A stretch of DNA of 64,000 bases from Vicugna vicugna (taxonomy: Eukaryota), in contig MU058198.1 of assembly GCA_013265495.1 (NCBI GenBank), positions 1,376,419 through 1,440,418 of the forward strand, given 5' to 3'. A program made the translations under genes and the position numbers. Numbering within the stretch: position 1 is the stretch's first letter; each line of letters opens with the position of its first letter. The notes under the pieces are model-generated. The model searched no databases and was not told where the DNA came from. It saw only the letters and a list, made by a program, of their open reading frames with translations. Of this stretch, positions 1 to 64,000 are shown in pieces.

Positions 1-687
1 AGCTTTCTCACCTGAGTCCTGCTGGGCAGCTGAGTAGTAAGACCAGTGGTTAAAAGCTCAAGCTCCAAAGTCAAATAGTGGACCTCAGGCACTCAAAGGG
101 ACCTTGCTAAACCTCCTTTAACTCCGTCCATAAGAGATCATTAACAGCCACCTCATGGAGTTGTGGTAAGAATCTAATGCCAGCAGCATGCGTGGTGAGT
201 GAGAAACCTGACAAGTGGTAAGTGCAGAGTACAGATTATTTAACTCAGTTCTTTATTATTGGGGAGGCCTTGGCCCGTTCTTTAACTTTCCTCAGTCTCA
301 ATGTCCTCATCTAGAAATAGGGGCTGTGAGGATTATAAGAGTGCTCTGAAAGCCCTTGCAGCATAATAAATGTTCAATTAACATTAGCTCTCCTATCACT
401 TGGCTCATAAGTGAATATCATTATTAGCATTTTCTCTCGCCTTTTCCCTTTGTGAATAACCTGCTAAAATATAAACTCCTTCAGGGATCTTTGTTTTAAT
501 CATAACATGCCCGCTGTGCCTAGAACAACGTCTGCAAGGTAGTAGGGGCTCAACATATATTCACTGAATGAACTTGCCTAAGACTTGACTCTCCTAGCTC
601 TTTGCTTGTTACTTATGTTCTAATTATCTGGCAATGAAAGCCACTCATATTTCTCTCCCCCAAAACCCCATGCAACTCTCTCTCCAG

Positions 688-3600
688 ATATAAATTCAAG
701 AAGCTGCGGCATTGCTTGACAGGAGGGGAGCCACTCAACCCAGAGGTGCTAGAACAGTGGAAGGTGCAAACTGGTCTGGAACTGTACGAGGGCTACGGAC
801 AGACAGAAGTGGTATGTTTAATGGGCAAAGTTTAAGTTTAGCATATTTGGAGACTTTCAACCCCAGAACTGTCAGCTGAGCCCCTGAGGTGCCCCCATGA
901 TGCTCTAAAATTGTAATGGTGTTCCCCAGAATTTCTGAATTGCCCGATTGGGCTTGACTGAAGGAGAATTATGATTACTCTTTGGTCTTCCTGCCTCCAC
1001 CCCACACAGGATAAATCTCAGAGATGTTAGGGATTGAAGAGGTTCAGAATTGAGTGGCTCATCTTTCCAATGCTCTGGGAAGGACCCCAGAGATCCCCAA
1101 TGGGGAGTTTATTCCAAGGTGCACTTAATGGAAAGTGGTAGTCTTAGTCAAAAGGAGTGGTTTTCAAAGCGTGGTCCTCAAATCAGCAGTATCAGCAGCA
1201 TGCAGGAATTCGGTAGAAATAAAAGAAATTCTCATACCCCTTCCCTCCTCCCTGACCTTCTAAATGAGAAACTCTGGGACGGGACCCAGCAATCTGTTTT
1301 AACAATACTCTAGAGGATTCTGATGCACACTCAAGTTTGAGAACCACCATATACTTTGGAAGACAAGCTTGGATACTGAGAAAATCAGGCAAAACTGGGT
1401 CTTGGGTTTCATTGTCACGGTATAGCTACAGAAAGTGAAATTTTACATATTTATATAAAATATGTCCTCTCAATAGGGAATAATTTGTGCCAATCAGAAA
1501 GGACAAGAAATTAAACCAGGCTCGATGGGGAAAGGAGTACTTCCCTACGATGTCCAGGTGAGTAATACCTAACTGTTTCAATAAGAAGAGAGAATGTCTT
1601 CTGTTTTCTTCTGTTCATTACACAACTATTTATAACCCATTTTCATTTTGTGAAAAGAAAATCTGAGGTACCTAAATTGTTTCTTTCATTCTAGATTATA
1701 GATGAAAATGGCAACATCCTACCACCTGGAAAAGAAGGGGAAATTGCCCTCAGACTAACATCTACACGGCCCTTCTGTTTCTTCTCTGAATATGTGGTAC
1801 AAGAATGTAGAGAACACGCTATTCACATTTTAATAAAAAAAAAAAAAGGTGGTGTAGGGAGTCATATAGACTTGGGTCCAAATTTCATATCCACCATGTT
1901 TTGCTGTGTAACTTTGGGCAAGTCACAAAATCCAAGTCTATTTCATCAGCTGTAAAAATGCAAAGAATATCCTCTCTCTCCTAAGGGTTTTTGCAAGATT
2001 AAATTCTAAGGGCGAGAAACCAGTTGCAGTGGGCGTCCTCACAAAAGGACAACTGGACAGGCTTTGGTGGGGAGAGGGGTGGGAGGAGGTAGACACATGG
2101 TGCTAGAGGTAGGAGAGAGGTTTACTTTTTATTATATTCCTGGATCTTTTGTGTTCTATACTAGGAACTACCTTTTCATAATTTTAATTTCTTCTAGAAA
2201 TAGAATGTACAATGTACTAGTCATTTCATGGGTGCCATACCCCATTTTTTATTCTGACTAGATTAATCCCCAGTGTCACCTTTGATTCGTAGGACAATCC
2301 AGAGAAAACTGCTGCCACCGTAAGAGGGAATTTTTATGTCACTGGAGACAGAGGCGTGATGGACAGTGATGGTTATTTCTGGTTTGTTGGCAGAGCTGAT
2401 GATGTCATCATATCCTCTGGGTTTGTACATTTTGCCGCTTTTAGAAAATAACAGTTTGCCAGGGGAGATCTCCTACTCGGTGTGTAGTGATCAAAGGCTT
2501 CTCTTTCTCTTCTAGGTACCGGATCGGGCCGTTTGAGGTGGAGAGTGCGCTAATTGAGCACCCAGCAGTTGTTGAGTCAGCTGTTGTCAGTAGTCCAGAT
2601 CCAATCAGAGGAGAGGTAGAGTGAATGCCACTAATTAAAGTAGCAATCTCATATTTTTACGTTCTGTCCATCTGACCAGTCTAAAGAGTGAACCAAGAGT
2701 TGTCATGTAATTCTCATTATGAGACACACATGTGGCAAAAACATATACTGGCAATCCACTTTACAAATGAGTTGTGTCCCAAAGGGAAAGTTTTAGGATT
2801 CTTTTGGTAGCAAGTGACAGAACCTCGACTCAAACTGACTTAAATTAAAAGGGAAAAAAAAAAAAGGAATCTATTGGCTCACACACCCATGGGTTCCTGA
2901 GATGATGTGACGTTAGCAAAATTAAGTCTCTTTCCATTTCTTGACTCTGGTGCTCCTTATCTTGGCTCTGTTTGGGCAGGTGCTTCCTGCTTGATGGCAA
3001 CCAACTCCAGATGTACACAGCTTAATAAACCGAGGGAAGGAGGCAGCTTCAAAAGTTTCAAGCAACTCCCAAGGCTGTGTTTGTTATCTTAGGTCACACA
3101 TCTGACCAACATGGTCCCAGGAATGGTATAAGCGGACTGGCCAGATGCTGTCTATCAGCGTCCTCCCACATCCCTGGATCATATGCCAGTCATCAGAGGT
3201 AGGAGACAGTGTCAACCCCACCAGAGAGAGGTTAGGGAAACCCTCCACAGGCAAATCAGGGTGCTGTTACCAAGGGAGGCCCAGATACAGCATAAACAAA
3301 AGCAGATTTTACTGTATGTATGATTGTTGTGGAATTCAGACTACATTTTCTGACAGAAACAGTGCAAATAAGAGACTGTGACCAGGTTCCCAAACAAGTC
3401 CCTGAAGCCTAATTAGGACGCAATGAAAGGGAACTCAGGGAATGACAACAGTAGCCTTAGTTCTAGGAGGAAATCATGTAATACGGAAGGGAGAAGTTTC
3501 CTTTCCTCATGGAAGTTTCCTACAGACACAGTAAGTAGCAAAACTTCAAAAATAGTTTGTCTCTTGGCATCTTGCCATGTTTCTTTCCTTACCCCCGGCT

Positions 3601-5305
3601 CACATAAGTGACCCTCTGTGTATGACACTACGGGTCCCCTCCTCATACCTCCTGTACCACCTCTGTGCTCAATGGATTCCATTCTCCAAAATATTTTTCT
3701 CCTGTTGCCATATTCTCTTTCTCTCAATAGAACTGATTTCAGCTGAACATCAGAATTAGATCTCAAAACCTCACTGTATAGTTGTATCCAAGCTTTGTTC
3801 GTAGGCGATCTCTGGCATTTGCATTCTTCACTCAAGCTGCTATTAGCAAATAAGTACCTGTGTTCAGCATTGGTTCCAAACTCTTGATGTATCTGAAAAA
3901 CAAATGTATCAATATAAACGGGTGTTTCTCCTGCAGGTAGTGAAAGCTTTTGTTGTCTTATCTGCACCCTTTAAATCAGCCAATCCGGAGAAATTAACTC
4001 TTGAACTTCAGGATCATGTGAAAAAATCAACTGCACCTTACAAATATCCAAGAAAGGCAAGTATTGTGCCCAAAAGTTAAGTGTGTGTTACCAAATAAGT
4101 GTCCAAAACTAGTAAGTGTATCGATTTTATTAGCTTTGACTTTATAGTAACTCATTGTATAAGCAGAAGACATCTGTTTCAACTTGCTTAGCCCTAAGAA
4201 TTTTGCTTTAAAATACTTCATGTTAGGACACTACAAATGCTTGATGAACTAGAAGCTTTGGCCAACTGTGCAATACTGAGTAAATACTAAGGATCCTATT
4301 TCATATAAGGGGGAAAAAATGGTGGCAAATTATTTTTAAAGACAGCACCTGACTTATCTATCTTAGTACCCTTATAAATTCAAAACATGTGTCTTTAAGT
4401 ATCAAGAGACCATATTTAAAGCTCAGAAAGAAGGTATTATCCAAAGAAACTGTGTAGTCTTTCCTGAAAGCTTCTTCTTCAAAGGAGAGATTTAAGAATA
4501 ATTCTATATAAAAGACAGAGTTGGCACTCCAATTTCCTTCTAGTCCTGAAATCCTATTAATATTGACTGATCCTCTACATGTGAATTCCATTACGTTTGG
4601 CATCATTTCAGACAAAAGGTAGCTAATTTCAACCTAAGAATTAGGTACATTTTCTCCATTCAGTTCACTAACTCAGTAACATTGCTTTTCAGAAATGTTG
4701 TTTGAAGACATTTTAAAATACAGTAGTCACACTTGGAGAGGAAAAAGAGTATTTTATTCTCAAGTCAGGACATAAAGGGAAAGAAAATTGTACATACTCA
4801 AAATTCTTTCTAAAAAATCCCCCTCAGAACCTCCACGACTCAGCTCATAAAAGGTCAAAAGCCAAGAATTAACTTGATGTTTCTCTTCGCTTTGTTTGTG
4901 GCCTCTATTTCCCTGGGGCAGAAGAGACCTAGGTCTGGTCTGAAAAATAAAATAAAGGGAAAGCAATAGAATAAAGGGATTATTCTTCTGTCAAAGCATA
5001 CAGGTGGATATGCACTGAAAACCGTATGATGTAGCTCCATTGTCATCTTTATAAGTGGAACAGTTTCTGGTGACCAAGAAATTCAATGAGCCTCAGTTAA
5101 GACACCCCCCAGACACTGAAACTCAATGCCAAAGTTTTAAGCTCTCTCCTGATTATACTGATAATTGGGATAATCAAATGGAATCAAGTGTCTCATAACA
5201 TGTTTTTCTATTAATTAGGTGGAATTTGTTCAAGAACTACCAAAGACAATCACTGGAAAAATCAAACGCAACGTTTTAAGAGATCATGAATGGGGTCGAA
5301 CATAG
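688..5305 (+). CDS. ACSM4: Acyl-CoA synthetase medium-chain family member 4, 3' part (last 7 coding exons; 5' exons upstream of window)
   Basis: Exons 688-811, 1477-1557, 1695-1796, 2293-2420, 2516-2615, 3937-4056, 5219-5305 splice in frame: [60 protein letters not shown].../FYVTGDRG...[23 protein letters not shown].../...[35 protein letters not shown]. All acceptors are AG and all donors GT except GC at 4057. The peptide matches recalled ACSM4, and the position next to THUMPD1 fits the rodent/ruminant gene order. Confidence 0.9.
1155..1350. mobile_element. MER5-like hAT DNA transposon remnant in ACSM4 intron
   Basis: 'agtggttttcaaagcgtggtcc...cccagcaatctgttttaacaa...gattctgatgcacactcaagtttgagaaccac' is typical MER5A text. 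Confidence 0.65.
2785..3290. mobile_element. Old MaLR (MLT1-like) LTR remnant in ACSM4 intron
   Basis: 'ttttaggattcttttggtagcaagtgacagaacc...actcaaactgacttaa...ggaatctattggctca' resembles the MLT1 family. Confidence 0.45.
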
Positions 5306-5633
5306 CCTGACAAGAAAATTGTGGCCTTAAGTTTTCTGGCTTTCTTTAAATTTAAAAGGCTGCTTTCTTTTAGTCCTTGCTTCCTTATAATTCAGTGACT
5401 ACTCTCTTAAAATGCGTAAGTTTTCCTGGTTAAAAAAACTCAATTGAGTTTTTGTTTTGTACTTAGCCAAAAAATAAGTAAAAATCTAAAAATATTTGGG
5501 ATGAAAATTGTTATGACCAAACCAACAAAGTCAATGACTTTATGACTTGTAGTGTTTAAAATAGCAGAGGTCAAATGATTAATTAGAAAAGCACAAATGG
5601 ACAATGAATTTATCTTGTACCTGATCAATTCAA

Positions 5634-5639
5634 AATAAA
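5634..5639 (+). terminator. Candidate ACSM4 polyadenylation signal AATAAA
   Basis: First AATAAA ~330 nt after the ACSM4 stop codon. Confidence 0.4.
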
Positions 5640-6060
5640 GAGTAGAACTGTTCTAAGAGAAATGTTGAAGACAAAATTTCTTCTGCTTAACATCTTTATA
5701 CTCTAATTCTTTAAGGTGGATTAGAATATTAATGTTAAAATGAGGGATGTAAAGAATTCAAAAGCCAGTAAGCGAATTTAATTAAGTACTGTATTATCAT
5801 AGCTCATTTTGAAGCAAACTCACTGTAAAATATCTATCACTTGAACTACTTCAGAGTTTTTAGTTATTCAAGAGTAATTAATAAATTTGGGGGGGTCTTT
5901 ACTTTTTTGGACAAGGTACACAACTTTTGATACATAATTTGCCATAAAAACATATTTTATGATATACTTTTATAAGTATAAAGCAAGAGACTTACCAAGA
6001 AGCAGAAAGGAAAGAAGAAGAAAAAAAGAAAGTAGAGAACACCAATCTTTAGGGAACAAA

Positions 6061-6066
6061 TTTATT
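6061..6066 (-). terminator. Candidate distal THUMPD1 polyadenylation signal (AATAAA on minus strand)
   Basis: TTTATT on plus, at the end of a ~3.4 kb largely repeat-free AT-rich tract after the THUMPD1 stop. Consistent with a long 3' UTR; not verified. Confidence 0.35.
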
Positions 6067-9000
6067 TTAATTTTTCTGAAAACATTAGGAGCTATGAAAA
6101 ACAAGCTGAATATGTGGCCATACCAAAAGCACAACACAAGTAAAAATAACATTTAGAAATCATGTTTAACTTTAGAGAAACATGTTTTAAAATACCAAGT
6201 TTCACATGCTTTCCTCCGTAGAGCAAAACAAGTTTACTAAACTGCAACACTGAAGTGGAGTTTTTGTTTTTTTTTTTTATCTGACAGAATTTTTTTTAAG
6301 TAAAAATTAAAAGGACAAAAAGCACTAAATTTCCATCCTGGAATCTCATCATTTACAAAATAACATGCTCAAATGTTAGTGAAAATAAACAGTCGGTAAA
6401 ACTGCAAACAAACCTTTCAGTGAGTGAATTCAGATTCCAACGGAACACAGTACTACTTTACGTTTGGGGAAAAGCTTTTGTCCCACTTAGGTCTTACCAA
6501 ATACAAATAAAATACAAAAATAAAATACAGAAAGGGATTAAAAACAAACTACTAAATCAAAATCTTTCTGCGGAGTAGCAGCTTCCACAAAACAAAAGGA
6601 ACCCAGTTCCACAGAGCTGTATGTTCTGTAAGCATATAGCCAATTTTCCTCCCAGAGTCCCAGAGTCTTGAACTATCAAAATAAAAGTATCTTTATCTTG
6701 GAAAAAATCTGATGAAGGCATCAAAATCCAATCATCCATGCTCACCTGATGATACTTAACAATGCTTTTATCAACCTTTCAACATGACTTTAACCTATTA
6801 AGAGTTAACATTCTATACAGGTATGTATATGCATGACTGGGGCACTGCTGTACACAAGAAGCTGATACATTATAGCTGACTGTACTTCAATTTAAAAAAA
6901 AAAAAGGTTAACATTCTAAATATCTAAAGATATATAAGGGAGTTCCAGCCTCACCTGCACTAGCAAGGCCCTTTCTAGTCTCTGTGCCCCTCCCAAATCC
7001 TTCTAGTCTGGTTTACCAGGCAGGACCACTAGCTAGGAGTATAAAATTGTATTTCCATGTTCACTAGCCATTAAACAAATATAGCCGTTGGTGCAGGAAG
7101 ACTTAACACTTGTAATACTTCCAAACTTTTTAAAACTTAAGAATAAATCCAACTCCAGAAGCTAATTTCACAACCCCTTGGTATTCTCAATCTGGACATT
7201 TTATTTTGCAGCCGTCTTTGGTGTCTGTCTCTTCCAGCTTTTTTCAGTTGTTTTACCCTGGAGGAACCCTGAAAAAACCTTCAAATTATGTATGTGAGTG
7301 TGAGCGCTAAACTGAAGGATACTCTTTGTTTCACAGAAATCCAGACATGTCAGACTTTAGTTTCACAGAACTGTCAGATTACAACTCTCACAGTTCTCTT
7401 CTCTCAAAGACAAAATCTCAGGCTGAGATTCTGAGAAAGGGTTCCAAACCTGGTCACACACCAGTGTTGGGAAAAGGAAGGGAAATGCTATTTAATTTGG
7501 TTTTGCAGTTCTTTAAGGAGAGTTTAAACAAAGCTTGAGACTTGTTGCTTTCTTCTTGTTCTCAAACCCAAGTGGCTAAGGAAACACTTCAAGATTGCCT
7601 TTGCCAACAGAATTATTCCAAAGAGTCAGTTTCTTTTCATCTAACACTCCTGTCACTTTAAGAAAAAAAAAAAATTTCTCCAGGTCCTTACAGAAACTGT
7701 TTGTTCATGCATTGAAAAATGTCTGCTAAACAAACCAGTTCCTGTCATCCTCAAAGCACTGAGCAAAATTTGGCCTAGTATTTTCTTGTAAGTGCTCTGA
7801 CAATTCACCTTTCAACTCAAACATGCTGTGGAGAACTCCTCCTCTGCTGAGTAACTGAATTTCTGTATGTAGGAGATTTATGTGCTCTTTGTTCAGGTTT
7901 TAGTTATTTTTTTTTAACATTCTCACATACATGAATCTTTAATTAAGTTAACCACTTTTGTAGCATTATTCAGAACTTCATTTCATCTCCAAGTTCTTTA
8001 TTTCAGCACTTCTCTGTGAAGAAAGCAGTGTGCTGTCACATCAACGTCAGGATTTTCTCTTATTAAAATGAGGCAAAAGCTGTCATGGAGCCAGCCACTG
8101 ATGGGGCACCAGAAGTACAGATAACAGACCGTTGGTTTTTACACGAAGACCTATTAAATTTATATTGGCCATTGTTTGGGGAGACTGTAGCAGCCAAAAA
8201 ACTGTCCTTGAATTTCCTCATTTACAAATCTTACAGATGTTATAGCATGACAAACATTCATGAAATCTGTTAACTCATCAACCCTGATAGAGAAGCTGCT
8301 GCTTACAGAAAATCTCTTTAGCATCATGTGACAAAAGTCAATTTATTACATTGAGAGCAAAGTCTTTTCAATTTCTTGTACTGCTCTTGATCTAGCATTT
8401 TAATGTTGGCACTACTAGATTCTTACCAACTAGGTGAATTTCTCTTTTCTGGAAGAAGTTCTGCTACTAAATAACTTGCCTCCTAAATCTTTTCACTGGA
8501 TGTGATTTTTTTCAACAAAAGCTTTGCTATCTGGAATTCCAAAGCCATTAAAATAATCAATATCTTTATCAAATGGCTATGATTTATAGTTCTAATTGCT
8601 GGAGCAAATGTTAGGTTTGTAAGTTGCATTCCATAAAGATGTACAATGGAATGGGACAGTCTGGATTCTGAGTCCACATAAAACCACTGAAGCGTAGCTT
8701 TCATTGTAAGGAATTTGAGTCCCTTGTTGCATTAGTATGCTGTAGTAACTCAGAAGACTAATTTATCACCAACCTAATCAGAAATGTCTGTAATTCTATG
8801 CCTAGAATCGTACTCTTCTATCTCACACCTTGCCTTCAAAAACTGAAGCACTGGACCGTCAGATCTGTTTGTAACAAACAAATGTTAATAAAATATAAAA
8901 ATGGGCCTAAAAACTAAACAAGAAAATCACAAAAAGAACAAAAGCGTCACAAAACAATTCACTTCTAACCTATATGACCCATGTCTTTGCAATGTTTACA

Positions 9001-9462
9001 AACAACAAAGTGGCAGGGGACAGCTGAGCTGCAATACATAAAAATTCCTTCCTGAGAATGAAAATTTAACTCTGAGATTCTATTTCACATAGCTTTTCGC
9101 TCCCATAGGTCAGTTGGCAGTGCAGAAGGGGCGGGTGGGGAAGGTAATCGTGAGGGTGAGGCCAACATCATCCTCCCACCACCCTCTGCTCCGTGCAGTA
9201 GGGTTCACCAATTTATCCACAGCTTCCCCTAGCTCAACCAGATGCACATGGGCCTACTGCACACTGCCAAATGGGGCTGAAAAATTTCTAATAGAACTGT
9301 TAACAGGGCTGCTCAATTATTGTTCACTACCGTGAGTACAGCATTATGCAGCAGACAAATTCAAAAACAGTATTTTTAGTCACAATTTTATATGGAATCC
9401 CACCATCATCTCACAGAACCACAGTTGAGAAACCTACCTCCAACACCAAATGGTTTTTTTTC

Positions 9463-12400
9463 CTATGAGAGATCATTTTCATTTGACTCAGATCCTTCTG
9501 CGACTTGACTTGTAAGTTCAGGTTTAGCTGCCCCCTCATTGATCACCTGTGTCTCAGATACTTGTTCTGTCTGCTTCAACTCACTATTCTCTGGTACCAC
9601 CTGCTGGTTATTTTTTCCTTCTGCTGGGTCATTTTGATTTGATTTGTCTCCAGATTCCAATGTAGCTTCTTTCCCATTTCCTGCTTGTGCTGCCCGCTTT
9701 GGGTTAAGCTGTGATGAGTCCTTAGTACTCTTCACCACCTCTTGGAGATTGTATTTTCTGAACAACGTGTAATCTTTCACAACACTCAGACAACAGACAG
9801 CTTTAATGATTTCTACTACCACTGTGTACTGTGGATTGGTAAGATCCACTTTATTTTCCGAATTGAGGCTGCCCACTATTCCTGCAACAAAAATAACAGG
9901 AAAACAGGCTGAGATACCATTAAGCTTGGGGGAAACAAAAATAATCTTTCTCTTCTCCTATTTAGAACTTGTTAAATCAATGCATATATACTAGTCCACT
10001 CTTCTACATGGACTTCAATCAAGTTCTCTGAACGCTTTCAATAAATAAATACAATCCTGAGATATTTAATAAAAAGGACTTTTTTTTTCCCAAAGAAAAT
10101 TCAATATTGATTTGGAAAAGACTTTAGCATCTAACTACCAAAAAAAATCTCATAACTAACATATTGAAAACAGGCTTGATATTATTTAAGGACATTTTAA
10201 TATACTCATTCTACACTCAAAAAACATAAGCCTTAAATCTTAAAAACAAGTATTTATTGTGGCACCCCTATGCAAAATCACTAAGAGAAACATACCTGCC
10301 AGTTCTTTGATAACTTCTTCTCTATTCATGTGACTGTTATTTCGAGATTTGTATACAATCTGAAATGTCCCTTTGTTTGGAGCTTTAAACCAGGGTTCTA
10401 AAAATGTTTCTGCATATTTTTTCATATCTTCTAAGAAAGCCTTGCATGTGCCTGAGATGGGTAACATTCGTAGAATAACCCGAGTCTTCTTCTTCTTGGT
10501 TTTGTATATGTCTTGGAGAATATGATGCACTAATTTCTCAGGTTCTAAAATAAAAAGAAAAAAATCAGCACCAAACAAACAGCACAAAACAATGTGTTTA
10601 ACAATATAAGTTCTCAGACATTTTAAACTCTTCAAACTCTCTAAAATAAGTTTTTCACTGGCAATGGCATGAATTGACAGTGGAGTAGAAAAAAATTATC
10701 ATAATGAGTTTTAAACAAGTCTAACCAATCATTTTTTCCAACTAATATTTCTTTGGTGCCTACTATGTACTAATACTGTATCTAACATGTTAACTTTGCT
10801 TTTACTGAAAATAATTGTTCATGAAGATGCTGGAGTTAACTTATTTGTGATGTCTGATTTATCTAATGGCAACACCACACTGTTGTTTTCCTATAACAGC
10901 AGCAACTACAAAAGTAATAAATATTAAATAGTACATGCTTTTTTACAAAAACAAAATAAAAATCTGCAAGTTGCTTAAAAGATTTAACCAATCCATTAGC
11001 TCAGTTTATGCAGAAGTCTAGATTGCAGACCTCAGAGGACCCCCAGAACCATGAGTTAGTTGCACAAGATCATAATGCAGTCCTTAGAAGGCATCCTGAC
11101 TACATGCAAGTCTGTTTGGGGCTGTTCAGTGTTTTCACTATTTTTAAATTAGTTAACTGCATTTAAAAACCTAGGAACTTCTCCAGACTTCCAACTTCTT
11201 TTGAAAAGTTAGATCTGGCCCTCCCACAACTATATCCCCAAATGGCTAGAGCCATTCCAAATTGGCTGGGGCTGAGTAGCAGCTGCTTCTTTTAGACAGA
11301 ACACGTACTCTTGTTTTGCCTAAAGTTATATACGAAGAAAGAGGCAAAGCCAGGTTTCCACTCCTAAGCCAATGCTATGTCCCCCACCCTATTCTACCTC
11401 TTCCATATGCCTAGTGCTAACACAGTGTAGGGAAGATGCAAGCAAACGATTGACTAAGCCATGCCCATGAAATCAGTTTGGAGGCAGTGGTCTCTGAGAC
11501 AGGGAGATGTCCAGATATTATCGGATCAATAATCTTAAGGTATATTAGTCAGACACACCTATCCCAAGTGTCCTGATGAAGACTACATTGTTCGCTCCAC
11601 TCTCCACAGACTGGAATCTTCTTAGTCTCATCTCTGTAGATGCCTTAATGTCACCAACTTCTTTCTTCAGGGCAGCCTCCACATCATGGTCTTCTTCCTC
11701 ACTTCCAGAGGGTTGCTGATCCTGGTCTGTAAACTATTTGCATAAAACTAATGAGCAGAAATGCCACAATAGCTTATGCTCAAAGTTGTAATTAACTACT
11801 TCTGTGAAACCCCCCAAAGCAGATGGCTCAATATTGACAATAAAGCTTTTGATTAAGATACCACTCGTCCAAAATGTGGAGGAAGAAGGGAGTTTCCTTG
11901 GACTGTGGTACATACAGTTTGAAAATGTTTTCAAAAGCTCCTTGACAGTCTGGAACAGAGGGAAATGTGCTCACCAGATGAATCATTTCAGGGTGGACTT
12001 TAATCCCATCACTAGATACCTTTGTGCCTGATATGGCACTCTCCTGTCAGATTAAACCAAACAGTTATGAAGTTAAAAATCCTTACTCCTGTTCTATGAG
12101 GAACTAGGCACAGAAACAGTTCAAGAACTTCCTCAAGGCATCAGTGTAGACACGACACGCATTGTTGCCAAGTTCTCTAACCCATTAATGGGGCTACCAA
12201 TCAGGCACTAATGGTAATTTTACACATTTATGGAGACTTCACTGTATATCAGAAAGTTATTTTATGTACATAAGCAAATTTTTTTGGCCAACCTTTCGAA
12301 GTTCTCTCATTATTCTTTTTTTTATCTAGCTCAGCAGAATTAAATAACATGCCCATCCCCTGATCTAGTAAATGACAGTACCTGAATTTAAAACACCTCT

Positions 12401-13340
12401 GCAGTGTGCTCCTTCATTTAATTCCTTAGTGTGTACGTGTGTATTGCTCCCAATCCTAAACCAATAATATAATTATTTCCAAATTGCAATGGGACAATTA
12501 GATTTTAGACGGTATTGTTACAAAAAGTTTTTACTGTTTTTGAATGTATTTGTAAAAGCATCTGAGAAGTACCTAGCACTAGTTCTAGAACCACTATTTC
12601 AGACACGCTATTTGCTTAGGACAAACACATTATTACAACCATAGTGTTCAAATGGTGGAAAGAGACGGCAAAAACCTTAAGGACGAATGAAGTGTGCCCT
12701 TGTGAACGTGGACCGCCTAGTAACCTAACCCACTTGAACCTCAGTGTCCTCGTGAGCAACACTTCACAGGGCTACTGTGAGAAGTAAATGTTTCTAAAAA
12801 AGCCTCAGGAACATTGCCTGAACTACAGGAAGCAATCTATAAATGGGAGCCACCGTGATCGATGATGCGGGGGTACGGGGTGGGAAAGACCGAAGTGCAA
12901 GCATCTCAAGTACGAGACCCGTTAAGGTGTCGGTAGCCGAGACATCACGAGGAGGCGGGAACACAGGCAAGGCCACGCCCCCACCGCCACGCACGCGGCC
13001 AAACTCGCGCAGGCGTACACGGGCAGCGGGCCTGCCACAGTTCCCTTCACCCTCAAGGGTCTGCAGGCCGGCCGGCCCGCCCGCCCGCCCGCCCCTCGGG
13101 GGCTGGTACCTTTTCCGGGCCATACATGTCGTCGCCATATTCGTTGAGCAGGCTGTAGGCCTCCTCCACGCACTTGCGCTCGTTCATGTTGCAGGTGATG
13201 AGAATGCCCTGTAGCCCGGGCTCCAGCTGCCGGGGCCCGCCGCCCTCGCAGCGCCGAGCCCGCTTGGCCTGCACGTACTGAGCCTTGCCTTTGCGCTTCC
13301 CGCCGCCAGGCTGAGGAGGCTGCTGGAGGGGGGTCGCCAT
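9463..13340 (-). CDS. THUMPD1: THUMP domain-containing protein 1 (tRNA ac4C adaptor for NAT10), 357 aa
   Basis: Exons 13340-13110 (MATPLQQPPQPGGGKRKGKAQYV...GILITCNMNERKCVEEAYSLLNEYGDDMYGPEK), 11733-11559 (FTDQDQ...RRFQSVESGANNVVFIRTLGI), 10544-10296 (EPEKLVHHILQD...TRVILRMLPISGTCKA...) and 9881-9463 (...NKVDLTNPQYTVVVEIIKAVCCLSVVKDY..FRKYNLQE...DLS*). All introns GT-AG; total 1074 nt in frame. Confidence 0.97.
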
Positions 13341-13620
13341 GGTGCGTGAGGGCTGAGGTAAGCGAGACTTGTTCCCGCACGGCCCTCGCGCCCTCACCTC
13401 TGTTGGCGCGGGCTGCTTACGTCAGGTGTGCGCGACGGCCTCCGCTGCTCCGTCCTCCAGTCTCGTTCCGAGCTACGCCGGGTCCTAAAGCCGGCGTGCG
13501 GCAGACCCGCCCCTGCGAGGATGGGCAGGCGCTCACTTTCACCTCACCAGCGGAAGGAGGGGTTCCCCTGGGGAAGTGGCCTGCCTCTGGGGTTGGCGGT
13601 CTCCCGCGCCCAGTATCAGC
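12860..13620. promoter_or_regulatory. CpG island / THUMPD1 promoter with E2F-like (TTGGCGCG 13403-13410) and CRE/ATF-like (TTACGTCA 13417-13424) motifs
   Basis: The only strongly GC/CpG-rich tract in the window, spanning THUMPD1 exon 1. Motifs read directly from the sequence; their function is inferred. Confidence 0.8.
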
Positions 13621-15109
13621 AGCTTTGTAGCCACTCCAAAAGTGGTGGTAGTGGCACACTTTCCAGAACGTTGATGCTGGGTCCCGCCTCATACATACCC
13701 CAACCATTCTTGGCACCTGTTCCTCCAGCCTTATAATTTTGTCGGCCTCCCAAAAGCTTTCCATAAATTCCCTTTAAGATTAAGTTTGCCAGAATATGTT
13801 TCTATATGACTTACAACCAAGAATGGCCGTTTGTGTAAGTGTTTCACACTAGTTTCTCTGTGGTTTTTATCTATAGTCTTCGCAACTATCAAGTTAATAT
13901 ATTGTCTTTTTAAAATCGTTGAAAAGACGCCAGTTTTTAAGACTGTTCACGAAGAGTAAGTGTCCTCACCCTCACCCCCAGCTCCTCCTCAGGTACAAAG
14001 TTGTTGCCAGATTTGAGTTCCTGCAAATCCTGAAGGAGGTAATCTGCAAAGGGGCGCTGAGCTGACAGTCAGTCTTTGATTCTAACCGCAGATTTACCAT
14101 TATTTCCCCCTGAAATTATCAGTCTTCTTTTTTCCTTCCACCTTTGCTTCTGCCTTTACTTTCCATAATGATATTGGTGGAGATTGCATGGCATGTATTT
14201 CTGGAGGTCCTCAGTTGCTTGTGAAGAGCAGTCTCTACACTGGCCTTGCTGTGGTGTCAGGAGGCATAGAGAGAGCTGACTGAAACTGTTTTTTTTTTTT
14301 TTCTCCTTCATCCTAAGTGCCTAGCATAGTGCCTGGCCCATAGTAGGTGCTCAAAAATGTTTTTGAATTAAGTTCAACCCGAAAACTGGTCAATAAATGA
14401 AAAAGTTTAAAACTCATGCTATTAAGAAGGACAATACAACCACGTCCTGATTCCATTAAACCATGTCAGAGGAACCAGAAAAGGGCACTATTATACCCCA
14501 GAATCTCTCTCTTCCACCTAGCTAAATTTCAGTTGCCCATACACTAGCCTCTGACCTTAGGATCTTAGAAGTTGGCATACAGATAAAGTTAAGATACGTA
14601 GTCTGACCCCTAAACTATTGTGTGGAGGGGTGCCACCCAAGGAAAGCCCATCAGACAGGAACTTCGGCATTAGACTTAAGCTTCTGAGGTTTGGGCTTGT
14701 TTCTGCAGAATACCCTAGCACACCTTAACTAATATACTGAGAATCTAGAGTTTGTTCAGAATGTCTTTACTTTTTTGTTAGAGTCTTACTGTGCATCATG
14801 TCCTTCTGATAAATTAAAAGAACAGGATTCATAACAAAATGAAGAGAACATGGGTTTTAAAGTCTGACCTGAGTAGAAGTCCTAGTTCTGTTGTTTTTCC
14901 GGTAGACTCAGAGGGAACCTCAACCAGTGGCCAGGCTTCTGTCTCACTGCCAAAAAAAATGAAATGCCTCTTACACTCATCTTAGAAAATGTATATGTGG
15001 ATTCTTTCTGGAAGTATATTACAAAATGGTTGGGGCAACTCTATAAAGTTTTGTCTTTTTTCCTATAGAAATGTTTACAAAAGTGTTTTTATACTTGAAG
15101 GATGTTTTT

Positions 15110-16850
15110 AAATTTTTTATTGAAGTGTAGGTGTTTTACACTGTTTCAGGTGTACAGTAAAGTGACTCAGTTGTGTGTGTGTGTGTGTGTGTATCCTTTT
15201 TCAGATTCTTTTCCATTATAGTTTATTACAAGACATGGAAAATAGTTCCCTGTGGTTTCTCTATTGTATGTATAGTACTGTGTATTTGTTAATGCTAAAG
15301 TCCTAATTTATCCCTCCCCAACCCCTTTATCTTTGGCAACCAAAAGTTTCTTTTCTGTGTCTGTGAGTTTGTTTCTATTTTGTAAATAAGTTCATTTGTA
15401 TCATTTTTTAGATTCTGTATATCAGTGATATCATATATTTGTCTTTCTCTGTCTGACTTACTTCACTTAGTAGGATAATCTCCAGGTCCATCCATGTTGC
15501 TGCAAATGGCATTACTTCATTCCCTTTTTATGGCTAAGTAATATTCCATTGTATATGTATGCCACATCTTCTTTATCCATTCAGCTGTCAATGGACATTT
15601 AGGTTATTTCCATGTCTTGGATATTGTAAATAGCACTGCTGTGAACATTGGGATGCACATATCTTTTCAGATTAGAGTTTTTGTCTTTTCCAGATATATG
15701 TCCAAGAGTGGGATTGCTGTATCAGATGATAACTCTATTTTTAGTTTTTTTAAGGAAGTTCCATACTGTTTTCCATAGTGGCTGCACCAAATTACATTCT
15801 CACCAAGAGTATAGGAGAGTTCCCTTTTCTCCACACCCTCTCTAGCATTTATAATTTGTAGGCTTTTTAATGATGGGCATTCTAACTGGTGTGAGGTGAT
15901 ACTTCAGTATAGTTTTGATTTGCATATCTCTGCTAATTAGCCATGTTGAGCATCTTTTCATGTGGTTATTGGCCATCTGTATGTCCTCTTTGAGAAATGT
16001 CTATTTAGATCTTCTGCCCATTTTTTGATTTGATTGTTTTTTGATATTGTGATGGTGAACTCTTTGTATGTTTTGAAAATTAAGCCATTGTTGGTTGCAT
16101 CGTTTATAAATATTTTCTCCCATTCTACAGGTTGTCTTTTCTTTTTGTTTATAGTTTCTTTCACCGTGCAAAAACTTTTAAGTTTAATTAGGTCCCATTT
16201 GTTTATTTTTGCTTTTGTTTCCATTACTCTAGGAGAGAAATCCAAAAAAAATATTGCTGCGATTTATTTCAAAGAGTGTTCTGCCTATGTTTTCCCATAG
16301 GAGTTTTATAGTATCCATTTTTACATTTGGTCTTTAATACATTTTGAGTTTATTTTCATATATGGTGTTAGAGACTGTTCTAAGTTAATTTTTTTACATG
16401 TAGCTGTTGAGTTTTCCTAGCACCACTTATTGAAGAGACTGTCTTTTCTCCATCTTATGTTCTTGTCTCCTTTATCCTAGATTAATTTATTATAAGTGCG
16501 TGGGTTTATTTCTGGGCTTCCTATCCTGTTCCATTTATCTATATATCTGTTTTTGTGTCAGTACCATACTGTTTTGATTACTGTAGCCTTGCAGTATAGT
16601 CTGAAGTCAGGGAATAAGATTCCTCTGGCTCTGTTCTTCTTTCTCAAGATGGTTTCAACTCTTAGAGTTCTTTTGTGTTCCCATACAAATTTTTAAAATT
16701 TTCATTCTACTTCTGTGAAAAATGCCATTGGTAATTTGATAGGGATTGCAATGAGTATTTGTATTGCCTTGGGAAGTTTGGTCCTTTTAACAATATTGAT
16801 TCTGCCAATCCAAGAACATGGTATATCTTTCCATCCATGTCATCTTCAGT
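15110..16850 (-). mobile_element. LINE-1 3' fragment (ORF2 C-terminus + 3' UTR) with (TG)n
   Basis: Minus ORF 15958-16245 [36 protein letters not shown] is L1 ORF2; T-rich tail at ~15110. Confidence 0.9.
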
Positions 16851-17734
16851 TTCTTTTTTTAAAATGTGTGTGTGTATATGTGTTTGTGTGTGTGTGTGTA
16901 TACTCACACAACACAAGCAGTTCCTTAAAACTGTCTGGTCACGTCTGAGTCTATGCATATCTATCTCAAATGTGATATTACAGTCAAAGTCTTGGTAATA
17001 CAGCCAGTATTTCTAATTGCCCTGTTAGAGGATAAGAGATTTTTACTGAACTTATGTAAATAAGTAACTATATTGCCATAAAAAGAATACTAAAGAGTTT
17101 CAACATTTTGGAGGGATCAGTAAAAAGAACAAGTAAATGTTTCTTCTTTATTTACAAAGGTATATTTTATCAAATTGAAGTAAGTCAGTCAGTCATAGAT
17201 AGCTTGGGAGACAAAGCAAAATGTTAGAGAACCACCAATATTTCAAACAAGAAGTCATAAAAATCATAATCATAATTATCCTCCTCAGTTTGCTCATTCC
17301 CATGTTATTAATTCTTATTCTGCTTACATCCACTTATCCCCCTAGTTCTGAAAATTCTTACCCAGTTCAGTTTTATGATCTTAAAGTTATCAGAAAACTA
17401 TACTTTTCTTTTCTTTTCCACAAATTCTCTTTGAAGATGAAGCACTTTTGTGGGACTGTTTTTATAAAAGCATGAAAGTAAAACAACTAACTGTCTGCAA
17501 ATGACAAAAGACCTTAAAATGCCCATTATTGAAGACCTGATGAGAGTTCATCATAATGGAAGTGACAAGGAAACTGGTTATTTCTGTAACACACAACATT
17601 TTAAGATAATAACTGGAATTATGACTGATAACATTATATCAAAACATATCAGATTTCCAGGAATTTCACATAATTTCTGAAATACATATGACATTTACTG
17701 ACAGAAACACAACATAAAGAAGGCTTTGTGTTAG

Positions 17735-17877
17735 TTTTTTTTTTTTTTTTTTTTTTTTGGAAGAGGGAGGTAATTAGGTTTATTTATTTATTTTTTAAAT
17801 GGAGGTACTGGGGCTTGAACCCAGGACCTCATGCATGCTAAGCATGTGCTCTACCACTGAGCTATACTGTCTCCCCC
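17735..17877 (-). mobile_element. tRNA-derived SINE (camelid Vic-1-like)
   Basis: Reverse complement of GGGGG..GTATAGCTCAGTGGTAGAGCACATGCTTAGCATGCATGAGGTCCTGGGTTCAA..., AATAAATAAACCTAATTACCTCC and a poly-A tail. Confidence 0.85.
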
Positions 17878-17921
17878 AGCTTTGCATTACTTCTTACTTG
17901 GCACTGCTTCCCGTGTAATTT

Positions 17922-18471
17922 TGAGACAGGAAGACAAAAGTACACCCTTTTGGAAAAGAACTAGAGGATAGCCTTGAGCAAAACAGACCTTGGAAGCTAA
18001 AGAACAAAGGCCCTGGGGGCCTGAATTCCAGAGACAAAAACCAGGCTCAGAGAAATAAAAGATTAATTTTGTCTCTATTACACTAAGGAGTACATGTAGT
18101 TGCCACAAGACAAGAAGCTCAAATATATAAATTTTAACCTTGTCTGTTCCAGGGCTTTCTTGCAGAAAATTCTCATGCACTCTTTTCATCTCACAGAAGC
18201 ACTCCCTATTCCGGACAGCCACAGTGGAGCCTCCTGCTGCTTACATTTTCTGGAAATTGTCGGGGATTGTGAGACAAACCCTTCCTTTTGTTAAAAAAGC
18301 AACTCACCCCTTCTACTCTAGGAGTTGGCACTCCCACCACCACCACCTTTTCCCTTGTGCATAAGCTATCATCTCTTTTAATAAAAAGCTTTCCTTGCCT
18401 AAGAGTCTTGTGGAAGCGATGTTTATTTCTATGGCACTGTTGTGCAAGAATCTGGAAAGGGCCTGATAACA
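17922..18471 (+). mobile_element. Solo LTR (ERV1-like, ~550 bp)
   Basis: TG...CA ends, AATAAA near 18380, near-perfect 4-bp TSD ATTT/ACTT. Confidence 0.65.
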
Positions 18472-18619
18472 ACTTAGCATATCAAATAAGCCTAATTAGT
18501 TTAACATCTCCTTTTTTATAAGGGTAGAGAACAAATCTTTTTAAATGTTCCAGGGACCCTCTGGAAATTTTCAGTTAGTTTGAGGTCAAAAAGTCTTCAT
18601 TTAGAATTTGATTTTGGAG

Positions 18620-18759
18620 GAGGGAGGGTGCAGCTCAAGTGGTAGAGCACATGCTTAGCATGCAGAGATCCTGGGTTCAATCCCCAATACCTCTTCTAAA
18701 AATAAGTAAATAAATAAATCTAATTACCTCCCTCTCCCCACAAAATAAACTAAAAAAAA
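18620..18759 (+). mobile_element. tRNA-derived SINE (Vic-1-like)
   Basis: A box GCTCAAGTGG, B box GGTTCAATCC, A-rich tail, flanking repeat AATTTGA(T/C)TT(T/G)G. Confidence 0.85.
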
Positions 18760-19659
18760 AATTTGACTTGGGGAAGTTTGTCAAAAATATTAAGGTTTTA
18801 AACACTTGGTCAAATAGGATCATCAGTGACTGTGTAATTATACTTAGTTATCCATTTAACTAAAGTGGCAATAGATGTTAAAGGCAAATACAGAATGTTA
18901 AATAGTTGTTAAAAGTTTTAGCTCTTTTAGTAAAGAAGATTCAGCTTCTGAACACAGAAACTTGTTTTAATGAAATACAGAATCTGTTTTCAGGAAGATT
19001 TATTTTAAATGGTAAATCAAAGCCTTTTGCAATCTCTTATCAAGAGCAGACCAATAGCCCAAAAGACATTGTCCTTTCAACAGAGAGAAAAAAAATCCTA
19101 ATTTTGCAGCAGCTTATTTTGGATATTAAAACTCATTTACTTAATAAATTAATTCCAATCTTAGCTAGTCCTGGCCACACATAAAATTCCTTCCCAAAGA
19201 TTTCTTTTTCATAACTTTTCTTTTACTGAGAGCACATATCCTACTTTCCTTGCATACAGAGATGTGTCCCTTATTATTTCCAGTAGCTTTAATCATGGGC
19301 CTATTTTTCCTTTTTTAACATAGATGATGACTATCAATAGCTGCCTTGGATGGAGCCGTCTCATGCCTTATCATATAAGGCCAGCGGGATATTATGTTTC
19401 TCCAGATGTCATGCAGTATGAATTACACAATCATTTTTATGCAACCTTCTTGCTAAAAATGGATCTAGACTCTAGATCTAACTATCACCTTACAAAAAAA
19501 TAAAGGGACAGAAAAACGTGTTCAACTTAACTACAGGGTTGAATTAACAAAATCCAGAAGACAGAAAACTCTTCAGGATAATACCCTATTTCCTACAACA
19601 AATTACAAGAAAAAAAAAAAAAGATGAGGGGATGGAATTTACAGATTAAAAAAAGTTAA

Positions 19660-21395
19660 GATAGGAGATGACAGCAGAGTAGAAGGACCTTGAGCTCACC
19701 TCCTCTCATGAGTACAACCAAATCACAACTAATTGCTGAACAACTATTGGTTTTAAAAGACTGGAAACTACCAAAAAAGATCTTCTACATCTGAAGACAT
19801 AATGAAAGAACCACAATAAGACGATAGAAGGGCCACACTCATGATATAATCAAATCCCATACCCCCCAGGTGGGCAACCCACAAACTAGAGAGTAATTAC
19901 ACTGCAGAGTGCTCCAACAGGAGTGAGAGTTCTGAACCCCACATCAAGCTCCCTGCCCCGAAGGTCTGTCATCAGGAAGAGGAGTCCCCGAGCATTTGGC
20001 TTTGATGGCCAGTGGGGCTTGACTGCAGAAGCTTCACAAGACTGGGAGAAATAGAGACTTCACTCTTAAAGGATTCACACAAAATCTCACATATACCAGG
20101 TCTGAGGACAAAAGCAGTAATTTCACAGGAACCTGGGCCAGATCTACTTGCTGGTCTTGCAGGATCCCCTGGGAAGATAAGGAGTGGCTGCAGCTCACCA
20201 TGGGGATGTACAAGCTAATGTTAGATATATCGAGGAGTATTCATCTGCGTGAACATTGACATTTTGCATGGATCATTAGTACCAAGACCAGGCCCAACCC
20301 AACAGCCTGTAGGCTTCAGTGCTGGGACACCTCAGGCCAAACAACTAACTATGTGGGAACAAAGTTCTACCCAGCAGAAGACAGACTGCCTAAAAACTTC
20401 CTGAGCCTACAGCCACCTCTAAATACACCCCGAGACACAGCCCTGCCCACCAGAGTGGTAGGACCCAGCTCCACCCACCAGTGGGTAGGTACCAGCTCCT
20501 CCCAGCAGGAAGCCAGCACAAGCTTCTAGACCATCCTCACCCACCAGGGGGCAGACACCAGAAGCAAGATAACTGATACCACAGCCTGCGGAACCCAATC
20601 CATAAACACAAGCCAGACTGGACCCTGAGACTAGCTGCCCCCTCACCCTTGGGTGGCAAGAGGGGAATGTACTGCTGGGACACATAGGATGTCCCCTATC
20701 GAGGGCCACTTCTCCAAGGTCAAGAAATGTAACTTACCTACCATGTACATAAAAATAAAAATAGAAGTTTAGACAAAATGAGGTGGCAGAGGAATATGTT
20801 CCAGATGAAGGAACAAGACACAACCCCAGAAGAACTAAGTGATGTGGAGACAGGCAACCTACCTGAGAAAGAGTTCACAGTAATGATCCTAAAGATGATC
20901 CAAGAACTTGGGAAGAGAATGGATGCATAGAGCAAAAAGTTAGAAGTATTTAACAAAGAGTTAGGAAATATAAATAACAACCAAACAGACCCGAAGGAAA
21001 CAATGACTGAAATGAAAAATGCACTGAAGGAATCAATAGAATAAATGAGGCAGAAGAACGATCAGTGAGCTAGAAGACAAGGTAGGAGAAATCACTGCCA
21101 CAGAATAGAAAAAAGGAAAATAGAATGTAAAGAAATGGGGACAGTCTAAGAGACCTCTGGGACAACATCAAGTGCACAAATATTCTTATTATAAGGGTCC
21201 CAGAAGAAGAAGAGAGAGAGAAAGAGCCTGAGAATATATTTGAAGAAATCATAGCTGAAAACTTCCCTAACCTGGGAAAGGAAATAGTCACCCAAGTCTG
21301 GGAAATGCAGAGGGTCCCATACAGGATCAACCTAAAGAGAAGGACACTAAGGAACATGGTAATCAAATTGACAAAAGCAGAAGATAAAGAAAAGT
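19660..21395 (+). mobile_element. LINE-1 5' UTR and decayed ORF1
   Basis: 'agatgacagcagagtagaaggaccttgagctcacctcctctcatg...' 5' end; ORF1 text 'gacctctgggacaacatcaagtgcacaaatattcttattataagggtcccagaagaagaagagagagagaaag'. Confidence 0.85.
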
Positions 21396-21692
21396 TTTTA
21401 TTGGGGATTCATTATGTAGGCATGACTGACTGAATCATTAACCACATGACTGAATTCCATCTCCAGCTCTCCCTCCCCTCCCCAGAGGTTGGACTAGCTT
21501 CAAAACCCAGGCCTTTAATCACATCATTGACTTTTTCCCCCTCATCCTCTGTCATCTCGCTAACATAAACTTAGGTGTGACTTAGAAGTGTTCATGAATA
21601 ACAGAAGCACTCCTATTACTCCAAGAATTTAGCGTCTCCAAGAACTTAGGAACCAGGGACAAAGGCCAGTCGATTTTTTAAGTCATGTAACA
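21395..21692. mobile_element. MER21-like LTR fragment
   Basis: 'tttttattggggattcattatgtaggcatgactgactgaatcatt...ctccagctctccctcccctccccagaggttgg' resembles MER21. Confidence 0.45.
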
Positions 21693-21959
21693 GGCACATA
21701 CCAGAAGAAATGAACTTGGTTGACCTTGAGCTTCTCCAGAGTAATATTTAATGCCACATAACAGAGGAACAAGGCCTACAGTTTTCTGAGAGAAATAAAA
21801 TCTAACACAATAAATTTACACCTAGCCAAGCCAAACTCCCCGTAAAGTCTATAGAGAGGCATTGTAAATTAAGCAAGGGAATACTCATTACAAGCTCTTG
21901 TGAGGAAAAAAAAAATCCTAGATGTTAAATTTAGCTAAAGAAGAAAAACTTTAAAGAAT

Positions 21960-23385
21960 ACAAAGAAGGAAAAGGAGGCAAGAATATTCAATGGAGAAAA
22001 GTCAGTCTCTTTAGCAAGTGGTGCTGGGAAAGCGGGATAGTCACATGTAAATCAATGAAGTTAGAACATTTCCTCACACTCTACACAAAAGTAAACTCAA
22101 AATGGCATAGAGACGTAAATATAAGACATGACACCATAAAACTCCTAGAAGAGAACATAAGCAAAACATTTTCTGACATAAGTCCTAGCAATGTTTTCCT
22201 AGATCAGTCTCCCAAGGCAAAAGAAATAAAAGCAAAAATAAACAAATGTGACCTAATTAAACTTAAAAGCTTTTGCACAGCAAAAGAAACCATAAACATA
22301 ATGAAAAGCCAACCTACAGAATGGGAGAAAATATTTGCAAATGATGTGACTAACAAGGGATTAACTTCCAAAATATACAAAGAGCTTATACAGCTCAGTA
22401 TCAAAAACAAACAAATAACCCAAAGAAAAAATGGGCAGAAGATCTAAATAGACAGTTCTCTAAAGAAGACATACAGATGGCCAACAACCACATGAAAAGA
22501 TGCTCAAAATCACTAATTATCAGAGAAATGCAAATTAAAACTACAATGAGGTATCACCTCACACCAGTTAGAATGCCCATCATTAAAAAGCCTACAAGTT
22601 ATAACTGCTGGAGAAGATGTGGAGAAAAGGGAACCCTCCTACACTGTTGATGGGACTGTAACTTGGTGCAGCCATATGGAAAACAGTTATGGAGCTTCCT
22701 TAAAAAACTAAAAATAGACTTACCCTAAGATCCAGCAATCCCACTCCTGGGCATATATCTGGAAAAGACAAAAACTCTAATCTGAAAAGCTACATGCATC
22801 TTAATGTTCATAACATACTATTTACAATAGCCAAGATATGGAAATAACCTAAATGTCCATCAAGTGAATAGATAAAGATGTGGTATACATATACAATGGA
22901 ATATTACTTAGCCGTAAAAAGGAATGAAATAATGCCATTTGCAGCAACATGGACAGACCTGGAGATTATCCTACTAAGTGGAATAAGTGAGACAGAGAAA
23001 GACAAATATCTTATGATATCACTGCTATGTGGAATCTAAAAAAAAATGATACAAATGAACTTATTTGCAAAGCAAACAAACTCACAGACATAGAAGAGAA
23101 ACCTTTGGGTACCAAAGAGGAAATGGGGATAGGGAGGGATAAATTAGGACTTTGGGATTAACAGATACACGCTAGTATACATAAAATAGATAAACAAGGA
23201 CCTACTGTCTAGCACAGGGAACTATATTCAATATCTTGTAATAACCTATAATGGAAAATAATCTGAAAAAAATATATATTTCATATATATATTCATATAT
23301 GTATATATATGAATCGCTTTGCTGTACACCGAAAGTAACACAACATTGTAAATCAACTATACTTCAATACATATAAAAGAAGAAA
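21960..23385 (+). mobile_element. LINE-1 3' fragment (ORF2 C-terminus + 3' UTR)
   Basis: ORF 22055-22447 ([11 protein letters not shown]...[22 protein letters not shown]...EWEKIFAN); 3' end 'aacattgtaaatcaactatacttcaata'. Confidence 0.9.
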
Positions 23386-23437
23386 ACATGAAGGAGAAGG
23401 TGTGTGAAAAGCACCCCTGAATCAACTTCTACATTTG

Positions 23438-23670
23438 ATCAGGGTTTCTCAGCCTGGGCATTTGTGTTTGGGGTTAGGTAATTAATTCTTTGTTGTAGAG
23501 GCTGCCTTGTGAATTTTAAGATGTTTAGCAGCATCCCTATTCTCCATACACTAGATGGCAGTGTCACTGCTACCTCCCTCTCCCTCCAGACAAGGTGTGA
23601 CAACCCAGTATGCCTCCAGGCATAGACCAACATCCCCCTCGGGCACAACCGCCCCCAGTTGGCAATCACT
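23438..23670 (+). mobile_element. MER20-like DNA transposon
   Basis: 'cagggtttctcagcctggg...ataattctttgttgtagaggctgccttgtgaattttaagatgtttagcagcatccct...gcccccagttggcaatcact'. Confidence 0.65.
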
Positions 23671-24274
23671 CACATAAACTAATGCTTGATCACTGAGAAA
23701 GTTCTAGTTACAGAAGAGAACACATGTGTCTCAAAATCTGACAATAATTCAGCTAATAAAAATCAAAGGGCTAGGGGAGGGAGATAGGAGAAATGGAAAG
23801 TACCAATTAATTTCTCAAAGTAGATACTGATTGATCCAGTCTAATTAGAAAAATGTAGTTTAAAAAAATGTCTCATCACTTAAGGTTTTCCTTACCTCTG
23901 GTGAGATCTTTTGGGATCTTTTAGGAACTATTAATGTTCCTAGTGAAGAAATGTCTACCTGGAAAATGGCTGTTTTCAGTTTCACTTCAGTTGTTTTTCT
24001 CTCAGTTCAAGCTTAAAATCTTTTTATTCAAAACATTATGCATATCCTGGACCCATTTTTATCAGACTATCCATCTACCTTCCATCTGTAAATACGAATA
24101 AATACTTGAAATCTTGTGGGCCCAGAGTTAGTAACATTTGCTTCTTCGTGGCGAGATTTGAAATGTTATCTGACTTCCTCCTTTATACTTTTCTATGTTG
24201 CTTGAATTTTTAAATGACCATGAATCATTGACATATAAAATAATTTTTCTTTATTGTTTTTCTCTTTTTCTTTT

Positions 24275-24901
24275 TAATGCAGGAAAATGGATGTGGGGCG
24301 TGAGGAGGGCCGAGTCCCAGATCTTGGTTGAGTCCTTGGGATGTGCCCTGCCGAGTGTGAGTCCTTGGCTTTGCGCAGGAAAGAATTCAAGTGCGAGCCA
24401 CCGTTGAGTAAAGGTATATTTATTTAGAGAGATACGGCGTAGAGTGTAAGGCAAAAGAGAGGCAAGGAAGGAGGTGTAGGAATTGGGTGCTCAGATTAAA
24501 ATGAAAGTAGGTAAAAACTCCATAGACAGAGTGCGGGCCTGTCTCCAAAGGGGAGAGGGCAGAAGAGCCCATTAGGCGTGGTGTTGGCACTGTCTTAGTA
24601 GCTTCACACTCCTTCAGGTGGGATCAATCCAACTGCCCTGGGGAAGGCGCTGGGATTCCCAGGAATTGGGCCATCGCCTACTCTTTGGCCTTTTGCGGTT
24701 AGCCTTGGGACTGTCATGGCGCCTGCGGGCATGTTATTTGATCATGCTGTTACAATGAGCATGTAATGAAGCTCCAAGTCTACTAGAAGTTAAACCTCTT
24801 AATCCTCAAGGCCAACTAGGAGGTGAGTCTTCCACCATTTTGGTGTTAAATTGCTGTCATTCCTTGAGTGGCTGTGCCCTGCCCTCTTCCCTCCTGTCTC
24901 A
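24275..24901 (-). mobile_element. Solo LTR, family A (ERV1-like), copy 1
   Basis: Minus strand begins TGAGACAGGAGGG; AATAAA on minus near 24420; TSD TTTT; highly similar to 37920-38649. Confidence 0.85.
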
Positions 24902-25130
24902 TTTTTAGTGTCTGATTTTCATAGATAAGGCTTCTTCACTCACTCCTTTAGCAAATACTTACTGAATACCTATAATACATTGAGCTGTGTTCTAGCTATT
25001 TGGGATTCAGTGATGAGCAAGACAGATAAGTTACTTGCATTCTAGTTAGTCTAGAAAGAGCTGACAAAGTATTATAATATTAACTTGGCGTGCTGACCAT
25101 TGCCTTATTCCTGATTAAATGGAATGCCTC

Positions 25131-25762
25131 TGCTGGGAAACAAGCTGCTGGAAAACAAGCCGCACCTAAATTTCCATGAGCTTAAAATATTATAATCACA
25201 CTTACTTGCTTAAAATGCACATGCTTGCTTTGTTTTAATGTTTTACACAGATGAAATTTATGAGGAGAAATCCTGAGATTGACCGTAAGGGCACGAAAGA
25301 GGGCAGATATTTCCTTAGGGTAAAACAAAGGACGGTCCTGGAAAGCCAGATCATTCATTAACAGAACTTTGTTCTGGCAAGAAAGCATGCTGTTTAACCC
25401 AGGGGAAGTATTTGCTATCTTGAGATGTCCCAGAGGCAATAATGGGATAGACTTAGAAAATTTGTATACCCCGAGGAGGGTGATTGTTCCTGGAAGGGAT
25501 AGGCCTGAGATTAATCAGTTAACCAGCAAGCAGAATTTAGTGCTTATCTCATGAAATATCTAAAGCCCCACCTCTTCAATCGCATTTTTTTCCTGAGCTT
25601 TATACTCCTAATAAATATGATGTCGACCAGGCTTTTGGAGTTCTAGAGCCTCGAGATCTTGAGTTCCCTGGTCCCATCTTTGCTCTTTACTTAGTCTCTT
25701 TGTTTCTTAAGTCTTGCGTCGCCCGTCCTCAGATACGGTCCCGGGCTGTGCTGGACACAGCA
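25131..25762 (+). mobile_element. Solo LTR, ERV2/beta-type (632 bp)
   Basis: TG...CA ends, perfect 6-bp TSD TGCCTC (25125-25130 / 25763-25768), AATAAA at 25610. Confidence 0.85.
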
Positions 25763-26239
25763 TGCCTCTAACATTTCACCCTTAAATGTTTCTAATATTT
25801 CAATATCAAAATACGTTATTGATAGATATTCTTTATCACATTGCTTCCTTCTATTCATGTTTCACTTTTGGAGGTGGTGAGGATTGTCATGGATGAGTGT
25901 TGAAATTCATCAATTACTTTTTCTCCATTCACTAAAATTCCCATATGGTTTTTCTTCTTTTACCTTTTTATGGGGATAAGCTCAAACAGATCATAATGAA
26001 TTCTTTGTTGTTTGCAACATTGCTGGTTTCAGTGTGTTAATAATTTATTTATTTTTATTTATTACTGAAGTATAGTCAGTTAACAGTGTGTTAATTTCTC
26101 ATGTACAGCAAAATTTATTTTTGACTTTTTGTTTCTGCTCATAGTTCGTTGGAGTTTGCTTGGTATTTTCTGTCTAGCAGTGTTGTCTGGTTTTGCTACT
26201 GATGCTATTCTAATCTGAAAAAATAAAATGGGAGAACTT

Positions 26240-27781
26240 CTACTCCGGGAAAATGCAGTAGACACACTTTTCCTTATGCTTCTTGCTAAATACACTAAAA
26301 ATCCCTAGACATTATACAGATAACAACATAAAGAGAAACGTACTGTGAAAGGTATAGAGAAGAAGGCAGACTGTCTATAGACTTCGGGACCCAAAGAGTA
26401 ACACAGTGGCCACTTGCCTGGGTTTTCTTTTTTGCCTCATATATCCTAGACTTGGAGTTGAGAGAACCAGCAACCCAGAAACACCAATGCGTATAGACAA
26501 TAAAATATCCAACAAAAGTCTGCTTTCTTTTGTCAAAGGACCAGGAAAAGAAGCAGCCTAGAAAACAAAGAAACAAAAAAATTTTTTAAATATTAATTGC
26601 TTTACTCCACCCAAATACCACAGGGGGAAAAAAAATCATGGTTCCACCTATTCACTCTTATGCCAGCAAAGGAAGACTTCTATATTCATGAATATCCCCA
26701 TACCACTGGGATGGTGTCAGAGAACAAGTAGGGAACTGGCCAGTGTCAGTAGAGAAACAGGGAGGAGCTGGGATTCTCATCCCCATCCAGCAAGAATAAG
26801 AAACTCTTCCCCACTCTGGTATCATTGAGGACTAAGTGGAAAACCTGGACTTCTATGCCCACCTGGCAATAATAATAATATTATACCCTCCCACCTTCCC
26901 TGCCAGAGCAGTGCCAAATAAAGCCAGCTAACATAATGTTTAGATAAGATCCAGAGCATCATTAAATAATACAAAATGTCCAGGTTTCAGTTGAAAAATC
27001 GCTCTTCTTACCAAGAAACAGAAAGATCTCAAACTGAAAGAGAAAAGAAAATCAACAGATGCCAACACCAAGCTGACAGATTTTATAAGCATCTGACAAA
27101 GGCTTTAAAGCAGCCACAATAAAAATTCTTCAATGAGCAATTAAAAATATGCTTGAAACAAATGAAAAAAACAAATCCTTTGTGAAGAAATAGAAAATGT
27201 CGAGAAGAACTAAACGGAGATTTTAGAACTGAAAATACAATAAGAGAAATAAAAATATAATTAGATGGGCTCTACAGCAGAGTAGAAGGAACATAAGAAA
27301 GAACTCAGTAGAATGGGAAGATAGAACAATAGACATTATCCAATCTTATCAACAGAGAGAAACAGGCTAGAAAAAAACCAAAGGAGGAGATTTCAAGATG
27401 GTTCCCATGAACACAAATTTACAGCTACATATGGAATAAATCCCTTAGGAAGGACCCTGAAACTGGATGAACAGATTCACCCCAAGAAAGGGTAAAAAGA
27501 TAACATCAAGATGGTAGGAGAGGCAGAGATACAGACTCGCCAAGGAAAAAAACCACACCCCAGCCTGGCAATCCACAGATGGGAGGATTACAAAGGGATG
27601 GTTATTTTCCCTGAGGAATAAGGGATTCAAGCTCAGCATCAGACACCTCAACTCATAGATCCTGCAAAGGAGGATAAAGCTCCTAAAACACCTGGCTTTA
27701 AAAACTAAAGGAGAATGAAGACATACAAATGGCCAATAGTCACATGAAAAGTGTAAGACATTGTTGAAAGAAATAGAAGAC
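26240..27781 (+). mobile_element. Mosaic of LINE-1 pieces (old L1 5'UTR/ORF1, younger L1 5' end and ORF2 piece) that received the provirus
   Basis: ORF1-like 'gagattttagaactgaaaatacaataagagaaataaaa...gatgggctctacagcagagtaga'; ORF2 text 'aagacattgttgaaagaaatagaagac' is cut by the provirus and resumes at 35300. Confidence 0.7.
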
Positions 27782-28343
27782 TGGGGGAGCCACTCATGAC
27801 CTGAGGACTGTCGAGCACAGAACGGGACAGAAAATCCCAAAGTGCTGGCGTCAGGCTCTGAGATTGATCTAGCAAAGACAATCTCTGTCCCGCCACCCCT
27901 TTGAAGAAGAATGCACCAGGTGTCCTAAAGCTCTAGGAACATCCAGAGCTATTAAGTCACGGATGACCTTAGAACAGAGAGATACAATCAGCATACAAGT
28001 TAGTTATCTCAGTTTACTTGAATAATTATCTTAGCTAGTGATCTTGATATGCGGGAACATTGACTTTAGTGTATGAGTACTATAAACAATGTTAATCTAT
28101 AGAACAATATACGAGATAATGAGCCCTAAAACAATACCTATGCCTACGTGCAGGAATGCACAAGATAGCTAGTTGAAATTGTATAAATTAACTGCTGAAA
28201 ATAAACTCAATGTCCATTCTTGGCTTAGCGTCTTGCGGGCTTAGAGTGAGACACTCTCAACCCCATCTTTTAGTCTTGTTTTTCTTTTCTCAGTCCTGCA
28301 GCACAGGTTTCTGGACCTGATCGATTGTCGGCTGGCTCCGACA
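27782..28343 (+). repeat. 5' LTR of provirus (562 bp)
   Basis: TG...CA; TATAAA 28182-28187; AATAAA 28200-28205; direct repeat of 34731-35293. Confidence 0.95.
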
Positions 28344-28345
28344 AG

Positions 28346-28363
28346 TGGCGCCCGAACAGGGAC
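28346..28363 (+). promoter_or_regulatory. Primer-binding site complementary to tRNA-Lys3
   Basis: TGGCGCCCGAACAGGGAC, 18/18 match to the Lys3 PBS used by MMTV and lentiviruses, 2 nt after the LTR CA. Confidence 0.95.
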
Positions 28364-28435
28364 CTGAAATCTGGAGGAGATTGCTGCAGCGACCGCCGCG
28401 GAAGAAACGAGGAGCGCTCGATTTTAAAGTAAAAG

Positions 28436-29156
28436 NNNNNNNNNNNNNNNNNNNNNNNNNNNNNNNNNNNNNNNNNNNNNNNNNNNNNNNNNNNNNNNNN
28501 NNNNNNNNNNNNNNNNNNNNNNNNNNNNNNNNNNNNNNNNNNNNNNNNNNNNNNNNNNNNNNNNNNNNNNNNNNNNNNNNNNNNNNNNNNNNNNNNNNNN
28601 NNNNNNNNNNNNNNNNNNNNNNNNNNNNNNNNNNNNNNNNNNNNNNNNNNNNNNNNNNNNNNNNNNNNNNNNNNNNNNNNNNNNNNNNNNNNNNNNNNNN
28701 NNNNNNNNNNNNNNNNNNNNNNNNNNNNNNNNNNNNNNNNNNNNNNNNNNNNNNNNNNNNNNNNNNNNNNNNNNNNNNNNNNNNNNNNNNNNNNNNNNNN
28801 NNNNNNNNNNNNNNNNNNNNNNNNNNNNNNNNNNNNNNNNNNNNNNNNNNNNNNNNNNNNNNNNNNNNNNNNNNNNNNNNNNNNNNNNNNNNNNNNNNNN
28901 NNNNNNNNNNNNNNNNNNNNNNNNNNNNNNNNNNNNNNNNNNNNNNNNNNNNNNNNNNNNNNNNNNNNNNNNNNNNNNNNNNNNNNNNNNNNNNNNNNNN
29001 NNNNNNNNNNNNNNNNNNNNNNNNNNNNNNNNNNNNNNNNNNNNNNNNNNNNNNNNNNNNNNNNNNNNNNNNNNNNNNNNNNNNNNNNNNNNNNNNNNNN
29101 NNNNNNNNNNNNNNNNNNNNNNNNNNNNNNNNNNNNNNNNNNNNNNNNNNNNNNNN
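28436..29156. other. Assembly gap (721 N) covering the proviral leader and 5' gag
   Basis: Run of N. Confidence 1.
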
Positions 29157-29158
29157 CC

Positions 29159-30307
29159 ATTCCTTTTAAACAACTAAAAGAATTAAAAATGGCCTGCGCT
29201 CAGTATGGACCTACTGCTCCTTTTACTCAGGCCATTATTGAGAGTTTAGGAAATCAGTATCTGCCCCCAAATGATTGGAAACAAGTAGCTCGTGCCTGCT
29301 TATCCGGAGGCAACTTTTTACTCTGGAAATCAGAGTTCTATGAAAACTGCGCTGCTATAGCCAATATTAATCAGCAACAGAATATTCAAATCACCTACGA
29401 ACAATTGACTGGGGAAGGTCAATACCAGGATACTAACTCTCAGTTAGGATATTTGCCCGGAGCCTATCCTCAAATAAATGCAGCAGCATCAAAAGCATGG
29501 AAAAGGCTGCCAAATTCCGAATGCAAAACAGAAGATTTATCAAAAATTCGACAGGGTCCTGACGAGCCATACCAAGATTTTGTTGCTCGTCTTATGGAAA
29601 CTATTGGTAAGGTTATAGGGGATGAACAGGCAGGAATGGTCTTAGCAAAACAACTAGCTTATGAAAATGCTAATTCTGCTTGCCAGGCAGCCCTTAGACC
29701 TTACAGAAAAAAGAGTCATTTAGCTGATTTTATACGAATTTGTGCTGACATAGGGCCATCTTATGTCCAAGGAATAGCCCTAGCTGCTGCCTTGCAAGGG
29801 AAAACTGTAAAGGAAGTCTTGTTTCAACAAAACCGTCCCAAACGTAATTTTCAGGGAACTTCCAGAGTTGCTGGACCCCCTGGCAGTTGTTATGCTTGTG
29901 GCCAATTGGGGCATCGAGCAAATCAATGCCCTAAAAGGGGACAACAGCCAACGGGCCAAGATACATTAGTCACAAGCCCAGGTTTATGTCCCAAATGTAA
30001 AAAAGGAAAACATTGGGCCAAAGACTGCCGATCTAAAACTGATATAAACGGGCAACTTCTGAACCAGGGAAACTGGGTGAGGGGCCAGCCCCAGGCCCCG
30101 AAACAATGTTATGGGGCAATTCAGGCAACCTCCCAGATCAGTCACAATCCGTTTCTTCCCGGACAAATATTTCAGACCTCTACAGAGCAACCCCAGGAAG
30201 CGCAGGATTGGACCTCTGTGCCTCCACCTACACAGTATGAACTCCTGAGATGGGAATGCAGGCCCTTCCTACTGAAATTTATGGGCCCTTACCTCCCGAC
30301 AGTGTAG
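29159..30307 (+). CDS. gag: ERV gag, 3' part (CA C-terminal half + NC); open across the visible sequence
   Basis: [42 protein letters not shown], two CCHC knuckles ([28 protein letters not shown]) and the MPMV-like end [10 protein letters not shown], which reads through to 30307. Confidence 0.9.
30067..30117 (+). promoter_or_regulatory. gag-pro -1 ribosomal frameshift signal: G GGA AAC + H-type pseudoknot
   Basis: Slippery heptamer 30067-30073, 7-nt spacer, stem1 GGGGCC(30081-86)/GGCCCC(30094-99), stem2 GCCCCA(30088-93)/TGGGGC(30112-17). Confidence 0.9.
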
Positions 30308-31002
30308 GATTATTGCTAGGACGCAGTAGCACGCCTATGAAAGGATTGTTAATTGCTCCGGGAGTAATTGATTCTGATTTCGAAGGAGAGAGAAAAATAA
30401 TGGCTCACTCTCCACAGACCATAACAGCCATTCCTGCAAGGCAACGTATTGCTCAATTAATTCTTTTACCCACTCTTACTATGGGAAAAACCAAAACTGA
30501 ACGTAAAAGAGGCACTGCAGGTTTTGGCTCCTCTGATGCTTATTGGGTACAACAAATAGGCAACCAGAGGCCTGAATTGACTTTAGAAATTCAGGGAAAG
30601 AAAGCTAAAGGAATTTTAGATACGGGAGCAGATATCTCTGTGATTGCCGCTCCTTACTGGCCTGAAAACTGGCCAAAGCAAGTTGCTCTTTCTATGCTGC
30701 AAGGTATTGGGCAATCGCACAATCCAGAACAAAGCTCCGCTTTTCTTTCTTGGAAGGACACGGAGGGACACTCTGGAATTTTTCAGCCTTATATCCTCCC
30801 TGGCTTACCTGTTAACTTGTGGGGAAGAGACATTATGTCTAATATGGGGGTATTTTTGTATAGCCCTAACCCCACTGTTTCTCATCAGTTATTATCACAA
30901 GGACTATATCCAAATGAAGGTCTGGGGAAACATAATCAAGGAATTACTCAGCCATTACAAATTAAAGGAAAAAGAGATAGGACAGGTTTAGGGTATTTTT
31001 AA
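30070..31002 (+). pseudogene. pro: ERV pro: dUTPase - aspartic protease - G-patch, with in-frame stop at 30238-30240
   Basis: dUTPase motifs GSAGLDL, GRSS, GVIDSDFEGE, RIAQL, RGTAGFGSS; protease LDTGAD and LWGRD; G-patch QGLYPNEGLGKHNQG. Confidence 0.9.
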
Positions 31003-33671
31003 TGCGGGCCCTTGACTGTCCTGCGACTCATGCAGACCCTATTGTATGGAAATCTGATCAACCTGTATGGGTCGATCAATGGCCCCTTTCTCAAGAAAAA
31101 ATTGCCGCTGGAAAGCAATTGGTGCAGGAACAATTGGACAGCGGGCACATTGCTCCTTCTAATTCACCATGGAATTCACCCATATTTATTATTAAGAAAA
31201 AGTCTGGGAAATGGAGATTGTTACAAGATTTACGTAAAGTAAATGAAACTTTAGAATTGATGGGTGCTCTACAGCCTGGCTTGCCTACTCCTATGGCCAT
31301 ACCCGATGGAACATATAAAATTATTATTGATTTAAAAGACTGTTTTTATACTATTCCCTTATATCCTGATGATTGTAAAAGATTTGCATTCAGTGTTCCT
31401 TCCACAAATTTTAAAGAGCCTATGCAACGATATCATTGGCTGGTTTTACCTCAAGGTATGGCTAATAGCCCCACCTTATGTCAAAAATTTGTGGCTAAAG
31501 CCTTACAACCTATTCGTTTGAAGTATCCAGATGTTTATCTAATCCACTATATGGATGATATTTTGATTGCACATTCTCAAGAAGGCTACTTGTTAACTGT
31601 ATTTGATCAAATGTTAATAGCCTTAAATTCTTCCGACCTTCAAATTGCGAAAGAAAAGGTTCAGAGATTTTTGTCCATATGCTTATTTGGCTTATTTCGA
31701 CTACATAATTTTACCTTTCAAACCCAAAAGATTCAGTTACGTACTGATTCTTTATTAACTTTAAATGATTTTCAAAAATTTCTTGGCGATATCAATTGGA
31801 TACGCCCTTATTTAAAGCTTTCTACAGGAACTTTAAAGCCTTTATTTGACATTCTTAAAGGAGATGCCAATCCTCGCTCTCCTAGAAAATTAACTGCTGA
31901 AGCTTCTCTGGCTTTACGTGATGTAGAGCAGGCCATTGAAAACCAGCAATGTACTTACTGTGATTATACTCAAGAATGGAGTTTACTTATTTTACCCACT
32001 CCTCATATGCCAACCGGAGTGCTTTATCAGCATAGTCCTATGTATTGGATACATATGCATGTTTCCCCTTCAAAAGCTTTAGCTGCTTATCCTAATTTAG
32101 TCTGTTCTTTAATTGCAGAGGGACGTACTGCCTCCACTTTATATTTAGGCAGAGACCCACATTATATTACAGTTCCATATACTAGAGAGCAACAAGCTCA
32201 GTTACAACAATTTAATGATTCTTGGGCTCTTGCTCTGACTCACTTTACAGGACGCATTACTACCCATTATCCTGCTGATAAGTTAATTCAATTTGCGAAG
32301 TTACATCCATTTCTTTTTCCAAAAAATACTGTTCTTTCCCCCTCTTTCCTCAGCCACTACAGTGTTCACCGATGGGTCATCAAATGGTATTGCTGCTTAC
32401 ATTATAAATGATGAGACTATATCTTGGCAAACTTCTCAAACTTCTGCTCAAGTTGTAGAATTATTAGCAGTTCAAGCTGCTTTAATAGCAGTTCAACATG
32501 TGCCCTGTAATCTTTTTTCTGACAGTCAATATATCGTTCGAGCCTTGCAAATTTTGGAAACTGTTCCCTTTATTGGCACTGTTAATTCCTATGTCAACCG
32601 CTTATTTTTTGACGTGCAACTTATTATTCGCAGTCGCCGTCATCCTTGCTATTTTGGTCATCTCCGAGCACACACTAATTTACCTGGCCCTCTTTCTGAA
32701 GGTAATGCTAATGTTGATCGCGCCACTCAGCTTTATCCTGCCCTTGAAGAAGCTAAACAATGTCTTGCGCTTCATCATCAAAATAGTCATAGCTTGCGGC
32801 TGCAATTTAAAATCCCTCGTGAAGCTGTTCTCAAATTGTAAAAACCTGCCCTACCTGCCCTACGACATTTTCTGTGCCTCATTATGGGGTTAATCCCAGT
32901 GGGCTTTTACCTTATCACCTTTGGCAAATGGATGTTACTCATATCAAAGAATTTCGTAACACTCCTTTTGTCCATGTCAGCATTGACACTTGCTCAGGGT
33001 TTATTCATGCTACTTTACAAACTGGAGAAGCTAGTAAACATTGTATTAATCATCTTTTAAAGTGTTTTGCTGTCATGAGTAAACCTCGCGTACTTAAAAC
33101 TGATAATGGCCCCGGCTACACTAGCCGGATGTTTCAACGCTTTTGCCAGACACTTAAAATTGAACATAAAACTGGAATTGCCTATAATCCTCAAGGGCAA
33201 GGAATTCTGGAACGTTGTCATCAAACTCTTAAACATCAGATTCATAAAGTAAAGAAGGGGGAATTATATCCCCTTACTCCACAAAACTATTTACATCATG
33301 CCCTTTTTGTTTTAAATTTTTTGACGTATGATATTAAAGGCAATTCAGCTGCTCAACGCTTTTGGAACCAAAAACCCTCTCACCACCCTTTGGTGAGATG
33401 GAAGGATCCACTTACTAATCAATGGGCCGGCGCTGATCCAGTTTTAATGTGGGGGAGAGGCCATGTTTGTGTTTTTCCACAGGATGCCTACACGCCGCGC
33501 TGGCTCCCGGAAAGGCTGGTACGCCAGGCGGAGGAGAGCGGTGATAAAACACCTTCAACAACTGCAGATCCAAAAGAAAACACCCCTGCCGACGATTCAG
33601 CAAATGGAACAACTGATTCAACAAGCGAATCAGATAAGCGAGAACAACTGAAAATCCACAAATGTCATTAA
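31002..33671 (+). pseudogene. pol: ERV pol (RT-RNaseH-IN), frameshifted
   Basis: VWVDQWPL, SPWNSPIFIIKKKSGKWRLLQDLR, IIDLKDCFY, LPQGMANSP, YMDD, TVFTDGSSNG, CPTC, WQMDVTH/KTDNG/GILER. Frame changes near 32340 and 32830, plus a compensated shift at ~31668-31697. Confidence 0.92.
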
Positions 33672-34677
33672 TGTTTCTGGTCATTAGTTTGGCATGTACC
33701 ATTGCTCTTATGCCCTTTCCTGGTGCCCAAGCAAATGTATTTTTGTCATGGGCTCAATCTTATGCTGAATTCCATAATACATCTGATTGTTGGGTTTGCA
33801 GTGCTATGCCGTTGTCTGTTGGCAGCTTGCCTTGGTGGGGTATGCCTGTTACTAAACATGAATTTCATGCTATATGTGAGTTACTGTTACAACAAAAACA
33901 ATGATATTTGTATTCTCAAAATGTGTCTGCACTTGCCTGGTGTTCTGTAAAAGTTATGCATTCTGAATTTTTCTTTGACCTTAATGCTACATTTGAGGAA
34001 GCCATGGACATTTATGAAAAAGCCCCACAACAGGCTAAACAACGAGATGCAGATGTTTCTGGACGTCTTATTGGACAATATTATCAAATATGGGATGATG
34101 TACTTTGGGTTTTGTTATAGCACCAGGAAGGATTGTAAAATCAGTACAAGGTGTCTGTCCCTGCCAATATGCCTAATTTGCACGCTCGTTGGAGCAGAGC
34201 TGCTTTTAAATGGTATGATTATCTTGCTGCTATTTTTCTTCCTTCATTAGGAAATGTTGATGTTATGACTAAAGTAAATGCACTGACAAATTTTACACAA
34301 AAGGCATTGACCGATGTAAAACATGCAGTGGAAGAGTTAAATGCAGAACAAAAGCTTATGAGAAAAGCAGTTTTACAAAATAGAATGGCTCTCGATATAA
34401 TTACTGCAGCACAAGGAGGAACCTGTGCTATTATTAAGGTAGAATGTTGTGTGTTTATACCAGATGTATCTGGCAATGTGTCCCAAGCAGTAGAAGATAC
34501 ATGCAAGAACAGATAAGAAATATGGATTCCCCTACTCCATTCTTACCAGCACAATGGTTTGATTGGTTTAAAAGTGATTGGTGGAAACATGCTTTAATAT
34601 GGCTCCTACTCTCTTGTTTATCAGAATTTCTGACGCAACGTATGCTTGCTTTTAGCCGCATTCATCGGCAAAATTAG
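33484..34677 (+). pseudogene. env: ERV env remnant: beta-type Arg-rich leader fused to gamma-type SU/TM; stops, frameshifts and internal deletion
   Basis: Splice acceptor TTTGTGTTTTTCCACAG|G immediately before ATG 33484; MPTRRAGSRKGWYARRRR...; hydrophobic signal core; NTSDCWVC; furin-like [26 protein letters not shown]6CC; Trp-rich membrane-proximal region. Confidence 0.88.
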
Positions 34678-34713
34678 TAGGATGTCCTGAGCTTGGACAA
34701 GCCTGGCAATTTT

Positions 34714-34730
34714 AAAATAAAAAAGGGAGT
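34714..34730 (+). promoter_or_regulatory. Polypurine tract
   Basis: AAAATAAAAAAGGGAG(T) immediately before the 3' LTR. Confidence 0.85.
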
Positions 34731-35293
34731 TGCGGGGAGCCACTCATGACCTGAGGACTGTCGAGCACAGAATGGGACGGAAAATCCCAAAGTGCTGGCG
34801 TCAGGCTCTGAGATTGATCTAGCAAAGACAATCTCTGTCCCGCCACCCCTTTGAAGAAGAATGCACCAGGTGTCCTAAAGCTCTAGGAACATCCAGAGCT
34901 ATTAAGTCACGGATGACCTTAGAACAGAGAGATACAATCAGCATACAAGTTAGTTATCTCAGTTTACTTGAATAATTATCTTAGCTAGTGATCTTGATAT
35001 GCGGGAACATTGACTTTAGTGTATGAGTACTATAAACAGTGTTAATCTATAGAACAATATACGAGATAATGAGCCCTAAAACAATACCTATGCCTACGTG
35101 CAGGAATGCACAAGATAGCTAGTTGAAATTGTATAAATTAACTGCTGAAAATAAACTCAATGTCCATTCTTGGCTTAGCGTCTTGCGGGCTTAGAGTGAG
35201 ACCCTCTCAACCCCATCTTTTAGTCTTGTCTTTCTTTTCTCAGTCCTGCAGCACAGGTTTCTGGACCTGATCGATTGTCGGCTGGCTCCGACA
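34731..35293 (+). repeat. 3' LTR of provirus (563 bp)
   Basis: Differs from the 5' LTR by 5 substitutions and 1 indel (manual comparison). Confidence 0.95.
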
Positions 35294-36565
35294 GAAGATA
35301 CAATGAAATGGAAAGATATATCATGTTTATAGAGTATAAGAATAACATTGTTAAAGTGTCCATATTACCCAAAGCAATCTACAGATTCAGTGCAATCCCT
35401 ATTAACATGCCAATGGCATAATTCACAGAACTGGATTAAAGAATCCTAAAACTTGCATGGAACCACAAAAGAATAATAACCAAAACAACCTTGAGAAAGA
35501 AGAACAAGGGTCAAGGTATCACACCCCCTAATCAAACTGTACCAGGAAGCTATAGCAATAAAAACAGCATGGTGCTGGCACAAAACAGACACACAGATCA
35601 ATGGAACTGAACGGAAAGCCCGGAAGTATACCTACACATATATGGACAATTAATTTATAACCGAAAGGTGAAGAATATTTCATGGAGAAAGGGCAGTCTC
35701 TTTAACCAGTGGTTCTGGGAAAACTGGACGGCCAAGTTTAAAGAATGAAATTAGACCACAATCATACATTATATACAAATATTGACTTAAAAAAGGATTA
35801 AAGACCTGAATGTAAGGCTGGAAATTATAGAATTTCCGTACGAAAACATAGGCAATAACCTCTTTGACATGGGTCTCAGTGATTTTTTTGTGGCTCTGAC
35901 TCCAAATCAAGGGAAACAAAAGCAAAAATAAATAAGTGGGACTCCATCAAACTAAAAAGCTTCTGCACAGTGAAGGAATTCATTATCAAAACAAAAAGGC
36001 AACCTACTAAATGGGAGAGGTTATTTGCAAATCATATATCTGACAATGGCTAATATCCAAAATATATAAAGAATTCATACAACTCAACAACAACAGCAAA
36101 AACAAACAACTGGGTTAAAATGGGGACAGAATCTGAACATTTTTCCAAAGAAGACACACAGTGGCCAACAGCCACAGGAAAAGATGCTCAATGTCGCTAA
36201 TTATTAGAGAAATGAAAACCAAAACCACAATGAGATATCACCTCATACCTATTAGAATGGCTATTATCAAAAAGACAAGGAATAACAAATGTTGAAGAGG
36301 ATGAGGAGAAAAGGGAACCCTCATACACTGTCAGTGGGAATGCAGATTTATGCAGCCACTATGGAAAACAGCATGGAGATTCCTTAAAAAAGTTAAGAAT
36401 AAAACTACCGTATGACCCAGCCATTCCACTTCTGGGTATTTATCTGAAGAACATAAAAACACTAATTTGAAAAGATATATGCAACCCTGTGTTCATTACA
36501 GCATTGCTTACATAGACAAGATATGGAAATGCCCATCCTATCAACAGATTAATGGATAAAGAAGA
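35294..36565 (+). mobile_element. LINE-1 ORF2/3' fragment (continuation of the element split by the provirus)
   Basis: 'aatggaaagatatatcatgtt...ccatattacccaaagcaatctacagattcagtgcaatccctatt...actccatcaaactaaaaagcttctgcacag'. Confidence 0.9.
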
Positions 36566-37620
36566 CTATCACAAAAAATCTAACATTTGTATCATCAGAA
36601 TCCCAAAAGTTGAGAAAGATAGGGCAGGGCTGGAAAATTACTCTAAGAAAGAATGCCAGAAATGTTCTAAAATTTGTCAAGAAATAAACTATAGAATTTA
36701 ACAATAATAAAAAATAATTATACACCAGGACTACATGGGGTTTATTTCAGGGAAGCAAGGCTGTTCAATGCTTAAAAATCAATCAATTAAATCTACCTAA
36801 CTGACAGGCTAATGAAGAAAAATCATATGATAATATTAATTGACATGGAAAAGGCATTTTCCAAAATTCAAGACTTATACGTGATAAAAATTCTCAGAAA
36901 AATAGGAATAGATGAGAGCTTCCTACACTTGATAAAGTTTTTTGTAGGTACTCTTTATCAAGTTAAATGTGAAAGACTGACCATTTCCCTTCTAATATCG
37001 GAAACAAGGCAGGGATGTCTGCTATCAACATTCTTAATCAACATAGTTCTAGGGGGGGATATATGTCACGTGGTAGAGCACATGCATAGCATGCAGGAGG
37101 TCCTGGAGGTCCTGGATTCAATCCTCCATATCTCCAAAAATAAATAAATAAACTTAATTACCACCCCCTCCCCCGCCACTGCCAAAAAAAAAAAAAATGG
37201 TTCTGGGAATTCTAGTCAGTGTAATAAGGCAAGAAAAGGAAGTAAAAGGCATATATCTCCAAAAGGAAGAAGTTAAAACTGTCCCTATTTGTGAATGATG
37301 TGATTATCTACATGGAAAAATCCCAAGGAATCAACAACAAAAACTTCCTAGAACTAAAAGGGGACCAATAGGATTAACAGACCAACATTACTATATATAA
37401 AATAGATAAACAACAAGGATCTGCTGTATAGCACAGGGAACTGTATTCAATTTCTCATAATAACATATAATGGAAAAGAATCTGAAAAGAAAAAATATAT
37501 ATACATGTACATATAATAAAATATATATGTATAACTGAATCTCTTTGCTATTCACCTGAAACATGGTAAATCAACTACAATTCAATAAAAAATTTTAAAA
37601 AACAAAACAAAACAAAAGGG
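36566..37620 (+). mobile_element. Older LINE-1 ORF1/ORF2 pieces plus a short L1 3' end, with a Vic-1-like SINE at ~37052-37197
   Basis: ORF 36812 KKNHMIILIDMEKAFSKIQ...TRQGCLLS (L1 RT); SINE with GTGGTAGAGCACATGC and A-tail. Confidence 0.75.
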
Positions 37621-37919
37621 GGACCAATAAATTCCTCATTTTGTTTAAGTGAATTTGACTTGGGTTTTTGTCATGTGTAACTGAGTTATTTACACATCAA
37701 GTATTTATTAAGTGCCTAAAATTCACCAACATCTGTTTTAGACACTAGTGACACTTCAGCGAACAAAACAAATTGTTACTCTTAAGGGTGGTAGTAAGAG
37801 ACACAAAAAGTCACAACAGGTTAAAGAGACAAAAATGAGGGATGCTATTTTAGAAAATGTGGTCAGGGAAGCCCTCTTTGATAGGACATGAGGGATTTGA
37901 CCAAGGATAGTGTTCTAGG

Positions 37920-38649
37920 TGATACAGGAAAACAGATCTGCAGCATGAGGAGGGCCGAGTCCCAGGTCTCGGTTGAGCCCTTGGGATGTGCCCTGCCAAG
38001 TGTGGGTCCTTGGCTTCGCGCAGGAAAGATTTCAAGTGCGAGCTACCATTGAGTTAAGATAGATGTATTTAGAGAGATACACTGCATAGAGTGTAAGACA
38101 AGAGAAAGGCAAGGAAGGAGGTGTGGGAATTGGTGCTCAGGTTGAAGTAAAAGTAGGTAAACTCTCCATAGACAGAGTGCAGGCGTCTCCAAAGGGGGGA
38201 GAGCGCAAAGGGCCACTAGGCATGGTGTTGTCAGTTTTTATGGTCTCAGTAGCTTCACATGCCTACAGTGGGATCAATCCAACTGCCCTGGGGAAGGGGC
38301 TGGGGTTCCCAGGGACTGGGCCACCACCCATTCTTTGGCCTTTTGAGGTTAGCCTTGGGGCTGTCATGGCGCCTGCAGGCATGTTATTTGATCAGCTGTT
38401 ACAATGAGCATATAATGAAGCTCAAGATCTACTAGAAGTTAAACCTCTTAAATCTTAAGGCCCACTAGGAGGTGAATCTTCCACCATTTTGGTGTTAAAT
38501 TGCTGTCATTCCTTCAGTGGCTATGGCCTGATAGAAGTTAAACCTCTTAATCCTTAAGGCCCACTAGGAGGTGAATCTTCCACCATTTTGGTGTTAAATT
38601 GCTGTCATTCCTTCAGTGGCTATGGCCTGGCCCCTTCCCTCCTGTCTCA
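37920..38649 (-). mobile_element. Solo LTR, family A, copy 2, with internal ~99-bp tandem duplication
   Basis: TSD TAGG both sides; paralogous to 24275-24901; unit repeated at 38433-38530 and 38532-38629. Confidence 0.88.
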
Positions 38650-38683
38650 TAGGCAGTGGGGACTGTAAATTCAAAGATCCCAA

Positions 38684-39108
38684 TGTTACGGAAACGACAG
38701 GCCAGCCAGGAAACAAGCACCACTCGGAGGTTTGGAGTACTCAGATTTATTATGCCGGCGGACTCAAAGGGGCTTCTGCTCCGGAGCTCTGAGCACCTCC
38801 AAGACATGTGCATGAGGTTTTATAGGGTTAATTATAAGCTTGGGATATTTGGCCAATAGGCATGGAACAGCTTTAGCAGCATCATTATCACAAAAGCGGA
38901 GGCAGGAAGGCAGCAAACCGGCACTCCAAGGCCAGATATGTCTCTGAAAATCCAGCTGGCTAGCAAAAGAAGAACATGAGCAGGGAATCAGCAAACCGAC
39001 ACTTTTTAACTTAGATTTATGAGTTAGCCCAGCAGAATTTAGATCAGTAATCCGACAGTTGTTACACTTAGATTTACGAGTTAGGCCCAGCCTGCCTTTT
39101 CCTTCTCA
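38684..39108 (-). mobile_element. Solo LTR, family B (ERV1-like), copy 1
   Basis: TG/CA ends, TSD CCAA, reverse-complement similarity to 41742-42155. Confidence 0.85.
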
Positions 39109-40405
39109 CCAAGGCTGGAACATGGGTAGTATGTTGGAGGCACAGCAAGAGGGCTGATAGGCTGCAGCACAGTGAGAGAGAGGGGAGGGAGAGGGCAGTG
39201 GGTCACAGAGAGGTCATCGTGCCAGATAGAGAAGTTCCTGGCAGTCCATGTAAGGACTTAGTTTTCACCTAGAGTGACCTAGGAAGCGCTGCAGGCTGTG
39301 AGCACAGGAGCAGCGTGATAGCATTTATATTTAACCCTGACCGGTTGAACCGGTTGAAAGATAAACACAACCCCTGGTTCACTGAGACCTAGAGCAACCT
39401 GTACCTTAATTTTTTTCCTTTCCATTCAAAACCACTTCATGGCCTTCTTCCATTCTTTTTTTCTCTCCTTCTTGCAGAGAAAACTTCCTCTATTCCTTCA
39501 CAAGAGTAACCCCTCCAGCAACTTCATGGACACTTTTCCTCCTGTGAATACATTGCTTTCCCAGGCCCACGCAAAGCTTGTGGTGTACGTAAATCATTAA
39601 ATATAAAAGGGAGAGTCTCTGGGGATTGCGGAAACTTCTAGTGTAAATTTAGCCCAGAACTTCTGCTCCGCCCTCCAAAATGTCTCCACCAATCTAGGAA
39701 AGGCCCTCTGGGTGTACCTTACTTCTTCCAAACCAGATGTGAGAGTTCAAGTTTCCGGGCTGCTCTTCTAGGAAGCAGATCTGCCATCATCTCCAGCTGT
39801 GTGGAAATCTGTCACTTTAGTGAGTACCACCTTATCTGTCTCCTATGTAAGGTTTTCTGGGCTGCAGTGTATAACTTTTGAGCAAAGATAACAAGCAAAC
39901 AAAACCAACAAATAAAAAATGCTCTCACTGAAGTCCTGGGCAACAATGTTTTTCTACTAGAATTTCTCAGTTGTTGTATAATACTGCCTGGTAAGTGGCC
40001 AGGAGTATGTACACAAAAGGCTGTAAACATAGCAGCTGAGCTTTCTCGTTAAAAGCTTTTCACTGGTATTTAATTTTGTAAAAACTATGTGCGTGTGTCA
40101 ACTTGTTAAAATGTTTTGTAAAAAAATGAGTCTTAAGTAGTAGCTGTGTTTTCCCACTGTACTGTCTACTTGGCTCCCGATCCTGCTCAGTGGCAGGAAT
40201 CCATCTTCTGCATTCAAAAAGTAAACCAACTACCCCTAGGAAACTTAAGGAAATATTTAGAGGCAAACCTAAGGAAATAACCTGAGGGCAGCCACTATTC
40301 TCCATTAGGTGGTCAAGCATGGCTCGAAAAATCCTGTATAGACGTTTAAGACAGTCTTATTAGGTTAGGGAGACCAGTAAGGGTTTCGTCTTAACTTTGA
40401 GGCAG

Positions 40406-41013
40406 TGTGGGTTCTGGCCGGCAGAAGTCCCACCGAGACGAAATGAATTACTCGAGACTCTGTGGAAAAAGTCAAGAGAGCGAGAGGAAGTCAGGAGCCA
40501 ACTCCACGAGCCTCTCAAATGCTCCCACATTTATTGTGTACAATCAAAGGAAAAATCACTTAACAGTTGTGTGATGGAATGCAGGAATTTAGGGAAAGAC
40601 AGGGTGGGATCAAGATCATAGAAATCACAATGTGTACAAAGGCTTTGTTTATCTTTAGGGAAGTCTGGACAGAGGAGGAAAAAGATACATTCTTATAGAT
40701 AACTTAAAGCAGACCACCAGACCAGCCAGTTCCTTGTTTTGGGGATAAAAGCCTATCTAACAGCAGGCACGCCCAGTGTTTATAGCCGAGGGCCTGGGTC
40801 GTTGCAACGAGCGGAGTGCTATCTAAAACCTCAACTATGCAAGCGAGGCATTGTCTCTGCTTTTTACGGCAAGGAGACCAGAGTGAGACCAGAGTGAGTG
40901 CGGATGCACAGGCGCCTGTTTGCAAGGCAGTTACTAAGCACATTTGTTCTTCTTTAAGGAGACAAGCGGCTGGGGTCTGTTACAATTTGTTAACCCAATC
41001 ATGGGCTCCCACA
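40406..41013 (-). mobile_element. Solo LTR, ERV2/beta-type (608 bp)
   Basis: TGTGGG...CCCACA inverted termini, 6-bp TSD AGGCAG/AGGCAC, AATAAA on minus near 40530. Confidence 0.8.
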
Positions 41014-41179
41014 AGGCACTGTATCCCAAGCCATTTTTATTATGTCCCAAGTCACTGTTACTACATAGATTACTTGATGGGGAAGGTATTTATGGAGATG
41101 TAGGGAGGCTAAAATCCCCTTGGCACTGCTGTTTACATGGGTATATGGATGTAGAGGTTTCTTTTCAGATGAGACTTTT

Positions 41180-41660
41180 TTTTTAAACTAAAGTATGGTC
41201 GATTACAATGTGTCAATTTCTGGTGTACAGCACAATGTCCTAGTCATGCATATACATACATATATTCATTTTCACATTCTTTTTCATCAAAGGTTATTAC
41301 AGGATATTGAATATAGTTCCCTGTGCTATACAGAAGAAACTTGGGGGGGGTGTAATCTATTTTTATATATAGTGGCTAACATGTGCAAATCTCGAACACC
41401 CAGATTTATCCCTTCTCACTTCCTTTCCCAGGTAACCATTAGATTGTTTACTATGTCTGCAAGTCTGTTTCTGTTTTGTAGACGAGTTCATAGTGTCTTT
41501 TTTTTTTCCATTTTCCTTTTTAGATTTCCACATGAGTGATATCATGTGGTATTTTTCTTTCTCTTTCTGGCTTACCTCACTTAGAATGACGATCTCTAGG
41601 TCCGTCCATGTTGCAGCAAATGGCATTATTTTATTCTTTTTTCTGCTAAGCAGTATTGCG
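41180..41660 (-). mobile_element. LINE-1 3' UTR fragment
   Basis: Minus [36 protein letters not shown]-rich tail. Confidence 0.85.
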
Positions 41661-41741
41661 AGATGAGACTTTAAATACTTTCAAAAGCCCTTTTGACCAG
41701 CAGTGGAACTACCTTTATTAGCAGTTTTCTGGTGCTCAGTA

Positions 41742-42155
41742 TGTGAAGGAAAAACCGGGCTAGTCTAACAAGATTAACTCACAAATCTAAGTATTGGAAT
41801 ACTGATCTGAGTTCCGCTAGACTAACTTGTAAATCTAAGTTAATTAGTGTTGGTTTGCTTTTCATGTTTTTTACTAGCCAGCTGGGTTTTCAAAGATACA
41901 TATCTGGCTTTGGAATGTTGGTCTGCTGCCTCCCCGCCTCCACTTTTGTGATGATAATGCTGCTAAAGCTGTTCCATGCCTATTGGCCGAATACCCCAAG
42001 CTTGTACTTTACCCTGTGAAACCTCATGCGCACGTCTTGGAGGGGCTCAGAGCTTCGGAGCAGAAGCCCCTCTGAGCCCGCTGGCGTAATACATCTGAGT
42101 ACTCCAACCCTCCAAGTGGTGCTTGTTTCTTGACTGGCCTGTCGTTTCCATAACA
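41742..42155 (+). mobile_element. Solo LTR, family B, copy 2
   Basis: TG...CA ends, TSD AGTA. Confidence 0.85.
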
Positions 42156-44939
42156 AGTATAATAGTCTGGACTCTCAGCTCTTTCACCTACAAAGAAATT
42201 TAGAGACCTAGAAAATAAATATTATGAAATGCTAAAAATCACTAAAAAGGCAGGAAAAGTACCTTGTTGGGGGAAAGGCAATCTTAATGGTTTTGATGAG
42301 GAGGATGTTGCTATTTTCAGAATAGTCAAGCTCATTTGAAGCTCCAAATGACTGGTCAATTTTTTTTTTCAAAGTATGTTTGAAGGATTCTGAACGCAGT
42401 GGAGAAAATAGTTTGAAATTTTCATCCCAATTGCAAAATGATGGAAACAGGTCAAATGATGATTGATGGGGGACTGACTGATGATATTATGGTGCAGTTG
42501 TTCACTGGAATGTCATACAGCTGTTTAAAAAACAAAACCAAAAAGCACACTGAGGAAGATCTCTGTGACCTAATAGGGAAAGCCATCCAAAATTTTATTT
42601 AAAAAAAATTTTAATGGACAAGATATTGTATATTCTAGGCTACATGGTGTATAAAAGTAGAAAAGGAGGAAAAAAAGAATCTATAGTCATTTGCTTGTAT
42701 ACATATGAAGAAACCCTGAACAGATACATAGAAATAATAATAGTGGTTCCCCAAGGGAATGAGGGTGGGATGAAACTGGGCAGCTATGAGACTGGGGCTG
42801 GGAGGCGGATTTTTTACTGTGTACCTTTTATGATTTTTGAACCATTTGAAGATATTATCCCCCAAAATTAAAAACAAGGTTACAACTCTAAAAACTTAGT
42901 GTTGACTACTTAACTTCTTTCTTCCCGTTGAAGAAAACTTGTTGTTATTTCTGTAAGGAGAGAGATGCCAAATGTGCAGTCTGTAACTTTCCAGCAAATA
43001 GCAGAGAAGGGTGAGTCCTTATATTAAATCCCCGCTGCCAAACAGAATGATGTTTGAGGACTCAGGGGCTTACTCCTGTTCTAAAGAGCAGCCTCTTCTA
43101 GAGCCTAAGAGAAGTGCCAAGGGATCTCTGGTTAACACGTTTCCTCCCCAACTCAGGTAAGAGAACAGTGCTGAGTAATACTTTACTAAACCTGAACCCT
43201 TAGAAAAATCTTCTTCTTCCTGTTCTGAGCTATTATCAAGATAGATTAGCACTATCCACAAGAATTTTCTGCAATGATAGAAATGTTTTGTATCTGCACT
43301 CACCTGTATGTGGTAGCCACTAGCCACATGTGGCTATTAAGCACTTGAAATGTAGCTAGTGTAGGTGAAGAACTGATTTTTCAATAGTATTTAAATAGCC
43401 ACATATGGACAGTGCCAAGTAGTCACACAATTCTGGTTAAAGCAAGAGAGGCACTTCTTATGCCTACTATAATTCTGGGTTCTTGGGGGGAAAAAAAACT
43501 GTGTGCAAAAGTTCTACCTTCTGAAAAATGTTATTTATTCATTCAACAAACATATATTAAGCACTGACTATGGGCCAAATGCTATTATAATTCCCATGAA
43601 CATAACAATGCCACTACCCTCATAGACCTTACTTTCTAATGCAAAGATTAGCAAACTAGCAATTTGCAAGCACTATCCCATTTAATCTTTGAGACAACTA
43701 CTCTCTACATTGGTAAAAAGTGAAACTAGAGCCTGAGAATGGATATTTCTAACAAGCTTCCAGCTGATGGCCGATGCTGTTTGTTCATAGGTCATAACCT
43801 CTGTGTCAGTGACTCTCAGCCCTGGTTACACATTAGAATCATCTGAGGAAAGTTTTAAAAAGATGATATCCAGGCCCCACCCCCTAGAGATTCTGATTCA
43901 ATTAGTCCAAGACCCAGGCATCAATACATTTATAAAGCTTTCCTCATGATTCAAATATACAACCAGGCTTGAGAATCACTTCTCTGTTGAAATTCTACTG
44001 AACTGTAGTAAAGAGAACATTCAAAGACCAACGATCTAGTTCTAACTCTGATGTGACACTTTGAAGCAAGTTGCTTCCCCTCTCTGGGGCTCTGTTTTCC
44101 TTGCAGGTGAAAAATGAGGAGGCTCAAACCAGATGAGCTCAGAGGGTTCAAGCTCACTGCTTTGTCAGGCCCTCACACAGAGAAGTGGGACCCTCAGAAG
44201 TTCCCAGGTCTCCCGATGGCACTGGGGGCAGCAACATGATTCCCAAATGCCAAGTCCACTTAGGGTAAAACTTACGGCTGGCGTCCCTTGTTTGGCAGTT
44301 TATCAATACAGAAATGTTTCCACGTAGCGACTCTGCCTTATGTACCATACAGCTAGAATTGCAGTTTAAAATGATTTAAATGATTTTATGATTGTGAGAG
44401 CAGTATTTCATTATAGGAAATTTGGAAGATTACAGAAAGTATCAAGAGGAAAACCCTTGAACTGTGTTTTTATAACAGCCTTCTTTATGAGACGAGTAAG
44501 TGACATTGTGATCAAATGATTTCCCACGGACACCGGGATGGCTGGGTGGCCCAGAGAGGCCTCCCCAGCAAAAGTTCTAAAGGCTAAAACCCTATTATTA
44601 ATCCTTGGTAAATGCAGCTCCAAGCCTGGACTCAAGCGTGGGCTCCTATTTGGAGCATGGGAACTGTAGGCTATAAACTAGAGGATTTTTCAACAGTGCT
44701 TTCTTGCAGAACTGGTAGTGAGTGACCTCGGTTTCTTCATCGATGGATTACCCACTGTGAAAAATTCTCCTGAATATTTCTGCACTGCTTGTGAAATCTG
44801 CAGGCAAAAGATATTGGATAAAAAGCTTAGCCCTTTGCTTTCACTGAGAGTAACTGTACATGGGAGGGAATAGCAGAGTAGGAGTCAGATGAAGAATGGG
44901 CTGGGACCAAACAGTTCTGGGTTCAAACCCAACCAATGC

Positions 44940-45336
44940 CTGTTACAGACTGAATGTTTGTATCTCCGCCCCCTACCCACTGCCCTGACCAGTTCTTATG
45001 TTGAAGCCTTAACCCCGCAATGTGATAGTATTTGGGGATGGGGCCTTTGGAAGGTAATTAGGTTTAGATGAGGTCATGAAGGGTGGGGGCCCTGATGGGA
45101 TTAGTATCTTTTATGAAGAGGAAGAGAGACCAGAACTCTGTGTCTCCACCATGTAAGGACACCAAGAGGAGGCAAGCATCTACAAGCCAGGAACAGGGCC
45201 CTCACCAGATAACTGAATCAGCCAGCAGCTTCATCTAGGACTTCCCAGCCCCTAGAACTGTAAGAAATCAATGTCTGTTGTTTAAACCACACAATCAATG
45301 GTATTTTTGTTATAGCAGCCAGAGCTGACTGAGACA
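44940..45336 (+). mobile_element. MLT1-like (MaLR) solo LTR nested in a MIR
   Basis: 'tgttacagactgaatgtttgtatctcc...gtaattaggtttagatgaggtcatga...ggtatttttgttatagcagccagagctgactgagaca'. Confidence 0.75.
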
Positions 45337-45662
45337 ACCTCTTACTCCTCCTTTTCTCTATGCAGAGAAGGTAATTGTATCCACTTCACAGGGTTACTCT
45401 GAAGCTTTAATGATAAACTGTATGTAAGTAGAACACTGAGCACAGTATTTGGAACATAGTTATGGCTCAGAAAAGTAGTACTATTATGAATAATAATGAT
45501 AATAATAATAATAGTTTTTAAAAACTTAGCTATTTTGAGATATGGCTGACTTCAAGACAGAAACAAATGCATGTCCTTTTGCTTCTCTTTTAGATGGATC
45601 GGTCTCTGTGGAAATCCTGAGTGTTAAAACATCCAACAAGGCTGAAGCTAGCTCTTGTCACC

Positions 45663-48600
45663 ATGCAGACATTACTTCGTGCCAAGTATTTTCAGCGCCG
45701 GACAATTCCTGGTTCTGTGAGAGCACTGCATAAAGATTATAGACCAGGGATCCCTCAGAATTTCTCCAACTATGAATCCATGAAACAGGACTTCAAATTG
45801 GAGGTTCCAGAGTATTTCAACTTTGCTAAAGATGTCCTTGACCAATGGACCAATATGGAAAAGGTATGGAGCAAGGGCCAGTCAAACTGCAGTTTCTCAG
45901 TTGAGAGTGATTTTTCCCTCAGGGGACACTGGGGAATGTCTGGAGACAATTTTGTTGCCATAGTTAGGGGAGGGTATGTCCTAACGATGGAGGCCAGGGG
46001 TGTCGCTAAATATCTTGTAATGCACAGGACACCTGGCTCAACATGTTCCATGGTTGAGAAAGCCTGGGTTACAAAAACATAGGATTATAGGTGAACTTTT
46101 TTAAGAACAAAAAGGAGTATAGTGAAGAGGGAATCCAAGAGCCAGAAATGGTAGGAAATGAGGCACAGAAAGAGCACTGAGAGAAATCTACAGGGATGAA
46201 AGAATTCTAAGTCTATAGAAAGAAAAATAATCAGGCTAAATGAGAAATGACATGTGCCAGAAGAAATGACATGTCTCTCAACGTCTAGAAATGAGGACCC
46301 TAGAGTTATTTCCAAATACTCCAAGTATGTCCTAACTAACAATGACCTGTGAATTTTCTTCAGAGAAAATATTCCATGAAGTCAGTCGAAATAGAATTGA
46401 GCTGCATAACCACCCTGAATCTATGATTGGTTTATCTTTCCTCAGGCTGGAAAGAGACCTTCTAATCCAGCCTTCTGGTGGATAAATGGAAATGGAGAAG
46501 AAGTGAGATGGAGTTTTGAGGACCTGGGATCTTTGTCTAGGAAATTTGCAAATATCCTTACAGAAGCCTGTGCCCTGCAAAGGGGAGATCGAGTAATTGT
46601 GATTCTTCCCGGGATCCCAGAGTGGTGGCTTGCAAATATAGCCTGTATGCGAACAGGTTAGTAGTATTTGCAGTCTGATCATATTTAAATTAGGCTGGAT
46701 GAAAGATTTTTCAGAACATCTAAGTAATCATGAGACATGATTTTATTTGGGCAAATTATTTGAGGAACTGTCACAACATGGTATGATTCTCAGGATCTTA
46801 AACACGTGTTGGAAACATGCCATATCTTTTGACCCAGACTATGAATTGGGTTTCTCATGATGGAATAGATTTAAGTGAATGCCAAGCAACAATGAAACAC
46901 CTTTATATCTACTTCTTTTCTCCTCCTATAGGACCCATGGTCATCTGAAACCCAACCAGTCACAAACTCAAAAAACCCATCCTAGTTCTTGTTTCACACC
47001 TTTATTCCTCTCGTGGTTAATTACCATTGGTCTGATGCCCTAAGCCGGGCATCTGCAACTCCTCCTCCCTAATCAGTTCCTACATCTTGTAAATTTGACC
47101 TCCCCCACCCCCCAGCATGCTGCCTCTTCTCTAATTCCATTGCCATTGCTTTACTTCAGTTCCTTACCATCTCCTGAGATGATTTTCAAAATGCTATATT
47201 TTAGCATTATCCCTCTTCATGACTCAAGCAAGAGGTGTTTACTGGGCACTTGCTATGTTTTAGGAGCTTTGGGGTTTAGGGTCCAGTGGGAGAGAGAGTC
47301 AGGAGTTAAGTAAACACATAGTGGGGTGAATGTGACCAGTACTATAAAAAGGAAATAGCACAGGAGCCATCAGAATGTATCAGAGGAATAGCTCCATAGT
47401 CTGAGAGAAGGTCAGGGGGATATTTGAGCTGAAACCTAAGGGATGCGTTGGTCAGTGGGAGAAGTTGCTGATGATGGGAGCATTCTAGGTAAATGGAAAA
47501 GCTTCCGCAAAGGTCCTGAGGCAAGAAATAACTTGTAGATTTGAGGAAATGAAAACAATCCAGTGTGAACGTGGGTACTAACTAGGGTCCACCTCATCCC
47601 AGGGACTATCATATGTGAAATCTCGTGTCAGATGCTTCTCCCCTAGGCACGCTTGGGTGAGTGCTGCCAGGATTCGCTTAGTAGTCTCCTTTTTCTACAT
47701 TCTGTGGCTGCAGTGCCCCCTTCTGAGATCGATTCTGTATTAATATATCAGAGTATGGTTTAATCTTGCTGCTCTTTGAATCCTTATGTTTTCTTGACAC
47801 TAACTATCAATATCTCTGTTCTGATCTACTTTATGTTGCGCATACAGTTTAGCTCTTGGAAGGCAATCTATTCCTCTTATTTCTCAGTTCTCAGAAATAT
47901 ACTGCCCTGTAGCCCCCAGTGCCAACAACAAACTCGTATCACATTTTAATTTTCAAACTCTTTTGTATTATAGGCCAAATCCCTTTGCAACAGAAATCTC
48001 AGTATATAATTATTTTTAAAAATATTAATTTCCAATGAGTTGTTCCTTTACTTTAAGTAATATTTACCACAAAAAGTTAGTATAACACCCAATCTCAGTC
48101 CACAGGTTTTGAAGAAGTTTCTATAATGCATGTGATCCCTCTGGAATTATAATAAATATTCACCCATTTGCTCATTTTATCTTCACAAAAGGATTATGGT
48201 TAGGAAGGGGAAGTCTCATTTTATGAACAGGGAGGGAAAAGCTTTCATGGATGGGGGAAAAGGAACATTAAGTCATTTGCCTAAAAGCATTCAGAAAGTC
48301 AGTGGTAGGGCCTAGTGCCCGCTCTAGCATTTTCTAGAATTTTCATAAAATTTCAAAATATGAATAGTTCTTAAAAATCATCTAGGTGGGGGAAGTCAGC
48401 ATCATGGTAGTGCGAGCTCTTTCCTTCATCTCTTCTCTTCCGTCCACAACTAGTAGAATATCCATAACTCAGCAAAGATTCCTCTGCCCAACACACCAGG
48501 ACTCCAGAGAGATCCACACATCAGTACATCTGAAGGTGGGTGGATTGGAACATAGGAATTGGAGCCAAAGGAACAGGAGAGAGGGTGCCTGTGACCCTGG

Positions 48601-51600
48601 CCCTTCAGCCACAGTGGATGAGAGTACAGCTCCAGGGAACCCAGGGGAGGTGGCGCACACAACTTCAGCTTCCCAGCTGCAGCCAAAGGGAACTAGGCAG
48701 CTGCAGCAGCAGGGCCTGGGACTCCAGCCCCATCAGCCACAGTGGCACCTAAGACTCCCAACACCCGCAAACCTAACAACCCTGATGGGACAGAGGTGCT
48801 CACCATCCCGGTGCCCTCAGTGGTGACAGAAGCAGCAGCAAGATACTGAGGGCCTCAAAGGCACAAGCAGCAACAGTGAGGGCTCCCCTAAGACCCCTGG
48901 CAGAGGAGGTGAAGGGTGGAAAATGCTGATTCTCAAGTACAGTCAGAGGCAGCTCGGGTTAGAGAAATCAAAGACCTGTGCTATAGTGCCACCTACTGAA
49001 AAACGGAAGAAAGTCCTCTAATTTCCCACCTGTTGAATTGTTAGGATCAAACTAAACAAATCTTACTTAGTAAGAAAGATACTCACTCCTTCAAATGTGT
49101 GGGTAGAGGAACAACTCATCAAGTGCTGTGAAAAAGCACAGTGACTCGGTATCACGAAAAGAAAGTGACAGTTCTTCAGAAACCAGACTTAAACTCGTGG
49201 AAGATTGCAAGCTGATAGAGAATTCAAAATAGCTGTTAACAAGCTAGCTATTAAAAAAAAATAAGAGTCATTTCAATTATCTCAATAATAAAATTAATGA
49301 ACAGAAGGAGTATTTTACTAAAAGGCTGAACCTATAAAAAAGAAACAAATAGAAATTCTGGAGCCAAAGCACTCAATAAAGGATATAAAGAATGCAATAG
49401 AAAGCATTGGGAATAGAGCAGACCAAATGGAAGAGAGAATAAAGAAGCTCAGATACAGAAATCTAGAGATGATTGGGATAGGAGAGAAAAGAGAACTAAG
49501 GAGGATTTTAAATGAAGAAATTATAAGAGAACTATCTTGGGGGAGGGTATAGCTCAAGTGGTAGAGCACATGCTTAGCATACACAAGGTCCTTGGTTCAA
49601 CCACCAGTACTTCCATTAAAAAACAAACTAATCGTAAATAAATAAATAGACCTAATGACCTCCCCCACCAAAAAAAGATAAAATAAAAAATAAATTTAAA
49701 AAAACAGAGAGAGAACTATCTGACTCCATTAGGAAAGACAACATAAAGATAATGGGTATCCCAAAAAGAGAAGAGATGGGAAAAGGAGAAGAGACTTTAT
49801 TTAAAGAAATAATAGCTAGAACGTCCCAAATCTGGGGAAAGAACTGGATGTACAAGTCCAGGAAGCTAACAGAACACCTAATTACCTCAAAGCAAAAAGA
49901 CTTTATTCAAGACACGTTATATAAAGCTGTCAAAAGTCGATGATAAAGAATTTTAAAGGCAGCCAGGGGAAAAAAGACAGTCACCTACAAAGGAAGCCCC
50001 ATTAGGTTATCAGCAGATGTCTCAGCAGAAATTCTGCAGGCAGGAGAGAGTAAAATGATATACTCAAAATATTTAAAGATAAAAACTGTCGGCCAAAAAT
50101 ATTGTATCCATCAAAGTTATCCTTCAGATACAAAGGAGAAATAAAGGCTTTCCGGAAAACTAAAGCTCAAGGGGTTCATCACCACTACATCTGCTTTATA
50201 AGAAATGTTGAGGGCTTCTTGAAGATGGCCAGGTGTGAGGACATGAAGTCCATCTCTCCCCCACGAACACATCAAAAATACATCTATAAGTGGAACAATT
50301 TTCACTAAAAATTAATTGGAAACTGGCAGAAGGACTCCTGTACAACCAAGGCTGTAAGAAAGATACACACATAAACAGGTAGGACAGGAGGAAAAGTGAT
50401 CGCATGAGGACCTGTGCCTGCCCCTGGGAGGGGACTCAGAGGAAAAGGGAGGTCACCCAAGTGGACACCTGCCCTGGGGAATGAACAGGTCAGGGCGCAG
50501 ACCAGGCATCCTAGTCCTGGAGTCCTACTCAGAGGAGACAAGCTCCACTGGCTGCTTGGAGATGGCTGGGACAGGTAGAAAGGCTGGAGAAGCCTGGACT
50601 CCAGGGGTGCTGGCTTGCCCCCCAGGCAGGGTGGAGAGAGGTCTGCCCTAGCAGCTTCTAGGTTTCCCGAGACCACCTCGCTGTGCGTCCCAGCCCAAGG
50701 CAGCCGAATGCTCCAGCCCCATGCACTCCGTGCCACAGCATGGCCCTAGATCTAGGGCAACCATGACCAGGGACAAGATATGATGGTGGGCTGTGTCTGC
50801 GTGGAGCTGCAGGTGCCCACACAAGCAGAACACCGGACCTCTGTAGGCTCACAGGCCCCACTTGCTTCACCACTCTCGTCCTTTGGGGCAAAGGTCCCGG
50901 TGTAGGAAGAAGAAAAACACACACTTATAGGGAACAGAGCCAACATGAGATGGCCAACAGGCGTATGAAAAGATGCTCACTATCACTAATTATTAGAGAA
51001 ATACAAAACAAAACCACAGTGAGCTATCACCTCACACCTATCAGAATGGCTGTCATCAAAAAGTCTACAAATAACAAATGTTAGAGAGGATGTGGATAAA
51101 AGAGAATCCTTGTACACTATTGGTGGAAATGTAGACTGGTGCAGCCACAGTATAGAAGTTCCTCAAAAATTAAAAATAGAACTACCATATGAGTCTGAAA
51201 TTCCACTCCTGGGTATATATCTGGAAAAAAATAAAAACACTAATTCAAAAAGAGACATGCCCTCTGATGTTCACAGCAACACTATTTACAATATCCAAGA
51301 CATGGAAGCAATCCAAGTACCTGTCAACAAACAGTTGGATAAAGATGTGGGGTGTGTGTGTGTGTATGAATATTAATCAGCCATAAGAAAGAATAAAATT
51401 CTGCCACCGCAGCAACTTAGATGGACCTAGAGAATATTATGCTTAGTGAAATAAGTCAGACAGAGAAAGACAAATAGTGGGAAGCACAGAAAAGATAAAT
51501 GCCTCAATCCTTTCCTTTGGAAAGAAACCATAAAACATTCGTGTATGTTTGAAGAGGCACTGAACTGACTTGGTTAAATGTATAGCTCTGAAGTCAGGCT

Positions 51601-54600
51601 GCAGGGTTCAGTCTGTGCACTGCCATTTGCTACTTCAGTGATCTTGGGCATGTTATTTATAGTGTGGACTAAGAAAGCCACCTGCCATGTCAGTAAACAA
51701 AGGATGTTGCAGCCACTGAGCCATCAGCCACTACAGCCGCCCCCAGCAGTGAGCCCTGAGGAAACTCAAGATAGGAAAGAATAGATAGTTATGGTGCTTT
51801 TCAAAGGAATAATTTCAGTGAACCCAGATGTTTGCATCTTCCCCTACATAGAAAAACACTAAATTCATTAACTTGAGATATCTGGTTTTCTGTAATTAAT
51901 AGTAATTGATGTTCCGACTACCTCCTTTTTGTTGCAAAACCCTCTACGTATCGTGGCTCCTTCCTTACCCCTTCGGAATAGTCCCTCGGAGCTATCTGGG
52001 AGGCTGCCTCTTGGGCTTGAGTCCTCAGAAAGTCCACCAAATTAATCATAATTCTCAACTTTTAGCTTGTACATTTTTTTTACTCAACAATAGCTTTTAT
52101 GTTTTGGATTTTTTGGTGGGGATTCAATGAGTTAAAACATGCAAAACACTTAGAATAGCACCTGGCACTCAAGTACTCAATAAATCTTGGTTAATATTAC
52201 TTTTCAATCAAAACTCTCTTTAAGTTGAATGTGATGAATGTTCTACAGATAAAAGATAATTATCTAGTATTGAACATCTTTGCATGTTTGGTCAAAAGGG
52301 TCATAGACTTTGAGGTCCCTTGAAAGGCAAAAGCAGAATAATGAAAGGAAGACAAATAGATACCTTGCCTGGAAAACTGACCAACTCACTCTGAGAAATA
52401 CAGAATGCACCTGAGTTATCTACACTACCCTAATTGTGGAAAAATATGCACAACCTAAAAGTTGAAAATTATGTTGTATTTGGTAGACAAAACTGAGTAT
52501 TCAAATCCTGCTTTTCTCTGTTGTGAACCACCTTAAGGTGCACAGTTGGGGGTGGCTACAGTGGCTGATGGCTTGAGGATTCCACATCTTATGGTTACTG
52601 ATATGACAGGCAACATTTTCCATCCACATAATTAATATGATGAAAGAAATCCTTTCTAAACATTTTCTTTTCTTCTCCTTTAGGGACAGTTTTAATTCCA
52701 GGAACCACTCAGTTGACCCAGAAAGACATCCTTTACAGACTACAATCTTCAAAAGCAAAGTGCATTATCACCAATGAAGTTTTAGCTCCAGCCGTAGATG
52801 CTGTTGCATCTGAATGTGAAAATCTGCACTCCAAGCTAATTGTGTCTCAGAAACCCAGAGAGGGGTGGCAGAACCTCAAGGAGATGATGAAGTGAGTAGC
52901 CTTAATTGTTATAGAACAGCTTCGCCCAAAAGAAAGGCAACATTGATCAGATAGTCGACCCATGATTGACCAGAAAAATGAAAATTAGAACAACAGACAG
53001 TCACTAGCTGGGGCCTAGGGCAAGTGTGTAGGAAGGTCAGTCACATGAGTGGGGTATAGATGAAGCAGGCACTGGTCAAGCAGAGGATGTTCAGAGAGTG
53101 AGAGAACACCCACCTTGAGCGACCTGACCGTACAAAGCACTTCAAATATACTAACTCATTTAAATCTCGCAGCAACTTAAGGGGCAGGTACTGTGATTAT
53201 GCAGATAAATCAGGTCAAATGCTAGGATCTGGAAGAGCTGGGTTCCAAACTCAGGCAGTCTGGCTTCTGAGCCCACAGAATTCCTAACTGCGAAGTTTAC
53301 TGCTTCTGAGAGACTGGCACGATAAACCTGCTTTAGATTTCAAGAGCAACCATATTTATGATCAAAGTGTAGGTACACAGCTATAGGCATTAACTTTTTT
53401 TAAAGAAAAAGAAATATGGAACCATAAATTAAACATTTGGCTTAGCTTTGTTAGAACTTAAAAATAGCTTTTCTGTATGTCTCATGGCCAGATATTTCTC
53501 TTTCATTCATTCTCAGCTCAATATTCCCAGGTAAAAATCGGTATGCTTCTTAGATACTCAAAGTGCAGAGTTTACCTCCTCTCAGCTGCCCTGATGTATA
53601 GAATACATAGAAGCCCACTTACCCTTCAGAATTAAAATGTTTTCTTTCTCTTTAAGGCTTTTCCTTCCCTGGGCAGATACTTAGATCCTCTTCGGTCTTA
53701 TTGTGTGCTGTATTCAGACCTATGTAGACTCTCTTGTGGGAAACAGAAAAACCATCCTTTTGAGGGGTCAGCAAATGTTTTCCATACAAGGGATGGATAG
53801 TAAATATATAGTACATGTACTCACCTCTGTTGTCATAGTGTGGAGAGCAGCCATAGACAGTATGTAAAAGAATGGACATGGCTGTGTTCCAATAAAACGT
53901 TACCTGCAAAAACGAAAGTCAGGCCAGATTTGTCCTGTGGGCTGTAGTTTGCCATCCCCATGCCTTAAATCATTACCCATGACTTCTGCTAACATACTCA
54001 TTGTTTTTTAATGAGATGAATTTATTTTAATTTTTAAATGATCACATAATAAAATGAACTTTGGAGGGCATTATAGTTCTATGAATAAATACGTGTACAG
54101 ATTCATGTAACTACTGCCTCAATCAGGACACACAACTCATTTCCATTACCCTAAAAAGACTCCTACATTCTATCCTTTTATTTCCACATCCTCCCCCTAC
54201 CTTGAATTCCTGGCAATCATTAACCTTCTTTTTCTTTTTTTTTTAAACACTTCTATTGTGGTATGGTTCCTGTACAGTAAACTACACATATTTCAGATGT
54301 ACAATTTGATGAATTTTGACAGATGTATACACCCATGAAAACCACCACCATAATCAAGATAGCTAACATTTCCATCACTGCCCAGGAGGTGCAATTTTTG
54401 AATTCCCAATTTATCTCTTCCCACCCTCTTTACCCTCTGGTAACAAGTTTGTTCTCTATGTCTGAGTCTGTTTCTGATTTGTAGGTAAGTTCATTTGTGT
54501 CCTTTTTGTTTTTTTTTAGATTCCACATATAAGTGATATCATATGGCATTTTTCTTTCTCTTTCTGGCTTACTTCACTTAGAATAACGATCTCCAGGTCC

Positions 54601-57600
54601 ATCCATGTTGCTGCAAACAGCATTATTTTATTCTTTTTACTAACTGTCTCATTTTTTAAAACATACATTTTAAAGCATCCACAGTGAAGGGAAAGGGGAA
54701 ATTCTTCACATATCCATGATTTCAAGATCGTAGAATCCTCATTCTGTTGAAAGGATGATAAAATTCTTGAGTTTTTTAACTGCTTCAAATTTTCTTCATC
54801 ATACAGTAAAAAGCTATGAAGTCAGCTTGTTATAAATGGGCTATTGATGGCAAAGTTTAGTTTGCTTCTGGAAATCACCTCAAAAGATGGAGAGAGAGAG
54901 ATGGCTTTTACCTTGGAGTTCAACCTAGGACACTGGGGTCTGACTCATGAGATGAAGAGATCCGAGTAAATCCTTTTCTGTCGTAACAGTCTATGACACT
55001 GTGTTTAATGTGCAGAATTATTGTAATTCTTCCTTCATAGACATGCCAGTGACAACCACACTTGTGTGAAGACAAAACACAATGAGATGATGGCCATTTT
55101 CTTTACCAGTGGAACAAGCGGATCTCCGAAAATGACCGGACACACCCACAGCAGTTTCGGTTTAGGATTATCTGTAAATGGAAGGTACTTTCACAGAACA
55201 GCAGCTTGAAGTGTCGACGCTACAAAGGTGATGATTCCTTCGTTGGTCTTTTAAATTTGTTTTCATATATACACACCAAGTCTATTCTTTGTCTTCCCAG
55301 GTTCTGGCTGGATTTGACCCCTTCAGATGTGATATGGAATACCTCAGACACAGGCTGGGCAAAATCTGCATGGAGCAGTGTTTTTTCTCCATGGATCCAG
55401 GGAGCATGTGTATTTGCACATTATTTGCCGCGGTTTGAGCCAACTTCCATCTTGCAAGTAAGGCAGAGCACAGGAGGTCAACCTTTAGAAATGCATTAGT
55501 GCTGTCACTGACAGGACTGGTGAATAAAGTAACCTGAAGAAATCAGAGTAGACAACATGAGTTAAGGTATTTCACATCTGGAAAATCAAATAAGCCCGAA
55601 AAAGAAATACAGAGGAAAGGTGTGAGTGTATTCTAACAGTGTTTTAAGTTTCTGCTGTGTCTACCATAGACTTTGAGGCACTTATTACAAATTGTGGTAA
55701 GACCACTTCTTCTCAATTGCAGACACTTTGCAAGTTTCCCATCACAGTCTTCTGTTCAGCACCAACTGCATATCGAATGCTTGTACGGAATGATAAGGCC
55801 AGGTAAGAAAGGCTGGTTGGTAAATGGGCACTTAGCTGGGGGAGGGGGAGAGGAAGAGGAAGCTATAATGTAAAAGGTCTCTCTGCCTAAAAACATAGTT
55901 CCAGCCCTGTCTTCTCCTTCTCCTCCTTCTTGCTTACATTCTGTAAATGATAATTATTACATCCAGGGCGGGTTCCCCAAGCAGGGAGAGGAATGGGAGG
56001 ATTCAGCCACATGTACAGTTCTGAGCCCAGTGGTTATGGATAAGAAACTGTCTAATCTTTTGTATGATGACTGTTGCTTGCACTAAGAAAATAGAGGAGT
56101 CACCCCTATTTATAACCCTATCCCAGCAGAGAGGAAAGATGAATATCCTTTATTACTAATTCCATTTGAAAGTATGGATTGGTAACTATTTTTAAATTGA
56201 TTTTATTTAATTTTTGAGGAGGAAATAATTCACATGGCATAAAATTCAATAGGTACAAAAGGATGTATAGAAAAAAGTCTTCCTCCACGTCTTGTCCTCA
56301 ATCTCAGTTTGCCCTCTCCCCGACATCTATGCATGCACAAGCCAATATGTTCTCCCTGTCTCTTTTATAATGGGAACATGATATGCACACAGTTCTGCAC
56401 CTTTCTTTCTTCACCTAACAATACATCCTGGAACTATGCTGTCCAATTTGGTAACCACTAGCCACATGTAGGTATTTAAAGTTTAAGTAAATTAAAAATT
56501 CTGTTCCAGACTGTAGTTAATAATAATACTATATTCCATATTTGAAGTTGCTAAGAGAGTAGATTTTAAAAGTTCTCATCACAAGAAGAAATATTTTTGT
56601 AACTATGTAGGGTGACAGATGTTGACTAGACTTACTGGGCTGATCATTTCACCATATATACAAATAACAAATCATTACATTGTACATCTAAAACTAATAC
56701 ATTATAGTTAATTATACCTCAATGAAAAAAAAAATCAGTTCCTCAGTTGTGCTAGTCATGCTTCAAGTGCTCAATAGCCACACAGGGTTAGAGGAGACAA
56801 TAATGGACATCTCAGATTATAGAAATTTCTGTTATAACAAAATGTTCTTTTGGACAGTACTATCCAGGAACTTCTTTATTCCTTTTTAACAACTGCATAG
56901 TATTCCATTGCATAAATACTCCACAGCCAATTTAACCAGACAACTGGTAAACTTTTCATCACTGATTTAACATATTACTATGTGGTACCTTCCCTAGGAA
57001 TAGCATGGCTTTTCTTTGCAACAAGTCACATCTCCCTCACAAATCAAGGGGAGAAAAGAAAAAAAATCTGATGTTTTGGGAGTCCTTTTATGATAGAATG
57101 GTTTGTTTATTTTGTATTGGAGAAGGAAGTTAGGAAAAAACTAAAACAAATTTTATGTTGAAATTTCAGTAAAACAATCCTAATTTCCATTTTTCTCCAT
57201 TTTCTTCCTAAATTTAACTTGTTATCTGTCTTCTGAGAAGCTATAAGTTCAAAAGCTTAAAGCACTGTTTGAGTGCTGGGGAACCAATCAACCCTGAAGT
57301 GATTGAACAATGGAGAAATAAGACGGGTCTGGATATCTACGAAGGATATGGACAGACTGAAACGGTATACAGACCTCGCTGAAAAGACAAGACTGGACTA
57401 GATTCGGTTAGACGAATAGAAACCGAAGTGTTTATGACATCTTTATCAATTGTTTGACAAATAGGGAGGGAGTGGAGTGATTAGAACAGTTTAAAAAAAA
57501 CAAAAACTTGAGGGATGTTAGTTGCAAAATTGCTCTGTGACATATACAATTTAAATAGCCATTCACTGAGAAAAAGCACTATATAATTAACAAGGGTAAG

Positions 57601-60600
57601 GACATTAAAATACTTTTTAAATAAAAAAATACTAGATCTACAAAAATATTCCGACTGAAGTAATAGGGAACTTTCTTAGGGCTGCCTAAGCATGGGAAAT
57701 GCTAAGGGTAGGGTATAGCTCAAGAGGTACAGTGTGTGGTTAGCATGCATGAGGTCTTGGATTCAATCCCCAGTACTTCCATTAAACAAAAAAGTTAAAT
57801 AAATAAACCTAATTACCTACCCCCCCCACAAAAAAAAAGGAAAATGCTGAGTTCCTTTCCTTGTTACTTGAAATACTAAGAGTTTGACAGACAGCTCCTT
57901 GACAAGCATACTCTAAAAAGGGTTCTCTAAAGAGCCTGTAGAAATAAGAATGAGAAGAGATTCTAGAGGAAATGGGTGAAATAGTAACAAAAGTGGCTGT
58001 TATGTAGGAAAGGGAGAGGATAAGATGGAGCAGACAAGAGAAAGGCTGAAAGAAATTTTTCAGTGTGTCTTTTTGTAATGCTTCAATTTATAAACCAGGA
58101 GAATGTAGTACTTGGTCAAAAATTAAAATGCCAAAAAATAAAATAAAAACAAAAATTGGCAAATTTCTTAAATAGAGACAGCATCATAAGTATGCAAATA
58201 CAAGTACAAATGTTTTCATAAATATGGGTATTTTAGTAGTTATAAATTTATTTAGTGTTATAACTCATATTTGTTTGTTTAGTATCTATCTCTGTACTTC
58301 ATGAGAGCAGAGAATTTATTTTGAGCCTGGTCCATAGCAAGTTCTCAATAAATATTTGTTGAATAAATGCATGGTGGATGAATGAATACATTTAAGTTAC
58401 TGGTAATGTTACTTGACTCATTCTTCTTCACTAGGTGCTAATCTGTGGAAATTTTAAGGGAATGAAAATTAAGCCTGGCTCAATGGGAAAGCCTTCACCT
58501 GCCTTTGATGTTAAGGTTTGTACATCCCTTTCCAGGAAAATATTTAACAACCCAATCTGTTTACCACCTACCCCACTTCTGCTCCCTTATACTCCTAGTT
58601 TTAGGAATGATTATGCTCCTTTCATGACATCTTAACTTCCATGTAGAGATGGAAATGTGTTAGAAATGTTAGTTTATTGGTCTTTTTTTTTCCCATAGCA
58701 GTTGCTTATGCCAAGTAGTTCTAAGCATTTTATAAATATTAATTTCCAGAAGGAACCTATGAGAGACACAGCAATATTAGAATCATTTTACAGATGAGGA
58801 CCAGAGAGGTTAAGGAAACACCCAAGGTCATACAGATCGTAGCTGCTAGTGCTAGGATTTGGTCCCAAGCAGTCTGGTTCCGGTGTCCATACTCTTAACA
58901 CCACCATCACCCTGCCCCTTCTGGTTAGGGAGCTCCAGAACTCCTAAAAGCGTCAAGTGGACCAGAAGGGGCTACAGTTTACAGTGGCTGCAGCATTCTC
59001 CCTCTCTTCCTGAAGGACTGCCTGACCAGTTCCTGGCTCTCCTGTAACCACCGCCATTTTCACTACCTGATCCCTACTTATCCCATCAGCACATGTTGTA
59101 CAGGGTTAAAGCTGCTCTCTGATCAACCCAGACAAAGCCAAGGATAGCCAAAGGAAATTACATTGATACGCAAAAGGAAACAATATCAACACAAACACAA
59201 AACAAAGGAGTTTCAAAGACCTCAGAACCAAACTTAATGAGGGTTAGCTGTAGATTAGATGACTATTTCCCAAGCTTCTCTGATCATAAAGAATCACCGG
59301 GGTGTGTTAGGGGATAGAAGGACCCTCGAATTGGAAAGCCCACCAGGTGGGTAGGCAAGCCCCTCACCCCACCGAAATGTGTAGGTTCTCACCGGCTGAC
59401 TGTGAAAGAATTCTCAATATAGGCAGAGGGACAAAGTGAAAACAAGAGCTGCTTTTATTGCTCAGAGAGAAAAGAAAACACTAGAGATATAGGTCAGTGG
59501 TAGAGGGTGTGCTTTTGCATGCACGAGGTCCTCGGTCTAATCCCCAGTACCTCCATTAAAAATGTTTAAATAAATAAATAAATCTAATTACCTACTGCCC
59601 CCTCCCAAAAATCAGATAATATTTCTAAAGAGCATACCAAAATGCTTAGCACATACTAAAGGTCCAAAAGATAAGTGCTGTTAATTATTATTTACCTCTC
59701 TCTTGAATTCCTTAACTTTGAAAAGCTTTTCTAAGAAGAGAGGGGGTAGGGAACATTAGCCACATTCTATAAACAGACTTAACAATAGTTCTATAAACAG
59801 ACTTAACTATTGTTTGAGGCTGAATAGTTTTTGAGGCTGAACAGTATTTCTTTGTATGTATACACAACATTTTGCTTATCTATTCATCTGTTGATGAATG
59901 CTTGGGTTGCTTCCACATTTTAGCTCTTGTGAAGAATGCTATGATAAACATGGGTATACAGATATCTCTCTGAGACCCTGCTTTCTATTCTTTTGAGAGT
60001 ATACCCAGGAGTGGAATTACTGGATTATATAGTCATTTTATTTTTAATTTTCTTAGAGACTGCTGTACTGTTTTCCATAGTGGCTGTACCATTTTATTCC
60101 CACCAACAGTGCACAGGGGTTCCAATTTCTCCGTATCTTAGCCAACACTTGTTATGTTTTGTTTTGTTTTGTTTTATTTTGTTTTGTTTTGTTTGTTAGG
60201 AGCCATCCTATTAAGTGTGAGGTGGTATCTCATTATAGTTTTGATTTGCATTCCCCTAAAGCAGCCACCTTCATTTTTAACTCTTTCTCAAGGGCTCTTA
60301 TTATTGGGCCCCTTGTTACCTAGCTAATATTATCTTTAGTGACATTTTGGCAACTAGGGGTGTACTCCAACCAGCTGGATATCAGGTTTTTGCAACTTTA
60401 GAGACCAAGCTCATAATCTTCTTGTTTAAACATTCTAGGAACCCTTAAATGATGAGGAATGTGATCTCCTCAGAGATAGACTGTTTTGTCTGTTTTCCCA
60501 TCTATTAAATAGTAGTCTGTGTTAAATAATTGGAACTCTTTAACATCTCTTTCCTATCAATAATTTCTTGATACCTGGAGCCAAATACTTCTGAGACGCC

Positions 60601-63209
60601 TGGGAGGGAAGTTATACTTTTTTATTTGTAAGAACTTAAAAGTAAGTTTTTACGTTTAGAATTCCTTTGCCTTGCAAGCTTCTCATTGGGGACATAAGCC
60701 CTTTTCCTTCTGGAAAGGGCCAGATAAATATACCCTTACTTGCCAGCAAGCTACATCTCAGATTTGAAGGATGTGTATAAAAGCAGAGTAGAATTTTCAT
60801 ATTTAGAAACAGCTAAAAAGTCAGTTGGAGCAAAATCAGATATATGAGATAAGCAATCAACCTGAGAAATGCTTATCTGGATTTGTAGAAAATGGATTGA
60901 ACTCCCTGGAGAGATTCCACGGAGAACTGCAATGATGAAAAGCATAGGATCTGGAGAGTGATTGTGAGATTTTAATTCCAGTTCAGTCATATACTGTGTT
61001 ACTTAAAATCTCTGCACTTCAGTTTCCTCATGTGTAAAATGAGCATAATAATAGTTCTAACCAGATAGGGCTGTTGTAAGGACTAAAGAAAACAGTACAT
61101 ATGAAGTAGTTTCAGCATTAGCATTCATTACTTAGGATGTGGTAAGTGCTTAATAAATGCTAGCTACTTGTTTTAGAAAGTTTGATAACCAGTAATGAAA
61201 TATTTATTTGAGAGGAAAAGATAATTAAGATATATTGCTAAATGATAAAAGCAGGTTGCAAAACACTCTATTATAAAGTGATCCTATTTTTTTCCTATGT
61301 CTGTATCATCTCAAAGGATATAACCAAAATGTGATTATTGCTGGGTGGCAGAATTAAAGAAAAATTTTATTCTTCTATCACATTTTACTAACCTGCACTT
61401 TGTATTTTTCAATAAGAATTTAAATACATTTATTTCTCTTAAGAATTTAAAGTATACATAAAATGTTCTAAAGTCTGCATTCTTAAATGGCAAAAAAAAA
61501 ACATGCAAAGATTTCAGATGTGACATTAAATAAAAATTTCCTTAAATTATTGTTTCATCCTGGATTTTCATTTCATTTCATTTCATTTTATTCATCCTAG
61601 ATTTTAGATGCGAATGGCAATGTTCTACCTCCTGGACAAGAAGGAGATATTGGCATCCAAGTTCTACCTAACCGACCATGTGGCCTTTTTACTCATTATA
61701 TAGTAAGAGACATTAAATAACATCTCATTTTCTTTGTATTTCTCAAAAGTGCTTGGTAACTCTCCCTATTTGCCACAGAATACACCTGGGATAGGTATTT
61801 GGCCTTTTCCTGAGAGATTCATTATCCCTCAGACAGGGAACTGGAGAAACACCCAAATGCTTATTAGAGAAGGGCACATTGGCCCCCCTAGGCCAGATGA
61901 CTGCTCCAGGCCCATGAAGGTGAGGGGAAGGGATAGAAAGAAGACAGCCCTCTTAACATCATTAATCCTCTCCACTATAAATCAGCACACAGTCCTTTTC
62001 CTGAAATCTGATTAGGGGTCTCTCTTCATGGGAGGAGTGAGAGAGAAAGAATGGGGCAGTGAGACTTAAGTAAATTTCTTTCACTAGAGGCCTCTCAAGC
62101 TCCTTACTGTTTGCAAACATAGTTCATCTCTAATCACAGTATTCAAATTAGAGCAAAATTTGCTTCAATATAGTCAAAGGTCCAGGTTCTAATTGTCGGT
62201 GAATTTTACATAATGTAGCAATACTTCCTTTTTCTTCCTGCCAGATTTACAGAATCAATTCTCTGTTTTTGTGTAAAACAAAACCAAATATAAAAACAAA
62301 TCAACAACAACAACAACAACAAAACCCTGTCTGTTCTTTGGATTATGAGGTGTAGGAACTTTCTTTTAACTCTGGATGTTGAATTCTCTCTTTTCCTACC
62401 AGTGTTTAGATGTTAACCAGTTAACAAGAGACTTATTTAGCAGACTCTGAGCTCGAGCTCCTGCAATATTTATTTTGTGACTCATCTAAGAAAATTCTTA
62501 GGATGGCAGCATGCCTAGTGTTTGTAGCTGGAGTTTACTTTTCTTATATTCGGCTGGCTCAATGCTAGCCTTTCATCCCTATTTCACACACTAGCTCCTC
62601 TTCATTCCAAGGATTCTCAAAACCACCAAACTTTTCTTCCTTCTTAAAAATTTAAAAATCCAACTGAGGGGAGGGTATAGCTCAAGTGGTGGTCCTGGGT
62701 TCAATTCCCACTACCTCCTCTAAAAATAAATAGAAAACCTAATTACCTACCCCCTGGCCAAAAAAATAATACAGTAATAAATAAAATAAAAAATAAAATT
62801 TATTGAAAAAAAAATTCGACTGAGCAGAAGGGTCACATTCATAATAATTTTAATTATTATTTGTTTTATAGGATGATCCTACAAAAACAGCTTCAACTCT
62901 ACGAGGCAATTTCTATATCACTGGAGACAGGGGCTATATGGATGAGGATGGCTATTTCTGGTTTGTTGCAAGATCAGATGACATCATATTATCCTCTGGG
63001 TAATTTTCTTCTTCATCTGTGGATATGCCTGTGTTGACTGATTGTAAGCATTCCAGAGTGAACCTTTTGCTCACCTTTATAAACTCCTGCCCTCTGTTTT
63101 ATTTCCCAGTTACCGAATTGGGCCGTTTGAGGTAGAAAGTGCCCTGAGTGAACATCCTGCAGTTGCAGAGTCAGCTGTTGTCAGCAGCCCAGACCCCATC
63201 AGAGGAGAG
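45663..63209 (+). CDS. ACSM3: Acyl-CoA synthetase medium-chain family member 3 (first 11 coding exons; last exons beyond window)
   Basis: Exons 45663-45863, 46446-46656, 52684-52891, 55041-55184, 55301-55457, 55723-55802, 57241-57364, 58435-58515, 61601-61702, 62872-62999, 63110-63209 splice in frame with GT-AG. Peptides: [12 protein letters not shown]...[33 protein letters not shown]-loop [24 protein letters not shown]...[17 protein letters not shown]. Confidence 0.95.
48385..51478 (+). mobile_element. LINE-1 mosaic in ACSM3 intron (5'UTR/ORF1, second 5'UTR, 3' piece) with a Vic-1-like SINE at ~49539-49703
   Basis: ORF1 text 'cacctacaaaggaagccccattaggttatcagcagat...aagttatccttcagatacaaaggagaaataaaggct'; SINE flanked by repeat AGAGAACTATCT. 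Confidence 0.8.
51663..52089 (+). mobile_element. Solo LTR (ERV1-like, 427 bp) inserted into a MIR
   Basis: TG...CA ends, TSD ATAG. Confidence 0.8.
52435..52628 (-). mobile_element. Short, internally deleted LTR-like element (194 bp)
   Basis: TGTGGA...TCCACA termini, TSD TAAT; left end resembles the reverse complement of the 3' end of 51663-52089. Confidence 0.6.
53762..53960. mobile_element. MER58-like DNA transposon
   Basis: 'ggggtcagcaaatgttttcc...gggatggatagtaaatat...ggctgtgttccaataaaac...gggctgtagtttgccatcccc'. Confidence 0.7.
57705..57838 (+). mobile_element. tRNA-derived SINE (Vic-1-like)
   Basis: GGGTATAGCTCAAG...AATAAATAAACCTAATTACCTAC + A-tail; flanking repeat GGAAATGCT(A/G)AG. 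Confidence 0.85.
59487..59620 (+). mobile_element. tRNA-derived SINE (Vic-1-like), diverged
   Basis: 'tataggtcagtggtagag...gcatgcacgaggtcctcggtctaatccccagtacctcc...ctaattacct'. Confidence 0.75.
59810..60260 (-). mobile_element. LINE-1 3' fragment
   Basis: 'atacccaggagtggaattactggattatat...cccaccaacagtgcacaggggttccaatttctcc...gtgtgaggtggtatctcatt'. Confidence 0.8.
62668..62812 (+). mobile_element. tRNA-derived SINE (Vic-1-like) with internal deletion between A and B boxes
   Basis: GGGAGGGTATAGCTCAAGTGGT|GGTCCTGGGTTCAATTCC; flanking repeat AAAAAT(C/T)C(A/G)ACTGAG. Confidence 0.8.
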
Positions 63210-64000
63210 GTAAAAGAGTTGATTCACCTCTATTTCGTAATTTGTTGGCAGTCTAGCACATACTGTGAAACAGTAGTTCACTGAAAGAGAATTACCCAAA
63301 TGATTCATTCCATAACTATGCAAGTCAGATAGAGACCCATTACTAAATATGCACATCAGATAGAATATGCTAATCAGAAAGAACTGCTATAGAATAAGAC
63401 TGAAAAATATATACTATAAATAATTTGAATCCTTTCCTTGGAGTGATGGGGCAATAGTGTGGATGCCAACAACCCAGACTCCCATCAGGATAGGGTGCCA
63501 GACATCAGCTAGATAGGATCCGGTCTGGAAACCAACGTGGTCCCTGGTGTAGCTCAAGAGGATAGACCGGCATCAAATATCAGGAGTGGGAGCAAGGTCA
63601 GAGACAGGAACTAAGTAACCAAAAGCAGGCGGGGCCGGTCAGTAAGGAAGGGACTCAGGACAGGAGCTATGAATAAGACAGGAGTCCTGAAAGCTCACTC
63701 CTGCTGGGGCTGATCGCGTGGTAGTTTAGGTTTAAAAGTTCCATGCCATCCTTCAGGTCACATTTGCCAGGCAGGGCCTCCAGGTAGTGAGAGCAGGGAA
63801 CAGATTCAGTGATTATTAAAGTTTGTCCTGTTGCTCTGAATTCCACCAGGAGGGCTTCGTGAGCCTTAGCTCCTCCGGCACCTCTCCTCTACTATCAGTC
63901 ATCCTTAGTTTTATCCAGCTAGACAGGTGCTTACTTGGTAGCTAAGCCTTTGGGAACGGAGTTAGCTTGATAGTCACCTGACATCCCAGAGTATAACACA

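Follow-up and report, generated by a model that had tools for sequence, protein, structure and literature searches.

A JSRV-type Env signal peptide ahead of a gamma-type envelope in a camelid family of endogenous betaretroviruses

Results

A camelid family of endogenous retroviruses carries an Env leader that sequence comparison identifies as truly homologous to the JSRV Env signal peptide (Rej). In this family the leader appears to have survived an env swap under selection, parted from its usual envelope. We consider it moderately probable that the kept JSRV-type leader acted, once cleaved, as a Rej-like regulator that bound viral RNA and raised the output of Gag from unspliced genomes. Rev-like RNA export by the leader, which a preliminary description of this DNA had proposed, is putative; its nearest homologue, JSRV Rej, is mainly translational. 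The leader was studied in a 64,000-nucleotide stretch of Vicugna vicugna DNA (the window) and in its family copies. The copy in the window is dead and is unable to make the full leader. The interest therefore lies in the family, and the window copy is a fossil of it.

A betaretroviral provirus with a gamma-type SU/TM

The provirus occupies positions 27782 to 35293 of the window, with a 6-bp target-site duplication (GAAGAC/GAAGAT) at its outer ends, and its features are on the + strand. Compared as a pair, the 5' LTR (TG...CA; 27782 to 28343) and the 3' LTR (34731 to 35293) are identical at 557 of 562 aligned bases, with one gap. At an assumed neutral rate of 2 to 3e-9 per site per year, this divergence of about 1% suggests an insertion about 1.5 to 2.5 million years ago. 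The sequence of the primer-binding site (28346 to 28363) is presumably of the tRNA-Lys type. Only the first base of the major splice donor (28435) can be read, and the remainder lies inside the N gap at 28436 to 29156. Rfam identified a gag/pro frameshift site (RF01097; 30067 to 30118). Pfam assigned a dUTPase, a protease, and a G-patch to the pro frame (30241 to 31002), which is a betaretroviral layout, and RT, RNase H, and integrase (IN) to pol (30981 to 33671), which is broken into three frames and whose IN tail covers the entire n-region of the leader. The betaretroviral traits found in gag-pro-pol were thus the dUTPase in pro, the G-patch, the Lys primer-binding site, and a class II RT. 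The top of 275 Pol matches was a 584-member cluster with sheep and JSRV/enJSRV sequences (62% over 93%), compared with 56 to 57% for the simian retroviruses. An RT tree with 22 rows placed the window copy nearest to the JSRV cluster, in a grouping without starred support.

The envelope is of a different kind. Downstream of the leader is a gamma-type SU/TM remnant (33734 to 34680) that is interrupted by stops and frameshifts and lacks about 300 bases. It retains the N-terminal CWVC of SU (33788 to 33799) and the ISD and CX6CC of TM (34373 to 34450). Three marks of a gamma-type Env are therefore present, namely the CXXC in SU and the ISD and CX6CC in TM, and the short signal peptide is replaced by one of 80 to 83 aa. 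Pfam matched the SU/TM to TLV_coat (E = 2.5e-16), and the top PDB match was syncytin-2. An Atlas search gave nothing besides TLV_coat clusters and a single filovirus row. Comparison with the JSRV SU/TM gave no meaningful match (best E = 0.70).

The leader opens at the env splice acceptor

As the preliminary description had noted, a strong acceptor lies right before the leader ATG at 33484. This env splice acceptor (33466 to 33483) reads TTTGTGTTTTTCCACAG|G and consists of a pyrimidine tract and CAG|G. The frame from the ATG yields the 50 residues quoted earlier. In the window copy, the n-region ORF is 55 aa long (33484 to 33651), with a stop at codon 56. The h-region and c-region (33668 to 33733) follow in the next frame and are out of frame with the ATG here. 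They contain the hydrophobic core LMFLVISLACTIALM (mean hydropathy, 2.64) and end at 33733 with PGAQA, a predicted signal-peptidase site. The frameshift between the n-region and the core had been put near 33650; we place the break near 33640.

A genome search gave 26 family matches. Nineteen loci with an alignable start were kept, and 7 matches were excluded (5 without the start region, 1 repeat of another locus, and 1 from another lineage). The ATG is kept in 18 of the 19 loci. In 7 of the 19, the leader is open from the ATG into SU, is 80 or 83 aa long, and ends in A-x-A, in agreement with the leader of about 80 aa that had been proposed. Long betaretroviral Env signal peptides have 80 to 98 aa, an n-h-c layout, and small residues at positions -3 and -1, and the family leaders have all of these. 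By every sequence test run, the leader belongs to this group of signal peptides (JSRV/MMTV/HML-2 type).

One family member shows how the leader was once expressed. In most family copies, the donor after the primer-binding site reads AA|GTAAGT. In the provirus G000:C2947, the donor is joined to the env acceptor exactly, at GT-AG boundaries with one shared G; this is a single copy in fossil DNA. The provirus has two complete LTRs (563 of 565 positions identical) and a 5-bp target duplication. The simplest reading is that G000:C2947 is a packaged and reverse-transcribed env mRNA. A LINE-made retrocopy is ruled out, because two full LTRs are present. A chance deletion at a one-base microhomology would have struck both splice sites only by coincidence. 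A singly spliced env RNA carrying the leader once existed. In this spliced mRNA, there is an A at position -3 of the leader ATG. A doubly spliced form was sought as a GT-AG-bounded internal deletion, and none was found in 13 copy comparisons. Two raw-read runs yielded 0 aligned reads, and two contig sets that are not on record as RNA contained mixed relatives with no GT-AG joint; these outcomes have no bearing on expression.

The leader resembles JSRV Rej beyond the integrase end

The likeness to JSRV Rej had been pointed out in the preliminary description, and alignment confirms it. Window residues 1 to 52 are identical to JSRV Env (AAD45228.2) at 23 of 48 positions. The score against JSRV Env residues 1 to 84 was reached by 0 of 2000 shuffles, and the score of leader residues 17 to 52 alone was reached by 2 of 2000. 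When the first 16 residues were removed, all four of four comparisons were matched by only 0 to 4 of 2000 shuffles. Because the likeness persists without these residues, the resemblance is real and continues past the conserved integrase end. Together with the selection data below, this result excludes a similarity wholly forced by the integrase.

We then searched 1.84 billion proteins with a profile of 7 natural leaders. There were 8 matches at E<=0.001, all of them JSRV-type leaders. Four head a beta-type Env; among them are proteins from deer and a cluster of 353 members that contains JSRV Env (AAD45228.2) and ENTV Env. The other four are closer, unnamed leaders, and two of them run clearly into the same gamma-type SU start. 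MMTV and HERV-K were absent from the matches at this threshold among the 1.84 billion proteins. A word-indexed search with a single leader, covering 17 candidates, found nothing, and the sole match of its profile version was a camel protein. An HML-type leader elsewhere in the genome matched weakly, at 8.7 bits, compared with 4.4 for the best of 900 shuffles. Pfam assigned no Rec-, Rem-, or Rej-related family to the leader. A Camelus bactrianus protein, XP_010953408.2, has the same chimeric env, with a JSRV-type leader and the same SU/TM. It comes from a lineage that has diverged further (51% over the leader), and its automatic annotation ("ERV group PABLB member 1 Env polyprotein-like") refers to the gamma-type part alone.

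The n-region carries three conserved elements. The first is the Arg-rich motif at residues 4 to 18 (RRAGSRKGWYARRRR; 33493 to 33537), which had been pointed out before and is a predicted NLS/nucleolar signal and RNA-binding motif. The window copy has 8 K/R in residues 1 to 20, and the count is 7 to 8 in seven of seven leaders. RKGWYARR within the motif is invariant in alignment A1 and nearly identical in JSRV. The second is an NES-like pattern. The preliminary description had placed it in the LPT helix; however, the LPT..Q helix fits none of the six NES spacing classes used (which include classes 1a and 1b). A pattern with class 1a/1b spacing, VIKHLQQLQI, lies instead at residues 20 to 29 (33541 to 33570). 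Some NES pattern occurs somewhere in 13 to 29% of shuffled n-regions, and therefore only a fixed register counts. Of 11 aligned leaders, 10 (among them those of JSRV and ENTV) have the spacing at residues 20 to 29 in a common register; one of the five lineage representatives lacks it. The third element is the LPT..Q..A helix at residues 35 to 48 (33586 to 33627), a predicted second helix that is homologous to the JSRV LPTQRQ helix. L24, L35-P36-T37, Q40, and A48 are invariant in the leader alignment, and the same pattern occurs in JSRV and in the deer sequences. The leader can accommodate an indel of 3 residues. AlphaFold2 predicted helices at residues 6 to 31, 38 to 54, and 58 to 76, although the overall confidence of the model was low (pTM 0.28).

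The leader outlasted the env swap

Among many weaker matches to the SU, four distant class I relatives were examined. They have gamma-type IN ends and short leaders. From the first mature SU residue, they share 24 to 28 of 59 residues with the family, and just upstream they share 2 to 7 of 24 to 27. Their short leaders, and a resemblance that begins only at the mature SU, show that the env swap left the leader in place. This supports the earlier suggestion that the leader was kept while the fusion machinery was exchanged, since a JSRV-type leader stands ahead of a gamma-type (PABLB/syncytin-2-like) SU/TM. The alignments indicate that the SU/TM derive from a class I lineage whose leaders are short and that the swap fell somewhere from about residue 50 to the cleavage site. 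An exact recombination point was rejected, and the swap is not placeable more closely, because leader residues 51 to 80 are only 5/28 identical to JSRV and do not resemble the donor relatives either.

The leader is selected in the env frame

The preliminary description cautioned that the first 14 or so residues overlap the conserved IN C terminus. The first 15 or so codons do lie under conserved integrase, but the overlap spans the whole n-region; the IN frame over it has 52 to 55 codons in unshifted copies. Because of this overlap, selection could be compared in two frames. We calculated dN/dS from five diverged lineage representatives, as 10 pooled, non-independent pairs. In codons 1 to 14, dN/dS was 0.77 in the env frame and 0.20 in the IN frame. 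In codons 15 to 55, it was 0.30 in the env frame and 1.41 in the IN frame. The variable columns of codons 15 to 55 numbered 13, 16, and 31 of 38 at the first, second, and third env codon positions (Fisher p = 1e-5). The IN tail over the leader is S/T/D-rich and unalignable by meaning. The n-region is less constrained than the h/c region (dN/dS 0.13) and the SU start (0.04), and an integrase-only control had a pN/pS of 0.10. These substitution patterns indicate that codons 15 to 55 are under purifying selection as a peptide in the env frame, not in the IN frame. The earlier proposal had been made to depend on conservation of the leader frame beyond the IN overlap, and such conservation is found. 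IN third positions under RKGWYARR vary in 0 of 8 cases versus 36 of 68 upstream (p about 0.002, with these positions chosen post hoc). This invariance under RKGWYARR could reflect an exonic splicing signal or enhancer.

These data bear on whether the leader was retained passively. Acceptor, ATG, and integrase end could be locked together, so that the n-region would be conserved for IN coding, splicing signals, and ER targeting alone and would do nothing once cleaved. The stronger constraint on the IN frame in codons 1 to 14 is consistent with this, and so are the tolerated indel and the IN motif RWLPERLV, which is kept also in simian retroviruses 1 and 4. However, selection acts on codons 15 to 55 in the env frame, the IN tail is drifting, and the invariant residues form a pattern common to JSRV and deer. 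In addition, the 55-residue n-region exceeds what ER targeting needs, because leaders of the donor lineage manage with about 25 to 35 residues in all. We regard passive retention as very unlikely.

A stem-loop at the start of U3

A regulator of this kind would act on an RNA element, and the candidate response element is a stem-loop at the 5' end of U3 (34736 to 34811). Sliding-window folding of env and the LTR gave 1 of 45 windows at a marginal z of -2.5, at the end of env and the start of U3. The JSRV response element lies in a comparable place, according to the cited portion of PMC3185594. The z score of the U3 stem-loop was below -2.5 in 3 of 8 sense-strand LTR folds; these three LTRs are all of related type, and the remaining five did not reach this value. 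Two-sided change was seen in 0 of 26 predicted pairs. The stem-loop unit is kept at the U3 start and is duplicated in some LTR types. The SPRE core had 0 matches at <=3 mismatches in the window and in five of five sibling loci. Rfam returned no matching response-element family, only the gag/pro frameshift site and two sub-threshold matches.

A stem-loop in this position also fits a different explanation, in which the leader would be a long and stable signal peptide that seeks the nucleolus but serves another purpose (in Env folding or processing, or directed at the host), like that of HERV-K(HML-2), and the unspliced RNA would be moved by a cis element. Both the maintenance of the stem-loop and its duplication agree with this, and no doubly spliced fossil was found in the 13 copy comparisons. 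JSRV itself carries a CTE (PMC3185594, in the part cited), and the HML-2 signal peptide has both motifs yet is described as having no export activity (PMC2649029, likewise). On the other hand, the signal peptide of the nearest homologue, JSRV, is active as a cleaved peptide (PMC3185594), the Arg-rich core of the family is nearly identical to that of JSRV, and the SPRE core, which is one of the cis elements known from gamma-type env regions, has no match at <=3 mismatches. We consider the cis-element explanation rather unlikely, and we favor the cleaved, Rej-like regulator.

Discussion

How such a regulator might work can be outlined from known signal peptides, and we infer all of the steps after the splice from JSRV and MMTV. 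The h-region would direct Env to the ER, where signal peptidase would cleave after A-x-A, and the cleaved peptide would be pulled back to the cytosol. The Arg-rich helix would bring the peptide into the nucleus and nucleolus. It may bind the 3' env/U3 element, promote translation, and perhaps promote CRM1 export. The retention of the leader may be explained as follows. The acceptor, the ATG, and the n-region are inside the integrase frame, and therefore the swap would have had to fall downstream of the n-region; selection would then have maintained the peptide.

Env swaps are common among retroviruses. They are assumed to delete Rev-like factors and to force reliance on cis elements, because these factors lie inside env (PMC3621094, in the part cited). 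We tentatively put forward, as a possibility, a "complex" betaretrovirus lineage with a gamma-type env. In such a lineage, the leader would be a separate module, recombination would occur near the signal-peptidase site, a working Rev-like factor would be kept, and the U3 stem-loop would be its response element. Its members would have spread through camelids with several LTR types and would exist in other hosts too. If true, it would be a counterexample to the published view that gain of a gamma-type env makes a betaretrovirus simple. The family also offers a natural experiment on the purpose of long betaretroviral signal peptides and on why the JSRV signal peptide is active and that of HML-2 is not.

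Long multifunctional betaretroviral signal peptides and betaretroviruses with a gamma-type env are both known (PMC9967133, PMC3758190, and PMC10536682, as cited in part). Our search, in which subscription literature was thinly covered and most papers were judged by the start of the abstract, found no publication that describes the camelid family or a JSRV-type leader ahead of a gamma-type Env.

The type-D recombinants (MPMV, SRV, SMRV, and bat group VIII) are like the family in combining betaretroviral gag-pro-pol with a recombinant gamma-type env (PMC3621094, PMC3758190, PMC9967133). They are described as simple and CTE-using, with the Rev-like gene assumed to have been lost in the swap (PMC3621094). 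In contrast, the swap in the family spared the leader, and the family envelope is PABLB/syncytin-2-like. The MPMV leader is presumably short; a doubt arises from a text that reports long n-regions for betaretroviral prototypes and whose accompanying figure includes MPMV (PMC2649029). A short canonical signal peptide is given as a mark of gamma-type Env, with about 21 to 64 aa in MLV, ALV, and HTLV (PMC9967133).

In HERV-K(HML-2) as in the family, the env leader has an Arg-rich NLS and, after it, a leucine-rich region. The HML-2 signal peptide, which contains both an NLS and an NES, is nucleolar, and it is reported neither to shuttle nor to export RNA in the cited part of PMC2649029. Export by HERV-K Rec requires a second splice and a new C terminus (PMC2649029), and this second splice has no counterpart among the 13 family copy comparisons.

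MMTV was compared with the family via profile matches and a model only. Positions 57-58 of its signal peptide, a WQ pair, are presumably equivalent to the second helix of the family, which has no W. Retrotranslocation of the MMTV signal peptide needs this WQ pair (PMC8725593, PMC9694287). The modelled layout of the Rem/p14 signal peptide, with an Arg-rich helix, a second helix, and a membrane helix, resembles the predicted helices of the family (PMC8725593).

JSRV is the closest known system, in Pol as well as in the leader. The leaders are of similar length (84 aa in JSRV versus 80 to 83 aa in the family), and in both the ATG comes right after the acceptor. They have in common the RxGWYAR core, the hydrophobic spacing at residues 20 to 29, and the LPT..Q..A helix, whereas the h/c regions have diverged. 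The effect of JSRV Rej is described as mainly on translation, with a modest, cell-dependent export in one cell line (PMC3185594, in the part cited). The JSRV signal peptide heads a beta-type Env, whereas the family leader heads a gamma-type SU/TM.

A provirus probably derived from spliced env RNA

In the provirus on contig C2947 of the genome (L010, L029, and L136), the first LTR and the PBS are followed by the leader, a joint that fuses donor to acceptor exactly, and then env and the second LTR. The two LTRs are identical at 563 of 565 positions, and the element is flanked by a 5-bp target duplication. This provirus is most simply read as derived from spliced env RNA, a subgenomic RNA that was packaged and reverse-transcribed. 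On that reading, the packaging signal must be located at least partly upstream of the donor. The frame of the Env leader is disrupted in this copy.

Two other family loci, L012 and L021, have the acceptor CAAG/ATG in place of CAG/GATG (the slash marks the splice junction). The change is synonymous for integrase and shifts the AG by one base.

Rearranged copies and LTR types

In two copies (L018 on contig C4104 and L019 on C3841), the gag start is fused straight into the n-region of the leader, and the gag-pol region, the acceptor, and the env ATG are all missing. A 5'-truncated copy on contig C8097 (L013/L086) starts at the h-region and has no n-region; its flank is non-viral DNA that ends in a pyrimidine-rich stretch.

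The U3 region begins with a stem-loop unit of about 60 bases (in L009, L014, L016, L020, and others), which is duplicated in tandem in one LTR type and present as a single copy in the others. Within the family, the env type was not always matched by the LTR type, and this mismatch hints at within-family recombination.

Surroundings of the provirus in the window

Two similar blocks, at 22200 to 24900 and 35900 to 38600, lie about 13.65 kb apart on either side of the provirus region. They contain LINE-1 ends and another repeated unit, and their pieces are 74 to 91% identical, which suggests an old local duplication. Within the RT region, 31105 to 31393 matched the Rfam model of the RSV RNA stability element at 45 bits, below the cut-off of 105. 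This match is probably due to coding similarity.

Related envelopes and other ERV lineages

Further chimeric Envs in the protein database (P0005, P0006, and P0007) share this leader and are more diverged. P0006 and P0007 clearly continue into the same gamma-type SU start; therefore, the chimeric lineage extends beyond this genome. In Camelus ferus, the camel chimeric Env is labelled "WD repeat-containing protein 73 isoform" (P0037 and P0038), probably because the gene model is wrong or because WDR73 harbours a provirus.

Loci L126 (contig C8189) and L128 (C6043) belong to a separate betaretroviral lineage that has the same acceptor with no ATG after it. They have a long integrase tail, an env that has lost most of SU, and a proline- and arginine-rich stretch in the +1 frame. 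Three older HML-like ERVs with a beta-type env (L130, L131, and L135) retain a TWGQI helix in their leaders, and they can serve as in-genome outgroups.
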